This document shows positions 1 to 64,000 of a stretch of 64,000 bases of DNA, piece after piece. A model generated the notes under the pieces. That model was not told the origin of the DNA and did not search any database. It was given only the letters and a program-made list of their open reading frames with translations. Source of the stretch: Nitrososphaerales archaeon (GTDB taxonomy: Archaea; Thermoproteota; Nitrososphaeria; Nitrososphaerales; Gagatemarchaeaceae); the NCBI GenBank assembly GCA_049515775.1, contig JBEKTS010000002.1, forward strand, positions 1 to 64,000, read 5' to 3'. The first letter of the stretch is position 1, and each line of letters opens with the position of its first letter. A program made the position numbers and the translations under genes.

Positions 1-267
1 CATGACCGGTTTCAGCAGGTTGTCCAAGTCCTTCCTGGCCCTCGTGTCGGTCACGCCCTCCCCTCCCTTCCATAGCCGGAACTCGACGTCGATGCTCAGG
101 CGCTTCTCCCTGGCCCCCTGCCTGGCGGCCTCGACGGCCTCCCTCCCTGCGGCTCCGACGATGGCCTCGCCGAGCTCGGTCTTCACGTCCCTGTGCCCCT
201 TCCCGCTGCGCACCGTGTGGGGCTCGAACCGCTTCAACTCCACCGAGAAGATCGGCTGCTCGTCCAT
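1..267 (-). CDS. RusA-like Holliday-junction resolvase (N-terminal part; continues beyond window edge)
   Basis: Reverse-strand translation from ATG (plus 265-267) gives MDEQPIFSVELKRF...REKRLSIDVEFRLWKG...RKDLDNLLKPVM. The DLDNLLK motif preceded by a hydrophobic beta-strand (L.I.VEF) is the RusA family signature. The gene is truncated by the window boundary. Confidence 0.4.
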   Translation of the reverse strand, partial: MDEQPIFSVELKRFEPHTVRSGKGHRDVKTELGEAIVGAAGREAVEAARQGAREKRLSIDVEFRLWKGGEGVTDTRARKDLDNLLKPVM

Positions 268-424
268 GCCGCCCGACGCCGGACCCGCTAGTTAAGCTAG
301 GCCCCGAGAAACCTCCGAGAAAGGCCGGCACACCATCGTCGCACGTCGGGCGAGCCGGCAGGCCGCGCCGGTGGCACGGAAAAAGAAAGACTAAAGGGAA
401 CCGCGAGGAGCTGACGGGAACGAA

Positions 425-1867
425 TTGGAGCCCACCCTGCTCTCCTACGACAGAGGCACGATCGTCATCAGGGGCGACGTCAGGGTGCCCTACTCCAGCT
501 GGGACGGTCGGGTGCGGGCGTTCAGGGCCCCGGCCCTCTACTACCGGGAGATCGCCGAGTTCGTCGCCAGGAGCGGGATCTCGGGGGTGGGGGACACCGT
601 CCAGGACCTGCCTCCCCACCCGGCCCGCATGAGGTGCAGGACCGTCGCGATGAGGGGGTACCAGCAGAGGGCGCTCGAGTCGTGGGAGAGGGCGGGGAGG
701 CGCGGCGTGATAGTGCTGCCGACCGGGGCGGGGAAGACCGTGATAGCCCTGAAGGCGATCGAGCTCGTCAACGAGCCCGCGGTCGTCGTGGTCCCGACCC
801 TCGACCTGCTGGAGCAGTGGAGGAGGAGGGTCGAGGAGGAGCTCGGGATAGAGGCGGGCGCCTACGGTGGGGGCGAGAACACGGTGAAGGCCGTGACGCT
901 CTGCACCTACGACTCCGCCTACATCAGGGCGGCGGAGCTCGGCAACAGGTTCTCGCTGATCGTCTTCGACGAGGCCCACCACCTCCCGGGGGAGAGCTTC
1001 AGGCAGATAGCCGAGATGTTCACCGCCCCGTACAGGCTGGGCCTCACCGCCACCTACGAGAGGGAGGACATGCTCCACGAGGAGCTGCCCAGGCTGGTCG
1101 GGGGCGTGGTCTACAGGCTGAGGCCGGAGGACCTCGCCGGCAGGTACCTCTCCGACTTCCGGCTCGAGAAGGTGAGCGTGGACCTCACCCCGGACGAGAA
1201 GGCGGAGCACGACAGGAACTACGGGGCCTTCACGAGCTACCTCGAGGAGACCTCGACGCGCCTGGACTCTCCCGACGCCTTCCGGCGGTTCATCATGAGG
1301 ACCGCCACGGACCCCGCGGCGAGGCGGGCGCTCCTGGCGAGGAACAGGGCCCTCTCGATAGCCTTCAACTCCGAGGCGAAGCTCGACCGGCTCGAGGGGA
1401 TCCTTCGCACGAGCTCGGACGACGACAGGACGATCGTCTTCACCGAGCACAACGACCTCGTCTACAGGATATCGAGGAGGTTCCTGCTCCCCTTCATCAC
1501 GCACGCCACCGGCAAGGAGGAGAGGGAGGAGGTCCTGAGGGGCTTCAGGGAGGGGAAGTACCGGGCCGTCGTGACCTCGAAGGTGCTCGACGAGGGGATA
1601 GACGTCCCCGAGGCCTCGGTAGGGGTCATCGTGAGCGGGACGGGCAGCTCCAGGGAGTTCGTCCAGCGCCTGGGGCGGCTCCTGAGAAAGAGCGAGGGCA
1701 AGGGGCAGGCGAGGCTGATCGAGCTCGTCTCCCGGGGGACGGCCGAGACCAGGACGAGCAGCAGGAGGAAGAGGGCCAGGACGGAGGCCGCCGGCGGCGC
1801 CGAGGGCGGGGCTCGGGATGTCGATGGAGCCGCAGGCGACGACGGCGAGGGGACCACGGCGGCGTGA
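425..1867 (+). CDS. xpb: XPB/Rad25-type SF2 DNA repair helicase
   Basis: N-terminal damage-recognition domain (LSYDRGTIVIRGD), Walker A (LPTGAGKT), DEAH box (VFDEAHHL), motif VI (QRLGRLLR). TTG start. Confidence 0.9.
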   Translation: MEPTLLSYDRGTIVIRGDVRVPYSSWDGRVRAFRAPALYYREIAEFVARSGISGVGDTVQDLPPHPARMRCRTVAMRGYQQRALESWERAGRRGVIVLPTGAGKTVIALKAIELVNEPAVVVVPTLDLLEQWRRRVEEELGIEAGAYGGGENTVKAVTLCTYDSAYIRAAELGNRFSLIVFDEAHHLPGESFRQIAEMFTAPYRLGLTATYEREDMLHEELPRLVGGVVYRLRPEDLAGRYLSDFRLEKVSVDLTPDEKAEHDRNYGAFTSYLEETSTRLDSPDAFRRFIMRTATDPAARRALLARNRALSIAFNSEAKLDRLEGILRTSSDDDRTIVFTEHNDLVYRISRRFLLPFITHATGKEEREEVLRGFREGKYRAVVTSKVLDEGIDVPEASVGVIVSGTGSSREFVQRLGRLLRKSEGKGQARLIELVSRGTAETRTSSRRKRARTEAAGGAEGGARDVDGAAGDDGEGTTAA

Positions 1868-1889
1868 GAGGGAGGTCGCGACACCCTAG

Positions 1890-3512
1890 TTGCTCCCGTC
1901 GGAACTGCTGAGGGCGAGGGTCTCCCGAGGGAAGATACGGCCTGTCTTCGTCGCCCTCGACGGGGACGGGCTGGCGCTCGCGGAGCGTCTGACCCGCACC
2001 TTCGGGGAGGGGGTCGGCGCGCCCCGGGGGGCGCTCCTCGACAGGCTGCGGGAGATCGAGGGCGAGGGGCACGACTTCAAGCTTGTCAGGGGGCTCTCGA
2101 CCCTCCTCGAGAGGAGGGCGCTCTTCGAGGCCGAGAGCGGCGGCCTGGACCCGGCGACGGTGAGGAGCGCGGTCTTCAGGGAGGCGAGCCGCGCCAGGGC
2201 CCTGACGCCGGAGGAGAGGCGTGGGGTCCTCGGGAGGGTCGCGGGCGGGATGCGCGTCTCCCCGGAAGCGCTCGAGAGGGCGCTCTTCTGTGACGTCGAC
2301 GACGAGCTGGTCCTGAGGTCCTTCAGGCCGTTCTCGAGCTCCGAGACCCTTCTGCGGTACTACAACCTCTCCCTGACCCAGACGCTCCTGTTCAAGTCGC
2401 TCCGGGTCGAGTTCTCGGCCTCGGGGAACTGGAAGGGCATCCTCAGGGACGTGAAGAGGCTCGGCCTGATCTACTCCGTCGAGAGGGACGAGGCGAAGGG
2501 CGGTCGCTTCAGGGTCTCCATCGACGGCCCCCTCTCCCTCTTCAAGATGACCGAGAGGTACGGGACGTCCATCGCGAAGCTCCTCCCCCGGATCATCGCG
2601 TGCGACGAGTGGGACCTCAAGGCCGAGATACTCTCCAGGTCCAGGGGAAGGAAGGTCTACGAGTTCGAGGCCGAGAGCGGGGAGCTCGGGAGCCTCATGG
2701 TCGACGCCCGCTGGGAGGGAGAGGATGCGGCCCCCGCCGAACCCCTGTACGACAGCGGCACCGAGGAGAGGTTCGCCAGGTCGTTCGTCTCCTGCGGAAC
2801 GGGGTGGACGCTGACCAGGGAGCCGGACCCGCTCGTCGCCGGGACCCACGTGCTGATACCGGACTTTGTCCTGGAGAAGCACGGGACCAGGGTCTACCTG
2901 GAGGTGGTCGGGTTCTGGACGCCCGAGTACCTCGAGAGGAAGGTCGCGAAGCTGGGGGCCCTGGCCCCCGACATCGACATCGTAGTGGCCGCGGACGAGA
3001 GCCTCGCCTGCGCGAAGCTCGAGAGGCTGAAGCAGAGGAGAGGGGTCCTCGTGGTCTACTACAGGAGAGACGTCCCTCTCAAGCCGATAATCGAGCACCT
3101 CAGGGAGAGGGAGGCCTCGCTCTTCAGGCGGCAGGCGGAACGGCTCGCCGAGGGCGGAGGTCCCCCGATAGAGCTCCAGGGAGACATAGTCCGGATGCGA
3201 GACATCGCCGAGAAGAGGGGCGTCGCCGTGGCCTCGGTGAGGATGGCGCTCCGGGACCTCAGGCCAGAGGGGTACGCGAAGGTCGGGGAGAGCGCGTTCG
3301 TCTCGACCTCGAAGCTCGCGGAGGTCGCCGGGAAGCTGAGGGGGGTGGAGATGCTCACGGACGCCCTCGCGATCATCGAGGCCTCCGGCTTTGGTGCAGA
3401 CGAGGGGAACGAGGTTCTGGACGCGCTCGGCTACTCGTCGGTCTGGGAGGGGATGGACATGACCCGGGTCAGGATATCGAAGAGGGCGAGCGCGCCGTCG
3501 CCCGGACCGTGA
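1890..3512 (+). CDS. bax1: Bax1 nuclease (XPB partner, DUF790)
   Basis: 540-aa ORF immediately downstream of xpb on the same strand. Size and N-terminus (MLPSELLRARV) match the archaeal Bax1 family. The XPB-Bax1 operon arrangement is conserved in Archaea. Confidence 0.75.
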   Translation: MLPSELLRARVSRGKIRPVFVALDGDGLALAERLTRTFGEGVGAPRGALLDRLREIEGEGHDFKLVRGLSTLLERRALFEAESGGLDPATVRSAVFREASRARALTPEERRGVLGRVAGGMRVSPEALERALFCDVDDELVLRSFRPFSSSETLLRYYNLSLTQTLLFKSLRVEFSASGNWKGILRDVKRLGLIYSVERDEAKGGRFRVSIDGPLSLFKMTERYGTSIAKLLPRIIACDEWDLKAEILSRSRGRKVYEFEAESGELGSLMVDARWEGEDAAPAEPLYDSGTEERFARSFVSCGTGWTLTREPDPLVAGTHVLIPDFVLEKHGTRVYLEVVGFWTPEYLERKVAKLGALAPDIDIVVAADESLACAKLERLKQRRGVLVVYYRRDVPLKPIIEHLREREASLFRRQAERLAEGGGPPIELQGDIVRMRDIAEKRGVAVASVRMALRDLRPEGYAKVGESAFVSTSKLAEVAGKLRGVEMLTDALAIIEASGFGADEGNEVLDALGYSSVWEGMDMTRVRISKRASAPSPGP

Positions 3513-3619
3513 GGCGGAGCGACCGGCCACCACCACCACCACCATCGCGGTCGTCCGCCCGCCGAACGCTTAACCTAACGATTAAATATAATGCGCCCCC
3601 TCTCCGTCCGGCGGGCTAG

Positions 3620-4087
3620 TTGTCTACGGGGACGGACTCGATGGCTGCGGCGGGGTCTTCGCGCCGACGCGCTCTGAGGCCCAGGCGCTCGGGCAGGTCG
3701 TTCTCCGGGCGAGCCTCCGGGCCCTCCCTTCGAGGCCGGTCCAGAGGGACCGGCTCGGCGAGCCTCGACCTGGTCTTCTCGGCGCTCTCCAGCCCGACGC
3801 GACGCGCGATCCTGGACATGCTCTCCAGGGGCGAGTCGTCGGTGGGCGAGCTCGCCAAGCCCTTCGAGATGTCCCTCCCAGCGATCTCGAAGCACCTGAG
3901 CGTGCTCGAGAAGGCGCAGGTCATCAGCAAGGTGAAGGACGGGAGGGTCTACCTCTGCCGCATAGAGACGGCCCCGCTGCAGAGGGCGGCCGACTGGATC
4001 AACGGCTACGGCCAGCTCTGGCAGAGACAGCTCGACTCTCTCTCGGGGTTCCTCGAGAGAGAGGAAGAGGAAGGAGAGGAGGGCTGA
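3620..4087 (+). CDS. ArsR/SmtB-family transcriptional regulator
   Basis: HTH arsR-type core: SSPTRRAILDMLSRGESSVGELAKPFEMSLPAISKHLSVLEKAQVI. The Arg-rich N-terminal tail leaves the start uncertain. TATA-like gattaaatataatg lies upstream. Confidence 0.75.
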   Translation: MSTGTDSMAAAGSSRRRALRPRRSGRSFSGRASGPSLRGRSRGTGSASLDLVFSALSSPTRRAILDMLSRGESSVGELAKPFEMSLPAISKHLSVLEKAQVISKVKDGRVYLCRIETAPLQRAADWINGYGQLWQRQLDSLSGFLEREEEEGEEG

Positions 4088-4091
4088 GGCG

Positions 4092-4547
4092 ATGACCCAG
4101 GTCGACCCCGATTCCCTGAGGGTCAGCAAGGTCGTCCCCGGACGGAAGGAGCGCGTCTTCAGCGCGTGGACGGACCCTGCGAAGCTGAAGAAGTGGTGGA
4201 CGATAGGGGAGGGATGGACGACCTCCTTCGCCGAGGTCGACCTGAAGGTCGGAGGCCGGTTCAGCCTGGGGAACGAGCAGGCGGGCGGCGCCAAGCTCGT
4301 CATCACCGGTGAGTTCCTGGTCGTCGAGCCGAACGACAGGCTGGTCTACACCTGGCGGTTCCCGGGGGAGCCGCCTCAGCAGAGCGTCGTCACCGTGGAG
4401 TTCAAGGGGATGGGGGACGCGACCGAGGTCGTGGTCACCCACGAGCAGGCGATGAAGATCATGGGGCCGGAAGCGGTCGCGGGGTGGAACGCGATCCTGC
4501 GGAGCCTGGCCCTGTGGTCGTCTCGCGCCGGTCCATCAGACGACTGA
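4092..4547 (+). CDS. SRPBCC / AHSA1 (Aha1) domain protein
   Basis: The pairing with an upstream ArsR regulator is typical. Sequence SAWTDPAKLKKWW...FLVVEPNDRLVYTW matches Activator-of-Hsp90-ATPase-like SRPBCC proteins. Confidence 0.7.
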   Translation: MTQVDPDSLRVSKVVPGRKERVFSAWTDPAKLKKWWTIGEGWTTSFAEVDLKVGGRFSLGNEQAGGAKLVITGEFLVVEPNDRLVYTWRFPGEPPQQSVVTVEFKGMGDATEVVVTHEQAMKIMGPEAVAGWNAILRSLALWSSRAGPSDD

Positions 4548-4703
4548 CGGGAGCCCGGCCAGTCGTCCGCGGCCCGGTCGCGCGAGACGCTCTCTCTATG
4601 GAGATCCCAGGCGGGGCCGTCCCCCGGCGGGGGCCGCGACTAACATCCGGTGACCATCCCAAGTGCACTGACTATTAATCCAAAACGCCTGGATTCCACG
4701 TCC

Positions 4704-5720
4704 ATGAATTCAACTACGGTGAAGGCAATCGAGGCGGTCTCCCTGACTAAGGTCTATCCTCCCGCCACAAGAGCCGTCGACGGGGTCACCTTCTCCGTCG
4801 ACGAGGGCGAGGTCTTCGGGCTCCTCGGCCCGAACGGCGCCGGCAAGACGACCATCATGAGGATCCTCTCGACGCTCGCCTCCGTCACCGGGGGCGAGGC
4901 GACCGTGGCGGGCCACGACGTGAGCACCGACCCGGCAGGAGTGCGGTCGGTCATAGGCGTGGTCCCGCAGGGGGTGACGCTCGACGACGAGCTGAAGGGG
5001 ATCGAGAACCTGATGCTCTCGGCGAAGCTCCACCACGTGCCTAAGGGGGTCGCGCTGGAGCGCGCCGGACAGCTCCTGCGCCTGGTCGAGCTGGAGGACG
5101 CCGCCGACAAGCGGGTGCGCACCTACTCGGGGGGGATGAAGAGGCGGCTGCAGCTCACAACGGCCCTGATCAACGACCCTCGCATCCTCTTCCTCGACGA
5201 GCCCACGGTGGGGCTCGACATCCAGACCCGGACGAAGATCTGGGACTACCTGCGGCGGCTGAGCCGCGACGGCCTGACCGTCTTCATGACGACGCACTAC
5301 CTTGAGGAGGCGGACTCCCTCTGCGACCGGATAGCCATCATGGACCACGGCCGGATCGTGGTCTCGGGTACCCCGGCCGAGCTGAAGGAAGGCCTGCACG
5401 GAGACGTGCTCACCATCGAGATCGCCGAAGGCGGCAGAGACATCACGGGCTTCCTGGCCGGGCTCGACGGGGTCTCCGGGGTGACCCGGACGGACGGCTC
5501 CTACAGGCTGAAGCTGCCCATGGTCGAGACGGCGCTCCCGCGCATCCTGGCCTCCATAGCGGAGGAGGGGCTGAGGATCACCGGCACCTCCTTCACCAAG
5601 CCCACGCTGGACCAGGTCTTCCTCGAGGTCACCGGCAGGTCGATGAGGGACGCGGAGGAGCCCGGGTCCGGCGGCCGTGCTCCCGAAAACCCCGGGGTCG
5701 TGGAGGCGGTCGCCGCATGA
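4704..5720 (+). CDS. ABC transporter ATP-binding protein (ABC-2 type)
   Basis: Walker A GPNGAGKTT, signature YSGGMKRRL, Walker B ILFLDEPT. A start at ATG 4704 is preferred over the track start 4650, because 4650-4700 is AT-richer and promoter-like. Confidence 0.85.
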   Translation: MNSTTVKAIEAVSLTKVYPPATRAVDGVTFSVDEGEVFGLLGPNGAGKTTIMRILSTLASVTGGEATVAGHDVSTDPAGVRSVIGVVPQGVTLDDELKGIENLMLSAKLHHVPKGVALERAGQLLRLVELEDAADKRVRTYSGGMKRRLQLTTALINDPRILFLDEPTVGLDIQTRTKIWDYLRRLSRDGLTVFMTTHYLEEADSLCDRIAIMDHGRIVVSGTPAELKEGLHGDVLTIEIAEGGRDITGFLAGLDGVSGVTRTDGSYRLKLPMVETALPRILASIAEEGLRITGTSFTKPTLDQVFLEVTGRSMRDAEEPGSGGRAPENPGVVEAVAA

Positions 5721-6556
5721 TATCCGAGAGCCTCGCCCTCGGGCAGAGGGCAATAATCAAGTGGCTACGCAACCCGTTCGCGGTAGTCGCGGCCCTGATC
5801 CAGGCGATATTCTGGCTGGTCCTCTTCGGCAACTCCTTCAACCCCGCCAACGCGCTACCGTCCGCCGTCGCTGCCACCGGCGGGTCTCTGGGGATCCTCC
5901 AGCAGACCTTCGGAGGCGCGGTCAACTACATCACCTTCCTCACGCCGGGGGTGATAGGGATCGTATCCCTCACCACGATGAGCTTCATGGGCGTCGACGT
6001 CGTGCTGGACCGGATGAACGGGTTCACCGACACCCTCAGCACCTATCCCATCCCCCGGACCTCGATCTACTTCGGGGCGGTCATCCAGAACATGGTGAAG
6101 GCGATGGCGACCGCCGTGATCACCTTCGCCCTGGCGCTGCTGGTCCCCGACGGCCTGAGGCTGGCGGGTGGCTTCGGCGCCGCCGACCTCCTCGGCGTCC
6201 TCCTGGTCTTCGTGCTCCTCGCGGCGGTCTTCTCGGGGCTCTTCACCGGCATCGCGGTCTCCGTCAAGTCCACCGACAGCTTCTTCGCGCTCGTCAACTT
6301 CCTCACCTTCCCGATCATGTTCACGAGCACGGCCCTCTTCCCGATCGGCTTCTTCCCCGGCTGGATGAAGCCCATCGCGGAGGCGAACCCGGTCTCGCTC
6401 TCCAGCGATGCGGCGAGGCTCCTCATAGTCAACGGGCCGCTCTCGTCCTCGCAGGTCTCCGCCTTCGCGGGAGACGTCGCTGGCCTCGTCCTCTACGGGG
6501 TCCTCTTCGCCGCGCTCGGGATCGCGATGGCGACGCGCGCCCTGAGGGCCAGGTAA
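5717..6556 (+). CDS. ABC-2 family transporter permease
   Basis: ATGA start/stop overlap with the ATPase gene. About 6 predicted TM helices. Confidence 0.8.
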   Translation: MISESLALGQRAIIKWLRNPFAVVAALIQAIFWLVLFGNSFNPANALPSAVAATGGSLGILQQTFGGAVNYITFLTPGVIGIVSLTTMSFMGVDVVLDRMNGFTDTLSTYPIPRTSIYFGAVIQNMVKAMATAVITFALALLVPDGLRLAGGFGAADLLGVLLVFVLLAAVFSGLFTGIAVSVKSTDSFFALVNFLTFPIMFTSTALFPIGFFPGWMKPIAEANPVSLSSDAARLLIVNGPLSSSQVSAFAGDVAGLVLYGVLFAALGIAMATRALRAR

Positions 6557-6653
6557 GAGAGGAGGCGATGGAGAAGATGACCATGCTCGAGCACGGTCCG
6601 GCGGAGGCGGCCGGACCAACCTTTTACGTGACGGAGGGGGCGGGTGAGCAACC

Positions 6654-7895
6654 ATGACCGACTGCGAGGTCAGGGCGGGGACGACGGCGACGCTCGGCAC
6701 CGTCGAGGGGGAGCTGAGGGCGGGCCGCAACGTCACGATAAGGGCCCAGTCCGGCGGGAGGGTGGTGGTCACCGGCGGAGCGACCTTCGAGGGGGCCGCC
6801 GCCATAGGCTGCGACTTCGAGTGCAGGTCGATGCGGGTGGAGGGCCGCGGCTACGGCCCCGGAGGCGACGTCGCGGTCAGGGGCGACCTGACCGTCCACG
6901 AGCGCGCCGACATCAACGCCTCGACGCGGGTCGCCGGGGATGTGCGGGCGGACGATCTGGACGTCGGAGGGCACTTCCGGTCGCGCTCGCTCACGGCCAG
7001 ACGGGCACGCGTCGGCGGCCACATGACCGTTGAGGGCGCCCTCAAGGCCGAGTCGGTCGACGTCGGCGGCCACGCGAAGGTCGGCGGAGCGGTCGACCTG
7101 GTCAACCTGCGCGTCGGCGGCCACGCCGAGATAGGCGGGGGGAAGATCACGGGCGAGATCAAGGTCAGGGGGCACCTCCGGACCTCGAAGGAGCTCAGCT
7201 TCGGCGAGGTGGAGGTCTTCGGCAGCCTGAGGCTCCCCGCCGGCAGCGGAGGCCACCGGCTCAAGGCGATAGGGACGGTGGAGTTCGAGGGCGACGCCCG
7301 CTGCGACGAGCTCGAGGTCAGCGGGACGGCCCGGGTGAGGGGCGACCTGGCGGCCGAGTCGATCGAGGTGAGGGGCAGGCTCAGCGTCTCGGGGTCGATC
7401 AGGGTCGTCAAGAAGCTCAGGGTCTACGGGACCGTCGATGCGACCGGCGCGATTCAGTGCGAGACGCTGGGGGTCCTCGGCAGGCTCACCGCGGAGCACG
7501 TCACGGCCGCAGGGCACGTCGACATAGCCGGCGAGGTGAACACGGCCGCAGGCCTGAAGGCCGGGTCGGTGCTGGTCGGCAGGAGCTCCAGGGTGACGGG
7601 CCCGCTGGTCGGGGGCGAGGTCGAGGTCGGTCGCGAGACGGACTTCGGCAGCATGTGGGGGCTGCCCTGGTGGAGGAGCGCGGTGGGAGGGACGACCAGG
7701 GTCGAGGACCTCTACGGAACGACCGTCCGCATCTGGCCCAACTCGTCCGTCGGGCGCGTCTTCGGCGAGGTCGTCGAGCTGCGAGAGGGCACCGTCGCCC
7801 GCCGGATCACGTACACGAGCGACCTCAAGCTCTCGGGCGGGCGCGTCCACGACCCCCCGGTGAAGGCTGAGAAGCTGCCGGACCCACCGCTCTAG
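6654..7895 (+). CDS. Polymer-forming cytoskeletal (bactofilin/CcmA-like) repeat protein
   Basis: Periodic roughly 20-aa beta-helix repeats (VGGH..., GDVR.DDL.VGGH, VRG.L) across the whole protein, as in bactofilin-domain proteins. Confidence 0.6.
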   Translation: MTDCEVRAGTTATLGTVEGELRAGRNVTIRAQSGGRVVVTGGATFEGAAAIGCDFECRSMRVEGRGYGPGGDVAVRGDLTVHERADINASTRVAGDVRADDLDVGGHFRSRSLTARRARVGGHMTVEGALKAESVDVGGHAKVGGAVDLVNLRVGGHAEIGGGKITGEIKVRGHLRTSKELSFGEVEVFGSLRLPAGSGGHRLKAIGTVEFEGDARCDELEVSGTARVRGDLAAESIEVRGRLSVSGSIRVVKKLRVYGTVDATGAIQCETLGVLGRLTAEHVTAAGHVDIAGEVNTAAGLKAGSVLVGRSSRVTGPLVGGEVEVGRETDFGSMWGLPWWRSAVGGTTRVEDLYGTTVRIWPNSSVGRVFGEVVELREGTVARRITYTSDLKLSGGRVHDPPVKAEKLPDPPL

Positions 7896-7911
7896 GGGTG
7901 CTGGCCGAAGC

Positions 7912-8199
7912 ATGGGTCGAAGGACCTCGAAGCGGTCGAAGATGGAGCTCTACGCCCAGATACTGGAGGTGATCACCCACTACCCCGAGGGCATCCGGAT
8001 AACCAGGCTCTCCTACGGGGTCGGGGTGCCGGTCGACAGGCTGAAGGTCCTGGTCGAGAGGCTCTGCTCCTACGGCCTCGCCCGGATGTCGCCGGGCGAG
8101 GAGGCATCGGAGAAGTACTACGGGGTCACGCCGAGAGGGCTCGAGTTCCTCGACATCTACTTCAGGATGAAGGTCTTCCTCGACCAGCTCGGCGGATGA
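7912..8199 (+). CDS. Small winged-helix DNA-binding protein
   Basis: 95 aa. LYAQILEVITHYPEGIRITRLSYGVGVPVDRLKVLVERLCSYGLA is a wHTH pattern. ATGA overlap with the downstream UDG gene. Confidence 0.5.
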   Translation: MGRRTSKRSKMELYAQILEVITHYPEGIRITRLSYGVGVPVDRLKVLVERLCSYGLARMSPGEEASEKYYGVTPRGLEFLDIYFRMKVFLDQLGG

Positions 8200-8978
8200 G
8201 CCCCCCTCTCGCTCCCTCCCGGGCCTCGCTGGCGGCGCAGCGACGAACGCTTATGCCCGACCTTCGCCCCGGTCGTCGCGGGATGTCCGGAGCGAAGGCG
8301 ACGGAGCTCGAGAGGCTCGAGAGGGAGGTGGTGGACTGCCGTCTCTGTCCCAGGCTCGTGCGGTACAGGGAGACCGTCCCGCCCAGGGCCGCTTTCAGGT
8401 CCCAGGAGTACTGGAGGAAGCCCGTTCCGGGGTTCGGAGACCCGCGCGCGTGGCTGATGGTCCTGGGCCTGGCGCCCTCGGCCCATGGCGGCAACAGGAC
8501 CGGGCGCGTCTTCACGGGAGACGAGTCGGGGAGGTTCCTCGTGCGCGCGCTGTACGAGACCGGGTTCGCAAACCAGCCCACCTCGCTCTCGAGGGGCGAC
8601 GGGCTTCGCCTCGAAGGGTGCTTCATTGGGGCCGCGGCGAGGTGCGCGCCTCCCGACAACCGGCCTACCCCGGCCGAGTTCGATCGCTGCAGGCCATACC
8701 TGGAGCGCGAGCTCGAGCTGCTCTCCGGCCTCCGGGCCGTCGTCGCGCTGGGCCAGGCGGCCTTCGGCGCCTACGTGGACCTCGCCAGGAGGAGGGGCGC
8801 CAGGGTCGGGAGCGGAGGCTTCGCGCACGGAGCCCGCATACGCATCGACGGGATGCCGTGGCTCTACTGCTCGTATCACCCGAGCCCGCAGAACACCTAC
8901 ACGGGCAGGCTCACGGCGGAGATGCTCAACGGCGTATTCGAGGCGGCGAAGGCAGACCGCCCGGCCGATCGGGCGTGA
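8196..8978 (+). CDS. Uracil-DNA glycosylase, family 4/5 (UdgB-like)
   Basis: Motif A GLAPSAHGGNRTGRVFTGD and motif B CSYHPSPQN. The CRLCPRL cysteine cluster is typical of Fe-S UDGs. Confidence 0.8.
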   Translation: MSPPLAPSRASLAAQRRTLMPDLRPGRRGMSGAKATELERLEREVVDCRLCPRLVRYRETVPPRAAFRSQEYWRKPVPGFGDPRAWLMVLGLAPSAHGGNRTGRVFTGDESGRFLVRALYETGFANQPTSLSRGDGLRLEGCFIGAAARCAPPDNRPTPAEFDRCRPYLERELELLSGLRAVVALGQAAFGAYVDLARRRGARVGSGGFAHGARIRIDGMPWLYCSYHPSPQNTYTGRLTAEMLNGVFEAAKADRPADRA

Positions 8979-9003
8979 TCCGTCGGCGTCCCGTACTCCA
9001 CGC

Positions 9004-9615
9004 TCATCCCTCGATCAGTTCCCTGAGAAGGCGCCGCTCGGCCCTCCTCCTGTGGTTGACGAGCGTGGAGCTCCCGATCCTCAGCCTCCTCGCGAGCTCC
9101 TGGGAGCTTATCCGCCTGGGCTCGTCGTAGTAGCCGAGCCTGTAGGCGGAGACCAGCACCCTCCTCTGCTTCTCCGTGAGCCTGCTCAGAGGGGAGTCGT
9201 GGGAGAACTTGGCGTCCGTGACCTTGGCCACCCTGTACCTCACCCCTGCCTTCTCGACGCCCTCCAGGAACCCCCTGACCTGCCTTCCGCTGCCGAGGTA
9301 GGTCATCCTCGCCCTCCCGTCCTTTATCTCGAACGGGATCGAGAGGTATCCTCCCGCTGAGAAGGGGTCGAACCGGGCCGCCTCGACCGCCATCGGCTTG
9401 CTCTTGATGAAGTACGTGTACGTCCCCGCCCCCTCGTCCTCGAGCATCTGGATCTCGAGTATGTCGTCGGCGATGTAGTCCTCGATCCTCGTGGCCGGGT
9501 CCTCGAACTCGATCCTGAAGATGGCGGCGAACTCCTCGGGACCGTCCTTCAGGAACTGGAGTATCTCGAGGCTCTTGATCTTCTCCAGTATCGGGTTGTC
9601 CTCGAACTTGCTCAT
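9004..9615 (-). CDS. HTH_10 (Bat-type) helix-turn-helix domain protein
   Basis: C-terminal LTEKQRRVLVSAYRLGYYDEPRRISSQELARRLRIGSSTLVNHRRRAERRLL. Start placed at MSKFEDNP (9615). The longer track ORF (to 10104) would run antisense across the MFS gene start and is rejected. Confidence 0.7.
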   Translation of the reverse strand: MSKFEDNPILEKIKSLEILQFLKDGPEEFAAIFRIEFEDPATRIEDYIADDILEIQMLEDEGAGTYTYFIKSKPMAVEAARFDPFSAGGYLSIPFEIKDGRARMTYLGSGRQVRGFLEGVEKAGVRYRVAKVTDAKFSHDSPLSRLTEKQRRVLVSAYRLGYYDEPRRISSQELARRLRIGSSTLVNHRRRAERRLLRELIEG

Positions 9616-9760
9616 CTCCTTGAGGTCGAGCTCTATGGTCAGCCTGCGCACGCCTCTCTCTCCTTCTCTCTCCCGCTCCCTCGCCCCGTATATCCGTCTT
9701 TGGCTATTGGCGCGTATGCGCGCTACAAGGCTAATCTTGGCAGCCCCTTGGCGGTCCATC

Positions 9761-11362
9761 ATGAACGAGACCACCCGGGGGTCTGGCGCGGGGGCAGCTT
9801 CGACGGAGGTAGCGGTCGCCGTCGGAGCCGGCGCCCCGGCCTCCTCGCCCACCGTCCTCACGGGCGTGACCGCCACGCTCGTGCTGGTCGGGATCTTCCT
9901 CGCCATCCTGATGGGCGCGATGGACTCCCTCGTCGTCTCGACCGTCCTCCCTACCATCGCCGGCGACCTGCACCAGGTGGACGGCGTCACGTTCGTGGCA
10001 GGCTCGTATCTCGTCTCCTCGACCATCTCGATCCCGATCTTCGCCAGGCTCTCCGACATCGCGAGCAGGAGGAACGTCTTCCTCGTGGGCCTGGCGATCT
10101 TCATGGTAGGCTCGGCCCTGGCGGGCCTCAGTCAGAACCTCTCCGAGCTCATCGCGTTCCGCGCGATGCAGGGGTTCGGCGGAGGCGGCGTCTTCCCGGT
10201 CGCCATCGCGATGGTCGCGGTGATGTTCCCCCCGAGCACGCGGGCGCGCGTCACGGGCATCCTCAGCGGCGCGGCCGGCCTGGCGATCGTCCTCGGCCCC
10301 CTGGTCGGGTCCTACATCGTCTCGGTGGCCACGTGGCGGTGGGTCTTCTACATCAACCTCCCATTCGGCATCCTGGCCGCGGCGGTGCTCCTCTTCGCAG
10401 TGGGGCCCCTCCGCCCAACGACTCCGGGCGGGTTCGACGTCCCAGGCGCGGCCCTCCTTTCGGGCTGGGTGGGCGCCCTGATGGTCGCCCTCGTGGAGGT
10501 CTCCGACTCGGGACTGAGCTGGACCGACCCGCGGATCGTCGCGCTCCTGGCCGCGGCGGTCGTGCTCTTCCCGGTCTTCCTCTGGTGGGAGCTCCGGACG
10601 CTCGAGCCGCTCGTGCCCCTCCGGCTGATGAAGCAGCGGACCATCGCGGCGACGAGCGGGACGATGTTCTTCACCGGCATCGTATTCAGCTCTCTCATCA
10701 CCTTCCTCTCGGTCTTCGTCGGGATAGTGCTCCTCGGGAACGGTCCGAGCGCGGCGGGCGACATCCGCGACATCATCTACTTCCTCGCGATCCCCCTCGT
10801 CCTCGGGGCGGCCATCTCGGGCCAGATCCTGACGCGGCTCTCCTACCGGAAGGTGATCGTCCCGGGCCTCGTCGTCGGCGCGGTCTCGGCCTTCTTCCTC
10901 ACGGACCTGTCCTTGTCCACCCCCCTCTGGCACTTCGCGTTCGGCTTCATCCCGGACGGCGGGCTAATCCTCCCGCTGATCCCGATGGGGTTCGGTCTCG
11001 GCTTCTCCCTCGCAGGCCCGACGATCGCGGTCCAGAACGACGCCCCTCGGGACAAGGTCGGGGCCGCCATCGGCCTGACGAGGTTCCTCCAGTCGCTCGG
11101 AGCAGCGCTCGGAATCTCGCTCCTGACGACCTTCGACTCCTGGCGCGTCCAGACGCTCTCGAAGGGAGCGACCACGCCCGGCGCCGTGGCCGACGCCATG
11201 GTCACCGCCTACAACGAGATCTTCCTGATCCTCGCGATCTGCGTGGTCATAGCCCTAGGGTTCGGCCTGCTCTTCACTGGGAGGGTCCCGCAGAAATCCT
11301 CCAAGACCGGGGTCCAACCGGGTTCCATCTCTGGCGCCGAGGCGGCGCCCGTCGGGTCCTGA
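9761..11362 (+). CDS. MFS transporter (DHA2-like drug:H+ antiporter family, about 14 TM)
   Basis: MFS motif GAMDSLVVSTVLPTIAGDL, LSDIASRRNVFLVGLAIF. Start at ATG 9761 (MNETTRG). Confidence 0.85.
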   Translation: MNETTRGSGAGAASTEVAVAVGAGAPASSPTVLTGVTATLVLVGIFLAILMGAMDSLVVSTVLPTIAGDLHQVDGVTFVAGSYLVSSTISIPIFARLSDIASRRNVFLVGLAIFMVGSALAGLSQNLSELIAFRAMQGFGGGGVFPVAIAMVAVMFPPSTRARVTGILSGAAGLAIVLGPLVGSYIVSVATWRWVFYINLPFGILAAAVLLFAVGPLRPTTPGGFDVPGAALLSGWVGALMVALVEVSDSGLSWTDPRIVALLAAAVVLFPVFLWWELRTLEPLVPLRLMKQRTIAATSGTMFFTGIVFSSLITFLSVFVGIVLLGNGPSAAGDIRDIIYFLAIPLVLGAAISGQILTRLSYRKVIVPGLVVGAVSAFFLTDLSLSTPLWHFAFGFIPDGGLILPLIPMGFGLGFSLAGPTIAVQNDAPRDKVGAAIGLTRFLQSLGAALGISLLTTFDSWRVQTLSKGATTPGAVADAMVTAYNEIFLILAICVVIALGFGLLFTGRVPQKSSKTGVQPGSISGAEAAPVGS

Positions 11363-11452
11363 CATCGGACCTCGCCGGCGAATGGACCGTCCGCCCACCG
11401 CCGCCGTCCTCCCGGGGCCCGGAGAGGGAGGACGGTAAACGGAAAGGCCTGG

Positions 11453-12240
11453 ATGGCAGCGGCCCTCGCAAGGTGGCCATCGAGGGCCGCGCTCCTCTCG
11501 GACGTGCACGGGAACGCCGCCGCGCTGGACTCGGTCCTGCGCGCCCTCGACCGCGAGGGGCCCGTGGACGCGGTCGTGTGCCTGGGAGACGCGGCCGCGA
11601 CCGACCCCCGGCCGCGGGGAGGCCCTGAGCGCCCTCCGGTCGAGGAAAGCGCTCTGCGTCATGGGGGACACGGACGAATGGCTGCTCGCTCCCCGGTCGG
11701 GGGCGGAGGGCTGCCCAGTGAGGGCGATCGAGGGGATGGAGCTCTGGGACGCCCGTCGTCCGGACGGGCCGGACAGGGAGTTCCTCCCCGCGTTCAAGCC
11801 TACGGTCCGGGTCGAGATGGGCGAGGCGGGGTCTCCGCTCGCCTTCCGCGGCTCGCCGACCTCGAACACGGAATGGACAGGCTCGGCGGCCAGCGCCGAG
11901 CTCCTCGACGAGAAGCTCTCGGTAGAGGCGGGTGCCACTATCATGGCCGAGGGGCACTAGCGCAGGCAGCCGTTCCGCCGGCACATAGGGTAGATCCCGA
12001 TGAACCTGGGAGTTTCGGCCTTCCGTACGACCGAGACCCGTCGACGGGGAGCCTCTACGTCCCACCCTGGTCGGAGTACCCGCTCATCACGGCCGAGGAC
12101 GCGGGCCTCGAGGCGGCGTTCCGGAGGATCTCGGTCGACGCCGGTGACCTGAGGGCTTCCATCGTCTCGAGCGGCATGCCAGAGCGGACGCGTTTCCCGA
12201 GGCATGGGCAGACTGCATCGAGCGGATGCTCGAGGAGGGT
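11453..12240 (+). pseudogene. Metallophosphoesterase (calcineurin-like, YfcE/MJ0936-like) disrupted by frameshifts and a stop
   Basis: Frame A: LLSDVHGNAAALDSVL...VVCLGDAAATDPRP. Frame B after a C5/G4 homopolymer run near 11605-11625: EALSALRSRKALCVMGDTDEW...AFRGSPTSNTEW...AEGH then TAG where the GHTH motif is expected. Frame A again around 12040-12200: GSLYVPPWSEY...FRRISVD...SGMPE. Confidence 0.5.
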
Positions 12241-12324
12241 CGGATGTCGTGACCGGCCTCCGCGGTCCCGGCTCGAGGCCGACCAGCACCCCTTTTACAT
12301 AAGGCGCGGGGGAACCGGACGGCG

Positions 12325-13203
12325 ATGACCAAAGAGGAGGTCGGCATAGCTCTGCGTTCGACGGTCTTCCCTCCCGGGTCGATCCTCAGGCTCGCCCCGC
12401 TGCTCGATTCGGCCTTCTCCTCGGTCTGGTTCCCGTCGGTCGGGCCGCGGTTCGACTCTCTCGAGATGTGCGCGCTGGCGCTCGGAGCGACCTCCCGGCT
12501 GAGGGCGGGGACGGGGGTGATAAGACCCGGCGAGCTCGACCTCGCCCAGCTCGCCGGCCGCGCGGACACGCTCGGCGAGGGATCGCGGGGCCGGCTCGTC
12601 CTCGGGCTGGGGACCGGGGGTTCCAGGGGCAGGGTCGCCGTGGTCGACCTCGTGGACCAGGCGAGGCGACTGCGCGCCGCCAGCCCGCCGGAGGCGCTGC
12701 CCGTCCCGATCTACTTCGCGGCGCTCGGCCCCAGGATGGTGCGCGCCTCCTTCGAGAGCGCCGACGGCGTCCTTCTGAACTTCTGCTCTCCGGGGTACGC
12801 CTCGGCCGTCATCGCCGGGTCCGGTAGGAGGGTGAGGGACGGCTTCCGGGTCGCGTGCTACCTCAAGCTCTTCTTCGCGCAGGACGACGGCGAGGCGAGG
12901 AGGATGCTGGTGGACGAGTTCGTGCACTACGACTCCCTCCCCCAGTACCACGAGATGTTCCACGCCATGGGGCTCTCGCAGACGATCTCGACCCTGCGCG
13001 TCAGACGCCAGATCGCCCCCGATGAGATCGCAGGGAGTATCTCGGAGGTCTCGATGGCCAACCCGACGCGGGACCAGACGCTGGAGCTCCTGATGCGCTT
13101 CAGGGAGGCCGGGGTGGACTCGCCCGTGGTCTACCCTTACGTCGCGGGCGCCGATGACTGGAAGGTCTCCGTCGTGGAGAGGCTGCGGAGCTGGCTGACC
13201 TAG
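12325..13203 (+). CDS. LLM-class (luciferase-like) flavin/F420-dependent oxidoreductase
   Basis: TIM-barrel luciferase-like monooxygenase pattern: LVLGLGTGGS, FAALGPRMV, MRFREAGVD. Confidence 0.75.
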   Translation: MTKEEVGIALRSTVFPPGSILRLAPLLDSAFSSVWFPSVGPRFDSLEMCALALGATSRLRAGTGVIRPGELDLAQLAGRADTLGEGSRGRLVLGLGTGGSRGRVAVVDLVDQARRLRAASPPEALPVPIYFAALGPRMVRASFESADGVLLNFCSPGYASAVIAGSGRRVRDGFRVACYLKLFFAQDDGEARRMLVDEFVHYDSLPQYHEMFHAMGLSQTISTLRVRRQIAPDEIAGSISEVSMANPTRDQTLELLMRFREAGVDSPVVYPYVAGADDWKVSVVERLRSWLT

Positions 13204-13343
13204 CGAGCGCCACGTAGCTCCGGGCCGCACGCGATGCCGAGACGACCAGCCTGCGTCTCCAGCGGTCCGGGGAACCTCCCAGCAACATTTTTTAGAGCGG
13301 CCACTTGGCGGTCTGCAGCTTGGGCGAGGAACATAAGACGGTC

Positions 13344-13634
13344 ATGGTCTCGATTCTGGCCACCGTCGTGGCTGCCATCGTGCTTCTCATCGTCACCGTC
13401 GCCGTAGCGGGCCACTTCTCGACGTCGCTCTTCGAGTCCTACGTCCTGCCGCTCTTCATGTCCGCGTTCACGCTCTTGGTCTTCTGGGCCTTCCTCTTCG
13501 CGCGCCACAAGGGGAAGCTGTCGTTGCTCGCCGAGGAAGAGCGCAAGGAGGAGCGCAAGGAAGAGAAGCTCGCCGCAGCGACGACGACGCCTCCAGCGGC
13601 ACAGGCGCCATCACAGACCCCCAAGCCCACCTGA
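13344..13634 (+). CDS. Small 2-TM membrane protein with KEE-repeat / Thr-Pro-rich tail
   Basis: ATG 13344 follows an AT-rich TATA-like element (aacattttttagag). Two hydrophobic helices. High GC3. Confidence 0.4.
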   Translation: MVSILATVVAAIVLLIVTVAVAGHFSTSLFESYVLPLFMSAFTLLVFWAFLFARHKGKLSLLAEEERKEERKEEKLAAATTTPPAAQAPSQTPKPT

Positions 13635-13822
13635 GGGTCTTCCTGGGACCGGTACGCTCGCCCGCGCGCAAGCTCACCCTCCTTCTTGCTTCGATACTTC
13701 CCTGGCCGGACGGCCGTGGTCGCAGGATCCGGCCTTTCCTGCTGCTGGCTGACCTTCCTCAGCGCTGGGATCGTCGGGAACGGAGGCGGCACCGGAGGGC
13801 GCCGCCCAGCGTTCTGCGGCGG

Positions 13823-14296
13823 TCAGGCCTTCCTGCTCGCGGGAGCCTCCTCCAGCTCCGCGATCTCCTTCAGGTTCTTAAGGCTCTCCAGGACGTTCTG
13901 CTTCACGAGCCTGTTCACCACGAGCTTGCTGGCGGTCTTGCCCAGGTACCCGGCGTGAGCCTCGTACTCCACGCTCTCGGTCACCCTGGTGCCCTTCTTC
14001 GTGGGCTCGAGGACGATCGAACAGAGGTAATTGTCGAGGAACCCGTCGGGAAGGTGCTTGTAGGAGAACCGCTTGTTCGGTACGACCTCGGTCGCGACCA
14101 GCGACGCCATCATCTTCCGGCCCGCGACCTTCGCGGTTATGGTTACGCTCTTGCCTACGATGGCGATGCGCGAATGGCCGGGCGTCACCGCAACGACGTG
14201 AGGATAGAGCTTCGGAACGAAGGAAGGGTCAGCCACGATGCTCCACACCACTTCCGGCGCCGCCGCAACCTCAACTGCCTTCTCTAACGTTGGCAT
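13823..14296 (-). CDS. SRPBCC (polyketide cyclase/START-like) domain protein
   Basis: VEVAAAPEVVWSIVADPSFVPKLYPHVVAV... is a Polyketide_cyc2-like fold. Start at MPTLEKA (14296). A TATA-like cgatataaact lies in the divergent intergenic region. Confidence 0.65.
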   Translation of the reverse strand: MPTLEKAVEVAAAPEVVWSIVADPSFVPKLYPHVVAVTPGHSRIAIVGKSVTITAKVAGRKMMASLVATEVVPNKRFSYKHLPDGFLDNYLCSIVLEPTKKGTRVTESVEYEAHAGYLGKTASKLVVNRLVKQNVLESLKNLKEIAELEEAPASRKA

Positions 14297-14413
14297 GGAC
14301 AGGGAGCCTTTACCCTCCCGATATAAACTCGAGCGGGGCATCGACGGCCACCGACCAAAGTCTCTTAAACCCTGGACCGACAACTCCTACCCGGAACGGA
14401 ACAAGACACGAAC

Positions 14414-15700
14414 ATGTCCAAGAGTCCCGCGTCAAAGCCGGACGTGACGACGACCTCGATGCTCATCGTACTTGTGGTCCTCATCACGGTGAGCACCAGC
14501 GCGAGCTACTACGCGGTGAACTACGCTCCCGGAGCCGGCGTCCACTCGACCACGGCCACGACGACGGGGGGCGGGACAACAACAACAACAACGACGACGA
14601 CGGGCGGTCCCACCACCACCTCCTCCGCGTCGTCCGCCGGGACCACCTCCTCGGGCTCCTCCGCGTCGAGCGGCGCGTTCGCCAACGTCACGCTCGGGAA
14701 CGACCCCGCCGTCGCGGTCTACGACAACGTCACCGGTGATGTGTACGTGGTCAACTCGAACGTCTTCGGCGAGGCCACGGTCTCGGTCGTCTCCGGCACG
14801 GCCGTCGTCGGGAACGTCTCGATAGGGAGGGGCACCTACCCGCAGTCGAGCATGGTCTTCGACCCGACGAACGGGGACGTCTACGTCGCGAGCCAGTTCA
14901 CCAGCAGCGTGGCCGTCATCTCCGGGACGGCGCTGGTCGGCAACGTCACCCTCGCCCAGGCCCCATACACGCTCGCAGTCGACCCGCAGGACGGCTACGT
15001 CTACAGCGCGAACTACGGGGACAACGGCGCCGGTTCGACGGTCTCGGTCATCTCAGGCACGAGGCTGGTGGCTGACGTGACCGTGGGCCCAGGTCCGGAC
15101 GCCCTGACCTACAACCCGTCCAACGGCCTCGTGTACGTCGGGAACTACGGGGCTGGATACCTCTCCCTGATCTCCGGAACCCGGCTCGTCGGCAACGTCT
15201 CCGTACCCGACGGAACCTACACCGAGGCCTACGACCCGACGAACAACTACGTCTACATCACGAACGCGCTCGCTGGGAGCGAGGGGAACGTGACGGTGGT
15301 CTCCGAAGAGTCGGTCGTGGCGACCATGCAGGTCGGCATCTTCCCGTCGGGGCTGCTCTATGACCCGGCCGACCAGTACGTGTACGTGATCTCCGACGGG
15401 GAGCCCGGCCCGCAGGGGGTCTCGACGGCGGTGGTTCTCTCCGGAACGAGCGTCGTCGGTAACATCACCCTGGGCAACTATGCGACCGCCCTCGCCTACG
15501 ATTCCCAGAACCAGGACGTCTACGTGGCGATGTTCGGCCCCGACCAGGTCGTGATCATCTCGGGGACCGGCATCGTCGGGTCGGTCGACGCTGGCGTCAG
15601 CCCCAACGGGATCGTGTACGACGCGTCGAACAGGTCCATCTACGTGGTCGACGCCGGCTTCGCGGCCCCCGGAGGGGTCACGATCATCCCGAGCGGCTAG
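14414..15700 (+). CDS. Cell-surface YVTN-family beta-propeller repeat protein (signal anchor + poly-Thr linker)
   Basis: N-terminal TM, a run of about 9 Thr (TTTTTTTTT), then about 8 copies of a roughly 40-aa repeat (V.V..NV.....P...AYDP.NGYVYV.N). Confidence 0.8.
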   Translation: MSKSPASKPDVTTTSMLIVLVVLITVSTSASYYAVNYAPGAGVHSTTATTTGGGTTTTTTTTTGGPTTTSSASSAGTTSSGSSASSGAFANVTLGNDPAVAVYDNVTGDVYVVNSNVFGEATVSVVSGTAVVGNVSIGRGTYPQSSMVFDPTNGDVYVASQFTSSVAVISGTALVGNVTLAQAPYTLAVDPQDGYVYSANYGDNGAGSTVSVISGTRLVADVTVGPGPDALTYNPSNGLVYVGNYGAGYLSLISGTRLVGNVSVPDGTYTEAYDPTNNYVYITNALAGSEGNVTVVSEESVVATMQVGIFPSGLLYDPADQYVYVISDGEPGPQGVSTAVVLSGTSVVGNITLGNYATALAYDSQNQDVYVAMFGPDQVVIISGTGIVGSVDAGVSPNGIVYDASNRSIYVVDAGFAAPGGVTIIPSG

Positions 15701-15732
15701 GTCTCCGACGGTTCACCGAGGGACGCTGCCGT

Positions 15733-16230
15733 TCAGCGTCCGCTCGCCGGCGCCATCTCCAACCGGGCGCGCATCCGCAGGCCGACCTGGACGCCGATCT
15801 GCTCGAACCTCCCCTCCTCCCCCTTCACGAGCCCGGCGTCGTCCGTCCTTCCGTCGACGAGGAAGACCCTCGCCGAACCGTGGGTGGCGACCATCCGCAG
15901 GCCGACCCTCTTCAACCCCCTCTCGATGGGCTTGGCGGCGCTGCCCGAGAGGGGCCGGTCGAGCCTGGTCTCGAACGCGTAGCCCAGCCTTCCGGAGAGG
16001 TCGATCCCCTCCAGGCCCGAGATGAACTCCCTCATCGGCCTCGACGCGGTCAGCCACTCGGTCGGCCCACCGGCGCAGACGAGGTCGCAGCTCCTCAGCG
16101 AGTCGGCGGTCACGTCCTCGGACCTCAGGCAGGACGCCTCGACGCCCGCCTCGGTGAGCCCGGACCCGAGCGACCTGGCGACCTTCTCGGTGTTGCCGTA
16201 GCGGGTCACGAAGATCACGCAGGCTCTCAT
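15733..16230 (-). CDS. Flavodoxin-like domain protein (paralog A)
   Basis: MRACVIFVTRYGNTEKVARSLG...DLVCAGGPTEW matches the flavodoxin fold and FMN-binding loop. Start at 16230. Confidence 0.65.
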   Translation of the reverse strand: MRACVIFVTRYGNTEKVARSLGSGLTEAGVEASCLRSEDVTADSLRSCDLVCAGGPTEWLTASRPMREFISGLEGIDLSGRLGYAFETRLDRPLSGSAAKPIERGLKRVGLRMVATHGSARVFLVDGRTDDAGLVKGEEGRFEQIGVQVGLRMRARLEMAPASGR

Positions 16231-16362
16231 CCACTCCAGCGCTCCTGCGGGCCGGCCGTTCCCGGGCCCAATTAAGCCGAGCGCACGATTCTCGCGCGTG
16301 ACAATCGGCCGGGCGACCCGCCAGGGGCCCGGCGTCACCGCCGGCCGGAGGCAGCCTCCCGG

Positions 16363-16851
16363 TCAGAGCATCTTCTCCATGACCAGCTCGTCGTAGAATG
16401 CCGACCCGACCTTCAGCTCCTTGCTCAGCCTCCCCGCGACGACGAACCCCGCCCGCTCGTAGAGCCCCAGCGCGGCGCGCTGGTCGGGGTTCACCGCGAG
16501 CTTGACCTTGACGACGCCCTCCCTCTCACTGGCGAGACGGAGCGCGCCCTCCAGCAGCCTCGCGCCGACCCCGTGACCCCTGCGGTCCGGTCTCACGTAG
16601 ACGCCGAAGACGTCGGCGACGTGGCGGGTCTTGGACCTGTCATTGAAGACTACTGCGACCGTGCCGACCGGCTCGCCGTCCATCAGGGCGAACAGGGCGT
16701 TCCCGATCCTTCGTCTCCACTCCTCCTCGCCGAGCCTCTCCTCCTCCTCGGGCGAGCTGCCGAACGCAGTCGGGTCGTTCCTGAGCGCTTCCAGCCGCAG
16801 CTCTCGGTACTCCCTCCACCGTTCCACCGGGAGCCTTTGTATCTCGAGCAA
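16363..16851 (-). CDS. GNAT family N-acetyltransferase
   Basis: Acetyl-CoA binding motif RRGHGVGARLLEGAL...YERAGF. Confidence 0.85.
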   Translation of the reverse strand: MLEIQRLPVERWREYRELRLEALRNDPTAFGSSPEEEERLGEEEWRRRIGNALFALMDGEPVGTVAVVFNDRSKTRHVADVFGVYVRPDRRGHGVGARLLEGALRLASEREGVVKVKLAVNPDQRAALGLYERAGFVVAGRLSKELKVGSAFYDELVMEKML

Positions 16852-17043
16852 ACCCCCACGCCCCCGGCGAGCGCCCGGATATCTGTTTGGCCCGCTCCCG
16901 GAGGCCGGGGCGTCCTCTCCCCGGCGTGGGACGCGCTCCGGTCGGACCGGGCCCGGCGCCCGCGACCCGATCCCCTCGCTCCGCCCTTCGCCAAGCGGCC
17001 GTCGTATGGGGTTTATTAGAGGCGGGTCGACCTGGGGCCAGTC

Positions 17044-17436
17044 GTGCAGACCGTCCCCCCGCCGAAGGGATCCAAAGCCAAGCGCAACGCGACCATCCTC
17101 GTGATAGCCGTCCTCGTCGGGTCGGTGGTCGTCTACTACTTCGCCGCCGGCCTGTTCAACATCCCCTCGTCCGCCATGCTCTCCGGGACGGCGTCCGTGA
17201 GCCTAGCCGGAGCGAGCGCCGTGGAGGTGGGCTTCACGAACGAGAACACCGGCCAGTCCTACGCCGCCCCGGTGGTCGACGGGGGGTACAGCATCGTCCT
17301 TCCCAACCAGCAGTCCTACACGGTCGAGATCCAGTGGTCCAGCACCTCGGCAGCGAACGGGACCTGCGATGCGGGGACGGTCTCGGTCGGGGTGGGGGCC
17401 GGCGACACCTCGCTCACCGGGGACTGGAGCTGCTAG
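17044..17436 (+). CDS. Small secreted/membrane-anchored protein (unknown function)
   Basis: GTG start after a TATA-like gggtttattagagg. N-terminal TM (ILVIAVLVGSVVVYYF) followed by a Ser/Thr/Gly-rich beta domain ending in Cys. Confidence 0.4.
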   Translation: MQTVPPPKGSKAKRNATILVIAVLVGSVVVYYFAAGLFNIPSSAMLSGTASVSLAGASAVEVGFTNENTGQSYAAPVVDGGYSIVLPNQQSYTVEIQWSSTSAANGTCDAGTVSVGVGAGDTSLTGDWSC

Positions 17437-17560
17437 TCCCCGGCCGTGCCGCTCGAGCCGTTCCCACCTCAGCCTGCCCACCGCTGCGAACTAGCTCGAG
17501 GTTGATCTGGTGAGCCTTCCATGCGGGACCAGGGACCCGCTCGCCCAAGCCCCATGACAC

Positions 17561-18040
17561 CCGACCCCGCATCGATGGTGGGACACGAGCCGAGGTAATC
17601 TCCCGAGTTCGAGGCCGTCCGCGACCGGCTGGCCCCGTGCTGGGAGGGCTCGCCGTCGAGATCGAGCGCGTCGGGAGCGCCTCCGTCGAGGGCCTGGCCG
17701 CGAAGCCCACCATCGACCCGGGCGTGATGGCCGGGGGCGGAGACGACGTTCCCGATGCGATAGAGAAGCCGTAGTCGCTCGGGTACGCCCACGTCGGCGA
17801 CCTCGGCAGAGGGGCGGGAGGCCTTCGATAGCCCGTCCGGAGGTCCAGAGCACCAGCTGTACGTCTGCGCAGAGGGCAGCGAGGCGTTGCGCCGCCGCCC
17901 CGCCCACCGGAGACCGCCGGCGACCACAGAGCTGAAGCGGTGGCTGGCGGCGAGGTCCGGGGACGTCCGTGAGGACTACACGGGCGCCGAGTCTGCCTTC
18001 ATCGAGGGAGCCCTGAGAGACCCCGTTACGACCGGGTTCA
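17561..18040 (+). pseudogene. GrpB-family (UPF0157) protein, frameshifted remnant
   Basis: Three frames carry consecutive GrpB segments: PEFEAVRDRLAPCWEG, then LAVEIERVGSASVEGLAAKPTID, then HQLYVCAEGSEALRRRP...ELKRWLAARSGDVREDYTGAESAFIEGALRD. Stops fall between the segments. Confidence 0.55.
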
Positions 18041-18553
18041 GCCGACCCGCGCCCTTGGGGGCTGGTCCTTGACGCCCTCTCCGCCCAGGAGCGCGGTCCC
18101 CAGCTCGCGGCCTATGGACCTGAACCTCTCCTCCTCCCCCTCCTTCAGCGCCGCGCCGCCGCGCCTCCCGTTCACCAGGAAGACCCTGGCCGACCGGCGC
18201 GGCCTGAGGATCCGGAGACCCATCCTCCCGAGCTGCCTCTCGATGGCCCTGGAGGCGCTCCCGGAGAGCCACCTGTCGAGCCTCGTGTCGAACGCGAAGC
18301 ATGGCTTGCCGCCCAGGTCGGCGCCCCTGAGCCTCCCCAGGAATTCCTTGACCGGGTCCGACGCGGTCAGCCACTCGGTCGGGCCGCCGACGCAGATGAG
18401 GTCGTACCGGTCGAGCGAGTCGATGGCGACCTCACGGGCGTTCGCGCAGACCGTCTCGACGCCCGCCTCCTGGAGGCCGGCCTCGAGGGCCCTCGCGACC
18501 TTCTCGGTGTTGCCGTAGAGAGTATCGTAGGCTATGCACGCTCTCGTCCCCAT
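18038..18553 (-). CDS. Flavodoxin-like domain protein (paralog B)
   Basis: MGTRACIAYDTLYGNTEKVARALEAGL...DLICVGGPTEWLTAS. About 50% identical to paralog A and in the same orientation. Confidence 0.65.
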   Translation of the reverse strand: MGTRACIAYDTLYGNTEKVARALEAGLQEAGVETVCANAREVAIDSLDRYDLICVGGPTEWLTASDPVKEFLGRLRGADLGGKPCFAFDTRLDRWLSGSASRAIERQLGRMGLRILRPRRSARVFLVNGRRGGAALKEGEEERFRSIGRELGTALLGGEGVKDQPPRARVG

Positions 18554-18715
18554 CCACCGTGGACGCGGAAGGCGCCGCCCGAGGCTCTTAAACCGAGAAG
18601 ACGATTCTCCCTTCTGACAATCACCGACCTCCTGGGGCCTGACTCTCGAGGGAGAGCCGGGGACGGGCTTGGGGACCGCTAGCTTAAAGCCGGAGAGCGG
18701 GCCGCCCGCACCGGG

Positions 18716-19189
18716 TTGTCGCTCTCGAACAAGGTCTGGTACTTCGCCTACGACGCGGACGTGAACGTCGGCCAGATGAGCAGGCAGGTCGGGGAGTGGA
18801 ATCTCTCGAAGAGGGCGCTGGCGAGGAGCTGCAGGCTCGCCTTCGACGTCTTCTCCTCGAAGTGGCAGGGGTGTGTCGCCAACCTGAAGCAGACGGACAG
18901 GTTCGAGGACACCGTCCACGGGGTGGTCTACCTCCTAACGGAGGATCAGTTCCTCCGCCTGCAGAAGCACGAGGGGATCCCTCCCCTGGAGCTGAAGGTC
19001 GAGCTTGAGGACGGGAACGAGATATCGCACGCGAAGACCTTTGTCCGCGCGGCCACGGCGGCCGAGCGCCCTCCTCCCGAGCCCTACAGGAGGGCTATGG
19101 AGGACGGGCTGCTGGAGCACGGCTACAAGAAGCCCCTGGTCGACCGGATCCTCGCCGGTGCCGGGACGCGCGGTCGAGCGGACGCCTAG
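18716..19189 (+). CDS. Gamma-glutamyl cyclotransferase-like (AIG2/GGCT fold) protein
   Basis: N-terminal VWYFAYDADVNVGQM matches the YFAYGSNM GGCT signature. Confidence 0.65.
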   Translation: MSLSNKVWYFAYDADVNVGQMSRQVGEWNLSKRALARSCRLAFDVFSSKWQGCVANLKQTDRFEDTVHGVVYLLTEDQFLRLQKHEGIPPLELKVELEDGNEISHAKTFVRAATAAERPPPEPYRRAMEDGLLEHGYKKPLVDRILAGAGTRGRADA

Positions 19190-19315
19190 GGGAAGCCCTC
19201 CGGCCCGACGCCGCGCCGTGAGGCGCGCAGGCCCCTCTCCGGATGGATTCTCTAACGATTTGGGAAGGATTATGGAAATCCGCTAAATAAGAAACCGCGC
19301 CGAGCGGTGCCTGTA

Positions 19316-20560
19316 ATGATAGCGGAGGAACGGTCCCACGGCCACAGGAAGCTGCTCGTCGGCCTCGTCGTCGCGATCCTCGTCCTGGGCTCTGCGTTCA
19401 TCTACGTCAGCAGCCTCGGGCAGACCAGCGCCAACGGGTCTACCGTCTCCTCCCTCCAGAGCACCATATCGAGCCTCGAGAGCACCGACAGCTCGCTCCA
19501 GTCCCAGCTCTCGAGCCTGAGCGCCTCCTCCTCGTCTGGGAACTCGTCGGTCTCCGGTATCAACCCTGAACGGATCTACTCCACCGACAGTCGGTCCATC
19601 GTCACCATCCAGGGGAGCGCGCTCGTGACCACCCAGTCGGTCTTCGGCTCAGAGTCGTCGGTGGAGACGGTCCTCGGCTCGGGCTTCGTCGTCTCCGAGT
19701 CCGGCACCTACTACGTGGTCACGAACTACCACGTCGTTAACGGGTTCACCAACATGACCGTCACGTTCTCCGACGGGGACGCCTACCCGCTCAAGGTGGT
19801 CGGGACGGACCCGTACAGCGACCTCGCCGTGGTGAGCGTCACCGGCGCGCCGGCGAGCGAGTTCGCCCCGCTCCAGGTCGTCCCGTCCTCGGATGTCGTG
19901 GTCGGCCAGCCCGTGGTGGTCATCGGGAACCCCTACGGCCTCGAGAGCTCCATGACCTACGGGATAGTGAGCCAGCTCGGCAGGACCATCCAGGAGGCGA
20001 CGACTGGGAACTACTCGATCTCGGGCGTGATCCAGTTCAGCGCCCCGATCAACCCGGGGAACTCCGGGGGTCCGCTCCTGGACGCCGCGGGGGAGGTGAT
20101 AGGCATCACGACGGCGACAGTGAACGGCTCGCAGGGCGTCGGATTCGCGATACCCTCGGACACCATAGCGAGGGAGCTGCAGCCCCTGATCAGCACGGGG
20201 ACCTACGCCGCCCACCCGTACCTCGGCATAGCGGGCGCGGACATGAACTACCAGCTCGCCCAGGCCTCGGGGACGAACGTCACCTACGGGGTCCTCCTAG
20301 AGTCCGTCGTCTCTGGAGGGCCGGCCAGCAAGGCCGGACTGGTCGCCGGCACCAAGACGGTGACCGTCGACGGGACGGAGTACCTCGTCGGTGGGGACAC
20401 CATCGTCTCGATAGACGGGGTCCGGATCGTCAACACCGACGCGCTCGCCACCTACCTTGAGGAGCACACCTCCGTCGGCCAGACCATCCAGGTGGGGTTG
20501 ATACGATCCGGCCAGCTCACCACCGTGTCCCTGACGCTCGGGGCCCGCCCCTCGACCTAG
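19316..20560 (+). CDS. HtrA/DegP-like trypsin-family serine protease with TM anchor, Ser-rich linker and C-terminal PDZ
   Basis: Catalytic triad context TNYHVV / DLAV / GNSGGPLLD. PDZ-like C-terminus. ATG 19316 (GTG 19307 is an alternative). A TATA-like ctaaataagaaa lies upstream. Confidence 0.85.
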   Translation: MIAEERSHGHRKLLVGLVVAILVLGSAFIYVSSLGQTSANGSTVSSLQSTISSLESTDSSLQSQLSSLSASSSSGNSSVSGINPERIYSTDSRSIVTIQGSALVTTQSVFGSESSVETVLGSGFVVSESGTYYVVTNYHVVNGFTNMTVTFSDGDAYPLKVVGTDPYSDLAVVSVTGAPASEFAPLQVVPSSDVVVGQPVVVIGNPYGLESSMTYGIVSQLGRTIQEATTGNYSISGVIQFSAPINPGNSGGPLLDAAGEVIGITTATVNGSQGVGFAIPSDTIARELQPLISTGTYAAHPYLGIAGADMNYQLAQASGTNVTYGVLLESVVSGGPASKAGLVAGTKTVTVDGTEYLVGGDTIVSIDGVRIVNTDALATYLEEHTSVGQTIQVGLIRSGQLTTVSLTLGARPST

Positions 20561-20583
20561 TTCAGAGACAGGCACCAGGGACC

Positions 20584-21009
20584 ATGCTGACCATCACCGC
20601 GGGCCCACAGGCGGGAGACGCCGCGGTCTCCAACGACGGCGAGGCACCCTTCGAGCGGCTCCTCTGGTGGCTCATCGCCGGGGCCGGGGGGCGCACGAGG
20701 CTGCTCCTGCTCCACAGCATCAGGGAAAGGCCCAGGAACGCGCAGAACCTCTCGCAGGACCTGGGGCTCGACTACACGACCGTCAGGCACCACCTGAGGG
20801 TCCTGGAGTCGAACAGGCTCGTGGTAGCGGAGGGAGGCAAGTACGGCAGGGTCTACTTCGTCTCGGAGGCGCTAGAGTCCCGCTGGGAGAGGCTGGAGGT
20901 CCTCAGCACGAGGCAGCTCAGGTCGACGGGCGCCAAGGAGGGGACGACGGGGAAGAAGAACGGGGGGATGAGGAAGAGGAAGAGGAGGGGGTGCCGAACG
21001 ACTCCTTGA
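20584..21009 (+). CDS. ArsR-type winged-helix transcriptional regulator
   Basis: LLLLHSIRERPRNAQNLSQDLGLDYTTVRHHLRVLESNRLVV. Lys/Arg-rich tail. Confidence 0.7.
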   Translation: MLTITAGPQAGDAAVSNDGEAPFERLLWWLIAGAGGRTRLLLLHSIRERPRNAQNLSQDLGLDYTTVRHHLRVLESNRLVVAEGGKYGRVYFVSEALESRWERLEVLSTRQLRSTGAKEGTTGKKNGGMRKRKRRGCRTTP

Positions 21010-21452
21010 CGCCCGCCCATCGGCCCGAGAAGCGCTCCCTGCAGAAGCTGTGGGTCCCGGTCGTGGTCCTGGCGGGCCTCGCCCTCGGCGAGCTCGTCTC
21101 GTTCGCGAGCACGAGCTCCGAGAGGTACGGGCCCCCTCCCGGCGCATTCGGGTACTTCCCACACTTCGAGCCCGACCCGCTGCTCCAGTTCCACGTCGTC
21201 CTCACCACCGTCGAGGTCGCCCTCCTGGTCTCACTGGTGGTGATCTACGTCCGGATGTACGCGCAGACCAAGGCGAACTTCTCGCTCGGGCTCGTCGTCG
21301 TCCTGTTCGCGCTGCTCGTCGAGGCGCTCCTGTCCTACCCCCTGGTGATAGGCTACTACGGGTCGATCTCTCTCGAGCCCGGCCTCTCGCCATCGGCCGA
21401 CGTCCTGACGGTCTGCGCCTATGCGGTCTTCCTCTACCTGAGCCTCGAGTGA
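20991..21452 (+). CDS. Membrane protein (about 4 TM), probable operon partner of the ArsR-type regulator
   Basis: GTG 20991 is the first start in this frame and overlaps the regulator 3' end by 19 nt. Hydrophobic helices LWVPVVVLAGLALGELV, VVLTTVEVALLVSLVVIYV and others. Confidence 0.45.
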   Translation: MPNDSLTPAHRPEKRSLQKLWVPVVVLAGLALGELVSFASTSSERYGPPPGAFGYFPHFEPDPLLQFHVVLTTVEVALLVSLVVIYVRMYAQTKANFSLGLVVVLFALLVEALLSYPLVIGYYGSISLEPGLSPSADVLTVCAYAVFLYLSLE

Positions 21453-21479
21453 CTCGCCGTGGCCTGGCTGACCGCGAGG

Positions 21480-21569
21480 AGAAGCGGAAAATATTTGATT
21501 GCCTGAGACCGGAACACAGCTAAATTGTGTATCAATGTTATATAACAAACATCTGGGCCGAAGTCCAGA
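21480..21569. promoter_or_regulatory. AT-rich intergenic island / promoter region upstream of the OLD-family gene
   Basis: aaaatatttgattgcctgagaccggaacacagctaaattgtgtatcaatgttatataacaaacatctgg is by far the lowest-GC stretch in the window and carries several TATA-like elements. Confidence 0.6.
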
Positions 21570-23222
21570 TTGAAGCTCTCCGCGTTCAAGGTCGAGAATT
21601 ATCGCTCCCTAAAGCAGGTCTCTCTTGAGAACATGGCCGAGCTCAACGTCCTGATAGGTAAGAACAGCTCCGGCAAGTCGAACCTCCTCGAGGCGATGAA
21701 CATGTTCTTCTCCGAGTTCGAGCCGGTGAAGGGCACCACCCCCGGGCTCAACGAGTACCTCTGGCACAAGGGGTCTACGGGACCGGTGGTCTTCGAGGCG
21801 ACCTTCGAGGTCACGGGGGACCAGCTCACCGGGCTCCCCGCCGAGGACCAGGCGTTCCTCGGCTCGGTCTTCGGCAAGACCGTGCCGTCGATACTGAAGA
21901 TAACGCGCACCCTGACCAACGCCCAGGGCGTCTGGAAGACAGACAGCATCGTCTGGGGCATCATCGTGATGGTCAAGGACGACGTCCCGCAGCTCTCGCC
22001 CAACCTGAAGATCGACTCTCCCACCCTGGAGAGGATCCTCAAGATCGTCTCCCAGATGATCAAGAACAGGTTCAGGCTCCTCGGCGCCAGCCGGGACGCC
22101 AGGGGAGGCGACCGGTTCAGGACGACGATGCTCGACGAGAACGCACAGGCCAGCCTCTGGAACCTGCAGCAGAGCACGTCCCTCCGCGACGAGGAGAAGT
22201 ACGTCGAGGTCGAGACGGCCTTCTCGGAGGTCACCTCGCTCCGGCTGGACCCCGCGCAGGCCAGGCTGATGGTGAGGAAGGGGAGCCGACGGTTCCCTCT
22301 CGGCCTCGAGGGCGGCGGGACCCAGGGAGCCGCGAACGTCCTCTTCACCGCCCTGGTGGAGACCGACGACTTTACGATACTCGGGATAGAGGAGCCGGGG
22401 ATCCACGGCCATCCTAGGCTGCAGCGGCGGCTATGCAGGGAGATCGAGAGGATCGCTCAGAGGAGGCAGGTGCTGATCTCGACGCACTCCCCCACGGTCG
22501 TCGACGCCCTCCCCGACGCCTCGATCTGGACGGTCGCGTTCGAGGACGGGCAGACGAGGACGGCGCGGGCCGACGATCTCCGGCGGTTGCTGCGCGAGCT
22601 AGGCTCGAGGCCCAGCGACGCGCTCTTCAGCGACCGCATAGTGGTCGTCGAGGGGGTGCCCGACAGGATGGTGCTGGAGGCCTTCGCGCGGAGGTTGGGC
22701 ATCGACCTCGCAGACGTCGCGTTCGTGACGACCAGGGGCAGCGGGAGCGAGACGCCCGCCAAGGCCCTGGAGGCGCTGGTCTCGGCCGCGGGAAGGGCGC
22801 TGCTCCCCACATTCGTCATCCTGGATGCGGACAGGTCCGCCGAGGCCTCACGGCTCGTCGAGGCGAAGCTCATCCCGAAGCAGCAGGTCCACGTCTGGAA
22901 GGCGGGCTCGATCGAGAGCTACTATCCGGCCGACGTCCTGAGGGAAGCGCTCCAGTCGATCTCCACGCGCTACTCTCTCAATCTGAACGTCGGCAAGTAC
23001 GTCCAGGAGTTCCAGTCGGGGAAGCTCAACCCGAACAGGATCGACATCGGCGACAAGGCGAGGCGCCTCGACTCCTCGTGGGAGATGACGCTGGCGGAGG
23101 AGGTCGCGGGGAGGCTGGAGAGGTCCCAGTCGGACCCACCCACCGAGATAAGGGACACGCTCGCCGCCATCGGGGCCGTCCAGACCGCCGCCCCTCCCGC
23201 CGTCACCTCCAGCCCGGCCTGA
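21570..23222 (+). CDS. OLD-family ATP-dependent endonuclease (ABC-ATPase + TOPRIM), class-1-like
   Basis: N-terminal ABC ATPase: Walker A GKNSSGKSN, signature-like LGLEGGGTQ, Walker B ILGIEEPGIHGHP, H-loop LISTHSP. C-terminal TOPRIM: IVVVEGVPDRMVLEAF (Glu) and FVILDADR (DxD). Confidence 0.8.
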   Translation: MKLSAFKVENYRSLKQVSLENMAELNVLIGKNSSGKSNLLEAMNMFFSEFEPVKGTTPGLNEYLWHKGSTGPVVFEATFEVTGDQLTGLPAEDQAFLGSVFGKTVPSILKITRTLTNAQGVWKTDSIVWGIIVMVKDDVPQLSPNLKIDSPTLERILKIVSQMIKNRFRLLGASRDARGGDRFRTTMLDENAQASLWNLQQSTSLRDEEKYVEVETAFSEVTSLRLDPAQARLMVRKGSRRFPLGLEGGGTQGAANVLFTALVETDDFTILGIEEPGIHGHPRLQRRLCREIERIAQRRQVLISTHSPTVVDALPDASIWTVAFEDGQTRTARADDLRRLLRELGSRPSDALFSDRIVVVEGVPDRMVLEAFARRLGIDLADVAFVTTRGSGSETPAKALEALVSAAGRALLPTFVILDADRSAEASRLVEAKLIPKQQVHVWKAGSIESYYPADVLREALQSISTRYSLNLNVGKYVQEFQSGKLNPNRIDIGDKARRLDSSWEMTLAEEVAGRLERSQSDPPTEIRDTLAAIGAVQTAAPPAVTSSPA

Positions 23223-23309
23223 CGGGGCCGCGGTTCAGCCAGCCAGCCCGCCGGTGCGGCGCCTCGCCCCTCTGACGGTTTTCCTATTTATTAGTGGGGC
23301 CGCCCATCG

Positions 23310-24152
23310 GTGGCCGCAATGTCCAGTTGCGAGGACGAGGCTCACTGCAGCGTGCACTCGGCGGCTGCCAGCCTGGGCGGGAACCTGGCGACCTTCGGGC
23401 ACATCAGCGCGGTCGATAGCATGGGCGTGCCCGAGCACGGGACGGGTCCTGGAGACCGACCTCCCCCCTCCCCCAGGCCCGCGTACGTCCGCACCATCAC
23501 GCTCAGGGACTGGGGACCGGAGAAGGGACGTCCGATCGAATCGGTGGAGACCGAGCGGGTCGGGCGGGTGCCGGCCGCCGAGGGGCTGGGGGAGAGGATT
23601 CTGCGCATCGTGAAGCCCGTCCGCGAGCCCCTCGGGCCCGGGGACTTCATCCAAAGGGCGTCCGAGTTCCTCGGCTCGATCGGGACCGTCCACGTCGCAT
23701 CGCTCGAGGTCGACGGGACCCCCGTCTTCGTCCTCCAGGACGAGGGCTCCGGAGGCTTCCCGGCGGTCGTCCAGAAGGCGAACGAGTTCCTGGACTCGCA
23801 CCCGGGTTCGGTCAGGCAGATGGACCTCAAAGTGTTCGGGAGGAGCGCCTTCTTCTTCCTGGAGATGGTCCTCACCTACAGGCCGGTGCACAGCCCGCAC
23901 GAGCCGGCCCTCTCGGTGACGGTCGGCGCCAAGCCCGTCGCGCTCCACGTCGTGGAGAACGAGACGCTACAGCAGTACAGCGACAGGCTGGAGAGGCTGA
24001 GGTCGGACCCGCAGGCGAGGGCCAACATCGAGAAGCAGGTCGAGGAGAAGGGGAGCGAGCTAGTCGGCGACCTCTCCTATCACATCGCGTCGGCGTTTCC
24101 CGGGGCGCGCTTCAGCGTGATCGAGCAGGACGAGTCTGACGAGAACGCCTGA
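23310..24152 (+). CDS. Hypothetical protein (no recognisable motifs), co-oriented with the OLD nuclease
   Basis: High GC3 coding signal. The ATG sits 18-25 nt downstream of a TATA-like cctatttattag, so the transcript is leaderless. About 280 aa. Confidence 0.5.
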   Translation: MAAMSSCEDEAHCSVHSAAASLGGNLATFGHISAVDSMGVPEHGTGPGDRPPPSPRPAYVRTITLRDWGPEKGRPIESVETERVGRVPAAEGLGERILRIVKPVREPLGPGDFIQRASEFLGSIGTVHVASLEVDGTPVFVLQDEGSGGFPAVVQKANEFLDSHPGSVRQMDLKVFGRSAFFFLEMVLTYRPVHSPHEPALSVTVGAKPVALHVVENETLQQYSDRLERLRSDPQARANIEKQVEEKGSELVGDLSYHIASAFPGARFSVIEQDESDENA

Positions 24153-24230
24153 GAACCCATCGGGTCCTCAGGCGTCCGAGCGAGTGAGAAGCTATAAGAC
24201 GCGTCAGCGCCGAACGGTGCCGCAGAAACC

Positions 24231-25226
24231 TTGGCCGTGCTGATCACCGGAGGGTCGGGGCAGATCGGGAGCTTCTTGTGCAGGAGCCTGCTCCGTTCGA
24301 ACGAGCAGGTCGTCATCTACGACGTCAAGCCCAACCTGGAGAACATCCAGGACTTCAGGGACCGGGTGACGCTCGTCGAGGGCGACATACTGGACAGGGA
24401 CCAGATGGTCGAGACGATACGGAAGCACGACGTCCGGACGGTCTTCCACCTGGCCGCGGTGGTGGTCCTGGAGTCCCGGGAGAACCCCGTCAAGTCGGCG
24501 AGCGTGAACTGCCTGGGCACCGCGAACGTCCTCGAGGCCAGCAGGCAGACCAGCGTCGAGAGGGTCGTCTTCACCAGCTCCTCGGCGGTGATGGGTAGGC
24601 CCGAGAGCTACCTAAAGTCCATCGTCTCCGAGGACGACATACCGCGCTGCCCGCCGGATCCCTACTCGGCCACGAAGGTCATGAACGAGGTCTTCGGGCA
24701 GCACTACTACGCACGGTTCGGGCTCAAGACCCTCTGCCTCAGGATCGCCGCGGGCTGGGGGCCCGGAAGGTACGTCGGCTTCACGGGCGTCTTCAACGAC
24801 ATGATCCGGAAGGTCGCACGGGGGGCACCCGCCACGCTCCCTCCGGACTTCTCCTATCCCCGGGCTCCGCTCCGATGGGTCTTCGTCGAGGAGCTCGGGG
24901 ACTGCCTCGCCTACGCCGGGAGGGTCGAGGAGGCGAAGGTGAAGAGGAGGCTCTACAACGTGGGGACGAGGACCCCGTTCACCCCCGTAGACTTCATAGA
25001 CGCCCTGAGGCGCATCGTCCCCGACGCCAAGCTCCAGGTGGAGTGGCGCGACAGGCCGACGGAGAGCGCGCTAAACGTCGCGGGCCCCTCGGGTCTTGAC
25101 TTCGACTGCACCCGGTTCTACGACGAGCTCGGGTACCGGGAGAGGCTCGGCCTGGTCGAGTCCCTGGAGCGGGCCGTGGCCCTCGAGAGGGCCTTAGGCG
25201 GCCGCGTCGATAGCCCGGATCGATAG
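24231..25226 (+). CDS. NAD-dependent epimerase/dehydratase (extended SDR; UDP-sugar 4-epimerase-like)
   Basis: Rossmann motif MAVLITGGSGQIGSF and catalytic YSATK. Confidence 0.85.
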   Translation: MAVLITGGSGQIGSFLCRSLLRSNEQVVIYDVKPNLENIQDFRDRVTLVEGDILDRDQMVETIRKHDVRTVFHLAAVVVLESRENPVKSASVNCLGTANVLEASRQTSVERVVFTSSSAVMGRPESYLKSIVSEDDIPRCPPDPYSATKVMNEVFGQHYYARFGLKTLCLRIAAGWGPGRYVGFTGVFNDMIRKVARGAPATLPPDFSYPRAPLRWVFVEELGDCLAYAGRVEEAKVKRRLYNVGTRTPFTPVDFIDALRRIVPDAKLQVEWRDRPTESALNVAGPSGLDFDCTRFYDELGYRERLGLVESLERAVALERALGGRVDSPDR

Positions 25227-25284
25227 GCTGGTTTATCTCCTCCCTCCACGGGGACGCCCATCGAGGGAGGCAGGAAGCGCAGCT

Positions 25285-27114
25285 TTGGCCAGCGGGGAAC
25301 CGGTCGCGGATCCGCCCTCCGCGGCGGGCGCCGAGGCCGGGAAGAGGCCGGTCCTGCCCATCCTGGGCATCCTGGACTCGATAGACTTCTCGGGCCACTT
25401 CGTGATCGTGGGGGACGTCGGCACCGGGAAGAGCACCGTGACCCCGATCCACGAGTTCGACCTCTCCGGGAGGACGAGGCAGATTATCGTCAGGGAGCCG
25501 TCGAGGGCGGCCTGCAGCGCTCTCTTCTACTCGCTCTCGGCGCTCCATCCCGAGATGGTCGACGAGCTGGCCGTGATAACGAAGGACACCAAGATCAACA
25601 CGGGCGGGAGGATAAAGCTCGTCACCGACGGGGTCCTCCTGAGGATGCTGGCGGAGAACTCCGTCTTCGACACCTCGATCTACTTCGACGAGAGCCACCA
25701 GATGTCCTCGCAGCTCGAGCTCTGCATGTCGCTCGCCAAGAAGGAGGAGGCGACGGCGCGGAACCTCTTCCGCGTGATGTCGGCCACGATCGACCCGAGG
25801 GAGTTCCTATCGTTCCTGGGGATATCGAAGCTGCACCTGCTGAGCGGGCGCAGATACCCCGTCAGGCTCGAAGTGGAGCTCGCCAAGGACTTCGACGAGA
25901 TGTTCAGGATCCTGTCTCTCTATCTGTACCAGCAGCCCCCGAACGAGTCCTGGCTCGTCTTCCTGCCGACCAGGCGGCTGGTCGAGAAGTACTCGGGCGG
26001 CTACCGCGGCGTCTTCATCCACGGCGGGCTCAACGGCTCGGAGATCAACGTGATCCAGAGGAGGGCCGAGGTCGAGAAGAACCTGCGGATCTTCGCGACG
26101 AACGTGATAGCGTCCTCCGTGAACGTCTACGTCGACAACGTGCTGATCTTCAACGAGGTGATAGACGGCCGAGACAAGCTCGGGGAGAAGTCGCTCCACT
26201 ACAAGAAGATAGACAACAACTCGCTCCTCCAGATGATGGGCAGGATCGGCCGTTTCAAGCCCGGCCGGGCGGTGATCCTCACGGACACCCCGATTCCCAA
26301 GAAGATCGAGCCCGTGGCGGTGCGCAAGTCCCTCGAGACGGAGACCCCCTTCGACCTCGTCCTCCTCATGTCGAAGTACGGCCTGAAGTTCCGGGAGCTG
26401 GAGTTCATGTCCAGGGTCGACCCGAGGGAGGTCGCCTTCGCCGAGGATTGGCTCGTAAGGGTCGACGCCATAGACCGGCGGACGCGCAAGATAACCTGGA
26501 AGGGGGTCCTGATGAGCGAGATCCCCTACGACCCCGACTTTGGGCACATGATATCGTCCGCCATCATCGCCGGGGACTACGACGTCGCCCGCTACCTGCT
26601 GGCGAGCGGCTCGTTCGGCGACTCGCTGAACCACGCCTACCGCACGGAGCTGGAGGGCGTCGCGCGGGACTTCCTGTACGGCTACGACCGCTCGAACGAG
26701 CTCAACATCAAGGCGCACCTCCTCAGGGGCTACTCGGAGGACCCGAACGGCTCGTACGCGTCGAGGCTGGTGGCGAACGGGATCTTCATGGGGTTCGTCG
26801 AGGAGGCCTGGAAGAACTACGAGGCCGCAAGAGACGCGCTGAACGACCTGCTCCTCTCCGCCCAGAGGGAGACGGTCCCCGAGCCGGTCGTCTCGGACCT
26901 CCCCGTCTCCAGGCTCCGGCCCTATCTCGAGGACTGCCTCTCGTTCGAGGAGTTCGGCCTCCACCAGAGGAACGAGCACAACCTGCACCACATGGCCATC
27001 GAGGGCCCGTTCTTCGCGAGGACGGTCACGATGAACTACAGGCGCATCCTGTTCGACATCGTCGCAATGAACCCGCCCGAGATGAAGCGCCACCACCACC
27101 GGGGCAGGCGCTAG
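25285..27114 (+). CDS. DExH-box (HrpA/DHX-like) SF2 helicase with HA2-like C-terminal domain, divergent motifs
   Basis: Motif I VIVGDVGTGKST, motif II FDESHQ (DExH), motif III MSATID, motif V TNVIASSVNV.VDNVLI.NEVIDG, motif VI QMMGRIGRFKPGRAVIL. An HA2-like segment ITWKGVLMSEIPYDPDFGHMI follows. TTG start. Confidence 0.7.
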   Translation: MASGEPVADPPSAAGAEAGKRPVLPILGILDSIDFSGHFVIVGDVGTGKSTVTPIHEFDLSGRTRQIIVREPSRAACSALFYSLSALHPEMVDELAVITKDTKINTGGRIKLVTDGVLLRMLAENSVFDTSIYFDESHQMSSQLELCMSLAKKEEATARNLFRVMSATIDPREFLSFLGISKLHLLSGRRYPVRLEVELAKDFDEMFRILSLYLYQQPPNESWLVFLPTRRLVEKYSGGYRGVFIHGGLNGSEINVIQRRAEVEKNLRIFATNVIASSVNVYVDNVLIFNEVIDGRDKLGEKSLHYKKIDNNSLLQMMGRIGRFKPGRAVILTDTPIPKKIEPVAVRKSLETETPFDLVLLMSKYGLKFRELEFMSRVDPREVAFAEDWLVRVDAIDRRTRKITWKGVLMSEIPYDPDFGHMISSAIIAGDYDVARYLLASGSFGDSLNHAYRTELEGVARDFLYGYDRSNELNIKAHLLRGYSEDPNGSYASRLVANGIFMGFVEEAWKNYEAARDALNDLLLSAQRETVPEPVVSDLPVSRLRPYLEDCLSFEEFGLHQRNEHNLHHMAIEGPFFARTVTMNYRRILFDIVAMNPPEMKRHHHRGRR

Positions 27115-27157
27115 CCCGCGGACCGGCGTCGTTCGTCTTCCGCCCACCCCACGTCGG

Positions 27158-28132
27158 TCACCCCTGCGGCAGCCTCGGCATCCCGTTCTCCGACAGGCCC
27201 CTCACGACCGCAGACCAGGCCGACAGCACGTTCGCCGGTTCGTATCCGCCCCCTCCCATGGCGATGATCCTCCCACCGCAGACCTCGTGGGCCAGGGAAT
27301 GGAGGCGGCTAGTCGCGTGTGCGTGCGCGGCCGGAGAGTAGGCCAGGTGCGTCAGCGGGTCCCCCTCCAGGCCGTCGGCACCGCACTGCAGGAGGATGAG
27401 GTCGGGCCTGGAGCGCCTGACGAGCTCCTCGACCCTCTGGAACGCCCCGACGAACTCCGAGTCCCCGGCGCCGGGAGGGAGGGGAAGGTTCAGCTTCGTG
27501 CCCGCGGCCTCCCCCCGCCCGGTCTCACCGGTCCTGCCGGTGCCCGGGAAGAGGAACCGACCGTCCTCGTGGACGTCCCCTATGATCACCCTGGGGTCGC
27601 CCTCGAAGCCATAGAATACGCCGTCGCCGAAGTGGGCGTCGATGTCGACGTAGGCCACCCTCCCTATCCCGAGGGTCGAGAGGGCCCTGCACACCGCGAC
27701 GGCCGCGTCGTTGAAGACGCAGAACCCCTCGGCCGCCCCCTCCCTGGCGTGGTGCAGGCCCCCAACGGGGTTGAAGAAGTGGTCCAGCCCGCCCTCGAGG
27801 ACCAGCCTCAGCCCGTTCAGCGTGTTCCCGACGGGATAGAGGGACGCCTCGTAGACCCCCTCGAAGGAGGGGGTGTCGCCCCCGTCGAGCGGTCCCGCTC
27901 CGCGGCGAGACGACTCCCTGACGAAACTCACGTAGTCGGGGGTGTGGAACAGGAGAAGGTCCTCCTCGGTGGCTGGCACGGGAGCGACCAGCTCGAACCC
28001 CTCGGCCGAGCCGAGCCACCGGGCGAACGGGACGGTCCGGGCCGCGTTCATGGGGTGCGGGTGCGGGAACGAGTAGAGGTCCGACTCCTTCCCGAACGAG
28101 ACCCCGAGCCTGCAGCCGTCCGGACGCGGCAC
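27158..28132 (-). CDS. Histone deacetylase / acetoin utilisation AcuC-family (arginase-deacetylase fold) protein
   Basis: GGLHHAREGAAEGFCVFNDAAVA, DIDAHFGDGV, GGGGYEP. The N-terminal YSFPHPHPM matches the family N-terminus. Confidence 0.85.
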   Translation of the reverse strand: MPRPDGCRLGVSFGKESDLYSFPHPHPMNAARTVPFARWLGSAEGFELVAPVPATEEDLLLFHTPDYVSFVRESSRRGAGPLDGGDTPSFEGVYEASLYPVGNTLNGLRLVLEGGLDHFFNPVGGLHHAREGAAEGFCVFNDAAVAVCRALSTLGIGRVAYVDIDAHFGDGVFYGFEGDPRVIIGDVHEDGRFLFPGTGRTGETGRGEAAGTKLNLPLPPGAGDSEFVGAFQRVEELVRRSRPDLILLQCGADGLEGDPLTHLAYSPAAHAHATSRLHSLAHEVCGGRIIAMGGGGYEPANVLSAWSAVVRGLSENGMPRLPQG

Positions 28133-28266
28133 GCCCTCTCCGGCGTCGGAGCGGATAATAATCCTGGCGGGAGCCGGCCCCGCGCCGCGCTCCGTCCTCG
28201 GCCGGAGTCCCTTCCACCTCGCCTCGCTCGGGAGGGATAAATATCGAAGGCCGGGCGCCGCCGACC

Positions 28267-29112
28267 ATGAGCCAGAGCGTCGGCAGGCCGATAGACGTAG
28301 GGGATTCCCTCTCCAGGTCCGCCCGCCTCGTCATCGAGAGACCGGCGCTCATGCTGCCGCAGTCCGTCGTCCTGGTCCTGTCCCTCGCAGGAGCCGCCCT
28401 GGGTGGCTCCTCGCTCGGCTATCTCCGGCTGGCCCTCGACGTGGTCTCCGGGCTGGTGACGGTGATCGTGGTGGGAGCCTATCCGTCGATGGTCCGGGCG
28501 GCGCTCACCGGCGGGCCTCTCTCGGTGACGGACTCGATGCGGATGGCGTTGCGGAGGTTCTGGACCCTGCTCGCCGCTGGCATCCTGGTGGGGCTGATCG
28601 TGTTCCTGGGCGTCTTCGCCCTCGTGGTGGGCGCGATCGTCTTCGCGACCTGGTACGCCTACACCGTCCCCGCGGTGATGCTGGAGGACAAGGGCGCCCT
28701 CGCCGGCATGGCCGCCAGCAAGGCGTTCGGGCGCGACAAGAAGCTCAGCACCTTCGCCATGTTCCTGGCCCTCGGGGTCATCGAGATCGTGATACTCTTC
28801 ATCGGGTTCCTGGTCGCGCTGGGCTCGTCCTCGTTGGGGGCGGTCATCACCTCGCTCCTCTCGGTCCCGCTGGGTGCCTTGGAGGGGGCGCTGATATCCT
28901 ACGTCTACATCACCTACGGGCCGTCCTCGGTCCCGGCCTCCTCCGCGGGAGTCTCGGGCTGGGGGGACGTTCCTCCTCCGGCGACCCCGCAGCCGCCACC
29001 CTTCCAACCGTCTGGCCCATCCGCGGTCCCTCCCGCGAGGTTCTGCCGGTTCTGCGGTTCGCCCCTCGAGCCCGACTCGAAGTTCTGTAGCGCCTGCGGG
29101 AACGCGCTGTGA
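28267..29112 (+). CDS. Polytopic membrane protein with C-terminal zinc-ribbon (CRFCGSPLEPDSKFCSACGNAL)
   Basis: About 6 TM helices. Pro-rich linker. Terminal CxxC-x9-CxxC. Confidence 0.6.
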   Translation: MSQSVGRPIDVGDSLSRSARLVIERPALMLPQSVVLVLSLAGAALGGSSLGYLRLALDVVSGLVTVIVVGAYPSMVRAALTGGPLSVTDSMRMALRRFWTLLAAGILVGLIVFLGVFALVVGAIVFATWYAYTVPAVMLEDKGALAGMAASKAFGRDKKLSTFAMFLALGVIEIVILFIGFLVALGSSSLGAVITSLLSVPLGALEGALISYVYITYGPSSVPASSAGVSGWGDVPPPATPQPPPFQPSGPSAVPPARFCRFCGSPLEPDSKFCSACGNAL

Positions 29113-29256
29113 GCCCCTCGCACCGGCGCCCGGAGTCGCTCACCTGAAGCCGGCCGCGACGGACTCCCTCAGCCTCTTCGAGGCCCCTCCTCCTCTTCTC
29201 TCCCGCGACCGTTCGCTTAAATCACCGCACCCCCGTCCCGCGGCTGAGCGCCTATC

Positions 29257-30024
29257 ATGGACTCGAGATGCAGACGGTTCGAAGGCAAGGTCGTCCTCGT
29301 GACCGGTGCCGCGAGGGGCATAGGGCTGGCCGTCGCAGCGGCCTTCGCAGCGGAGGGCGCGGTGCTCGCGCTCAACGACGTCTCGGACGACAACCTCCGG
29401 ACAGCCCTCTCGCGCGTCAGAGAGAGCTCGCCCGGCAGCAGGTCCTATCGCGCCGACGTGACGAGCGCGTCCGAGGTGCGCGAGATGGTCGACCGGATCG
29501 AGGCGGACCTCGACTGCGTCGACGTGCTCGTCAACAACGCAGGCATAGCCCTTCCCACCGGTACGCTGGACATCTCGGAGCAGGAGTGGGACCGGGTCCT
29601 CTCGGTCAACCTCAAGGGGGCCTTCCTGGTCTCCCAGCGGGTCATCGCCCTGATGGTCAGGAAGAAGAGGAAGGGGAGGGTCGTGATGATGGGCAGCCTC
29701 TCGGGCAAGATGGGCGGCGTCGCGACCGGTCTGCACTACAGCGTCTCCAAGGGCGGGCTGATCGTGATGGCGCGCCAGCTGGCGCGGGAGTTCGCCCCGG
29801 CCGGGATAAACGTCAACGCGGTCGCGCCCTCGTTCGCCGACACCGACATGCTGAAGGACCTGAAGCTAGAGTCGAAGAAGGAGGAGCTCGCCAGGATGAA
29901 CGTCATACCGCGCCTGGCGACACCCGACGACGTCGCGAACGCCGTCCTCTTCCTGAGCGCGGATGCGTCGTCCTTCATAACGGGAGAGACGATTAACGTG
30001 GCCGGCGGCCGCCTCATGGACTGA
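29257..30024 (+). CDS. SDR-family oxidoreductase (FabG-like 3-oxoacyl reductase)
   Basis: TGAARGIGLA, NNAG, and an S...Y(SVS)K catalytic triad. Confidence 0.85.
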   Translation: MDSRCRRFEGKVVLVTGAARGIGLAVAAAFAAEGAVLALNDVSDDNLRTALSRVRESSPGSRSYRADVTSASEVREMVDRIEADLDCVDVLVNNAGIALPTGTLDISEQEWDRVLSVNLKGAFLVSQRVIALMVRKKRKGRVVMMGSLSGKMGGVATGLHYSVSKGGLIVMARQLAREFAPAGINVNAVAPSFADTDMLKDLKLESKKEELARMNVIPRLATPDDVANAVLFLSADASSFITGETINVAGGRLMD

Positions 30025-30129
30025 GGCCCAAGCCGGCTCCCCCTCGACACCCGCCGCCCACCCCTGAGAGCTGAGCGAGCGGACGACGGGGCTCGTCGCC
30101 GCACGGCCGCAGGGGGTGACCGTCGTCTC

Positions 30130-30831
30130 CTAGGCGCCCGGAGGGAAGACCCTGTCGTAGGCTTCCTTGGCGCGGAGCCTGAGCTCCTCCGCCTCAGCCA
30201 GCTCGCTGGAGTGGATCTCGCCGCGCCTCTTCCAGAGCCAGGAGTAGAACGCCTCGATCTTCATGAAGTATCCCTCGGAGAGGGCCTGCACGTCGACGTC
30301 CTCCTTCAACGACTCCAGCATCCTCCTCTGGTTGTCGTTCCATTCGTCCCAGGCCTGCAGCTGCTTCACCCGTATCCTGAACGGGACGTCCTGACCGCGG
30401 ACGAGAGAGGCGAGCAGCGAATCGACGTGCGGCGAGACGGCGCGCAGCCCCTGGGCCAGCTTGAACTCCGGCTCGTAGGTGAACCGCCTGTCGATCTCGG
30501 ACTGGATCTCCTTCGCGGGCTCGGTCTCCCCGTAGAGCTTCCTGCAGTGCCTCCTGGTGTGGTCGATCGCCTCGTAGGCCGAGGAGACGAAGGACTCGAG
30601 CCTGCGCGCTACCTCCTCGACCGCGAGCGCCAGCGCGGGGTTCTCGGCCCCCTGGGGAGACGAGGCGGCCTCCCTCCTCAGGGAGGCGAGCGACTGGACG
30701 AGCTCGTCCCTGTTCCTCGAGACCATCCTGAGGACCCTCTTCTCGTTGTTGATCTCGCTGTGGACCCTGAACCCGGGCGAGCCCTTGAACTCGTTCGTTA
30801 GCCTCCTCAGCTCGGCGGCGTCGGCAGCCAT
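30130..30831 (-). CDS. Hypothetical soluble alpha-helical/coiled-coil protein, downstream operon partner of the flotillin
   Basis: 51-nt gap after the flotillin stop on the same strand. No TM helices and no known motifs. High GC3. Confidence 0.5.
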   Translation of the reverse strand: MAADAAELRRLTNEFKGSPGFRVHSEINNEKRVLRMVSRNRDELVQSLASLRREAASSPQGAENPALALAVEEVARRLESFVSSAYEAIDHTRRHCRKLYGETEPAKEIQSEIDRRFTYEPEFKLAQGLRAVSPHVDSLLASLVRGQDVPFRIRVKQLQAWDEWNDNQRRMLESLKEDVDVQALSEGYFMKIEAFYSWLWKRRGEIHSSELAEAEELRLRAKEAYDRVFPPGA

Positions 30832-30882
30832 CGGCGCCCGGCCTGGCGCTGCGGGATATTTGCTTGTCTGCCCGCCCCCCGC

Positions 30883-32985
30883 CTACTGCTTGGACGACTG
30901 GCCGGGCTTGGCTCCCGGCAGCGGCGTCGCCGGGGCAGTCGCCGAGCCGGCCATCGTTACCGAGCCCGTCGTCACGGACGGAGAGGAAGAGGGGGAGCTG
31001 CTCCCGTCTCCTCCGCCCTCATCGCCGCCGTCCGTCCCGTCCCCGACCAGGTTCGAGACGTAGGGCTGCTCGTGGGGCCTCTGGTACGGCGCCAGCGGTC
31101 TGGCGCCCTCGCCCGAGAGCAGGGTCGCCAGGTACGTGGTCAGGATGGTGTTCGAGGCGCCGCCCGCCCCGCCGTCGGACATCACCAGCGTCCTCGGGGT
31201 GATGACCTCGGGCTGGACGTCCTTGAGCCTGTCGAACGCCCCGAGCAGCGCCACCCTGTCCGAGCCTATCACGTCGGCCTGGGCGTGGTAGGCGTCGGCC
31301 TGAGCCTCCCCGACCCTCCTCACGGCGGCGGCGTCTCCGTCGGCCTTGATGATCGTCGAGTCCCTGTAGCCCTCGGCCTGCTTGACCGCGGCCTTGGCGT
31401 TGTTGGCGTTGATCTCCACCTGCAGCGCCGCCTGGACGACGACCGGCTGGAGGTTCGCCCTGGCGGTCTTCTCCTGGACGGCGATCCTCTGCTCCTCGGC
31501 CAGGGCCTGCTGCTGGTACTGGGCCTGCTGCTGCATCGCGATCTCCTTCTGCGTCTGGGTGGCGAGCAGGTTCTCGTCGACGTCTATGTACGAGATGAGC
31601 AGGTTCTGGGCCTCCACGTGGTACTTCTCGAACTCGGTCCTGGCCTTCTCTAGCGCCTCCTGCTGGAGCTGGGTCCTCGACTGGACAAACTCGAGGGCCT
31701 TCTTCTCCCCCGCGTTGTTCCGGAACGACGCGTCGATCAGGGGGTGGACGATCTGCTGGATGAGGTTGAAGACCGAGCCGAACCTGGCGATGACAAAGGC
31801 GGCGTTCTCCGGGTTGATCCTGATGACCATGCGGACGTCGACCTCGAGCTGGAACCCGTCCTTCGACGTGACCTTGAGCTGGTTGAACTGGAAGTAAGAC
31901 ACCCCCTGGACCGTCTGGGGCGTGAGGTAGGGGTAGTCCGAGGTGTCCTTGGTCGGGGCCGCGGGGGCCCTCGACATCGTGGGCGCCGAGGGCCTCTCGG
32001 TGTCGGCCCAGTCGACCATGATCGCGCTCGTCGGGACCGGGTAGGCGGTGTATGCGACGGTGTTGAGGTTGTACTTGCCCGGCGCGATGGGGTCCTTCCA
32101 GATCCCCCGAGTGCTCTTGTCGGTCACCAGAAGGGTCTCGGCCTCGTGGATGTCCTCGTCCATCGTCGTCGCGCCCGGGGCGACCGCCGGGACCTGGCTC
32201 CTCTCGAGCTCCTCCCCGACGTTGGACCTGATCACCGCGACGAACCCCGGCGGTATCTCGTAGACGTCGTTCACCTTCACGTTGAAGAGCAGCGTGTTGA
32301 TGTAGTACTGGCCCGGCTGCAGGGTGGCCAGCTGGGGCCCCCTGTACCCTTCGCTCTCGACGAACGCCTGTCCGTCCTGGAAGTAGTTGTGCGACCTCGC
32401 GCTGGGGTGCGCGCCGTCGGGCGCGGTCAGCGGCTCCGGCGCCACGATGAGCCTCGAGGGAAGGGGCTGCCCGTCCTGGGCCGTGATGAGCCCGATCTTC
32501 TCGGGGAGGATCAGCGTCGCCTTGATCTTGGTCACGGCGAACGCCAGGGTGTTTATCCTGTAGCGGCCGGGGCGGAGGATGCCGATCTGGGGGCCCTTGA
32601 ACCCTCCGTTGTCGAGGAACTTCTCGGCGTCCTGGAACTGGTCGCACTCGACCTCGTCCCCGAGCAGCCTTCCCTTGGGCAGGGGACGGCCGTCGACCGA
32701 CTCGATCAGACCCACCTCGTCGGAGGCGATCTCGGTGATCGTGACCTTCCTGACGTTCCAGATTATCGGGTTCCTGAAGTAGAGTCCCGGCATCAGCGTG
32801 TGCGCCTGGATGCCGATCTGGCCGTGCCTCGCGATTATCTGGCCCTCGGGCATCGTCAGCCCCGAGAACTTTCGGACTAGGATCCCCACCTCGCTCGATC
32901 GGACCTCGAAGACCCCCTTCAGGATGAACGCGATGACGGCCAGCCCCGCGACTGCGGCCACGATCAGGAGCGTCTCGTCGACCAA
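30883..32985 (-). CDS. Flotillin-like SPFH/band-7 protein (YqiK/FloT type) with triple N-terminal repeats
   Basis: N-terminal TM. Three about 50-aa repeats (G.Q...L.PG.Y.IN.L.F.V...). SPFH core (TSKDGFQLEVDVRMVIRI). Long Ala/Gln-rich flotillin coiled coil. Gly/Ser-rich tail. Confidence 0.8.
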   Translation of the reverse strand: MVDETLLIVAAVAGLAVIAFILKGVFEVRSSEVGILVRKFSGLTMPEGQIIARHGQIGIQAHTLMPGLYFRNPIIWNVRKVTITEIASDEVGLIESVDGRPLPKGRLLGDEVECDQFQDAEKFLDNGGFKGPQIGILRPGRYRINTLAFAVTKIKATLILPEKIGLITAQDGQPLPSRLIVAPEPLTAPDGAHPSARSHNYFQDGQAFVESEGYRGPQLATLQPGQYYINTLLFNVKVNDVYEIPPGFVAVIRSNVGEELERSQVPAVAPGATTMDEDIHEAETLLVTDKSTRGIWKDPIAPGKYNLNTVAYTAYPVPTSAIMVDWADTERPSAPTMSRAPAAPTKDTSDYPYLTPQTVQGVSYFQFNQLKVTSKDGFQLEVDVRMVIRINPENAAFVIARFGSVFNLIQQIVHPLIDASFRNNAGEKKALEFVQSRTQLQQEALEKARTEFEKYHVEAQNLLISYIDVDENLLATQTQKEIAMQQQAQYQQQALAEEQRIAVQEKTARANLQPVVVQAALQVEINANNAKAAVKQAEGYRDSTIIKADGDAAAVRRVGEAQADAYHAQADVIGSDRVALLGAFDRLKDVQPEVITPRTLVMSDGGAGGASNTILTTYLATLLSGEGARPLAPYQRPHEQPYVSNLVGDGTDGGDEGGGDGSSSPSSSPSVTTGSVTMAGSATAPATPLPGAKPGQSSKQ

Positions 32986-33061
32986 CTCGCTATGCCTCCT
33001 TTGTCCGGAAAGTGAAAACTTCTATAAAGTTTTTCTCAAGTTTTTCCCTTTTCCTCCTCCC

Positions 33062-33901
33062 ATGGCGTCGCCTCCGCGGCGCGGGCGATGCTTTTCTACA
33101 CCTCCGCCCGCCTCGCCTGGCGTGGATTGGGCGAGAAGGATCTTCGTCAGGAACGCCAGGCTCTACGAGCTCGTCCTGGAGGGGATGTGGGAGCGGGGCG
33201 AGGAGGACGCGCTCGCGATATCGAGCCTCCTCCAGGAGAGGGGGATGGGCACCACGACCCGGATCCTCGACGTACCCTGCGGGACCGGGAGGGTCGGCCT
33301 CCCCCTGGCCCAGCTGGGGTACACCGTCGCCGGGGTAGACCTCTCGCCCCACCTGGTCTCGGTGGCGTCCACGAAGGCCCGGAGGCTGGGCGTCGCCTCC
33401 AGAGTGTCCTTCGCGACGGGCTCGATGTCGGACCTCACCGCCTTCGCAGAGGGCTCGTTCGACTGCGCGATCAACGTCTTCACGAGCATCGGCTACGGCA
33501 CCGAGCGCGACGACGAGGCGTTCTTCGGGCAGCTCAGGCGCGTCGTGAAGCCCGGAGGGGCCTTCGTGATCTCCGGGCTCCGGAACAGGGACTACATCGT
33601 GAACCACACCGCCCAGAACGTCTTCGAGGAGAGCGAGAAGCTGCTCGTGCTCGACCGCTACTCGTTCGACGTGGCCAGCTCTCGAGAGCGGGGGTCGTGG
33701 AGGTTCTACCTGAAGGTCGGGAGCGCGCTGAAGTTCGCCGGAGAGTTCCCGACCGACATCAGGGTCTACTCGCCCCACGAGCTCGTCTCGATGCTCGATG
33801 CGACCGGCTGGCGCCTCGCCGGGCTCTACGGCTCGCTGCTGACGAGGGCTCCCTTCACCCCGGCGTCACCCGTCTGCGCGCTCGTCGCCGAGGCGGTCTG
33901 A
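33062..33901 (+). CDS. Class I SAM-dependent methyltransferase
   Basis: Motif I ILDVPCGTGRVGLPLA, motif II FDCAINVFTS, motif III VVKPGGAFV. ATG 33062 chosen. A TATA-rich divergent promoter lies at 32990-33060. Confidence 0.75.
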   Translation: MASPPRRGRCFSTPPPASPGVDWARRIFVRNARLYELVLEGMWERGEEDALAISSLLQERGMGTTTRILDVPCGTGRVGLPLAQLGYTVAGVDLSPHLVSVASTKARRLGVASRVSFATGSMSDLTAFAEGSFDCAINVFTSIGYGTERDDEAFFGQLRRVVKPGGAFVISGLRNRDYIVNHTAQNVFEESEKLLVLDRYSFDVASSRERGSWRFYLKVGSALKFAGEFPTDIRVYSPHELVSMLDATGWRLAGLYGSLLTRAPFTPASPVCALVAEAV

Positions 33902-34146
33902 GCGAGCCGCGCCTTCTGGGCGCGGCTCATCCCCTTTATCTGGCGCTCCCTCCTCAGCGCCGAGGACCGGCTCCCGCAGGGCTCGTGGTAGACCAGGACG
34001 ACGGGCCTGCGCGTCCTGGTGAACCGGGCGCCCCTCGCCCCGCTGTTGTGCTGGTCCACCCTCCGCTCGATGTCGACGGTGCACCCGGTGTAGAACTCCC
34101 CGGTCCTGCACCTGACGATGTAGACCTCCCACACGGCCGCGCTCAC
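33826..34146 (-). CDS. GIY-YIG nuclease-family protein (UPF0213/YhbQ-like)
   Basis: WEVYIVRCRTGEFYTGCTVDIERRVDQHNSG...RRPVVLVYHE...RERQIKGMSRAQK. Confidence 0.75.
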   Translation of the reverse strand: MSAAVWEVYIVRCRTGEFYTGCTVDIERRVDQHNSGARGARFTRTRRPVVLVYHEPCGSRSSALRRERQIKGMSRAQKARLAQTASATSAQTGDAGVKGALVSSEP

Positions 34147-34185
34147 CCAAGAAGATAAGAACCCCGCGGCGATAAACGATTGCCA

Positions 34186-34341
34186 ATGACGTACGAGAAG
34201 AAGGAGTCGCAGATGCGCTGCCCGGGCTGCAAGAGGTTCTCCCTGAAGAGGGGGGCGACAGCGGTCTCGTGCGGCACCTGCGGGTACACCCTCTCCCCCG
34301 GGGAAGAGGCCCGGTTCAGGCTCTACGAGCTTCTAAAGTGA
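34186..34341 (+). CDS. Small zinc-ribbon protein (51 aa; CPGC...CGTC)
   Basis: ATG 34186 to TGA 34341. MTYEKKESQMRCPGCKRFSLKRGATAVSCGTCGYTLSPGEEARFRLYELLK. Not in the ORF track (below 60 aa). Confidence 0.4.
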   Translation: MTYEKKESQMRCPGCKRFSLKRGATAVSCGTCGYTLSPGEEARFRLYELLK

Positions 34342-34371
34342 GGTCCCAGGGCCGAGGCGGCCCGTCGTCTC

Positions 34372-34815
34372 TCAGCCCTTCTTCCCGTTCACGATGCCGT
34401 AGACGACGCGCATGCAAGCGTCCATCACGAACGGGATCCCGTTGGCGCCAAGCATCATCTTCGCCTCTTCGTTCTCGAGCCCCGACTGCGACCAGAAGAC
34501 GTACTCCCTTCCCTGCCTCTTCGAGAGGTCGATCACCTGGCGCGCCACCTGCGGCAGCTCCGCGCTCGGCCTGAAGACCTCGACGATGTCCACCTCCCTC
34601 GCGACCTCATCCGGGAGCGACCCTAGCGAGGGGAACGCCCTCTCGCCGAATATCTCACCGGCCGAGGGGTTGATCGGGACTATGCGGTACCCCTTCTCCT
34701 TGAGGAAGGCGGGGATGACGTGCGCGTCCTTCTGCGGGTTGGTCGAGGCGCCCACGACCGCGATGACCCTGCTTCCCTTCATGACGTCCAGAGGGGAGAC
34801 CGTGGCGCTGGTCAT
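34372..34815 (-). CDS. CoA-binding domain protein (YccU/YneT-like)
   Basis: RVIAVVGASTNPQKDAHVIPAFLKEKGYRIVPINP. Confidence 0.8.
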   Translation of the reverse strand: MTSATVSPLDVMKGSRVIAVVGASTNPQKDAHVIPAFLKEKGYRIVPINPSAGEIFGERAFPSLGSLPDEVAREVDIVEVFRPSAELPQVARQVIDLSKRQGREYVFWSQSGLENEEAKMMLGANGIPFVMDACMRVVYGIVNGKKG

Positions 34816-34885
34816 GGGTGGAGACGGGCCTCCCCCGTTTATATCTCTCCCTCCTTTCTCCCTCCCCTTGCGCCGACCCGCCGTC

Positions 34886-36037
34886 TCACTTTGTGACGAG
34901 GGTGAGTATGTCCTCGTCCATGAGCCTGTGGGTCAGCCCGACGCGCTGGCCGCCGAACTTGACGGACCTCCCCCAGATCAGGGCATACCGGAACTCGTCC
35001 TTGATGTTCCTGTGGACCTTGTTGCAGACCTCGAGGACGCTCGAGCCGTTCCTGATGATCATGGGCTCCTCAAAGTCCGTCTCGCCGGTCCTCCTCCGCA
35101 TGTAGATCCTGACAAAGTCCAGCTTCTTGTATATCTCCTCCTTGAGGGCCGCTATGTTGACGCCCGCCTCGGCCGAGACCGGGACGAACTTGTAGGGCAG
35201 CTTCGCGGTGAGCTCGTTGGTGAATCCGGCGTTCACGAGGTCTATCTTGTTCATGACCGTCAGCGACGGGCTGTAGACCCTGTTCCCGAGCAGGACGTCG
35301 ATCAGCTGCTCGTCGTCGATGTCCTCCCTTAGCACGACCCGGGCGCTGTTGTACTCGTAGACCCGGAGCATCTCCTTCACGAGCTGCTCGGTGATCTTCG
35401 TCAGCTTCACCGTCGAGGTGACCGCGATCCCCCCCGAGGTCGACGACTCGATGACGACGTTGGGAGGCTCGACGTCGACCCTTATCCCTGTGCTCCTCAG
35501 CTCCTTCTCGAGCAGCATCCTGGCCTCGGGTTGGAAGACGTCGACGACGAAGAGGACCAGGTCGGCGTTCCTGGCGACCGCGAGGACCCTCTTCCCGAGA
35601 CCCCTCCCCGAGGACGCGCCCTGGATGATGCCCGGGAGGTCGAGGACCTGTATCCTCGCGCCCTTGTAGTCCATCACCCCCGGGACGACGTCCAGCGTCG
35701 TGAACTCGTAGGCCGCGACCTTCGACTTTGCGTTCGTCAGCCTGTTCAGCAGGGTGGACTTGCCGACGGACGGCAGCCCTATCAGCACGACCGTCCCGTC
35801 CCCGGACTTCTTCACGTCGAAGCCCAGGGCGCTGCCGGACCGCCTGGACTGCTGCTCCTCCTGCTCCTTTCTCAGCTTGGAGAGCTTGGCCCTGAGGAGC
35901 CCCACGTGGTGCTCCGTCTTCTTGTTGACCTGCGTCCGGTGCAGGTCGTCCTCTATGCGCTTGATCTTCTCAGGGATGCCCAAGCTCGACCGGTCTCCAC
36001 GATGCGCTCTTCTCTTCGGACCTCGCCCACCGCCCAC
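34886..36037 (-). CDS. Developmentally-regulated GTP-binding protein (DRG/Rbg1, Obg family) with TGS domain
   Basis: G1 GLPSVGKSTLLN, G3 DLPGII, G4 NKID, and the DRG N-terminus GIPEKIKRIEDDLHRTQVNKKTEHH. The start may be internal. Confidence 0.85.
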   Translation of the reverse strand: MGGGRGPKRRAHRGDRSSLGIPEKIKRIEDDLHRTQVNKKTEHHVGLLRAKLSKLRKEQEEQQSRRSGSALGFDVKKSGDGTVVLIGLPSVGKSTLLNRLTNAKSKVAAYEFTTLDVVPGVMDYKGARIQVLDLPGIIQGASSGRGLGKRVLAVARNADLVLFVVDVFQPEARMLLEKELRSTGIRVDVEPPNVVIESSTSGGIAVTSTVKLTKITEQLVKEMLRVYEYNSARVVLREDIDDEQLIDVLLGNRVYSPSLTVMNKIDLVNAGFTNELTAKLPYKFVPVSAEAGVNIAALKEEIYKKLDFVRIYMRRRTGETDFEEPMIIRNGSSVLEVCNKVHRNIKDEFRYALIWGRSVKFGGQRVGLTHRLMDEDILTLVTK

Positions 36038-36083
36038 GACTTAAACGTTCAAATGCGCTCTCCGCGGGCGCGGACCCGCCTTG

Positions 36084-36239
36084 ATGTGCGACCGCTGCCA
36101 CGCCGGACAGATGCTCGAGTACCAGAGGAAGGTCGGCGCCGGCCCGAAGGCGACGACCCTGCTGGGGAGGAAGTGTGAGAGGTGCGGGTACACGCAGCTC
36201 GACAGCGACGACGACGTCTGGGCGGCCGTCGGCCTCTAG
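36084..36239 (+). CDS. Small zinc-ribbon protein (51 aa; CDRC...CERCG)
   Basis: ATG 36084 to TAG 36239. MCDRCHAGQMLEYQRKVGAGPKATTLLGRKCERCGYTQLDSDDDVWAAVGL. Confidence 0.4.
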   Translation: MCDRCHAGQMLEYQRKVGAGPKATTLLGRKCERCGYTQLDSDDDVWAAVGL

Positions 36240-36252
36240 GCGGCTCCCGGCC

Positions 36253-37266
36253 CTAGGCGTATTCGCTCCTGTCGACCACGTTGAGGACCTCCTCGCCCCT
36301 GAAGTAGCGCAGGACGTTCTGCACCGCAGCCCGCAGCGGGCCCCTCCCGGCCACCGCGCTCGGTCCGGAGGCGTGCGGGGTGCCTATGAAGTTCCCGAGC
36401 TCCAGGAGGGGCCGCCTCGGAGAGTAGGACTCCTCCCCGTCCGCCCCCGCCCACCAGACGTCCGTGGCGTAGCAGAACCCGGCGTTGGCGACCAGGTGCT
36501 CGTAGATCGCGTCCTCGTCGACGACCTCCGCCCTCGCGACGTTCACCAGGACCGCGTCCCTCTTCATCGTCGAGAGCTCGGCCCGGCCGATCATGCCCCT
36601 GGTCGACCCGTTCAGGGGGACCGCCAGCACCAGCGCGTCCGAGTCGCGCAGGACCCTCTCGAGCCCCTCCCTGCCTCGCAGCACCGCTATGCCCGGCGCC
36701 TCCTCCCCCTCGCCGGCCGGTCTCCTGGCGAGCGCAGCCACCTCCATCCCGAACGACCTCCCGATCCTCGCGACACCCCTCCCGATACCGCCGTAGCCGA
36801 TGACCCCGAGCGTCCTGCCCTTCAGGACGAGGACCTCCCTGCCCAGCTCCGGGGTGGGCGGTCTCACGAAACCCTTCTGCCTCATGGCCGCGTCGAACCT
36901 CACGATCCTCTTGGCGGCCGAGAGCAGGAGGCCCCAGGCGAACTCGGCCACCTCGTCAGAGTAGCCTCCGGCGTTGCTGCAGACCACGACCCCACCGGGG
37001 AGAGCCCCGAACGGCACGTGGTTGACACCCGCCAGCCCCGACTGGACCAGCGAGAGCCGGGACATCCTCGCGACCCTGGCGCGGTCGAGCCTTCCAGGCC
37101 AGAGCTGGACGAGGAGGCAGTCCACCGAAGGGAGGAGCGCGTCCAGCTCGTCGTCCTTCAGCTCGCTCAACCGATGGACCTCGGCGTGCTCGGCCACCCC
37201 CTCGAACTCCTCCATCGGGAAGTCCGACCCGAGGAGGAGGATCCGCTTGGCAGCTCCCTCTTTCAA
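36253..37266 (-). CDS. D-isomer-specific 2-hydroxyacid dehydrogenase (glyoxylate/hydroxypyruvate reductase or PGDH-like)
   Basis: NAD-binding GVIGYGGIGRGVARI. Catalytic R/E/H context FIGTPHASG. Confidence 0.85.
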   Translation of the reverse strand: MKEGAAKRILLLGSDFPMEEFEGVAEHAEVHRLSELKDDELDALLPSVDCLLVQLWPGRLDRARVARMSRLSLVQSGLAGVNHVPFGALPGGVVVCSNAGGYSDEVAEFAWGLLLSAAKRIVRFDAAMRQKGFVRPPTPELGREVLVLKGRTLGVIGYGGIGRGVARIGRSFGMEVAALARRPAGEGEEAPGIAVLRGREGLERVLRDSDALVLAVPLNGSTRGMIGRAELSTMKRDAVLVNVARAEVVDEDAIYEHLVANAGFCYATDVWWAGADGEESYSPRRPLLELGNFIGTPHASGPSAVAGRGPLRAAVQNVLRYFRGEEVLNVVDRSEYA

Positions 37267-37341
37267 CGGAAGCCTCTAGTTCGCGCTCTATTCAAACCCT
37301 CCAGCAAAACCCATTAATCGAAGAGGACCGCCGCGGCCGCG

Positions 37342-37626
37342 TTGGCCAAGCGAGCCTTTACGATCGACACCGGCGGGGAGAAGATCGAGGTGGAGGGCCA
37401 CGAGCACAAGAACGTCGCCGTGAAGTACCTCATGAAGAGGAGGAGGAGCCTCCTCTCCACCAAGGACCCCGAGAAGGTCGAGCGGCTCTTCACGGAGCTC
37501 CCCGTGAGGGTCTCGATAGTCGGGAAGCAGGTCACCAGGTCCTACGTCGTCGCCTGGGAGAGGACGGGCACGGGCGAGTTCGCGGGAGCCAGGTTCACGT
37601 TCACGATGGAAGAAGAGAAGGCCTGA
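37342..37626 (+). CDS. Hypothetical protein (94 aa)
   Basis: High GC3. 6-nt gap to the following HExxH gene. Confidence 0.4.
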   Translation: MAKRAFTIDTGGEKIEVEGHEHKNVAVKYLMKRRRSLLSTKDPEKVERLFTELPVRVSIVGKQVTRSYVVAWERTGTGEFAGARFTFTMEEEKA

Positions 37627-37632
37627 CCGCGG

Positions 37633-38013
37633 ATGCCCACCCCGCAGGAGGACGCCCTCGAGCAGCGGTTCAAGGCCCTCGTCGTCGCGACCATCCTCGA
37701 CTCGGACCCCGAGGGCGCCCTCGACCTCCTCTGCGAGCACTACAGGGTCGAGCGGCCGAAGCTCGGGGTAGGCGTCGTCAAGGGGAGGTCCAAGGGGGTC
37801 CTGGCCGTCTACTCCGCCAACAGGAAGGAGATACTGGCCGCCAGGCGCGAGTACCTCTACGACCCCTTCACGATACTCCACGAGTTCTACCACCACCTGC
37901 GGCAGTTCGCCGGGGCGCACCGGGGTACGGAGAAGTACGCCGACAGGTTCGCCATCGACTACATCGCGGCCTACCGCGCGCTGGCGGAGCAGAGCTCGCG
38001 CCCGCCCGACTGA
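37633..38013 (+). CDS. Small putative zincin-like protein with HExxH (ILHEFYHHL)
   Basis: 126 aa. HEFYH is the only candidate catalytic motif. Confidence 0.4.
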   Translation: MPTPQEDALEQRFKALVVATILDSDPEGALDLLCEHYRVERPKLGVGVVKGRSKGVLAVYSANRKEILAARREYLYDPFTILHEFYHHLRQFAGAHRGTEKYADRFAIDYIAAYRALAEQSSRPPD

Positions 38014-38037
38014 AGGCGACTCCGGTCGTCCGTCGGC

Positions 38038-38565
38038 CTAGGTGCCCTTGAGGGCGCCCGCGTCGTCCCTGAGCTCGTAGGTCTCCTTGGGCCTGATGAG
38101 CCTGCCGTAGACGTAGCCCAGGAGGACGCCGAAGACGAGGGCCTCGACCAGCCCGGTCCCGACGCCCGAGAGGTAGTACCCGACCCCGTAGGAGAACAGG
38201 TCGCGCAGGCCTATCAGGACGCTCAGCAGAAGCCACAGGCACAGCCCCACGACGACCCCCTTGACGACGGGGGTCCGTCCGGGGATCCTCTCCACGGCCC
38301 AGCCGTAGACGGCGCCGACCACGAGGCCGCCGACAACGCCGAGGACCGCCGCGACCACGGGGGCCGCGACGAGCGCGATGTCGTAGAGCTGGTCGGGGGT
38401 GTACTCGGATGCGACGGTGGAGTTGGCGGGCAGGCTCTTCCCGATCGCCGATACTATGGTGCTCTTGTCCGAGAGCAGCACGTAGTACGACGAGATCGCC
38501 AGGAAGATCCCGTAGACCACGCCGGCGACGAGCCCCGCGACCGCCCCCTTGCCTGCGCTTCCCAT
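38038..38565 (-). CDS. Membrane protein (4 TM)
   Basis: Hydrophobic helices throughout. High GC3. Confidence 0.5.
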   Translation of the reverse strand: MGSAGKGAVAGLVAGVVYGIFLAISSYYVLLSDKSTIVSAIGKSLPANSTVASEYTPDQLYDIALVAAPVVAAVLGVVGGLVVGAVYGWAVERIPGRTPVVKGVVVGLCLWLLLSVLIGLRDLFSYGVGYYLSGVGTGLVEALVFGVLLGYVYGRLIRPKETYELRDDAGALKGT

Positions 38566-38624
38566 GGGGCGCCCGGCGCCCCCCTACGCTAACAAACGTT
38601 TCGCCGAGTCGGCGGGGTGGGCGC

Positions 38625-38999
38625 TCAGCGGGTGGCGGGGGCCTGCGGCCGATCCTGCTGGCCCGCCCCCTGCTCCTGCGACCACCTGATGGCCCACTCG
38701 CCCAGCTGCTTCAGGATCGTGTTCAGCTCCACGCCCTTGGGGGTCAGGGTGTACTCGACCCGGGGAGGGCTCTCTGGGAAGACCCTCCGGGCGACCACCC
38801 CGTGCTTCTCGAGCTCGCCCAGCCTCTCGGCGAGGCTCGTGGCGCTGATCCCCTCGATCCTGCGCTTCAGCTCGTTGAACCGGGCCGGCTCGTGGAGCCC
38901 CAGCGCGTGGATCACCGGTAGAGTCCAGACCTTGGTCATCTCGTTCCACGACGCGTGGATCACCTTGCACGAGTCCAGGACGTTCTGGTTAATCTCCAC
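38625..38999 (-). CDS. HxlR-family winged-helix transcriptional regulator
   Basis: SWNEMTKVWTLPVIHALGLHEPARFNELKRRIEGISATSLAERLGELEKHGVVARRVFPESPPRVEYTLT. Confidence 0.8.
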   Translation of the reverse strand: MEINQNVLDSCKVIHASWNEMTKVWTLPVIHALGLHEPARFNELKRRIEGISATSLAERLGELEKHGVVARRVFPESPPRVEYTLTPKGVELNTILKQLGEWAIRWSQEQGAGQQDRPQAPATR

Positions 39000-39087
39000 G
39001 GATTTGCTCAGGTCAGGATTACCTACTAAGGGGCAACGGACTACTACATATATAAGTACGACCGTGCGAGTTCAACGCGTGAACCCG

Positions 39088-39708
39088 ATGCACGGAGAGC
39101 CGAAGGGGGGAAACCACCCGCGGGACGCGGACGTCTCCCCCCGGGACATGGAAGTCCTCCGCTTCATAGGCGAGGAGGCGCTGCTGGGGTTCACCTTCGA
39201 GGGGCTGAAGAGGAGGCTCGGGGCCCACTCGGAGACGCTGTCGAGGATACTCGACCGGCTCGAGGAGCAGCGGATCCTCGAGAAGACCGAGCACGGGTAC
39301 CGGGTTACCGAGAGAGGCAAGGAGGTCACGAGCCTGCGGCAGCTCGCGGCGTCGGAACCCAGGGTGACGCTACTCAGGACGCTCCTCCCGCACGTCGAGA
39401 ACCCCCGGGAGGCCATCGCGAACCTGCACGGCCGCTGGTTCGGCCCGCTCAGGTGGCTCGGGTACTCCGAGGACGAGAAGGGCACCATCATGAAGTGGAT
39501 CACGGAGGACGGCAGCATACAGGTCGACGCCATCTTCTCGGGCGGGGACCTCACGATAGAGGGGCGGATCAGGGAAGGCAAGGACCTCACCGACGCGATC
39601 AGGGCCTCGCACCAGCTCGTCGGCTACATCTCCCGGGTCTACCCGTCGGCCCCGACCCGTAGGGTCGCCTTCTACTCGACCGACGGCGCGCTCGCGTTGC
39701 CCAACTGA
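39088..39708 (+). CDS. Winged-helix regulator with C-terminal uncharacterised domain
   Basis: MEVLRFIGEEALLGFTFEGLKRRLGAHSETLSRILDRLEEQRILEKTEHGYRVT. A divergent TATA (ctacatatataagtacg) is shared with the HxlR gene. Confidence 0.55.
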   Translation: MHGEPKGGNHPRDADVSPRDMEVLRFIGEEALLGFTFEGLKRRLGAHSETLSRILDRLEEQRILEKTEHGYRVTERGKEVTSLRQLAASEPRVTLLRTLLPHVENPREAIANLHGRWFGPLRWLGYSEDEKGTIMKWITEDGSIQVDAIFSGGDLTIEGRIREGKDLTDAIRASHQLVGYISRVYPSAPTRRVAFYSTDGALALPN

Positions 39709-39792
39709 CCGGTCGGCGCGTGTGACCGGGTTCTCGGAATCCCAGTCAACAAGTACACGCCCGTTCTTCACTCTTTCAGTGACTAGAAACAG

Positions 39793-40731
39793 ATGAGCAA
39801 TACAACAAAGTCGGAATCGGTAGGAATCCTGGAGAGCTTCTCCAGCGCCATCGCACAGGTGGCGGAGAACGCAAGCCCCTCCGTCGTGAGCGTCAGCTCC
39901 GACGGGAGGAACGGCACTGGGATCGTCTGGGACGACCAGGGGCACGTCGTCACGGCCTGCCACGTCGTCCAGGGGCTCGACGAGGTCGAGGTCACCTCGA
40001 GCGAGGGGCGGTCCCTCCGCGCCACGGTCGTCGGCAGTGACCGCGCCTCGGACCTCGCCCTGCTGAAGGTCGAGGGAGGGCCGCTGGGCGCGCCCATCGC
40101 CAGGGGCGATTCTGGCTCGCTCCGCATCGGCCAGTTCGTCCTGGCGCTCGCCAACCCCCACGGGACCAGGGCGAGCGCGACGTCCGGGATCGTCACGGGG
40201 GTGAACCGCAGCATCGGCGGGTGGTGGGGGGTGGGCATCGAGGACGCCGTCGTCACCGACGCCCGTCTGAACCCGGGCTATTCGGGGGGCCCGCTCGTCG
40301 ACGCGTCGGGCAGGATGGTCGCCCTGAACGTCGCCTACGTCTCGTCCAGGGGCATAGCGGTCCCGATCCAGAGGGTCTCGAACACGGTCGAGAGGCTCGC
40401 GTCCGGCAAGGCCGTCGGCCGCGCCTACCTGGGGATCGTCACCAACCCGATACCCATCCCCGAGGACCTGGCGAAGGCCCCTGAGGTCGGTCAGGACTAC
40501 GGCCTGCTCGTCCTCTCGGTCGAGGCCGGGAGCGCGGCGAAGGAGGCGGGCCTCGCGTTCGGCGACGTCCTGCTCTCGCTCGACGGGAGCGCCGTCACCG
40601 GGTTCCGCGACCTCACACGGCAGCTGACCGAGGAGAAGATCGGCAAGACGCTCGGGGTGAAGGTCCTCCGCGGGGGCAGGGCCGAGGCGCTCTCGGTCAC
40701 CCCCCGACAGGCGCCGGCGGAGAGCGACTGA
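39793..40731 (+). CDS. HtrA-like serine protease with PDZ domain
   Basis: TACHVV, DLALLKV, GYSGGPLVD. C-terminal PDZ (YLGIV...GLAFGDVLLSLDG). Confidence 0.85.
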   Translation: MSNTTKSESVGILESFSSAIAQVAENASPSVVSVSSDGRNGTGIVWDDQGHVVTACHVVQGLDEVEVTSSEGRSLRATVVGSDRASDLALLKVEGGPLGAPIARGDSGSLRIGQFVLALANPHGTRASATSGIVTGVNRSIGGWWGVGIEDAVVTDARLNPGYSGGPLVDASGRMVALNVAYVSSRGIAVPIQRVSNTVERLASGKAVGRAYLGIVTNPIPIPEDLAKAPEVGQDYGLLVLSVEAGSAAKEAGLAFGDVLLSLDGSAVTGFRDLTRQLTEEKIGKTLGVKVLRGGRAEALSVTPRQAPAESD

Positions 40732-40826
40732 GATGGCGCCCTACGCCGCAGACCCCCGGGGACCGGCCCCGGGCCCATCCATCCCTGAACCCGGGCCGCC
40801 GGTGCGGCCCCCCTGGTGATAGCGAC

Positions 40827-41789
40827 ATGCCACTTACCGCTCTGGAGAGCCAGGTCACGGGCGCGATCGAGAAGCTCAGCGAGAGCGTCGTGGGGATAGA
40901 CAGCACGAAGCTCACGCGCGACAACCGCTTCGGGCTCGTCCCGATCGAGGGGCAGGGGTCGGGCGTGATCATCGACCCGCAGGGGACGATCGTCACCAAC
41001 CACCACGTCATAGACGACGCCTCCAAGGTCCAGGTCCACCTCAAGGACGGCAGATCGCTGGTGGGCCAGGTGGTCGGCTCGGACCCGGCGACCGACGTCG
41101 CGCTCATCAAGGTGAACGCCGACGGCCTCCCCTTCGCGGAGCTGGGCGACTCGGAGTCGCTCAGGGTCGGCCAGTTCGTCCTGGCCATAGGCAACGCGCT
41201 GGGCCTCCCGGGGGCTCCGACCGTGTCCATGGGCGTCATAAGCGCCCTGGGGCGGCCTCTCCCGGGCTCGGACTTTGTGCTCGAGGGGCTGGTGCAGACC
41301 GACGCGGCCATCAACCCGGGCAACAGCGGCGGCCCGCTCGCCGACCTCGAGGGTAGGGTCATCGGCCTGAACACCGCGATGATCCCCTTCGCGCAGGGTG
41401 TGGGCTTCGCGATCCCGTCCGACACCGTCAAGAGGGTCATCGACCAGATCTCGAAGCACGGCAGGGTGGTGAGGCCCTGGCTCGGCATCTCCGGCATGGA
41501 CGTCAACCCGTCGATAGCCCGGCGCTACGGGCTCTCGGTCGAGGCGGGCGTGCTGCTGGCAGAGGTGATGAGGGAGAGCCCCGCGTACGCCGCGGGCCTC
41601 CGCGAGGGGGACATCATCGTCGGCATCGGCGAGAGCAGGGTCGAGCAGATGAAGGGGCTCGTGACCGCCCTCTCCAGGTCCGCGATAGGGGAGAAGGTGA
41701 CCGTGAGCTTCGTCAGGACCGGGACGACCTACGAGGCGGAGATCCGTCTGGCCGAGACGCCGGTGCCCGTCCTCACGCGGCGCCGCTGA
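40827..41789 (+). CDS. HtrA-like serine protease with PDZ domain (tandem paralog)
   Basis: TNHHVI, DVALIKV, GNSGGPLAD. PDZ (WLGISGMDV...GLREGDIIVGIG). Confidence 0.85.
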   Translation: MPLTALESQVTGAIEKLSESVVGIDSTKLTRDNRFGLVPIEGQGSGVIIDPQGTIVTNHHVIDDASKVQVHLKDGRSLVGQVVGSDPATDVALIKVNADGLPFAELGDSESLRVGQFVLAIGNALGLPGAPTVSMGVISALGRPLPGSDFVLEGLVQTDAAINPGNSGGPLADLEGRVIGLNTAMIPFAQGVGFAIPSDTVKRVIDQISKHGRVVRPWLGISGMDVNPSIARRYGLSVEAGVLLAEVMRESPAYAAGLREGDIIVGIGESRVEQMKGLVTALSRSAIGEKVTVSFVRTGTTYEAEIRLAETPVPVLTRRR

Positions 41790-41862
41790 GACCCGGCGGG
41801 CCGCCCCCGCACCATCGGGGCTCGGACGCGATCCGGGTCCCGATCTCTTCTTCGCTTCCTTC

Positions 41863-42090
41863 TCAGGCCTGACCCGGCCGCGCTCGCTGCCTCCTCGACA
41901 GCAGGATGCCAGCCGCCAGCGTCAGGACGCCTATCGCCAGCGTCGCGACCCCCTGGTACACCCAGGCCTGGTTGTTGAACATGAACGACGACCCGGGGCC
42001 GACCATCCCCATCCCCTGCAGCGTGAAGACCAGACCGGCGAGCGCGAGGAGTACGCCGACCAGGGACAGGAGCAGCGGGATGGGCCTCAA
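41863..42090 (-). CDS. Small 2-TM membrane protein
   Basis: 75 aa with two hydrophobic helices. Confidence 0.35.
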   Translation of the reverse strand: MRPIPLLLSLVGVLLALAGLVFTLQGMGMVGPGSSFMFNNQAWVYQGVATLAIGVLTLAAGILLSRRQRARPGQA

Positions 42091-42157
42091 CGACGAGCGG
42101 TCGGGCGCGCTACCGGTAGATTAGCGTTCTCCCAAGAGGCTGGACCGCCTTACCGCG

Positions 42158-43348
42158 TCATGACCGCCGGCTGTCGTCGTCGCCCTCCTCCTCCTCCTTC
42201 TCGGCTTCGGCCTCCCCTCCGCCGCTGAGCAGGGCGCCGTACCTCTCCTCGAACGCCGCCTCGTCCAGGGGGTGGACCCTGGCGATCTCGAGGTTCTCCC
42301 TCACGTGCGCCGGGTCCTTCTGCCCGACCAGGGGCGCGACCACGGCGGGGTGCGCCGACCGGGCGAACTGGAGGAGGGAGAGCGCCCTCGACCCTCCGAG
42401 CTCCGGGACCTTCGGGTGCCTCAGCAGCCGGCCCTCGCCCAGCGGGGCGCTCGTGAAGACCCCCAGCCCGAGCCTCTGGGCCGCCTCGAACGCGGTGAGC
42501 GGCTCGTCGGCTATCCTCTGGGTCTTCGCCGTGAGGGCCTCGCTCATCCCCGGGTTGAACGGCAGCTGGATGAATCGGAAGCCGTGGTCGTCCCCCCCGA
42601 CGTTCTTGGCTACCTCGACCAGGTCGTCGAGGCTCGCGTACTCCGGCTCTCCGCGGGGGACCCGGAAGCAGCTCCAGGAGGCGACGCCGTACCACCTCAG
42701 CCTCCCGGCGGACCTCTCCCTCTCGTAGAGCGCGAAGGCGTCGGCGACGCGCTCCAGGAACCTCCTGTAGCCTATCTCGGCCATCCAGGACTCGGCGGCG
42801 TTGTGGAGGTAGACCAGGTCCAGGCACCCCAGGCCGAGGTTCCTCAGGCTGCGCCCGATCTGGTCCTGGAGGAACCGCGGGGCCATCGAGTGGACCTCGC
42901 CCGCTATCTCGTCGACCTTCAGCCTCCCCGGCCTGACGTACTCCTCCTGGACGTACCTCCAAAAGTCCCTGGGCTGGTCCCCGTCGGAGGTGAGGTAGCC
43001 GTTCTTCGTGGCTATGAAGAGCTCCTCCCTCCCGATCGACCCCTCGCCGGCCAGGCGGTCGAGCGCGCGGCCTATCGACCGCTCGGCCTTCTGCATCCTG
43101 TAGTTTATCGCGGTGTCGACGACGTTGACCGCGCCGGAGGAGACCGACTCGTAGACCGCCTCCTCGACCAGGCGGTCGGTCGCCGAGTCCGCCTCGCCCA
43201 GGTATGTCCCGAGCCCCAGCGAAGAGAGGGAGAGGGCCCGGAGGGCCCGGAAGTGGTCCGGGGCCGCGCCCTTCCCGAGCGCCATCTCCCTGTACCTGCC
43301 GGTCCCCTCGGCCGTCGCGAACCCGGTTTGCAAGCGCAACCCCCGCAT
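42158..43348 (-). CDS. Aldo/keto reductase family oxidoreductase
   Basis: AKR TIM-barrel pattern (LGLGTYLG, VDTAINY, DLVYLHN). Acidic tail. Start at MRGLRLQ (43348); the track start 43456 is an alternative. Confidence 0.8.
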   Translation of the reverse strand: MRGLRLQTGFATAEGTGRYREMALGKGAAPDHFRALRALSLSSLGLGTYLGEADSATDRLVEEAVYESVSSGAVNVVDTAINYRMQKAERSIGRALDRLAGEGSIGREELFIATKNGYLTSDGDQPRDFWRYVQEEYVRPGRLKVDEIAGEVHSMAPRFLQDQIGRSLRNLGLGCLDLVYLHNAAESWMAEIGYRRFLERVADAFALYERERSAGRLRWYGVASWSCFRVPRGEPEYASLDDLVEVAKNVGGDDHGFRFIQLPFNPGMSEALTAKTQRIADEPLTAFEAAQRLGLGVFTSAPLGEGRLLRHPKVPELGGSRALSLLQFARSAHPAVVAPLVGQKDPAHVRENLEIARVHPLDEAAFEERYGALLSGGGEAEAEKEEEEGDDDSRRS

Positions 43349-43440
43349 CCCGGGCCGCCCTCGCCAATTAGAATGCTCCGCCGGTTCGACGTTAAATATG
43401 CGGCCGCGCACACGCCGGCCGATTGAAGTCAGCAGATTCC

Positions 43441-44670
43441 ATGCCGGGGTACGCATCGCGCAGGATGGGGCTCTTCGCCGAGTCGGCGATCCGGGACATG
43501 TCGCAGCTCGCCCAGGCGACGGGCGCGGTCAACCTCGCCCAGGGGTCCCCGGACTTCCCCGCGCCGGCCACGGTCAAGCGGGCGGCCGCCGCGGCGATAA
43601 GGGAGGACCACAACCAGTACGAGATGACGATGGGGTCGAGGGAGCTGCGGGAGGCGATCGCGGCGAAGGCCCGGAGGTTCAACGGCATCACCGCCGACCC
43701 GGACGAGGAGGTGACCGTGACCTGCGGGTCCACGGAGGCGATCACGGCCGCGATGATCGCCTTCACCGACCCCGGGGACGGGGTGATAGTGCCCGAGCCG
43801 TTCTACGAGAGCTACGTCCCGGCCACGGTCCTGGCGGGCGCGAGGGCCGTCCACCTCAGGCTCCACGAGCCCGGCTTCGGGCTCGACGAAGAGGCCCTGA
43901 AGGAGGCGTTCGATCAGAGGCCGAAGGTCATCCTGCTGAACACCCCGAACAACCCGTCCGGGAGGGTCCTCTCCGAGAGGGAGCTCCGCCTCGTCGGGGA
44001 CCTGTGCAGGGACCGCGGCGTCGTCGCCATCACCGACGAGATATACGAGCAGATAATCTACGACGGGAACCGTCACGTGAGCCTCGCCTCCCTTGGGGGC
44101 ATGCGCGAGAGGACCGTGACGGTCTCGGGGCTCTCGAAGACCTTCAGCGTGACGGGGTGGCGCCTGGGCTACGCGGTCGCCGAGAAGAGCCTCACCTCGG
44201 CGCTGAGGACCGTGCACGACTACCTGACCGTCTGCGCACCCACGCCGCTCCAGCGAGCCGCGGTCGCCGCCTTCGACCTGCCCGCGTCCTACTATCGCGA
44301 CCTCGCGGCATCCTACGACAGGAAGAGGCTCTTCCTGCTCGAGTCGCTCGAGGCGCTGGGCTTCTCCTGCTTCAGGCCGGAGGGCGCCTACTACGTCTTC
44401 GCCGACTTCGGGGACATCAGCCCGCTCGACGACTACGAGTTCGCCAAGTGGCTCGCCGTCGACGTGGGCGTCGCGGCGGTCCCGGGGTCGAGCTTCTACT
44501 CGAACCGGGGGGCGGGGAGGACCAAGCTCCGCTTCACCTTCACCAAGAGGGACGAGACCCTCGAGGAGGCGGTCCGCAGGATGAAGGAGGGCCTCCGGCC
44601 CGGGCGCCCTGGCGGCCGGGGCGGCGGGCGGACCCCTAGGCGGCCTCGACGTACTTCCCGGGGTTCATGA
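43441..44670 (+). CDS. Pyridoxal-phosphate-dependent aminotransferase class I/II (aspartate aminotransferase-like)
   Basis: NLAQGSPDFPAP, TCGSTEAI, NTPNNPSGRV, SGLSKTFSVTGWRLGY (PLP lysine). A TATA-like cgttaaatatgcgg lies upstream. Confidence 0.85.
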   Translation: MPGYASRRMGLFAESAIRDMSQLAQATGAVNLAQGSPDFPAPATVKRAAAAAIREDHNQYEMTMGSRELREAIAAKARRFNGITADPDEEVTVTCGSTEAITAAMIAFTDPGDGVIVPEPFYESYVPATVLAGARAVHLRLHEPGFGLDEEALKEAFDQRPKVILLNTPNNPSGRVLSERELRLVGDLCRDRGVVAITDEIYEQIIYDGNRHVSLASLGGMRERTVTVSGLSKTFSVTGWRLGYAVAEKSLTSALRTVHDYLTVCAPTPLQRAAVAAFDLPASYYRDLAASYDRKRLFLLESLEALGFSCFRPEGAYYVFADFGDISPLDDYEFAKWLAVDVGVAAVPGSSFYSNRGAGRTKLRFTFTKRDETLEEAVRRMKEGLRPGRPGGRGGGRTPRRPRRTSRGS

Positions 44671-46078
44671 TGCCGTCCGGGTCGAAGACCTTCTTGATCT
44701 CCTTCATCAGCCTGAGCGCCTCGCCGCCCTCGTGGGCCAGTAGCTGCTCGCGCAGGAACTTGGTCTTCTGGACCCCGATCCCGTGCTCGGCCGTGACCGA
44801 GCCTCCCATCGCTATCGCTCGGGCGCACAGCTCCTCGTAGGCGAGGTGGGCCGCCGCCCTGGACCGTTCGTCGGCCTTCTCGTAGAGTATCGTCGGGTGC
44901 ACGTTCCCGTCCCCGGCGTGGCCGTTGACGGGGATCCTGAGCCCGTGCCTCGAGGCGACGTCCTTGACGAACGTGAGGTACTCCGAGAGCCTGTCGATGG
45001 GCAGCGAGACGTCCTCGATCATCACCCCCGTGGCGAGGGTCTTGACGGCGAGGTAGGCCATCGACCTGGCCTGGTAGAAGGCCTCCGCCTCTTCCTTGTC
45101 CTTGGCCAGGGTCACCCTGCTGGCGCCGCACCCCTTGAATATCTCCGTAGCCAGCTCCACCTCTCCCTCCTCCACGTCGACGAGCAGCGTCGCCTCCGCC
45201 TCCTCGAGGCTCATCTCGAGCTTCTCGTTCAGCGCCTGGATGTTGTTGCGGTCCAGGAACTCGAAGAGGTAGGGGAGGATCTTCGACCTCCGGAGCCTCC
45301 TGATCACCTCGCCGGTCGACTCCCAGTCGTTGAAGGTCACGAGGAACCTCCTGGTCCTGGCCTTCTCGAGGGGGATTATCCTCAGGAACGCCTCGGTGAT
45401 GACCCCCAGGGTCCCCTCGCTGCCGACCATAAGGTGGACGAGGTCGTACCCGGCCCGGTTCTTGGCCAGGGGCTCGCCCATGCGAGTCACCTTCCCGTTC
45501 GGGAGCACGACGCGCAGGGCGACGACCCAGTCCTTCATCGTGCCGTACTTGACGCAGGTGAGCCCGCCCGACCCCTCCGCGATCGCGCCCCCCACCGTGC
45601 AGATGTACGCGCTGGCGGGGTCTGGAGGGAAGAAGAAGCCCGAGGGCTCGAGCTCCTTGTTGAGGTCCTCGAGGGATATCCCTGGCTGCACCTGGACGTA
45701 CCAGTTCACCGTGTCGACCTTGATCACCCTGTTCATCCCGCGCATGTCGAGCACGATGGCGCCGGCCAGGACGACCGCGCCCGTCAGGCTGCTGCCCGCC
45801 CCCCTGGGCACGACCGGGAGCCTCGACTCACCGGCGAGCCCGACTATCCTGGCGACCTCCTCCTCGGTCCTGGGGCGGACCACGACCGCGGGCCTCGCCT
45901 CGTAGTCCGCCATGTCGTGGCCGTAGTCCTCCATGGCCGCACCCGCGGTGATGACGTTCTCCTCCCCGCTTATCTCGACGAGCCGCTGGAGCAACCGGCC
46001 CTCTAGCGCCTTCTGCATGTCCGGCGGCCCAAGTCCGCTGCTTAAAATCTCCATTGCCGGCGGGAAGCGAGACGCCAC
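44636..46078 (-). CDS. FAD-linked oxidase (GlcD / D-lactate dehydrogenase family)
   Basis: FAD-binding PCMH domain (VVPRGAGSSLTGAVV) and C-terminal FAD-oxidase_C domain. Convergent overlap of about 35 nt with the aminotransferase. Confidence 0.85.
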   Translation of the reverse strand: MASRFPPAMEILSSGLGPPDMQKALEGRLLQRLVEISGEENVITAGAAMEDYGHDMADYEARPAVVVRPRTEEEVARIVGLAGESRLPVVPRGAGSSLTGAVVLAGAIVLDMRGMNRVIKVDTVNWYVQVQPGISLEDLNKELEPSGFFFPPDPASAYICTVGGAIAEGSGGLTCVKYGTMKDWVVALRVVLPNGKVTRMGEPLAKNRAGYDLVHLMVGSEGTLGVITEAFLRIIPLEKARTRRFLVTFNDWESTGEVIRRLRRSKILPYLFEFLDRNNIQALNEKLEMSLEEAEATLLVDVEEGEVELATEIFKGCGASRVTLAKDKEEAEAFYQARSMAYLAVKTLATGVMIEDVSLPIDRLSEYLTFVKDVASRHGLRIPVNGHAGDGNVHPTILYEKADERSRAAAHLAYEELCARAIAMGGSVTAEHGIGVQKTKFLREQLLAHEGGEALRLMKEIKKVFDPDGIMNPGKYVEAA

Positions 46079-46164
46079 GGTCCGTCTTCCTCCGCGGCTG
46101 CGGCCTCCGATCGTCCCCAGGGTCGAGGCCGCCTCAGGGCGCCCGCGTCCTCCGGGCGGGCCGG

Positions 46165-46836
46165 TCAGGTCGAGAGGAGCGCGGCGAGCTGGTCGAAGTA
46201 CGGGGGTATCGCGTGGTAGGACTCCGTGACCCCGACGTACCCGCAGACGGTCGCCGCCTGGCCGAGGAACTGGGTGTCCAGCGCCGGCGCGTCGTGGACC
46301 AGCATCCCGAAGCTCGAGGGGCTGCTCCCGTACCAGCCGTAGGGGTCGAGCCTGGAGAGGGACGGCGGGAAGCCGCCGTGCTCGTAGATCACCGCCACGT
46401 CCACGGTCCCGAAGTAGGACCTGGGGATCGCCGCCCCGGGGTTGCCCAGCACGAGGGTGAACCCGCGCGACTTGGCATAGGCCGTGATCGCCGCGTAGTA
46501 GGGCTCGAACCCCGGCTTGTTCGCCATGTTGTCGACGAAGAGCGACGTGATCTCGGGGTGGAGCTCGGACCAGGAGAGGACGTCGGCCTCGACCTCGGAC
46601 TGCGTTCGGGTCCCGTACTTGGTGTAGACGTACCCGGCCATCGGGACGCCCGCCGACCTGAGGCTCCCTATGGCCGAGGTGTAGTTCTGGTCGACCTTGG
46701 TCCCGGGCCCGTTCGAGGGGTTGACGACCATCAGCATCTTCAGCGTCGGGTACTTCTTCGATGCCTCTATGACGGGGAGCCAGGGCGCGCCCCCGCTGGC
46801 CGGATAGATGTAGAGCGGGAAGAGTAGGACCGTCAT
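46165..46836 (-). CDS. Spherulation-specific family 4 (spherulin-4-like) protein
   Basis: LYIYPASGGAPWLPV...MLMVVNPSNGPG...AGYVYTKYGTRT...IYEHGGFP. Confidence 0.55.
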   Translation of the reverse strand: MTVLLFPLYIYPASGGAPWLPVIEASKKYPTLKMLMVVNPSNGPGTKVDQNYTSAIGSLRSAGVPMAGYVYTKYGTRTQSEVEADVLSWSELHPEITSLFVDNMANKPGFEPYYAAITAYAKSRGFTLVLGNPGAAIPRSYFGTVDVAVIYEHGGFPPSLSRLDPYGWYGSSPSSFGMLVHDAPALDTQFLGQAATVCGYVGVTESYHAIPPYFDQLAALLST

Positions 46837-47134
46837 CGTCTCGCTCAGGCGGCCTCCCTCTACATAAGGGTTGGAGGTGCCGGCAGGACTCGAGCCCGCG
46901 GCTCGATCTCGCGCCGACGCCCCGGGATGATCCAAACGTGGACCCTCGGTCGGAACGCCGTCACGATGCCTCCCGGCGTCGCCGTCGCCGGGGGCGCCGT
47001 CCGAGGAGCTGAAACCCATCGGGATGAGGTCGTTCGCACCAGGCGGCTTCAGGATGGTCCTCGCCGGTCAGTGAAGTCAGCATGGGCCGCCGGGTCGCCG
47101 CAATGGCAGCGGCTCGGTGGTTTCGGCGAACCCG

Positions 47135-47647
47135 TCAGTCCGTTGACGCTTCCCGGCTCTTCATCTGGCCGCGCACGTCCTCCGCCAGCCACTCGAAGTT
47201 CCTCCAGGCGTTCACCTTGAGGCCGTACCTCTCCATCAGGTGCTTGGAGAGGGGCGAGAACGCCTCCCAATCGAAGACGACCAGATACTGGAGGGCGTTC
47301 CTCACGATCGAGATCTCGAGCAGGCCCTCTCTCGTGAGCTGGCCGATGAGCTCGTACGTGTAGGCGAAGTTGCGGGCCTCGAAGTCCTCGAGACTGTCGT
47401 CGAAGCCTTCCCAGCCGACGGCGGCGTACTTCTTGACGGTGTCGTGCATCGCCTTCCGTCGCCTCGCGAAGCTCTCGTCGGTTATCTTCTCAAGGAGCGC
47501 GATCGACGCATTCGACCTGTTCTCCTGGTTCGCCACCCGGATCAGGCTGGCGTTCTGCCTGAGCTGGAACACTATGAAGAACGCGCCCGAGATGACCGCT
47601 ATCGAGCTGATGGCGCTCAACCCCTCCACCAGAGACGTAAAGTCCAA
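47135..47647 (-). CDS. Membrane-anchored hypothetical protein
   Basis: TTG 47647 (or GTG 47629) start. The longer track ORF would run through the tRNA-Arg gene. One N-terminal TM (LSAISSIAVISGAFFIVF) followed by a soluble domain. Confidence 0.4.
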   Translation of the reverse strand: MDFTSLVEGLSAISSIAVISGAFFIVFQLRQNASLIRVANQENRSNASIALLEKITDESFARRRKAMHDTVKKYAAVGWEGFDDSLEDFEARNFAYTYELIGQLTREGLLEISIVRNALQYLVVFDWEAFSPLSKHLMERYGLKVNAWRNFEWLAEDVRGQMKSREASTD

Positions 47648-47837
47648 TCGGCGATTCTCGAGCGGAGGGATTGATAAGCGCCACGTCTCGGACGGTCCGA
47701 AGTCTTGCGACCGTGGAGGCGGCGTCCGCGTGGCGGGCGGCTCTCTGGAGCGAAGATCACCGATCTCTCGGTCGTCCCGTCTGTGCGGTTGAGCCCATCG
47801 GATTTCAGCGGAGCCACGAAGGATTGGGCTCGAACGG

Positions 47838-47935
47838 TGGCGGGCCCGGCAGGATTTGAACCCGCGGCTTCTAGCTCGCCTCACCTTTTTGGGGATTAGA
47901 AGGCTAGCGCTCTATCCGTACTGAGCTACGGGCCC
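47838..47935 (-). tRNA. tRNA-Arg(UCU) with 20-nt intron at canonical 37/38 position; CCA encoded
   Basis: Acceptor stem GGGCCCG/CGGGCCC with discriminator G and CCA. D-arm GCUC/GAGC. Anticodon arm CUAGC-CUUCUAA-[intron UCCCCAAAAAGGUGAGGCGA]-GCUAG. T-arm GCGGG-UUCAAAU-CCUGC. Confidence 0.75.
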
Positions 47936-48058
47936 TTGGCTGGGCGCCCCGACCGATTGAATTAAGCGTTTGCGGACGGCGGCGACGCGCCGCCGTCGGA
48001 TCTCCACGGGGAGCGTCGCTCGAATGTTTTTAATCAGAGCTCGGGAAAGAGGCGCACC

Positions 48059-49429
48059 GTGGCGTTCCCCCAGGGAAGGCTCTTCGGAACCAACGGGGTG
48101 CGGTTCGTCCCAGGGGTGGACGCCGACCTCGAGTTCGTCGTCAGGTTCGCAGAGTGCGTGGGCACCTACTTCTCCGAGGGCGACGTCCTGACTGGGAGGG
48201 ACGGCAGGCTATCGGGCGAGGCGCTCACGCTCGCCCTCACCTCGGGGCTGATGAGCGCCGGGAGGGGGGTGGCCGAGGCCGGGCTGGTCCCGACGCCGGC
48301 CCTCCAGTACGCCACGAAGGCGCTCGGATACCGGGGCGGGGCGATGGTGACCGCCTCCCACAACCCGGCGGAGTACAACGGCCTCAAGGTCGTCGGCCCC
48401 GACGGCGTGGAGGTCAACAGGCTCGACGAGCAGAAGATCGAGAAGATATTCCGAGACGGCACGCTGAGGAGGGCCGACTGGAAGGGGGTGGGCACCTCCA
48501 GGGCCGAGCCGTCGGTGATCCGTGTCTACCTTGGAGGGATCCTCTCCAAGGTCAACGTCCGCGCCATCGCCGCCAGGGGCTTCAAGGTCGTGCTCGACCT
48601 GGGCAACGGCGCCCAGTGCCTCGCCGCGCCCTACCTCCTCGACATGCTGGGGTGCAAGATAGTGACGATCCACTCCGTAGTCGACGGCCGTTTCCCCGGG
48701 AGGGGGCCTGAGCCGACGCCGGCCTCGCTCGCGGACCTCAGCGCGACCGTCCGCGCCGTCGGCGCCGACCTGGGCGTCGCCTACGACGGGGACGGGGACC
48801 GGGCGATCTTCTGCGACGAGAGGGGGTCCGTCTACTGGGGGGACCAGTCCGGCTCGCTCCTCGCCGACTACCTGCTCGAGAGGAACCCCGGCGCGACCAT
48901 AGTCACGCCCGTGAGCTCCTCCCAGGCGGTCGAGGCCGTGGCGACGAAGCGGGGGGCCAAGGTCATCCGCACGAGGGTGGGCTCGGTGGAGGTCTCCAGG
49001 ACGATGATCGAGCGCGGCGCCTTCTTCGGCTTCGAGGAGAACGGAGGGTGCATCTACCCGGCGCACATAGCGGTCCGGGACGGAGGGATGACGACGGCCC
49101 TCATGCTCGAGTGCCTCGCCGCCCGTGGGCTCTCGTTCTCCAGGATAATGGCGAACACGGTCCCGAGGTTCTTCCAGGCCAAGGCGAAGGTCCCGGTGGC
49201 CCCGGCACAGGCCAGGGAGGTGATGAAGCTGATCGAGAGGCAGGGAGGCGTCCGGGTCGAGAAGATCGACGGGCTCAAGGTCTGGACCGACGAGAAGAGC
49301 TGGGTCCTGGTCAGGCCGTCCGGGACCGAGCCCATCGTGAGGGTCTTCGCCGAGTCGGATAGCGAGGAGAAGGTCGCCGCCCTCTCGAAGAGGTTCGTCC
49401 GCCTGGTGAAGTCGGCGCAGCCCAGCTAG
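48059..49429 (+). CDS. Phosphohexomutase (archaeal phosphoglucosamine/phosphomannomutase, GlmM/ManB-like)
   Basis: Active site TASHNP. Mg loop DGDGDR. Leaderless GTG start 33 nt after TATA-like gtttttaatc. Confidence 0.85.
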   Translation: MAFPQGRLFGTNGVRFVPGVDADLEFVVRFAECVGTYFSEGDVLTGRDGRLSGEALTLALTSGLMSAGRGVAEAGLVPTPALQYATKALGYRGGAMVTASHNPAEYNGLKVVGPDGVEVNRLDEQKIEKIFRDGTLRRADWKGVGTSRAEPSVIRVYLGGILSKVNVRAIAARGFKVVLDLGNGAQCLAAPYLLDMLGCKIVTIHSVVDGRFPGRGPEPTPASLADLSATVRAVGADLGVAYDGDGDRAIFCDERGSVYWGDQSGSLLADYLLERNPGATIVTPVSSSQAVEAVATKRGAKVIRTRVGSVEVSRTMIERGAFFGFEENGGCIYPAHIAVRDGGMTTALMLECLAARGLSFSRIMANTVPRFFQAKAKVPVAPAQAREVMKLIERQGGVRVEKIDGLKVWTDEKSWVLVRPSGTEPIVRVFAESDSEEKVAALSKRFVRLVKSAQPS

Positions 49430-49475
49430 CCGTCCCGAGACCCAAAGCGCGAGCCGGCCGATTGGAGGTCCCCGC

Positions 49476-50423
49476 CTAGCTGAGGTGGACCCATCCCTTC
49501 TTCGGTATCTCGTCCCCGCCCGCCATCGTGACCTTCCTCCCCTCCTCGACGGCCTCGCCTATCACCATGAGGTGGGCCCCCGCGGCGCTGGCGGCCGCGA
49601 CGGCCCCCGCGAGCCCGTCCTGCGGAACGGTGCCGACGATCTCGTACTCCTCCCCGCCGTAGAGAACGAGATCTTCGAGCCGATAGCCGTTCTGCGCCGC
49701 GAACCCCTCGAGGGGTCTGGCGTGGGGGAGCGAGTCGATCCTAATCCCGAGGCGGCTCGCCTCCGCTATCGAGTGGAGGCAGATGGCGAGCCCGTCGGAC
49801 GAATCGGTCGCGGAGGAGAGGTGCCCCCGGAGCGCGAGCCCGGCCGCGAGCCTCGGCGAGGGCCTGCGGACGCTGCGGAGCGCCGCCCTCCCGAACCCGG
49901 GGGCCGCCTTCGCGCCATCCAGGAGCATCTTCAGCCCCGCGGAGGTCGTCCCGAACTCGCCCGTCACGACCACCAGGTCCCCGGGGCTCGCACCACCCCT
50001 CTCGACGATGCGGTCCGCGAACCCGGCCACGATCGAGTCGATGACCACGTCGTCCGCCTCGTTGGTGTCCCCCCCGACGAGGTGCAGCCCCCACTCGGCC
50101 GTCCCGTCCCCGATCCCCCGGGCGACCGCGCGCACGTCCCCGTCGCTCAGGCTGCGCGGTATCCCCAGCGAGACCATCAGCGCCAGAGGGGCGACCCCCT
50201 TCGCGGCGAAGTCGCTGACGCACATGGCCACCGCCTTGCGACCCGCCTGCCTCCAGGTCATACCGGGCGGTACGTCGGTCCTGCCCACGAGCATGTCTGA
50301 CTTGAGGACCAGCCTCCCGGCGGAGCTGGGAAGGCTGGCGACGTCGTCCCCCAGGGGGGAATACCCCGCTGGGAGCCTCCCGGCCGTCCTCGTCAGGAGG
50401 TCTATGATCTCGTACTCATTCAT
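49476..50423 (-). CDS. thiL: Thiamine-monophosphate kinase (AIR-synthase-related fold)
   Basis: LGDDVA, MLVGRTDVP, GGDTNEAD, GEFGTTSAGL. Confidence 0.75.
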   Translation of the reverse strand: MNEYEIIDLLTRTAGRLPAGYSPLGDDVASLPSSAGRLVLKSDMLVGRTDVPPGMTWRQAGRKAVAMCVSDFAAKGVAPLALMVSLGIPRSLSDGDVRAVARGIGDGTAEWGLHLVGGDTNEADDVVIDSIVAGFADRIVERGGASPGDLVVVTGEFGTTSAGLKMLLDGAKAAPGFGRAALRSVRRPSPRLAAGLALRGHLSSATDSSDGLAICLHSIAEASRLGIRIDSLPHARPLEGFAAQNGYRLEDLVLYGGEEYEIVGTVPQDGLAGAVAAASAAGAHLMVIGEAVEEGRKVTMAGGDEIPKKGWVHLS

Positions 50424-51732
50424 CCTGCGAGAGCCTCTGGAGCCTGTCGAGGTACGTCTCGGCTAGCCGCTGGGACTCCTTCGCGGTGGGAGACTCCGCC
50501 GAGACCCTGACCACGTCCTCCGTCCCCGAGACCCTGATCAGCACCCAGGCCCTCCGGGAGACGGCGATCTTGATGCCGTCGAGCGCGTCCGCGTCGGGAT
50601 GCTCCTTCTGCAGCCTCCTTATCGCGGCGAGCGCCTTGCTCCTCTTCATGGCCAGCTTGACCCTCGCCTGGCTGTAGGACGGTACCCCGTCGAGGACCCC
50701 GGGGCCGTCCCGCTTGATCGCCCTGACGATGGTGATCGCGGCGAGCATCGAGTCCCTGCAGAAGTTGAACCTGCCGTCGATGAGGCCGCCGCTGCTCCCC
50801 TCCCCCCCGACGTCCACGCGCTCCTCCCTCATCTTCGATATCACGTTCGCCTCCCCGACCCTGGAGCGGTACGTCCTCCCGCCCAGCGCCGAGACCACGT
50901 CGTCGATCGCCCGGGTAGTGTCGGCGGAGACGGCCACCGACCTGGTCCCCAGCGTCGGCAGGATCTCCTTCATCGCGAGCGTGAGCATGTAGTCTCCCGT
51001 CCTCTTCCTCCCGCTCCCGTCGACGAGGACGAGCCTGTCCCCGTCGCAGTCGAAGGCGAACCCGACGTCGCACCCCTCCTCCCTGACCGTCGCCGTGAGG
51101 AGGTCGAGGTCGTCGTTGGTCGGGTCGACCTTCCTGCTGAAGACGCCGGGCGCCCCTCCCAGCACGGTCAGTCTGCATCCCAGGCCCTGCAGTATGGCGG
51201 GGGCGTGGGCGATGGCCGCCCCCCCGTTCAGGTCGGCCGCGACCTTCACGCCCTGGCAGGACCCCTCCCCGGCCATCCTCACGAGCTCCTCGACGTAGGA
51301 GGGCGTCGGGCCGGCCCTCGCGGTGGCCCCTCCGGCGCCCGGGCCCCGCGGCGCATCCCTGGGGGGCTTGAGGATCCGGTCGAACTCCCCCTGGTCCACC
51401 CCTCGGCCGTTCAGGACGAACTTCAGCCCGTTCCACTCGGGCTCGTTGTGGGACGCCGTGACCATCACCGCCGCGCTCTCCCGGGTCCTGCTCTCCCGGA
51501 AGAGGGCGGGCGTCGAGATGACGCCGTAGTCGACGACGCTCTTACCGGCCTCGAGCAGCGCGCCCCTCACGAGCCTCGAGATCAGGTCGCCCGTGGACCT
51601 CGTGTCCCTCCCGACCAGCACCTCCCTGGAGGTCGCCACGAGGGAGAAGCCGCGGGCGTAGGCAGCGACGTCCGCGGGCATCAGGTCGCCGTTCAGGATC
51701 CCGCGGATGCCGCTGATCGTCGCGATGGTCAC
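50416..51732 (-). CDS. Phosphohexomutase paralog (GlmM/ManB-like)
   Basis: TASHNEPEWNG, DCDGDR. 8-nt overlap with thiL. Confidence 0.85.
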   Translation of the reverse strand: MTIATISGIRGILNGDLMPADVAAYARGFSLVATSREVLVGRDTRSTGDLISRLVRGALLEAGKSVVDYGVISTPALFRESRTRESAAVMVTASHNEPEWNGLKFVLNGRGVDQGEFDRILKPPRDAPRGPGAGGATARAGPTPSYVEELVRMAGEGSCQGVKVAADLNGGAAIAHAPAILQGLGCRLTVLGGAPGVFSRKVDPTNDDLDLLTATVREEGCDVGFAFDCDGDRLVLVDGSGRKRTGDYMLTLAMKEILPTLGTRSVAVSADTTRAIDDVVSALGGRTYRSRVGEANVISKMREERVDVGGEGSSGGLIDGRFNFCRDSMLAAITIVRAIKRDGPGVLDGVPSYSQARVKLAMKRSKALAAIRRLQKEHPDADALDGIKIAVSRRAWVLIRVSGTEDVVRVSAESPTAKESQRLAETYLDRLQRLSQDE

Positions 51733-51779
51733 GCTAGCACCCGCTAGTTAGGATTTCGCCTGCAAGGAGTGAACGGATT

Positions 51780-52322
51780 TTGAGTTCCGGTCTTTTGATT
51801 GCGGACGGGACCTCTTCCCCCGAGATGCCCCTCAAGGTGTTCAAGGCGAAGAGAAACGTCTCTCTGGGAGAGTACAAGTTCACCCAGATATTCATGGGCG
51901 TCGAGAACTCCCCGACCCTTCTTAGGCTCTTCGGTTCGCAGCGGGGCATGCTAAAGATCATCCATCACCTGAAGCTCGGGGTGGTCGACTCCGACTGGGG
52001 CATCTGGCTCGACCACAACACTGGCTCGGTCTGCATCGGCTCCAAGTACCTCGTCTCGGCAAGGATAAACTGCCTCTATCTCGACGTCATCCACGTCCTG
52101 GTCCACGTGAAGCAGTTCCTCGACGGGCGGGACCTCTACGACCAGACCTTCGAGTACGTCGACAGGCCCACCGAGATCGAGGCGTACCGCTACACCATAG
52201 ACGAGGCCAAGAGGCTGCAGATGAGCGAGGACGAGATCCTGAAGTACCTCCGGGTCGACGCCGTCGACGACTCCGAGCTCGGCCGGCTGATCGAGAAGAT
52301 CGGCGTCCGGCTGAGGCGCTGA
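51780..52322 (+). CDS. Hypothetical protein
   Basis: 180 aa with a His-rich segment [13 protein letters not shown]. Start uncertain (TTG 51780 or ATG 51825). Confidence 0.4.
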
Positions 52323-52411
52323 CCTCCGGCCCTCGGTTCGCGGCCGGGAGGACACGGCCCCGCCTCGCTTCCCAAGCCTTAAGAAAGGCCGCCGGACCGG
52401 ACCCGGGCAGC

Positions 52412-53746
52412 ATGAAGTACGTGGAGGGCGCGAAGAAGCTCTTCATGAGCACGGGCACGACCTTCCCTCGGGAGGTGATCTGGTCCGTCGCCCTGATCAA
52501 GCAGCTCTCTGCCGGGGCCAACCACTCGCTGGGCAAGTTGGACGATGGGACCTTCCGGGCGATCTCGGACGCCGCCCAGGAGGTCATGGACGGGGCGCAC
52601 GACGATCAGATCGGCGTCGACGTCTTCCAGACGGGCTCGGGGACCGGAATCAACATGAACGTCAACGAGGCGATAGCCGAGCGCGCCTCGGAGTTGGCCG
52701 GGAAGAGCGTCCACCCCAACGACCACGTCAACATGGGGCAGTCCTCGAACGACGTTGTCCCGACCGCCATACGAGTCGCGGCCGTCTCGCTCGCGCGGGA
52801 GAGGATGCTCCCGTCGCTCGCCGGGATCACGGCCAGCCTGACCCGCCTCTCCGCGAAGACCTCCTCGGTCTACAAGTCGGGCAGGACCCACCTCCGGGAC
52901 GCGATGCCCGTGACGATGGGGCAGGAGTTCGGCGCCTACGCCGACGCCTTCACCCACGACAGGCGCATGGTATCCGACGCGCTCGGGTACGTGAGCGAGC
53001 TCCCCCTGGGCGGGACGGCCGTGGGGACGGGGGTGAACACCGACCCGCGGTTCGGGGGGATGGTCATCGGCGAGCTCAACAGGGTGACGAAGCTCCGGTT
53101 CACCGAGGCGGACGACAGGTTCCGCGCGATGAGGCTCCTCACGGACCTGGTGGCGCTCTCCTCGGCGCTCAGGGTCACCGCCCTGGACCTCCACAGGCTC
53201 TGCCAGGACCTCAGGCTGATGTTCTCGGGCCCGCTCACGGGACTAGGCGAGCTGGACCTCCCGAAGCAGGCGGAGGTAGCCGGGAGCAGCATAATGCCGG
53301 GCAAGACCAACCCGGTCACGGTCGAGGCGGCGCTCCTGGTCTGCTCGCAGGTCTACGGCCTCGACGCCGCGAACCAGTCGGCGGCGACGCTCGGGGAGTT
53401 CGAGCTCTCCATGGGCGTCCCCCTGATGGGGTACAACGTCGCCCTCCAGCTCAAGCTCCTCTCCGAGGCCCTGAACAAGGTCTCGTCGCTGGTCATAGAC
53501 CACGTCGTGCCCGACCGGGCCCGCCTGAGGGCCTACGCCGAGACCAGCCCGTCGCTGATCACCGTCCTCTCCCCCACGATAGGCTACGACAGGGCCTCGG
53601 CCATCGGCAAGAAGCTCTCGCTGGGCCGCTCGACGAGGGACGCGCTGAAGGAGATGGGGTACAGCGACGGGGAGATCGACGGGCTACTGGACATGAAGAA
53701 GCTGGTGGGCCGCCGTCGCCCCGGCAAGCGACCCAAGCGCTCCTAG
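52412..53746 (+). CDS. fumC: Class II fumarate hydratase / aspartase-family lyase
   Basis: Fumarate-lyase signature [27 protein letters not shown] and the following region align to FumC. Confidence 0.85.
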
Positions 53747-53828
53747 CCCATCGCGGGCGAGCCCCGGGGCCAGGTCACGACCGTTTCCCGGGTGCAGCAG
53801 GCGGGTCCAGAGGGTCCGAGCGACGTCT

Positions 53829-54176
53829 CTAGTGGCCGCCGCAGCCGCAGCCGCCGGCCTGGACGTTCGGGTTGATGATCTTGAACCCCCTCCTCTGGAG
53901 GTTCTCGCTGTAGTCTATCTTCGAGCCCCTGAGTATGTCGACGTTGTTCTTGTCCGTGACGACCTTGATGTCCTCTATCTCCTCGACCACGTCGTCCGGC
54001 CTCGCCTTCTCCTCCAGGCCCATGCCGTACTTGTAGCCGCCGCTGCACGCGCAGCCTCCGGACGCGTAGACGTCTATCCTCAGGAGGGCGCTCGAGGCGT
54101 TCTGCTCCTTTAGCGCCTCCATCAACTTCTCCCGAGCGGGCGCGCTGAACTGCACAATCGGCACTGTCTTCTGCAT
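53829..54176 (-). CDS. Iron-sulfur cluster insertion protein (HesB/IscA/ErpA family)
   Basis: C-terminal CGCG plus an internal GGC cysteine triad: IDVYASGGCACSGG....AGGCGCGG. Confidence 0.85.
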   Translation of the reverse strand: MQKTVPIVQFSAPAREKLMEALKEQNASSALLRIDVYASGGCACSGGYKYGMGLEEKARPDDVVEEIEDIKVVTDKNNVDILRGSKIDYSENLQRRGFKIINPNVQAGGCGCGGH

Positions 54177-54342
54177 AGCTAGTCCGGAATCTTGATTTGG
54201 TATTTATGCGTTACCTACGAACGCTCCAGAGCGTCGTGCCGGTGGGATGGCCACTTCGGGTCGCCTCAGGGCTGCACGGTCCTCCTCGAGAGGAGGATCG
54301 AGAGGCAGACGAGGATCACCATCACCGTCCCAGTGACCGGGG

Positions 54343-54522
54343 CTACCAGGGAGATTGACCCGGCGTTCGGTCCGCTGCCGAAGGCCAGGGGACGGCCCCC
54401 GGGAAGACCACCCCGCCTACGGAGACCGAAGAGCCCGCGCCGGCGCCTCGCGCAGACGGGACGATTCCTGCGACGAGCAAGACGAACCCGGCCGCGTAGA
54501 GGCTCGAGGACCCGACCTTCAT
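54343..54522 (-). CDS. Small membrane protein (second gene of a two-gene small-membrane operon)
   Basis: MKVGSSSLYAAGFVLLVAGIVPSA.... 5-nt gap after the upstream small gene. Confidence 0.3.
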   Translation of the reverse strand: MKVGSSSLYAAGFVLLVAGIVPSARGAGAGSSVSVGGVVFPGAVPWPSAADRTPGQSPW

Positions 54523-54527
54523 CCCCC

Positions 54528-54812
54528 TCACGCCGCGTGGCCCATGAGCGCGCTCAGGACGATCAGGATGATGGCGAGGGCTATCGCCTGGACGGTCCAC
54601 CGGGCGTCGGAACCGAAGACTATCGGTATGGGGCCGATCGTGACGACGGCTCCGCCCCTAACCGGGGCCCCCTTCATCCCGTTCCCCTTCTCTTCCTCCT
54701 CCTCTCCTTCCCGTCCGTCCCCTTCTCGGCGCGCAGCCGGGACCGTCGCCGGGAGGATCAGCGCGACGCCAGCCAGGACCCCGAGCTCCCCGAGGAGGAC
54801 CGGTCCCGGCAT
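54528..54812 (-). CDS. Small 2-TM membrane protein with acidic (E-rich) loop
   Basis: ATG 54812 lies about 25 nt downstream of a TATATAAAG box (minus strand), so the transcript is leaderless. TM helices at both ends. Confidence 0.4.
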   Translation of the reverse strand: MPGPVLLGELGVLAGVALILPATVPAARREGDGREGEEEEEKGNGMKGAPVRGGAVVTIGPIPIVFGSDARWTVQAIALAIILIVLSALMGHAA

Positions 54813-54873
54813 GAGGCTTCGAGCGGCGCGGTGCTTTATATACGATGGACCGGCCCTGGACCCCAGCCGGACA

Positions 54874-55041
54874 TTGCCAGAGTACAGGTACTGCGAGAGG
54901 TGCATGATGCGGACAGAGCACGAGCTCGTGGTCGACACGCGGAGGTACAACCCGCGGGGCAGGGGGAACTACAAGTGCACCAAGTGCGGCCGCGTCAAGT
55001 CGATGCGCCACCTCAGACCGAGCTCCGAGATCGGCTACTAG
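54874..55041 (+). CDS. Small zinc-ribbon protein (CERC...CTKCG)
   Basis: PEYRYCERCMMRTEHELVVDTRRYNPRGRGNYKCTKCGRV with two Cys knuckles. TTG 54874 lies about 30 nt after the same palindromic TATA read on the plus strand. ATG 54811 is an alternative but would place the TATA inside the CDS. Confidence 0.35.
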   Translation: MPEYRYCERCMMRTEHELVVDTRRYNPRGRGNYKCTKCGRVKSMRHLRPSSEIGY

Positions 55042-56616
55042 CTAGACCCAGTGGGGTCGGGAAGCCGGGTCACGGTCGGCTACCGGAGGACCGTCGTCAG
55101 CGCCGGTCTCCGGAGGGGGCGCTACCTGCCGCTCCTCCTCCTCCCTCTTGGTCCGCCTCCTCACCCTCGGTCTCCTCCACCCGCTCCGCCCCGAGAGGGC
55201 GCGGTCCGAGACGGCAGGGATGGCGAGCGCCGCCGCGATGATGAGGCCGGCGGGCAGGGGCCAGTAGCCGTGCACGAAGGACAGCCACCACACGTCGATT
55301 CCGCCCCTCAGGAAGCTCGGGAGGGTGGCGTCCAGGAACGGGGAGAGCCCGTAGCTGGTCGTGGGCGCCAGGACCGAGGTCACGGCAGCGATCCCGTTGA
55401 TGACCGCCCCGACGGCGTAGAGGGCGAACGCGAGGGCCCGCATCGCCCGCCCGCCAGCCTCGATGACCATCCCCGCTGGGATGATTAGGAACGGGATCGC
55501 CGGGACCAGGAAGCGCGGGCCGAAGGCGGCGCCGCCGACCACGTCGTACCACGCCGAGTAGGGGAGGAAGATGCCGAGGAAGCACGCCAGGAGGAGGAAC
55601 CCCTCCCTCCTGTACCTCCCGTGCCTGAGCATCTGCGCGAACCCGAAGACCCCGAGGACCAGGAAGACGGTGAAGACGAAGAGCCCCCTGAGCGGCGAGA
55701 AGAGGTTGAGGTAGACCCCCACGTAGAGCGGGGTCGAGAACTCGCCTAGCGGGGTCGAGCTGCCGAGGTAGACCTGCTCGGTCGTATGGAAGGGCGTGCC
55801 GAAGATCGCCTGGTTGTAGAGCCCGACCAGCAGGACGCCCACCAGGGATGCGAGGAGGAAGCCCGTGGTGAGCCCCGTCAGGGTGCGGCGGCCCCTCCCC
55901 CGGAGGGCGAGGATGAAGCACCCTGCGAGGACGGGGATGAGGATGGCGTTCACGTAGTCCGTCGTCAGCGCCGTCGCGATGGAGAGGCCCGCCAGGGCGG
56001 CGTCCCGGAGCCTCCCGTCGCGGGTCGCGCGCACGACGAAGTAGACCGCCAGGAGGTCGAACAGCGCCGAGACGTCGCTCTGGAAGAAGTAGGTCGCGAA
56101 CGGCCAGCTGATCGTCGAGAAGGCGTAGACGAACGCCAGCAGCGCCGAGGTCCTCTTTGTGAAGAAGAACCGCCCCAGGGCGTAGACCAGGTAGGCCGCC
56201 ACCGAGTTGGCGAGCGCCACGAAGACCTCCGAGGCCAGCATGGCGTAGCCGAAGACCGTGAAGTGGCCGTCGAGGGCGAACCCCACCCCCACGAACGGGA
56301 GCGCGAGGATGGCCGTCCCCGGGGCGAGCGCGCTGAAGTAGTTGCCGTCGAACTCAAAGTCGTCGACGGAGTTGGGCTGGAAGCCGCCGCTGCCGCTCCC
56401 CAGGACGAACGAGTGGTGCGTCCAGATCGACCAGTCGAGCTGGAGGAAGCTCGTGGTGTGGTCGGTGGCCCAGACCGAGTTGAGGGTGAGAAGGTAGACG
56501 AGGAAGGCCGAGAGGAAGATGAGCAGACCGGCCGTGACTCGGGGGCTGGAGCGCAGGATTTGCCCGGGCATCTGCTTCTTCTGGTCCTCAGCCGACGGGA
56601 GACGGCGGAAATGCAT
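55042..56616 (-). CDS. Polytopic membrane protein, GT-C-like (ArnT/PMT/GT39-like) putative glycosyltransferase
   Basis: About 13 TM helices. Conserved acidic loop near the N-terminus (DHTTSF..DW). Arg/Glu-rich C-terminal tail. Confidence 0.55.
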   Translation of the reverse strand: MHFRRLPSAEDQKKQMPGQILRSSPRVTAGLLIFLSAFLVYLLTLNSVWATDHTTSFLQLDWSIWTHHSFVLGSGSGGFQPNSVDDFEFDGNYFSALAPGTAILALPFVGVGFALDGHFTVFGYAMLASEVFVALANSVAAYLVYALGRFFFTKRTSALLAFVYAFSTISWPFATYFFQSDVSALFDLLAVYFVVRATRDGRLRDAALAGLSIATALTTDYVNAILIPVLAGCFILALRGRGRRTLTGLTTGFLLASLVGVLLVGLYNQAIFGTPFHTTEQVYLGSSTPLGEFSTPLYVGVYLNLFSPLRGLFVFTVFLVLGVFGFAQMLRHGRYRREGFLLLACFLGIFLPYSAWYDVVGGAAFGPRFLVPAIPFLIIPAGMVIEAGGRAMRALAFALYAVGAVINGIAAVTSVLAPTTSYGLSPFLDATLPSFLRGGIDVWWLSFVHGYWPLPAGLIIAAALAIPAVSDRALSGRSGWRRPRVRRRTKREEEERQVAPPPETGADDGPPVADRDPASRPHWV

Positions 56617-56768
56617 TGCTGTGAGGCCCCTCGCGTCCCCTGCCAGGCGGCAGCTCCCCCGTCCGTCCCATCGTCGAGAAATCCCCGCGGCTCGTGATTA
56701 ATAGTTTTGTCCGAACTGCGCCTCCGACCCGGGACGGCAGAGGCAGCGAGCCCTCTCTTGAGTGTGAG

Positions 56769-56859
56769 AGCCGGCGACGGGCTTTGATCCCATGACCCCA
56801 CGCTTACGAGGCGTCTGAGCCCAATTATGGAGTGCTCTACCAGGCTGAGCTACGCCGGC
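56769..56859 (-). tRNA. tRNA-Thr(CGU) with about 17-nt intron at non-canonical position 27/28
   Basis: Acceptor stem GCCGGCG/CGCCGGC with discriminator U. D-arm GCUC-AGCCUGGUA-GAGC. After intron removal (UCCAUAAUUGGGCUCAG) the anticodon arm is CACGC-CUCGUAA-GCGUG. Variable loop GGGUC. T-arm AUGGG-AUCAAAG-CCCGU. A TTTTAAAA box lies 27-34 nt upstream. Confidence 0.5.
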
Positions 56860-57026
56860 GCTAATCGGGGGACCTCCTTTTCCCGTCCTTTTAAAATGTA
56901 GACCGTCCCCATCGCGCCCTACCGGCGGGACCCGTCGGGCGGGTCGCATCGGCGCGAGCGGAAGCGTGCGCACCGACGGCCGACTCGGAAGAGTTTTAGA
57001 ACCTCGGGTTGGGAGGCGGTGCTTGT

Positions 57027-57111
57027 GCGGGGGTCGCCCAGCATGGCCAACGGCGTTGGACTGAGGCTCCAATCCCTTAGGGGTTCGTGGGTTCGAATCC
57101 CACCCCCCGCA
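57027..57111 (+). tRNA. tRNA-Leu(GAG), class II with long variable arm
   Basis: Acceptor stem GCGGGGG/CCCCCGC followed by ACCA. Anticodon arm UUGGA-CUGAGGC-UCCAA. Variable arm CCCUUAGGGG. T-loop UUCGAAU. Confidence 0.8.
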
Positions 57112-57279
57112 CCACACAGACCGGCCAAGCCCACCCCTCGCATCGCGTTTGGCCTCTGATTCCCCTCCGGTCAGCGTGCAGATTCTGAAGGCGCCGGTCG
57201 CTTCAAACATCGTCCAGGATGGCGGGCCGTTCGTCCATGACGACCATCGTCTCCTCGGCGCGGCGAGCGGCGGCGACCC

Positions 57280-58599
57280 CTAGTCTGGACCGAGCCCGGC
57301 TTCGCCATTGGCGGCCTTCAGACCGGCGCTCGCGTGCGGCTCCAGCGCTGCGGAGATCTCTTCGAGGCTGGCCTGGACCGCCCCCAGGTCGAGACCCGCC
57401 GGGGCCCTCCCCGACAGCTCGCGGCAGTATCGACCCAGGTCGGTCAGGCGCTCGTGCAGGAGCACCCACGCCGCATGCCTGTGGGGGAGGAGGTACTCTC
57501 TGCGGTACATCTCGAAGGAGGGCCCGGCGGTCTGGCCCCGATGACGGCCGCCGATCGGCAGCGCCGTGAGCTGTCTTCCGAGCGGGCCCAGGACCGCGTC
57601 CATCGTCTTGACCGCCGAGTCGCTCAGCGCCTGCAGCTCCGACCCCGTGGTCTCCGTGTGCATGAAGAACCTCCCGAGGAGCTGGAGCGCGACCTCGTAG
57701 CCGGCTCCGAAGAGGTCGGCGACGCCCGCGGTGAAGGGGTCGGTGATCCTCACCATCCCCTTCCTCATCTCTCCGGACTGGCTCACGCACGCCGGGATGG
57801 CCGGGCGGGCGGGCTCGAAGGCCGGGTCCCGGCCCTTGAGCTCCAGGTACTCGTTCAGGACCTGGTAGAACTTCCCGAAGTGCGCCGTCTTCCAGTGGCC
57901 GCGCGCCCCCTCGCCCTCCGTGATGATCGTCTCGATGGCGCGCCTCGAGGTCGCCAGGTCGGTGACCCTCACGAGCTCCGGCCACCCGAAGTACTCCCGA
58001 GTGGCCTGCGACCGTGCCGAGCCGATGAAGAGCCGGCGCTCTCCGACCTTCTGGGCCATGTGGCCGAAGCCGTTCTCGATCCCCCGATACAGGTCCCCGA
58101 TGGTCGAGAAGGACTGGGCCTCGGGGACGACCTCCTCGCCGACCATGTTGGGGACGGCCGCCGAGCGGACGTCGAACCCGGGCGCGTCCTCGAGCTCGAA
58201 CGACTCCGGCCGCTCCAGGTAGAGGAAGTGGCGCAGGGCCCTCTCCCCGAAGGGGAGGAGCGCGAGCTGGACGCCGGGCGCGAAGTACCTCGTGGGGTGA
58301 GGGAAGTTCGGACGGCCGAGGTAGGGGGCCGCCCCGATCGACGTGAGGAGGTTGTTGACCAGAGCCAGATGGAGCATCTCCTGGACCGCGACGCCGCAGA
58401 CCACGCGATCCCAGCGCCTGACCGCCTCGGACTGCGAAGCGCTGAGGCCCTCGTCCGGGCTGTTCTTCAGGGTGAAGGACGCGAAGAGGTACCCGCACAT
58501 CACCATGTGCTCGAGGGCGGCGGCCTCCGAGAGCATGAAGATCAGCTCCTCCCTGGTCTCTATGACCATCGGGACCTCCGTCGCGGAGACTTCGGGCAT
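57280..58599 (-). CDS. Ferritin-like domain protein (di-iron four-helix-bundle-like N-terminal domain)
   Basis: Paired E..H helices (EAAALEHMVMCGYL; VAVQEMLHLALVNNLL), as in the Pfam Ferritin-like family. 439 aa. Confidence 0.6.
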   Translation of the reverse strand: MPEVSATEVPMVIETREELIFMLSEAAALEHMVMCGYLFASFTLKNSPDEGLSASQSEAVRRWDRVVCGVAVQEMLHLALVNNLLTSIGAAPYLGRPNFPHPTRYFAPGVQLALLPFGERALRHFLYLERPESFELEDAPGFDVRSAAVPNMVGEEVVPEAQSFSTIGDLYRGIENGFGHMAQKVGERRLFIGSARSQATREYFGWPELVRVTDLATSRRAIETIITEGEGARGHWKTAHFGKFYQVLNEYLELKGRDPAFEPARPAIPACVSQSGEMRKGMVRITDPFTAGVADLFGAGYEVALQLLGRFFMHTETTGSELQALSDSAVKTMDAVLGPLGRQLTALPIGGRHRGQTAGPSFEMYRREYLLPHRHAAWVLLHERLTDLGRYCRELSGRAPAGLDLGAVQASLEEISAALEPHASAGLKAANGEAGLGPD

Positions 58600-58752
58600 G
58601 GGCCGCCAATGCGACGACGACGATTAAAGCGTTAACGCCCGGAGGGGTACTTCGGCGCCGCTCGGGCGTCCCGCCCCCCTTTCTTTGGGTCCGTTCGTCC
58701 CCGCGCCGATGGCTTCACTATGGGTCGAGGGAGAGGCCACCGATCGAGGCCC

Positions 58753-59487
58753 TCATCTCCACTTTGTGAGTATCTCCTCTCGCCGGAAAGTGGCCACACT
58801 AAGGAATGAGAGGGCCACGTCCGCGACCAGCACGACCCCGGAGACGATCAGGAGGTTGCCTGCGCTGAACGAGAAGGCGCCCTCCACCCCCGCGAGAAAG
58901 ACGCCCATGAACGGGACGAACATGAGGCTCGCGATCTGGTTGGCGCCCCGGACGTCGCTCACGCGCGCCGACGCGATCACCGCCAGCTCTATGCTCATCG
59001 TCGCCGCGAGAGGGACGAGGAGCAGCAGCATGACCCCCGACTCCCAGTTGGGGAAGTAGTAGTAGGAGAGCGTGCCGTGCGTCAGGTAGTCCACCGCGAC
59101 CATGAAGATCGAGGCTCCCGCCCAGATCGCAGGGACGGGAAGGACGAACGCAGCCACGCTCTTCCCGATGAGGATCTCGCGGTCGGTCACGGGGGTGGCG
59201 AGCAGCGGCTCCAGGCTCTTCTCGACCTTCTCGCCCACTATGCTGTAGGCGGCGATCGAGGCGGGCAGGATGGCCGCGACGACGACGAAGAAGTAGGTGA
59301 GCGACTCGAGGCCCAGTCGATAGTCAGAGGCGATCCCGGAGGACGGGACTATGTCGTTCTTGACGATGAGCGAGAAGAGGACCAAGAGGACGAGGGGGAG
59401 CCCGACGGCGTAGAATAGGATGCTCCTCTTCCTGACGAGCACCTTCAGCTCCTTCGCCGCGACCGTGAGCGAGGCTTCCGGGCTCAT
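58753..59487 (-). CDS. ABC-2 family transporter permease
   Basis: Start ATG 59487 forms an ATGA overlap with the ATPase stop. 6 TM helices. The longer track ORF upstream is antisense-frame noise. Confidence 0.75.
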   Translation of the reverse strand: MSPEASLTVAAKELKVLVRKRSILFYAVGLPLVLLVLFSLIVKNDIVPSSGIASDYRLGLESLTYFFVVVAAILPASIAAYSIVGEKVEKSLEPLLATPVTDREILIGKSVAAFVLPVPAIWAGASIFMVAVDYLTHGTLSYYYFPNWESGVMLLLLVPLAATMSIELAVIASARVSDVRGANQIASLMFVPFMGVFLAGVEGAFSFSAGNLLIVSGVVLVADVALSFLSVATFRREEILTKWR

Positions 59488-60419
59488 GCGCCCTTCTCCC
59501 TCACGAGCTTCAGGTAAGCATCCTCCAGGCTCGACGCAGAGACCGTGACCGACTGGACGTTGCCCCCCGCCTCCACGACGGCGCGGACGATGGCCGGATT
59601 CTCCCTGCGCGGTTCCCCGAGCTCTATGGTCAGCCTGGAGCCGTCCCTGGTCACCTTCCCGGAGGGGACCAGCCGGCCCAGAGCGACCAGGATCGCGTCG
59701 TTCACCTCGTCCAACTCGACCACCGTCCTCCTCGCGCCGACGGAGTACTCGAGCTCCTGGGGGGTGCCGAGGGCCATCAGCCTCGTGTTCAGGATCCCGA
59801 TCCTGTCGCAGACCCTCTGGGCCTCGTCGAGGTTGTGCGTGTTGAGGAAGATCGTCTTCTTCTGCTTCTTCAGCTCGAGGATGAACTCCCTCACCGTCTT
59901 CGCCGACTCGGGGTCCAGGTTCGCCGTCGGCTCGTCCATGAAGAGCACCTCGGGGTCGTGGATCAGGGCGCGGGCGATGGCGAGCTTCTGCTTCATCCCC
60001 TTGGAGAAGGTCCCCGCCATGACGTCCCTCTTCTCCCAGAGCCCCAGCAGCCTGAGGAGACGCTCGATGCTCTCCCTCCTCCTGGGTTCTGGACACCTGT
60101 ACAGCTTCCCGTAGTAGTCCAGGTTCTCATAGGCGGTGAGGGACTCGTAGAGGCCGACGTTGTCCGGGACGAACCCTATCATCCTCCTGATGCTCAGCGC
60201 GTCCTCCTGGCTTCCGACCTCATAGTCGCCGATCCTCGCCTCCCCGCTGGTCTTGGAGATGAGGCAGCAGAGCATCCTGACGGTCGTGGTCTTCCCCGCC
60301 CCGTTGGGCCCCAGGAACCCGAAGACCTCGCCATCCTCGACGCGGAGGGTCACGCCGTCGACGGCCGTCAGGCCGCCGAACTTCTTGGTCAGGTTCCGGG
60401 CCTCGATCAAGGCTCCCAA
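59484..60419 (-). CDS. ABC transporter ATP-binding protein
   Basis: GPNGAGKTT, FSKGMKQKLAIA, LFMDEPTANLD, NTHNL. Confidence 0.9.
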   Translation of the reverse strand: MGALIEARNLTKKFGGLTAVDGVTLRVEDGEVFGFLGPNGAGKTTTVRMLCCLISKTSGEARIGDYEVGSQEDALSIRRMIGFVPDNVGLYESLTAYENLDYYGKLYRCPEPRRRESIERLLRLLGLWEKRDVMAGTFSKGMKQKLAIARALIHDPEVLFMDEPTANLDPESAKTVREFILELKKQKKTIFLNTHNLDEAQRVCDRIGILNTRLMALGTPQELEYSVGARRTVVELDEVNDAILVALGRLVPSGKVTRDGSRLTIELGEPRRENPAIVRAVVEAGGNVQSVTVSASSLEDAYLKLVREKGA

Positions 60420-60648
60420 CCGGGGTCGATCGGAGCCCGACCTCGAGGGCGGGCCCGTCCCAGCGGGTGCCCGAGGACCGTGGTCAAGGCGACCTGGTCC
60501 CGGCCGACCGGGGATGTATGGCTCTCAAGGGCGTCTACGGGGTCTCGGCCGGCGGCTCGGGTTATAAACCGTGGATGGAGTTCACTTTAGTGAACGTCGG
60601 CCATCGTTTAATAGCGCGTGGCCGCCGATTCGAGGAAGAGCGGTCCCC

Positions 60649-61305
60649 GTGCAAAGAGACGTCCTCCAGCAGCGCATAGAGGCCGAGCTGATCGCCGCGA
60701 GGCTCTTCCGCTTCAGGGCGAGGAGGGGCCTCGGGGTGTTCTACTCCCTCATCTCAATAATCCCACTGGTGGGGCTCATCCTCTACAACACGGTCGCGCT
60801 ACCGTTCGCGGTCGCTGGAGAGCTGGTCAGCATCCTCGCGGTCTGGTTCGTCGCGAGGTCCTCGGGATTCGGCGGGGTCTCGAAGATGCAGTACAGCCTG
60901 GACTTTCTGAAGGGCGAGAGGGGGACCGTCTACGACGAGAAGGGAGAGCGCCGGTCGTCCTGGAGGCGCAACCTCGCGTGGTTCCTCGCGACCCTCTGGC
61001 CCTGGTTCGGATACACCATAGCCAGCGCGGAGGGCGACCCATACCTCGCCGCGTTCTTCCTCGTGGTCTTCGCCGCGGAGCTGGTCCTGATCCTGTCGGT
61101 CACACGCTCGACGAAGGGGGATCGGGTCCTCGAGAGGAGGGTCGAGGACTGGGCGTTCGTCGCGGGGGACGTCCTGGTCGCCTTCGTTGCCATCCTTCCG
61201 GGAGCCCCGGACTGGACCTGGGCCCTCGCGTCACCGCTCTTCATATTCTGCGGAACGAAATCGCTCTACGACGCCCCGAAGGAGCTGGCTCTGGTTGCCT
61301 CCTAG
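60649..61305 (+). CDS. Membrane protein (4-5 TM)
   Basis: GTG 60649 follows an AT-richer promoter-like stretch (cgtttaatagcg). The track start 60571 is less likely. Confidence 0.45.
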   Translation: MQRDVLQQRIEAELIAARLFRFRARRGLGVFYSLISIIPLVGLILYNTVALPFAVAGELVSILAVWFVARSSGFGGVSKMQYSLDFLKGERGTVYDEKGERRSSWRRNLAWFLATLWPWFGYTIASAEGDPYLAAFFLVVFAAELVLILSVTRSTKGDRVLERRVEDWAFVAGDVLVAFVAILPGAPDWTWALASPLFIFCGTKSLYDAPKELALVAS

Positions 61306-61405
61306 GGAGGGACGGGGTGACGGCGCGCTCGGGGAGGGAGAGGAGGATCTGCTCTCCAGCGTGGGGTCGCCGGGACCCTTCTCGGTCTCGACCCGCGTGG
61401 GGATA

Positions 61406-61729
61406 ATGACGGCGCTGCTCGGGTTCAAGCGGACCACTTTCACGGAGCTGCTCCTCGCCGTGAAGGCCCCGAAGAGCTCGCTAAACAAGAACCTCGGGAT
61501 CCTGGAGGACTACGGGTTCATCAGGCAGCGGAGGAGCTTCCTCCCTGCGCCGGGCCCGAGGACGATCGTCGAGATCACGCCCAGAGGGGAGGAGGCGATC
61601 AAGAAGCACCTCGAGCTGATGCGCACGGTCGCGGACAGGTTCCTCGGATCGGACCGGGGTGCGAGCGCTCCGGCGGAGGAGCGGGAGATACGCGACGACC
61701 AGCGGCACTCTCAAGATTCCGTGCCCTGA
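61406..61729 (+). CDS. Winged-helix (MarR/ArsR-like) transcriptional regulator
   Basis: FTELLLAVKAPKSSLNKNLGILEDYGFIRQRR...PRTIVEITPRGEEAI. A GTG 61361 start is also possible. Confidence 0.5.
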   Translation: MTALLGFKRTTFTELLLAVKAPKSSLNKNLGILEDYGFIRQRRSFLPAPGPRTIVEITPRGEEAIKKHLELMRTVADRFLGSDRGASAPAEEREIRDDQRHSQDSVP

Positions 61730-61763
61730 CCGAGGACCAGGATGAGGGGGAGGGGAGGGCGAG

Positions 61764-61990
61764 GTGACGCCGGGAGGCTTCTCGGAGGCGAGGCTGGGAC
61801 GGATCCACGATGCGATGGACGGGTACGTCGAGCGGGGCGAGGTGCCGGGGTCGTCACGCTGGTCAGCCACCGCGGCCAGGTCCACGTCGAAGCCCCGGAC
61901 GGCAGGAAGGTCGGCGGCGACCCGGTGCGGCGGGACGCCATCTTCCGCACCTCCTCGATGACCAAGCCGATCACGGCGGCGGCTCCTGCT
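61764..61990 (+). pseudogene. Beta-lactamase-family serine hydrolase, N-terminal fragment (frameshifted, 3'-truncated)
   Basis: Frame 1: GGFSEARLGRIHDAMDGYVERGEVPG. After a frameshift: VVTLVSHRGQVHVEAPDGRKVGGDPVRRDAIFRTSSMTKPITAAA, with the S-x-x-K active-site motif SMTK. The fragment ends where the convergent phosphatase gene begins. Confidence 0.45.
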
Positions 61991-62468
61991 CCCTCCTCAG
62001 CAGCCGCGCATACACCTCCACGATCTGCCGGTACTTCTCGGTGGGGTTCCCCACGCTCCAGACGCCCTCGCCCCTGCTCTTCACGTATCGTATCGCCCTC
62101 GAGGGGGTCCACCTATTGCTCGCGACGAGGTACCCCATCGCCATCGTCGGCGAGCGCCCGACGCCGTAGGTGCAATGGAGGTACACCTTCTCCTCCCCGG
62201 AGACGGCCAGCCCGATGATGCGGACGACCTCCCCGAGGTTGGCGAGCCACTGCTCGGTGCCGGTCTCGTCGGTGGTCCTGAGGGGATGGTAGGAGATTCC
62301 CTCCCGCTCGGCCCGCGCCCCCTCGTCGGGGTCTGCGTTCAGGTCGATCACGTGCCCGTAACCGGCGGCCGCAAGGTCCCTCATGGACGGGCCGCCGGAC
62401 CCGCCGGGCCTCGGCCCGATGGCGACCCACTCTGTGACGCGATAGGGCGGAGAGGACTTCGCTCCCAC
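61971..62468 (-). CDS. Dual-specificity / tyrosine protein phosphatase
   Basis: Cx5R P-loop VYLHCTYGVGRSPTMAMGY. Confidence 0.8.
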   Translation of the reverse strand: MGAKSSPPYRVTEWVAIGPRPGGSGGPSMRDLAAAGYGHVIDLNADPDEGARAEREGISYHPLRTTDETGTEQWLANLGEVVRIIGLAVSGEEKVYLHCTYGVGRSPTMAMGYLVASNRWTPSRAIRYVKSRGEGVWSVGNPTEKYRQIVEVYARLLRREQEPPP

Positions 62469-62617
62469 GGTGGCTGAGGCCGGTTCCGACTATAATTGCT
62501 TGCCCGGAGCCCTCCTCGACCCGGCTCCCGGACGGGACCCGGTGGCGCGCCGCTCCGTCGCGACCCGGTCCCCAGGAGCGGACGAACGGCCGAAGGGAGG
62601 GGCGCCCGAGCCGTGGC

Positions 62618-63784
62618 CTAGGGGTGGACCGACGGCGGCGACCCGGCGTCGTCTTCGGCTTGCGGCGGCCTGCCCTCGACGAGCCCGGCGTCCTTCCGTC
62701 GCCTCTCCTCCGCGAGGAGGGCGCGCTTCCGCCAGAGCCCCAGACCGTAGCCTCCGAGCCCGCCGTCCTTTCGCACGACCCTGTGGCAGGGGACGATGAG
62801 GGGGACGGGGTTCTTCCCGCAGGCGTTCGCGACCGCCCTAACCGCCCTCGGTCGCCCGACCATCTCCGCCACGTCGCTGTAGGAGCAGACGCTCCCCTCG
62901 GGTATCGTCTGCAGCGCGGTCCAGACCCTTCGCTGGAACGCGGTGCCGCGCAGGTCCAGGGGCACCTTCTCCCGCCGCCCCACGAGGTATCCCAGGACCG
63001 CGTCGTAGTTCCCCCGCGCCTCCTCGGAGACCTCGATCGTCGCCCTGGGGTACTCCCTGTGCAGGGCCTTCGCCAGCTCCTCGTCGCTCTCCCCCAGGTC
63101 GACCATGCATATCCCGTGCTCGGTCGACGCGACCAGCAGCCTCCCGAGCGGGGAGTCCCCGACGAGGTAGACGATCCGCATCCCGGCGCCCCCTCTCCGG
63201 TACGCCCCCGGCGTCATGCCCAGCTTGGCGGTCGAGTCGGCGTAGAGCCAGCTCTGGGAGCTGTACCCGACCCGCCGGAGGGCGGCGACCACGGGCTCCC
63301 CCCGGCTGAGCTGCGCCTTGAGCCCGTTGATCCGGCACTCCTCGGCGTACCTCCGGGGAGACATCCCGACGAACTCCTTGAAGACCCGCTGCAGGTGGTA
63401 CGGGCTGACCGAGAACCTCTTCGCGAGGGCCGCCAGCCCCAGGTCCTCGCCCAGGTTGGCCTGGATGTGCTCGCAGACGCTCGAGACAAGCTCCGCTCGC
63501 CGGACCGCCTGCGTCGGCCTGCACCTGCGACACGGCCTGTACCCGGACTCCTCCGCGGCCGCCGGGCCCGGGAAGAGGAGTATCCGGTCCGCCCTGGGCC
63601 TTCGGGCGGGGCACGACGGCCGGCAGTAGACGCCTGTGGACCTCACGCCGAAGACGAACGTCCCGTCGAACGAACCGTCGCGCCCCATCACGGCCACGAG
63701 GCGGGCCTCCCTCCCATCGGGGGCGACGTCCTGCCGGCCCGCCGGTGAGACCACCCCCGCCGCTGCTTCCCCTCCCTCTCCCAT
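62618..63784 (-). CDS. ada: Bifunctional Ada: Ada zinc-binding domain + AraC HTH + O6-methylguanine-DNA methyltransferase
   Basis: Ada_Zn_binding (FVFGVRSTGVYCRPSC...YRPCRRCRP). AraC HTH (LAALAKRFSVSPYHLQRVFKEFVGMSPRRY). MGMT active site PCHRVV with upstream RVWTALQTIPEGSVCSYSDVA. Confidence 0.85.
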   Translation of the reverse strand: MGEGGEAAAGVVSPAGRQDVAPDGREARLVAVMGRDGSFDGTFVFGVRSTGVYCRPSCPARRPRADRILLFPGPAAAEESGYRPCRRCRPTQAVRRAELVSSVCEHIQANLGEDLGLAALAKRFSVSPYHLQRVFKEFVGMSPRRYAEECRINGLKAQLSRGEPVVAALRRVGYSSQSWLYADSTAKLGMTPGAYRRGGAGMRIVYLVGDSPLGRLLVASTEHGICMVDLGESDEELAKALHREYPRATIEVSEEARGNYDAVLGYLVGRREKVPLDLRGTAFQRRVWTALQTIPEGSVCSYSDVAEMVGRPRAVRAVANACGKNPVPLIVPCHRVVRKDGGLGGYGLGLWRKRALLAEERRRKDAGLVEGRPPQAEDDAGSPPSVHP

Positions 63785-64000
63785 TCGCTATCGAGAGGAT
63801 CGGTCTCCGGGTCCGCTAAAAGCCGTTTTGTCGGAATCTTGCGTCCAAACCTCGCCTGGTCGTCTTAAATAGACGCGCCGGCGGGGGCGCCGTCGCCTTG
63901 TCTAGGGCGTCTCACTTGGTCGGTGGCCTCCTCTGTCTCGTGGGCGGCTACCTGGTAGGGTACGATTCGGGCATAGAAGCCCAGCTCAAGGGGATCGTCG

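What the first reader, a model, noticed from the sequence alone, without database searches (positions are those of the whole stretch)
21480..24152. Candidate defence module: AT-rich island, OLD-family ABC-ATPase/TOPRIM nuclease, and an unknown 280-aa partner gene
Gene 21570-23222 has the full OLD/PARIS-fused-AriAB architecture: Walker A, an ABC-signature-like GGGTQ, Walker B IEEP, an H-loop, and then TOPRIM with Glu and DxD motifs. It is preceded by the only strongly AT-rich stretch in the window, which suggests foreign or regulatory DNA. A co-oriented 280-aa protein with no recognisable motifs follows it behind its own TATA box on a leaderless start. OLD-family proteins are established anti-phage effectors (P2 Old, Gabija GajA, PARIS). 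A class-1-like OLD with a dedicated unknown partner in an archaeon is not a described configuration.
Basis: partly seen in the sequence, partly recalled or inferred. Interest (0 to 1): 0.72.

Follow-up and report, generated by a model that had tools for sequence, protein, structure and literature searches.

The report
Single-gene archaeal OLD nuclease, no partner
The window carries a genuine OLD-family ATPase/TOPRIM nuclease gene of an already catalogued but uncharacterised clade (U4), but the 'AT-rich island' is only its promoter and the 280-aa neighbour is an unrelated gene, so this is not a two-gene defence module.

Summary
Gene 21570-23222 is a real OLD-family protein. It has every ABC-ATPase motif, all six TOPRIM metal ligands, and a confident model that matches solved OLD structures.

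The rest of the finding does not hold. The 'AT-rich island' is about 115 bp of intergenic DNA holding a conserved archaeal TATA box. GC3 and tetranucleotide usage of both genes are host-like.

The 280-aa gene is real (start ATG 23319, own TATA box) but is not a dedicated partner:
- It abuts OLD only here and in the closest relative.
- It lies 3-4 kb upstream in two other lineages, with five or more genes between.
- It was not found in the DNA fetched around OLD for five further orthologous loci.
- It is absent from 80 distant OLD loci.

The OLD gene sits in a conserved housekeeping block in eight related Nitrososphaerota lineages. One related lineage lacks it there, and one short contig shows different downstream genes. 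An ortholog is already listed as uncharacterised clade 'U4' in Yang et al. 2025.

My best reading is a stand-alone, ATP-gated, two-metal DNA nickase/nuclease. It is probably antiviral, but a Cran1-like chromosomal role is not excluded. Several orthologs have lost catalytic residues. I rate it a new member of a known kind, of modest interest.

The parts
21453..21569 (+). Intergenic promoter region of the OLD gene (the 'AT-rich stretch'). The TATA box TTATATAA is at 21538-21545, with 24 nt between it and the TTG start, so the mRNA is leaderless or has a very short leader.
   Evidence: Lowest-GC 80-bp window in the region (38%). TATA box, flanking bases and TTG start are conserved in six orthologous loci. 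No Rfam match.
21570..23222 (+). OLD-family ATPase/TOPRIM nuclease gene, 550 aa, clade U4 of Yang et al. 2025.
   Evidence: Pfam and PADLOC hits. Best PDB sequence hit is Thermus scotoductus OLD 6p74. AF2 model has pLDDT 88. Foldseek E is 1e-16 to 1e-17 against retron Eco8 OLD, GajA and TsOLD. U4 assignment.
21570..22589 (+). ABC-ATPase domain with an inserted, presumed dimerisation region (about aa 1-340). Key residues: Walker A K36, signature GGG-Q252, Walker B E274/E275, H-loop H306.
   Evidence: These residues are invariant or nearly invariant across 34 homologs.
22590..23174 (+). TOPRIM nuclease domain plus C-terminal helices (about aa 341-535). Metal A ligands E361, D419, D421; metal B ligands D365, S447, E449.
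   Evidence: E361 aligns with the TsOLD TOPRIM Glu. The other five ligands are inferred by matching motif pattern and spacing to the TsOLD residues E377/D431/D433 and D381/S478/E480 named in PMC7049728.
23285..23293 (+). TATA-like box (TATTTATTA) of the 280-aa gene, about 26 nt upstream of ATG 23319.
   Evidence: A TTAxT core at the same distance from the ATG is conserved in the window, L006, L001 and L004, although the gene sits in different places.
23319..24152 (+). Lineage-specific gene of unknown function (277 aa), independently transcribed and not part of an OLD system. It has a conserved MSxCxExAHCS N-terminus, a disordered linker and an alpha/beta core of about 190 aa.

Best explanation
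Gene 21570-23222 encodes a stand-alone OLD-family enzyme of the uncharacterised clade U4. It is fixed in the chromosome of a small clade of high-GC Nitrososphaerota and is mostly inherited vertically.

By analogy with solved and assayed OLD proteins, it should work as follows. The protein forms a homodimer or higher oligomer through the region inserted in its ABC-ATPase domain. It binds and hydrolyses ATP using K36, E274/E275 and H306. That nucleotide state controls a C-terminal TOPRIM domain, which nicks or degrades DNA by two-metal catalysis (metal A: E361, D419, D421; metal B: D365, S447, E449).

The gene is transcribed from its own conserved TATA box. That promoter is all the 'AT-rich island' amounts to.

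The downstream 277-aa gene is an unrelated, fast-evolving, lineage-specific gene with its own promoter. Its adjacency comes from a local rearrangement in the window's immediate lineage.

The most likely cellular role of the OLD protein is single-gene defence against viruses or mobile DNA. This is inferred, not shown.
For: Shown:
- Domain hits and all catalytic motifs are present.
- The AF2 model (pLDDT 88) matches retron Eco8 OLD, GajA and TsOLD at E about 1e-16 to 1e-17.
- An ortholog, MDA4134466, is listed as U4 in Dataset EV1 of PMC12796447. The window protein scores higher against all five U4 sequences (89-591 bits) than against U3, U8, U7, class 5 (51-54 bits) or class 1 (32-49 bits).
- No neighbour family recurs across 15 distant U4-like loci.
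- OLD occupies the same slot in the window, L006, L001/L011, L004, L007/L008, L009, L091 and L094.
- Identity to the window protein is 62-66% for OLD, against 58-82% for neighbouring genes in the same genomes.
- The promoter and TTG start are conserved.
- Composition is host-like.
- The 280-aa gene changes position and keeps its own TATA box.

Pointing to a defence role (inferred):
- Family precedent: P2 Old, Gabija, retron Eco8, PARIS and Vibrio class 1 OLD (PMC10568477, PMC12392090).
- U4 has mixed archaeal and bacterial membership.
- A 36%-identical homolog lies among SLFN_AlbA_2 and Hypoth_Ymh genes.
- The gene is absent from the syntenic slot in L092/L095.
- It evolves faster than the neighbouring helicase, epimerase and HtrA genes.
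Against: - No activity or phenotype is known for any U4 member.
- In eight of nine lineages that share the syntenic block, the gene sits among housekeeping genes. There is no integrase, tRNA, flanking repeat or second defence gene nearby. This is atypical for defence genes and recalls Cran1.
- Several orthologs have lost canonical catalytic residues: E361R, DxD to GxE, and Walker B E275H. Nuclease or ATPase chemistry is therefore not uniformly required in the clade.
- Oligomeric state and the ATP-nuclease coupling are inferred only from other classes.
Confidence: 0.6

Rival explanations
1. Domesticated OLD, parallel to Cran1. In this Nitrososphaerota clade the OLD gene may have been recruited for a chromosomal role such as chromatin or DNA-topology processing, replication or repair, rather than defence. 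This would mirror class 5 Cran1 in Sulfolobales.
For: - The gene is inherited vertically within a conserved housekeeping block, with a conserved promoter and host-like composition.
- There is no defence or mobile-element context.
- Precedent: Cran1 is a vertically inherited, essential archaeal OLD that is not antiviral in assays.
- A histone deacetylase homolog lies 4 kb downstream here and in L006, L011 and L094. Cran1 co-purifies with such a protein.
Against: - The gene is missing from the syntenic slot in L092/L095, whose helicase is 80-81% identical.
- Catalytic residues are lost in three sublineages.
- OLD diverges faster than its core neighbours.
- About 12 ortholog clusters exist, against more than 950 for the neighbouring helicase, so the gene is confined to a small clade.
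- Sequence similarity is closer to U4 than to class 5.
- The histone deacetylase linkage is not conserved in L007, L009 or L091.
Confidence: 0.25
2. One reading: OLD and the 280-aa protein form a dedicated two-gene defence system on a horizontally acquired AT-rich island.
For: The genes are co-oriented and 96 bp apart in the window and in L006. Both homologs occur within about 4 kb of each other in L001 and L004.
Against: - The two genes are not adjacent in L001 and L004. Five genes lie between them in L001 and seven in L004, some on the opposite strand.
- The 280-aa gene was not found in the DNA fetched around OLD for L007, L008, L009, L091 or L096 (3.7-8 kb per side). It is also absent from 80 distant OLD loci.
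- It has its own promoter.
- It has no PADLOC or viral structural match.
- There is no compositional island.
Confidence: 0.06
3. Gabija-like pair: OLD works with the 609-aa helicase at 25285-27114. That helicase is the immediate downstream neighbour in L001 and L004.
For: The helicase follows OLD directly in L001, L002 and L004, and lies one or two genes away in the window, L006, L007-L009 and L091.
Against: - The helicase is a DEAH/HrpB/Prp43-type SF2 RNA helicase, not a UvrD/PcrA/Rep SF1 helicase.
- It has more than 950 homolog clusters and is 73-82% conserved across Thaumarchaeota. It occurs without OLD in L092, L093 and L095.
- No helicase follows OLD within 3.7 kb in L096.
- It is absent from all 80 distant OLD loci.
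Confidence: 0.04

Closest known systems
Clade U4 of OLD-family proteins (Yang et al. 2025, EMBO Rep, PMC12796447, Dataset EV1)
   Same: A 65%-identical ortholog from a Nitrososphaerota MAG (MDA4134466) is listed in U4. The window protein scores best against every U4 sequence tested. It shares the compact size of about 540 aa and motifs such as FFSEF, LEGGG-Q and GSIESYYP.
   Different: Nothing distinguishes it. U4 itself is uncharacterised and of mixed archaeal and bacterial membership. The vertically inherited Nitrososphaerota subclade and its catalytic-site erosion were not described there, as far as I read.
Class 1 OLD nucleases (P2 Old, Thermus scotoductus OLD 6P74, Vibrio cholerae OLD)
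   Same: Single gene without a conserved partner. TsOLD is the best PDB sequence hit. [quoted passage not shown] Size is similar (550 aa against 528 aa).
   Different: The published tree places the ortholog outside Class 1. Identity is below 20%. The GGG-Q signature is well conserved here, whereas it is degenerate in Class 1. The TsOLD R487 equivalent is not obviously conserved.
Class 5 OLD, Cran1 (Saccharolobus islandicus SiRe_0086)
   Same: Archaeal (TACK). Vertically inherited within an order-level clade. Chromosomal context without other defence genes. Compact OLD architecture.
   Different: It belongs to a different clade, scoring 51-54 bits against 89-591 bits for U4. There is no conserved downstream membrane-protein gene. 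The gene is not universal in its lineage. Function was not tested.
Gabija GajA/GajB (Class 2) and PARIS AriA/AriB (Class 4)
   Same: PADLOC GajA, AriA and AriAB profiles hit at 1e-21 to 1e-27. The overall ATPase-TOPRIM fold is shared.
   Different: There is no UvrD-like GajB neighbour. The protein is not split into AriA and AriB. The hits reflect family-level similarity only.

Membership tests
OLD family (ABC ATPase + TOPRIM nuclease) | N-terminal ABC-type ATPase with Walker A, signature-like motif, Walker B and H-loop | tested here: met
   GKNSSGKS (K36), LEGGGTQ, IEEP (E274/E275) and THSP (H306) are present and invariant or nearly so in 34 homologs. AAA_15 and AAA_21 hits.
OLD family (ABC ATPase + TOPRIM nuclease) | C-terminal TOPRIM domain with metal A (Glu, DxD) and metal B ligands | tested here: met
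   E361, D419, D421 and D365, S447, E449 match the pattern and spacing of TsOLD E377/D431/D433 and D381/S478/E480. PF20469 scores 28.7 bits, above its 23.2-bit cutoff.
OLD family (ABC ATPase + TOPRIM nuclease) | Overall fold like solved OLD proteins | tested here: met
   AF2 model pLDDT 88, pTM 0.85. The top Foldseek PDB hits are retron Eco8 OLD, GajA and TsOLD at E 3e-17 to 2e-16.
OLD family (ABC ATPase + TOPRIM nuclease) | ATPase and metal-dependent nuclease activity | not testable with these tools
   Requires purified protein.
Class 1 OLD | Single gene with no conserved partner gene (context definition, PMC7049728 and PMC10568477) | tested here: met
   Immediate neighbours differ between orthologous loci. 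No recurring neighbour family across 15 distant loci.
Class 1 OLD | Placement inside the Class 1 clade of the OLD phylogeny | tested here: not met
   The ortholog MDA4134466 is labelled U4, not Class 1, in Dataset EV1. Scores against Class 1 sequences (32-49 bits) are lower than against U4, U3, U8 and class 5. I built no full tree.
Clade U4 (Yang et al. 2025) | Groups with U4 sequences rather than other clades | tested here: met
   phmmer scores of 591, 285, 110, 101 and 89 bits to the five U4 sequences retrieved. The next best is U3 at 77 bits. A profile search gives the same order at the top. Only the first 400 residues of the reference sequences were available.
Class 2 OLD / Gabija | [quoted passage not shown] | tested here: not met
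   The downstream genes are the 277-aa orphan and an epimerase. The nearest helicase is DEAH/HrpB-like SF2 and is a core lineage gene.
Class 3 OLD / retron | Adjacent reverse transcriptase and retron ncRNA | tested here: not met
   No reverse transcriptase among the neighbours. No Rfam hit in 21000-24500.
Class 4 / PARIS | ATPase (AriA) and TOPRIM (AriB, DUF4435) as separate proteins, or the specific fused AriAB type | tested here: inconclusive
   This is a single fused protein. The PADLOC AriAB model hits at 1.4e-21, no better than the GajA and Old models. Per PMC12796447, Classes 3 and 4 are restricted to bacteria.
Class 5 / Cran1 | Member of the Sulfolobales clade U11, with a conserved downstream membrane-protein gene | tested here: not met
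   51-54 bits to three Cran1 orthologs, against 89 bits or more to U4. The downstream gene is soluble and not conserved.
Class 5 / Cran1 | Essentiality, cell-cycle-regulated expression, no antiviral activity | not testable with these tools
   Needs genetics in a cultivated host.

The most novel reading that the evidence does not exclude
The Nitrososphaerota subclade of U4 may be a second, independent case of an OLD-family ATPase-nuclease retained as a vertically inherited chromosomal gene for a non-defence role in DNA or chromatin handling, as Cran1 is in Sulfolobales. The scattered loss of TOPRIM and Walker B catalytic residues among orthologs would then mark a shift towards a nucleotide-sensing or structural function.
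Probability: 0.2. Interest if true: 0.6.

Novelty: new member of a known kind. Interest (0 to 1): 0.3.

Why it matters
OLD-family proteins are established antiviral effectors in bacteria. The only archaeal one studied so far, Cran1, turned out to be a cell-cycle factor.

This locus adds a second archaeal lineage in which an OLD gene sits stably among housekeeping genes. Natural variants there have lost nuclease or ATPase catalytic residues. That makes a small, tractable comparative set for asking whether stand-alone archaeal OLDs defend against viruses or act on the chromosome.

It does not reveal a new system architecture. The proposed partner gene is not a partner.

Full report
**What is in the sequence**

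The window is a 67.6% GC contig of a Nitrososphaerales/Nitrososphaerota MAG. The 277-aa product of 23319-24152 is 100% identical to NCBI ABSF83_00910.

ORF 21570-23222 (+, TTG start, 550 aa) and ORF 23310/23319-24152 (+) both show strong coding periodicity. GC3 is 0.926 and 0.907, the same as all flanking genes at 0.91-0.95.

The 550-aa protein hits Pfam AAA_15 (8.8e-25), AAA_21 (2.9e-20) and OLD-like_TOPRIM (1.9e-6, above its cutoff). It also hits PADLOC AriA, GajA, Old and AriAB profiles at 1e-21 to 1e-27. Its best PDB sequence match is the class 1 OLD of Thermus scotoductus (6p74), followed by GajA.

In a 34-sequence alignment the following are present in the window protein:
- ATPase motifs: Walker A K36, GGG-Q252, Walker B E274/E275, H-loop H306.
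- TOPRIM residues: E361, D365, D419, D421, S447, E449.

E361 aligns with the TsOLD TOPRIM glutamate. The other five TOPRIM residues match, in pattern and spacing, the TsOLD metal A ligands (E377/D431/D433) and metal B ligands (D381/S478/E480) defined in PMC7049728.

An AlphaFold2 model (pLDDT 88, pTM 0.85) matches retron Eco8 OLD, GajA and TsOLD at Foldseek E of 3e-17 to 2e-16.

**The 'AT-rich island'**

The stretch 21475-21554 is 38% GC. It is the lowest 80-bp value in the window, but six other short stretches reach 40-46%.

It lies within the ~115-bp spacer between the upstream DUF8036-like membrane-protein gene and OLD. It contains TTATATAA (21538-21545), with 24 nt before the TTG start. 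This TATA box, its flanks and the TTG start are conserved in six orthologous loci. No Rfam family matches.

The two genes themselves are compositionally ordinary. The tetranucleotide distance of 21570-24152 from the window mean is at the 13th percentile of same-size segments. No tRNA lies nearby and no meaningful flanking repeats were found. This is a promoter, not foreign DNA.

**The 280-aa 'partner'**

The gene is real. It has seven close homologs at 49-100% identity and only 24 representatives among 1.84 billion proteins.

Its features are:
- a conserved N-terminus, MSxCxExAHCS;
- a variable, disordered linker;
- a conserved core of about 190 aa.

The true start is ATG 23319. A TATA-like box about 26 nt upstream is conserved wherever the gene lies.

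Its position relative to OLD is not conserved:

| Locus | Position of the 280-aa gene relative to OLD |
|---|---|
| Window, L006 (closest relative) | Immediately downstream |
| L001/L002 | About 3.2 kb upstream, five genes between |
| L004 | About 4.1 kb upstream, seven genes between |
| L007, L008, L009, L091 | Not found in the fetched DNA (up to 8 kb per side) |
| L096 | No such gene among the called genes in the 3.7 kb downstream |
| 80 distant OLD loci | Absent |

It also evolves faster than its neighbours: 83% identity in L006 against 90-96% for the other genes, and 49-58% against 58-82% in more distant genomes. It is an independently transcribed, lineage-specific gene whose adjacency here reflects a local rearrangement.

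**Context and inheritance of the OLD gene**

The surrounding genes are housekeeping-like:
- flavodoxin
- a GGACT-like protein
- HtrA protease
- an ArsR-type regulator
- a DUF8036 protein
- an NAD-dependent epimerase
- a DEAH/HrpB-like RNA helicase
- a histone deacetylase

The same block, with OLD in the same slot, occurs in eight lineages: the window, L006, L001/L011 (a 2.25 Mb chromosome), L004, L007/L008, L009, L091 (a 1.6 Mb contig) and L094.

OLD identity to the window protein is 62-66%. Its neighbours in the same genomes show helicase 79-82%, epimerase 80%, HtrA 76% and GGACT 58-68%. This fits vertical descent with somewhat faster evolution.

One related lineage, L092/L095 (helicase 80-81% identical), carries an ABC transporter and a TPP enzyme in that slot and has no OLD remnant. 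In L096 the downstream genes are different again.

The helicase has more than 950 homolog clusters, against about 12 for close OLD orthologs. It also occurs without OLD (L092, L093, L095). It is a core gene, not a GajB-like partner.

Across 15 distant U4-like loci no neighbour family recurs.

**Classification**

Yang et al. 2025 (PMC12796447) built an OLD phylogeny with Classes 1-4, eleven uncharacterised clades (U1-U11) and Cran1 as class 5 (U11).

Their Dataset EV1 lists MDA4134466.1, a Nitrososphaerota archaeon protein, under U4 with mixed archaeal and bacterial membership. It scores 591 bits against the window protein over the 400 residues available and closely matches the L009 ortholog, which is 65% identical to the window protein.

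The window protein scores 89-591 bits against the five U4 sequences I could retrieve. It scores 77 bits against U3, 62 against U8, 51-54 against three Cran1 orthologs, and 32-49 against Class 1.

It is therefore 'class 1-like' only in being a single gene. Phylogenetically it belongs to the catalogued but unstudied clade U4.

**Mechanism and role**

Presence of the full catalytic equipment is shown. The rest of the mechanism is inferred from TsOLD, GajA and Cran1. On that basis the protein would oligomerise through the ATPase insert, bind and hydrolyse ATP, and nick or cleave DNA by two-metal catalysis under ATPase control.

The cellular role is uncertain.

Pointing to defence:
- family precedent;
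- the mixed phyletic pattern of U4;
- a 36%-identical homolog flanked by SLFN_AlbA_2 and Hypoth_Ymh genes;
- absence of the gene in L092/L095;
- relatively fast evolution.

Pointing to a domesticated, Cran1-like role:
- stable synteny among housekeeping genes;
- a conserved promoter;
- host-like composition.

There is a notable side observation. Three sublineages have replaced catalytic residues, whereas the more distant 34-42% identity group almost always keeps them:
- TOPRIM E361R and S447A in P0009/L091;
- DxD to GxE in P0010, P0012 and P0013;
- Walker B E275H or E275D in P0016-P0018.

I put about 0.5 on defence and 0.2-0.25 on a non-defence chromosomal role.

**Verdict**

The finding is a correct identification of an OLD-family gene wrapped in an unsupported system-level interpretation. 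There is no island and no dedicated partner. I rate it a new member of a known kind, with interest about 0.3.

Noticed in passing
Orthologs of window 21570-23222: P0009/L091 5100-6716; P0010, P0012, P0013 (L007-L009); P0016-P0018 (L004): Catalytic residues are replaced in three sublineages of the orthologous OLD clade: TOPRIM Glu361 to Arg plus Ser447 to Ala; DxD 419/421 to GxE; and Walker B Glu275 to His or Asp. The window protein and nearly all of the more distant 34-42% identity homologs keep them.
   Followed up: partly
window 27158-28132 (-): A histone deacetylase homolog lies 4 kb downstream of OLD, and likewise in L006, L011 and L094. The archaeal OLD Cran1 co-purifies with a histone deacetylase homolog (PMC12796447). 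The linkage is absent in L007, L009 and L091, so it may be coincidence.
   Followed up: partly
window 25285-27114 (+): A 609-aa DEAH/HrpB/Prp43-like SF2 helicase. It is 73-82% conserved across more than 120 thaumarchaeal protein clusters (more than 950 clusters at E below 1e-30), so it is a core lineage gene. It is immediately downstream of OLD in L001 and L004.
   Followed up: yes
L007 7264-7842; L001 10619-11197; L091 4364-4942; L092 2791-3369: A highly conserved 192-aa protein with a ribbon-helix-helix-like N-terminus (MARTNISVDQN...). It sits just upstream of OLD in several relatives and is also present where OLD is absent. It is missing from the 64-kb window.
   Followed up: partly
L092 and L095 4101-7839: In one related lineage the slot occupied by OLD (between flavodoxin and the helicase) instead holds an ABC transporter pair and a TPP-dependent enzyme. 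This short segment is variable within an otherwise conserved block.
   Followed up: partly
L010 4447-11691: A 36%-identical OLD homolog on a 1.15 Mb metagenomic contig lies among SLFN_AlbA_2, Hypoth_Ymh and many small hypothetical genes. This context looks like a defence island, unlike the window.
   Followed up: no
window 23319-23360 and homologs (alignment A1): The 277-aa protein has a conserved N-terminal Cys/His motif, MSxCxExAHCS, in six of seven homologs, followed by a disordered linker. It may be a metal-binding or modification site. The motif YRPVHSPHEP in the core is invariant.
   Followed up: no
window 20584-21452 (+): An ArsR/HTH_5 regulator gene overlaps the start of a DUF8036-type membrane-protein gene in another frame. 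This pair is conserved upstream of OLD in L006, L007-L009 and L092.
   Followed up: no
window 56768-56859 (-): ARAGORN reports a 92-nt tRNA with an undetermined anticodon, next to tRNA-Leu(GAG) at 57027-57114. It may be an intron-containing archaeal tRNA.
   Followed up: no
L094 7754-9399 and 9507-11365; L091 6859-7846: The OLD, helicase and epimerase genes are split by frameshifts in these long contigs. Core genes are affected as well, so these look like assembly indel errors rather than pseudogenes.
   Followed up: partly

Follow-up and report, generated by a model that had tools for sequence, protein, structure and literature searches.

A tRNA-Thr(CGU) gene with a 17-nt intron at position 27/28 in a high-GC Nitrososphaerota MAG

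The tRNA-Thr(CGU) locus

The DNA analysed here is a stretch of 64,000 nucleotides from a Nitrososphaerales archaeon, and this whole stretch is called the window. The GC content of the window is 65-70% and that of the host MAG is 68%. The nearer homologues of the proteins encoded in the window are labelled Thaumarchaeota or Nitrososphaerota, and the window contains an XPB-Bax1 (DUF790) gene pair, which fits an archaeon. When the whole window was scanned with Rfam under permissive settings, three tRNAs only were found, with no further disrupted tRNA. Introns are present in two of these three tRNA genes, and one of the two is non-canonical. It lies in a tRNA-Thr(CGU) gene on the minus strand, the parts of which are listed below together with the second interrupted gene of the window.

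56769..56859, minus strand: pre-tRNA-Thr(CGU) gene, 91 nt, no encoded CCA (Rfam RF00005, 35.8 bits; ARAGORN locus; sequence reading)
56832..56859, minus strand: 5' exon GCCGGCGUAGCUCAGCCUGGUAGAGCAC, positions 1-27, comprising the acceptor 5' strand, D-arm, A26 and C27 (first 28 nt of L006 and of the eight intron-bearing loci identical)
56815..56831, minus strand: intron UCCAUAAUUGGGCUCAG, 17 nt, between positions 27 and 28 (clean indel relative to L006, L066, L096, L100 and L101, alignment A1)
56769..56814, minus strand: 3' exon ACGCCUCGUAAGCGUG..., positions 28-73, comprising the remaining anticodon arm, variable loop GGGUC, T-arm, acceptor 3' strand and discriminator U (cloverleaf pairing 100% in 13 orthologues)
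56806..56808, minus strand: anticodon CGU, reading ACG (ARAGORN tRNA-Thr(cgt) for the spliced form)
56782..56788, minus strand: T-loop AUCAAAG with A54 and G60 (sequence reading)
56834..56837, minus strand: exon strand of the central bulge-helix-bulge (BHB) helix H, G22 A23 G24 C25, also the D-stem 3' strand (fragment fold and RNAalifold consensus)
56817..56820, minus strand: intron strand of the central BHB helix H, GCUC (invariant in all nine intron-bearing loci)
56889..56896, minus strand: TATA-like box TTTTAAAA, 29 nt to the tRNA 5' end, putative promoter (sequence reading)
47841-47935: tRNA-Arg(UCU) gene with a 20-nt BHB intron at the canonical position 37/38 (intron 47877-47896)

Written 5' to 3', the tRNA-Thr RNA reads GCCGGCG UA GCUC AGCCUGGUA GAGC A C, then the intron UCCAUAAUUGGGCUCAG, then ACGC CUCGUAA GCGUG GGGUC AUGGG AUCAAAG CCCGU CGCCGGC U. 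The first-pass annotation had read the gene as a tRNA-Thr(CGU), and this identity was borne out. The unspliced gene was scored at 35.8 bits on the Rfam tRNA model (RF00005; gathering score 29) at 56769-56859(-), both in a local search and in the permissive whole-window search; it was missed by a whole-window Rfam run with the default filter. On the window, ARAGORN listed 56768-56859(-) under the name 'tRNA-???', its two-base anticodon making no sense, and the sequence spliced in silico was named tRNA-Thr(cgt). The same name was given to the in-silico spliced sequences of two further loci, L090 and L092. Neither a better canonical-intron model nor an absence of any tRNA was returned by Rfam and ARAGORN. 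The codon ACG accounts for 336 of the 742 Thr codons (45%) in 32 window ORFs, so a tRNA-Thr(CGU) is in heavy demand.

Orthologues carrying or lacking the intron

Orthologous genes were collected in three ways. Representative genomes, one per species, were searched with the pattern CTCGTAA-N12-GGGATCAAAGCCC, which combines the anticodon loop with the odd T-arm and presupposes no intron. Of the 87 stretches matched, nearly all lie in Bathyarchaeia MAGs; one is the gene of L006. A metagenome scan anchored on the 3' exon alone yielded three loci with the intron (L089, L090 and L092) and two that are intron-less (L091 and L093). Homologues of the adjacent GT39 glycosyltransferase and their contigs added L094, L095, L097, L098 and L099, which have an intron at 27/28, and L096, L100 and L101, which have none at that position. 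An intron at 27/28 is thus carried by nine loci (the window plus eight), with a GC content of 56-68%. It is absent from L006, L096, L100 and L101 as well as from the lower-GC loci L066, L091 and L093. The introns of the nine loci comprise eight distinct sequences of 15-17 nt, given here with their segments separated by hyphens.

Window and L089: U-CC-AUAAUU-GG-GCUC-AG, 17 nt
L090: U-CC-AUAUU-GG-GCUC-AG, 16 nt
L092: U-CC-UUUGU-GG-GCUC-AG, 16 nt
L095: U-CC-AAUAG-GG-GCUC-AG, 16 nt
L094: A-CC-AUAG-GG-GCUC-AG, 15 nt
L097: A-CC-ACCUU-GG-GCUC-AG, 16 nt
L098: A-CC-AUCA-GG-GCUC-AG, 15 nt
L099: A-CC-AUCUU-GG-GCUC-AA, 16 nt

The architecture N-CC-(4-6 nt variable loop)-GG-GCUC-A(G/A) is shared by all nine loci. 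The bases i2-i3 (CC), the GG, the GCUC and the penultimate A are invariant, and the loop of 4-6 nt is different in almost every sequence. The intron of L089 is identical to that of the window, with 90.5% identity between the two loci over 9.4 kb. A regular-expression search of 830 kb (window plus loci) found the architecture in these nine tRNA-Thr(CGU) genes only, and the same 830 kb gave no sign of transposition of the intron to other tRNAs.

The orthology of the tRNA-Thr loci is supported by their shared gene order. A neighbouring tRNA-Leu(GAG) is present throughout the orthologous loci, and the block tRNA-Arg(UCU)-PGM-AIRS-PGM-...-fumC-FeS-GT39-tRNA-Thr is found in L089 and, whole or in part, in L094-L101. 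In an NJ tree built from the GT39 neighbour only, L096 and L100, which have no 27/28 intron, are nested inside the intron-bearing group. A further gain or loss of the 27/28 intron, or a replacement of the gene, is therefore likely to have occurred at least once; this crude one-protein tree is too weak for counting events.

The mature tRNA and its conservation

The spliced product is 74 nt long, with an anticodon stem CACGC/GCGUG, an anticodon loop CUCGUAA (U33, A37) and a 5-nt variable loop GGGUC. This is the mature form proposed at first reading, and it matches the sequence. With the intron columns skipped, the cloverleaf with stems of 7, 4, 5 and 5 bp and a 7-nt anticodon loop with U33 was found to be complete in 13 distinct orthologues, in which 273 of 273 cells are paired. 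None of 500 shuffles reached the observed pairing percentage and covariation score, and slid controls were 31-53% paired. Compensatory changes were seen in six pairs, a count that was reached in 6 of 500 shuffles. Covariation extends to the two pairs on either side of the splice site: 27-43 is CG in ten sequences and UA in three, and 28-42 is AU in six, UA in four, CG in two and GC in one. The alternation of A28-U42 with U28-A42 occurs within the intron-bearing genes themselves. Compensatory changes were found in the T-stem too. Upstream, a (C/G)ATTTTAAA(A/T)G motif lies at the same distance from the gene as the TATA-like box of the window in L089, L094 and L096-L101.

The T-loop AUCAAAG, with A at position 54, had been remarked on as unusual. 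About 50 other tRNAs of the fetched loci have UUCRAAU. Compared with the canonical U54-U55-C56-R57-A58, positions 55-58 are standard and position 54 is A. According to a review, U54 is universally conserved, the exception being A54 in eukaryotic initiator tRNA. In these loci, 87 tRNA-Thr(CGU) genes have AUCAAAG, and two tRNA-Thr(UGU) genes have AUCAAGG. The A54 T-loop is real and, to judge from these sequences, a conserved tRNA-Thr trait of Bathyarchaeia and relatives and no defect of the gene. Other T-loops were read in closer relatives of the window: UUCAACU, AUCGACA and, with C55, UCCAAUU and UCCGAAU.

These data bear on the possibility that the gene is a decaying pseudogene, in which the 17 nt are an inactivating insertion that is never spliced and another tRNA-Thr copy does the work. 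Such decay would accord with the low score of the unspliced gene (35.8 bits), with the failure of ARAGORN to name it and with the deviating T-loop; a second, intron-less tRNA-Thr(CGU) copy is possible, the view being limited to part of the genome. Against this, the insertion has been kept at one site in nine loci whose GT39 neighbours share no more than 67-88% identity with that of the window, and its variation is confined to the loop. The exons fold perfectly and carry compensatory changes, the upstream promoter box is conserved, A54 is a lineage trait and not damage, and ACG is a major Thr codon. Decay is thus highly improbable. The paired cloverleaf, the covariation, the upstream box and the demand for ACG decoding argue that the mature tRNA is probably under selection, against a pseudogene.

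The splice boundaries

The position of the intron was settled by an orthologue that lacks it. In L006, a related MAG, the gene reads GCCGGCGTAGCTCAGCCTGGTAGAGCAC-ACGCCTCGTAAGCGTGGGGTCATGGGATCAAAGCCCATCGCCGGCT, which is the window exons joined at 27/28 with a single difference in the T-stem (G64 to A). It is recognized by ARAGORN as a 74-nt tRNA-Thr(cgt), and its score on the Rfam tRNA model is 61.7 bits, 26 bits above that of the unspliced window gene. Removal of 56815-56831 alone reproduces the L006 sequence GAGCACACGCC, and shifting the deletion by one base gives GAGCAGACGC or GAGCACTCGC. Chance is excluded, because L006 consists of exactly the two exons joined at 27/28 and the one-base-shifted deletions fail. 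The predicted cuts, between C27 and U and between G and A28, yield an L006-type sequence bar its T-stem difference. In a MAFFT alignment all 27/28 introns fall into a single clean indel, between C27 and N28, and the insertion sits on the 5' side of the anticodon loop, unlike a canonical 37/38 intron. The proposal of a 17-nt intron at 27/28 was therefore upheld by the L006 orthologue, by the eight other intron-bearing loci and by the covariation across the junction.

A real intron with other boundaries, either at the canonical 37/38 or at a site shifted by at least one base, was also considered. Flanking repeats can make intron positions ambiguous, and the Rfam alignment, which skips 32 nt, defines no site. 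The canonical placement had already been judged to fail on reading the sequence, and ARAGORN in its intron mode (-i) agreed: the precursor was still reported as '???', although the 20-nt canonical intron of tRNA-Arg(UCU) was recovered in the same run. Boundaries shifted by one base are ruled out by the L006 comparison, since deletion of 56815-56831 alone gives its junction, and the pairs 27-43 and 28-42 covary. Other boundaries can hardly be credited, and the intron is placed at 27/28. A self-splicing group I or group II intron, which would be a structured ribozyme exceeding 100 nt, was rejected for introns of only 15-17 nt. No match to an Rfam intron family was found in the tRNA-Thr region at E values up to 10.

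The bulge-helix-bulge motif

Inspection of the BHB fold had been suggested in the first-pass annotation, and a motif of this kind was recovered both from the fold of an isolated fragment and from RNAalifold. It has a 4-bp central helix, a 3-nt 5' bulge and a 3' bulge that is flanked by an A21·C29 mismatch. The central helix H is GAGC/GCUC, with four Watson-Crick pairs that are all kept in 8/8 distinct introns. The 5' bulge, A26-C27-i1, is a clean 3 nt, and the 5' splice site falls after its second base. The 3' bulge is A-G-A28 (A-G-N28 across the loci), again with the splice site after the second base; the mismatch comes next, and the region folds as a 1x4 internal loop. Helix h' is formed by the CC/GG that closes the variable intron loop and is invariant in 8/8; the window adds a third pair, A-U. 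The outer helix h has 3 bp (G18-C32, G19-C31 and U20·G30, the last being C20-G30 in L095), takes up G18-U20 of the D-loop and competes with the anticodon stem.

The isolated 36-nt fragment adopts the BHB fold at -8.2 kcal/mol. For the eight sequences, RNAalifold gave a consensus of h (3 bp), H (4 bp), a 3-nt bulge and h' (2 bp), and all nine BHB pairs form in 8/8 sequences. No covariation was found in the BHB helices among the eight distinct introns, the helices being invariant; support for the motif therefore consists of their conservation set against the variable loop. As modelled, the motif appears close to a strict hBHBh', slightly relaxed at the 3' bulge. The BHB is not the MFE fold of the whole precursor, in which the intron is paired with the D-stem 5' strand instead. 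Over a fold in which helix H is forced, the full-length MFE fold is favoured by 1.6-4.2 kcal/mol, so the BHB is not singled out by thermodynamics alone. Because the MFE fold differs from the BHB, the precursor would have to adopt an alternative fold in which the D-stem is opened together with the top of the anticodon stem.

Splicing could then proceed as follows. The GCUC of the intron would replace the D-stem 5' strand as the pairing partner of G22-C25, producing the 4-bp central BHB helix. EndA is predicted to cut after the second base of each bulge, that is, between A26-C27 and U and between A-G and A28. An RtcB-type ligase would join C27 to A28. The joining would restore the CACGC/GCGUG anticodon stem and give, on expression, a 74-nt tRNA reading ACG. 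The opposite case, in which the 17 nt are retained in a functional, unspliced tRNA-like RNA with an additional small hairpin, is scarcely tenable: the intron does form a small hairpin and ARAGORN does draw a pseudo-cloverleaf in which a long extra arm takes up the remainder, but this drawing is without a valid 7-nt anticodon loop, the close relative L006 and the more distant syntenic L100 and L101 have the tRNA without the insert, and the conserved bases are exactly what a BHB requires, each splice site falling after the second base of its bulge.

The reading preferred here, with a probability of about 0.9, is that a high-GC Nitrososphaerota (Thaumarchaeota) MAG carries at 56769-56859 (-) a functional tRNA-Thr(CGU) gene with a 17-nt protein-spliced archaeal intron at 27/28; the gene identity, exact boundaries, motif conservation and mature-stem covariation were established in the present analysis.

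The presumed splicing enzyme and the second intron of the window

The window was searched with Pfam for the presumed splicing proteins. No tRNA_int_endo domain and no EndA or RtcB gene was found in 57 of the 59 predicted ORFs and four further ORFs of the window. The (alpha-beta)2 form of EndA is described in the literature as conserved in Thaumarchaeota, and relaxed, non-canonical introns are reported to be removed by (alpha-beta)2 and epsilon2 enzymes only. From the Thaumarchaeota literature, we infer that the host EndA would be an (alpha-beta)2 enzyme. It is plausible that a relaxed-specificity endonuclease, as the first-pass annotation had supposed, would be needed for the 27/28 intron.

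The canonical intron of tRNA-Arg(UCU) offers a comparison within the same genome and with the same presumed enzyme. Like the tRNA-Thr intron, it is absent from the lower-GC loci L066, L091 and L093. Its helix H is formed from anticodon-loop bases and its outer helix from the anticodon stem, so that no tRNA arm is unfolded, unlike in tRNA-Thr.

Comparison with known tRNA introns

BHB introns at positions other than 37/38 form a class that is well documented. tRNAscan-SE 2.0 reports 673 non-canonical introns in 217 archaeal genomes and includes a dedicated Thaumarchaeota model. Table S7 of that work covers 141 tRNA genes of three Nitrososphaerales genomes, in which 53 introns are non-canonical and 44 canonical. 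Off-position tRNA introns are thus well known and common in the host group, and the present gene adds one more case. The non-canonical positions listed in the review by Yoshihisa are 20/21, 22/23, 25/26, 29/30, 30/31, 45/46, 53/54, 56/57, 59/60, 'etc.' Position 27/28 is absent from this list, which, ending as it does with 'etc.', leaves room for its being recorded elsewhere.

The BHB introns known from thaumarchaeal and crenarchaeal tRNA genes (Marck & Grosjean 2003; Sugahara et al. 2008; Thaum-BHB-noncan model) are likewise short and outside 37/38, and their excision likewise gives a normal cloverleaf. Compared with them, the host here is of a non-cultured MAG lineage with 68% GC. In Aeropyrum pernix, pre-tRNA-Thr has introns at standard and non-standard positions, which are cut by an (alpha-beta)2 EndA with a Crenarchaea-specific loop (Hirata et al. 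2011, PMC3241643). As in A. pernix, a tRNA-Thr precursor carries an intron outside the canonical site; for A. pernix, cleavage by a broad-specificity EndA was demonstrated biochemically. The phylum and the intron position are different in the window case.

In Caldiarchaeum subterraneum, tRNA-Thr(GGU) has introns at 24/25 and 45/46, with heterogeneity in the population (Sugahara et al. 2012, PMC3293823). Both cases concern a tRNA-Thr of a TACK archaeon in which the presence of a non-canonical intron varies among close relatives. In Caldiarchaeum, tRNA fragments and recombinase/integrase genes lie nearby; here, 3'-half fragments and integrases are present in relatives. The isoacceptor is CGU, unlike in Caldiarchaeum, and the intron site is another one.

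Other introns at the locus and intron gain and loss

The orthologous locus is interrupted at further positions in some relatives. By-eye BHB parses gave a 21-nt intron at 15/16 in L095, besides its 27/28 intron, a 20-nt intron at 59/60 with a textbook hBHBh' motif in L096, and a 19-nt intron at 22/23 in L028. In several relatives, tRNA 3'-half fragments and integrase genes adjoin the tRNA-Thr/tRNA-Leu pair. No tRNA fragment and no integrase was found in the window itself. A mobile-element model of intron gain has been proposed for Caldiarchaeum tRNA-Thr (PMC3293823). The fragments and integrases of the relatives recall such a model, which may or may not apply to the origin of the window intron.

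A wider reading can be put forward only as a long shot. The tRNA-Thr(CGU) locus of non-cultured Nitrososphaerota and Bathyarchaeia might form a natural series in which introns were repeatedly gained and lost (at 15/16, 22/23, 27/28 and 59/60 in different lineages), combined with T-arm replacement by integrative elements that target the tRNA, and 27/28 might be an uncatalogued insertion site. The replacement of T-arms is suggested by the 3'-half fragments and integrases nearby and by the four different T-loops among close relatives. If gain and loss were recurrent in this way, the locus could be used to test whether integration of mobile elements and recombination create archaeal tRNA introns. 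The alternative, that introns protect tRNA genes from integration, would be testable at the same locus.

Independently of this wider reading, the 27/28 intron adds a clade-wide and well-bounded non-canonical intron for soil/peat Thaumarchaeota and leaves the knowledge of the splicing mechanism unchanged. The intron-less and differently interrupted orthologues are useful material on intron gain and loss. For annotation, the window gene is missed or misnamed by default scanners; for genes with a 27/28 intron, ARAGORN gave '???', Pro, His, Ala or Glu.

T-Loop of tRNA-Thr

The tRNA-Thr(CGU) gene of the window carries A at position 54 of its T-loop:

56782-56788 (-), A54 T-loop

In a comparison that covered loci L002-L088 and L094-L101, the A54 T-loop, AUCAAAG or AUCAAGG, was found to be confined to tRNA-Thr (CGU and UGU) in about 87 Bathyarchaeia/Nitrososphaerota genomes; non-Thr tRNAs at these loci have T-loops of the standard form. 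In closer relatives of the window, tRNA-Thr has C55 T-loops (UCCAAUU, UCCGAAU). Elsewhere, A54 has been described in the eukaryotic initiator tRNA.

Introns and Misnaming

Three orthologous tRNA-Thr(CGU) genes contain further non-canonical introns, all parsed by eye:

L095 (syntenic locus) 7616-7636, 21 nt at 15/16
L096 (syntenic locus) about 8506-8525, 20 nt at 59/60, perfect hBHBh'
L028 (Nitrosopumilales MAG) D-arm, 19 nt at 22/23

The L095 gene has two introns, at 15/16 and 27/28. In intron mode, ARAGORN gave the 27/28-intron genes (L090, L092, L097, L099 and the window) the wrong names Pro(tgg), His(gtg), Glu(ttc) and Ala(tgc), or '???'. In automated annotations of these MAGs, tRNA-Thr(CGU) is probably missing or replaced by a wrong tRNA.

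A canonical intron was identified in a second tRNA gene of the window, which encodes CCA and was not detected by ARAGORN at default settings:

47841-47935 (-), tRNA-Arg(UCU), Rfam 59.2 bits
47877-47896 (-), its 20-nt intron at 37/38

Orthologues in L094-L096 have introns of 15-20 nt, and those of three relatives of lower GC (L066, L091, L093) have none.

Shared Block and Possible Integration at the tRNA Genes

The block that is 90.5% identical between the window and the metagenome locus L089 ends on one side at window position 47840, the 3' end of tRNA-Arg(UCU), and on the other at 57123, slightly beyond the 3' end of tRNA-Leu(GAG). Outside both bordering tRNAs, the two DNAs are unlike each other. 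In the loci of relatives, 3'-half fragments of tRNA-Thr or tRNA-Leu occur at a distance of 0.15-2.8 kb from the intact copies, and genes for tyrosine integrases adjoin this tRNA pair. Fragment/integrase sites were located as follows (also in L045/L075 and L079):

L095 9524-9546, 6099-7289
L096 5404-5420
L097 8143-8165
L099 1104-2420
L101 423-454

The tRNA-Thr/tRNA-Leu pair looks like an attachment site for integrative elements, which may be the source of the differing T-arms among close relatives.

Neighboring Genes and Motifs

Other features of the window include:

56694-56716 (-), conserved motif GTTCGGACAAAACTATTAATCAC in the upstream region of the gene for the GT39 glycosyltransferase
49476-50423 (-), AIR-synthase-related gene (AIRS/AIRS_C)
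425-3512 (+), XPB helicase and Bax1 (DUF790) nuclease gene pair
21570-23222 (+), OLD-family ATPase/TOPRIM protein (AAA_15, AAA_21, OLD-like TOPRIM)

The motif is almost unchanged across L094-L100 despite diverged flanks, and is probably the glycosyltransferase gene's promoter or a regulatory site. The AIRS/AIRS_C gene adjoins tRNA-Thr(CGU) in most Bathyarchaeia loci (most of L002-L088) and is still in its neighborhood in the window; this linkage is unusually deep. The OLD-family protein is a possible defense gene.
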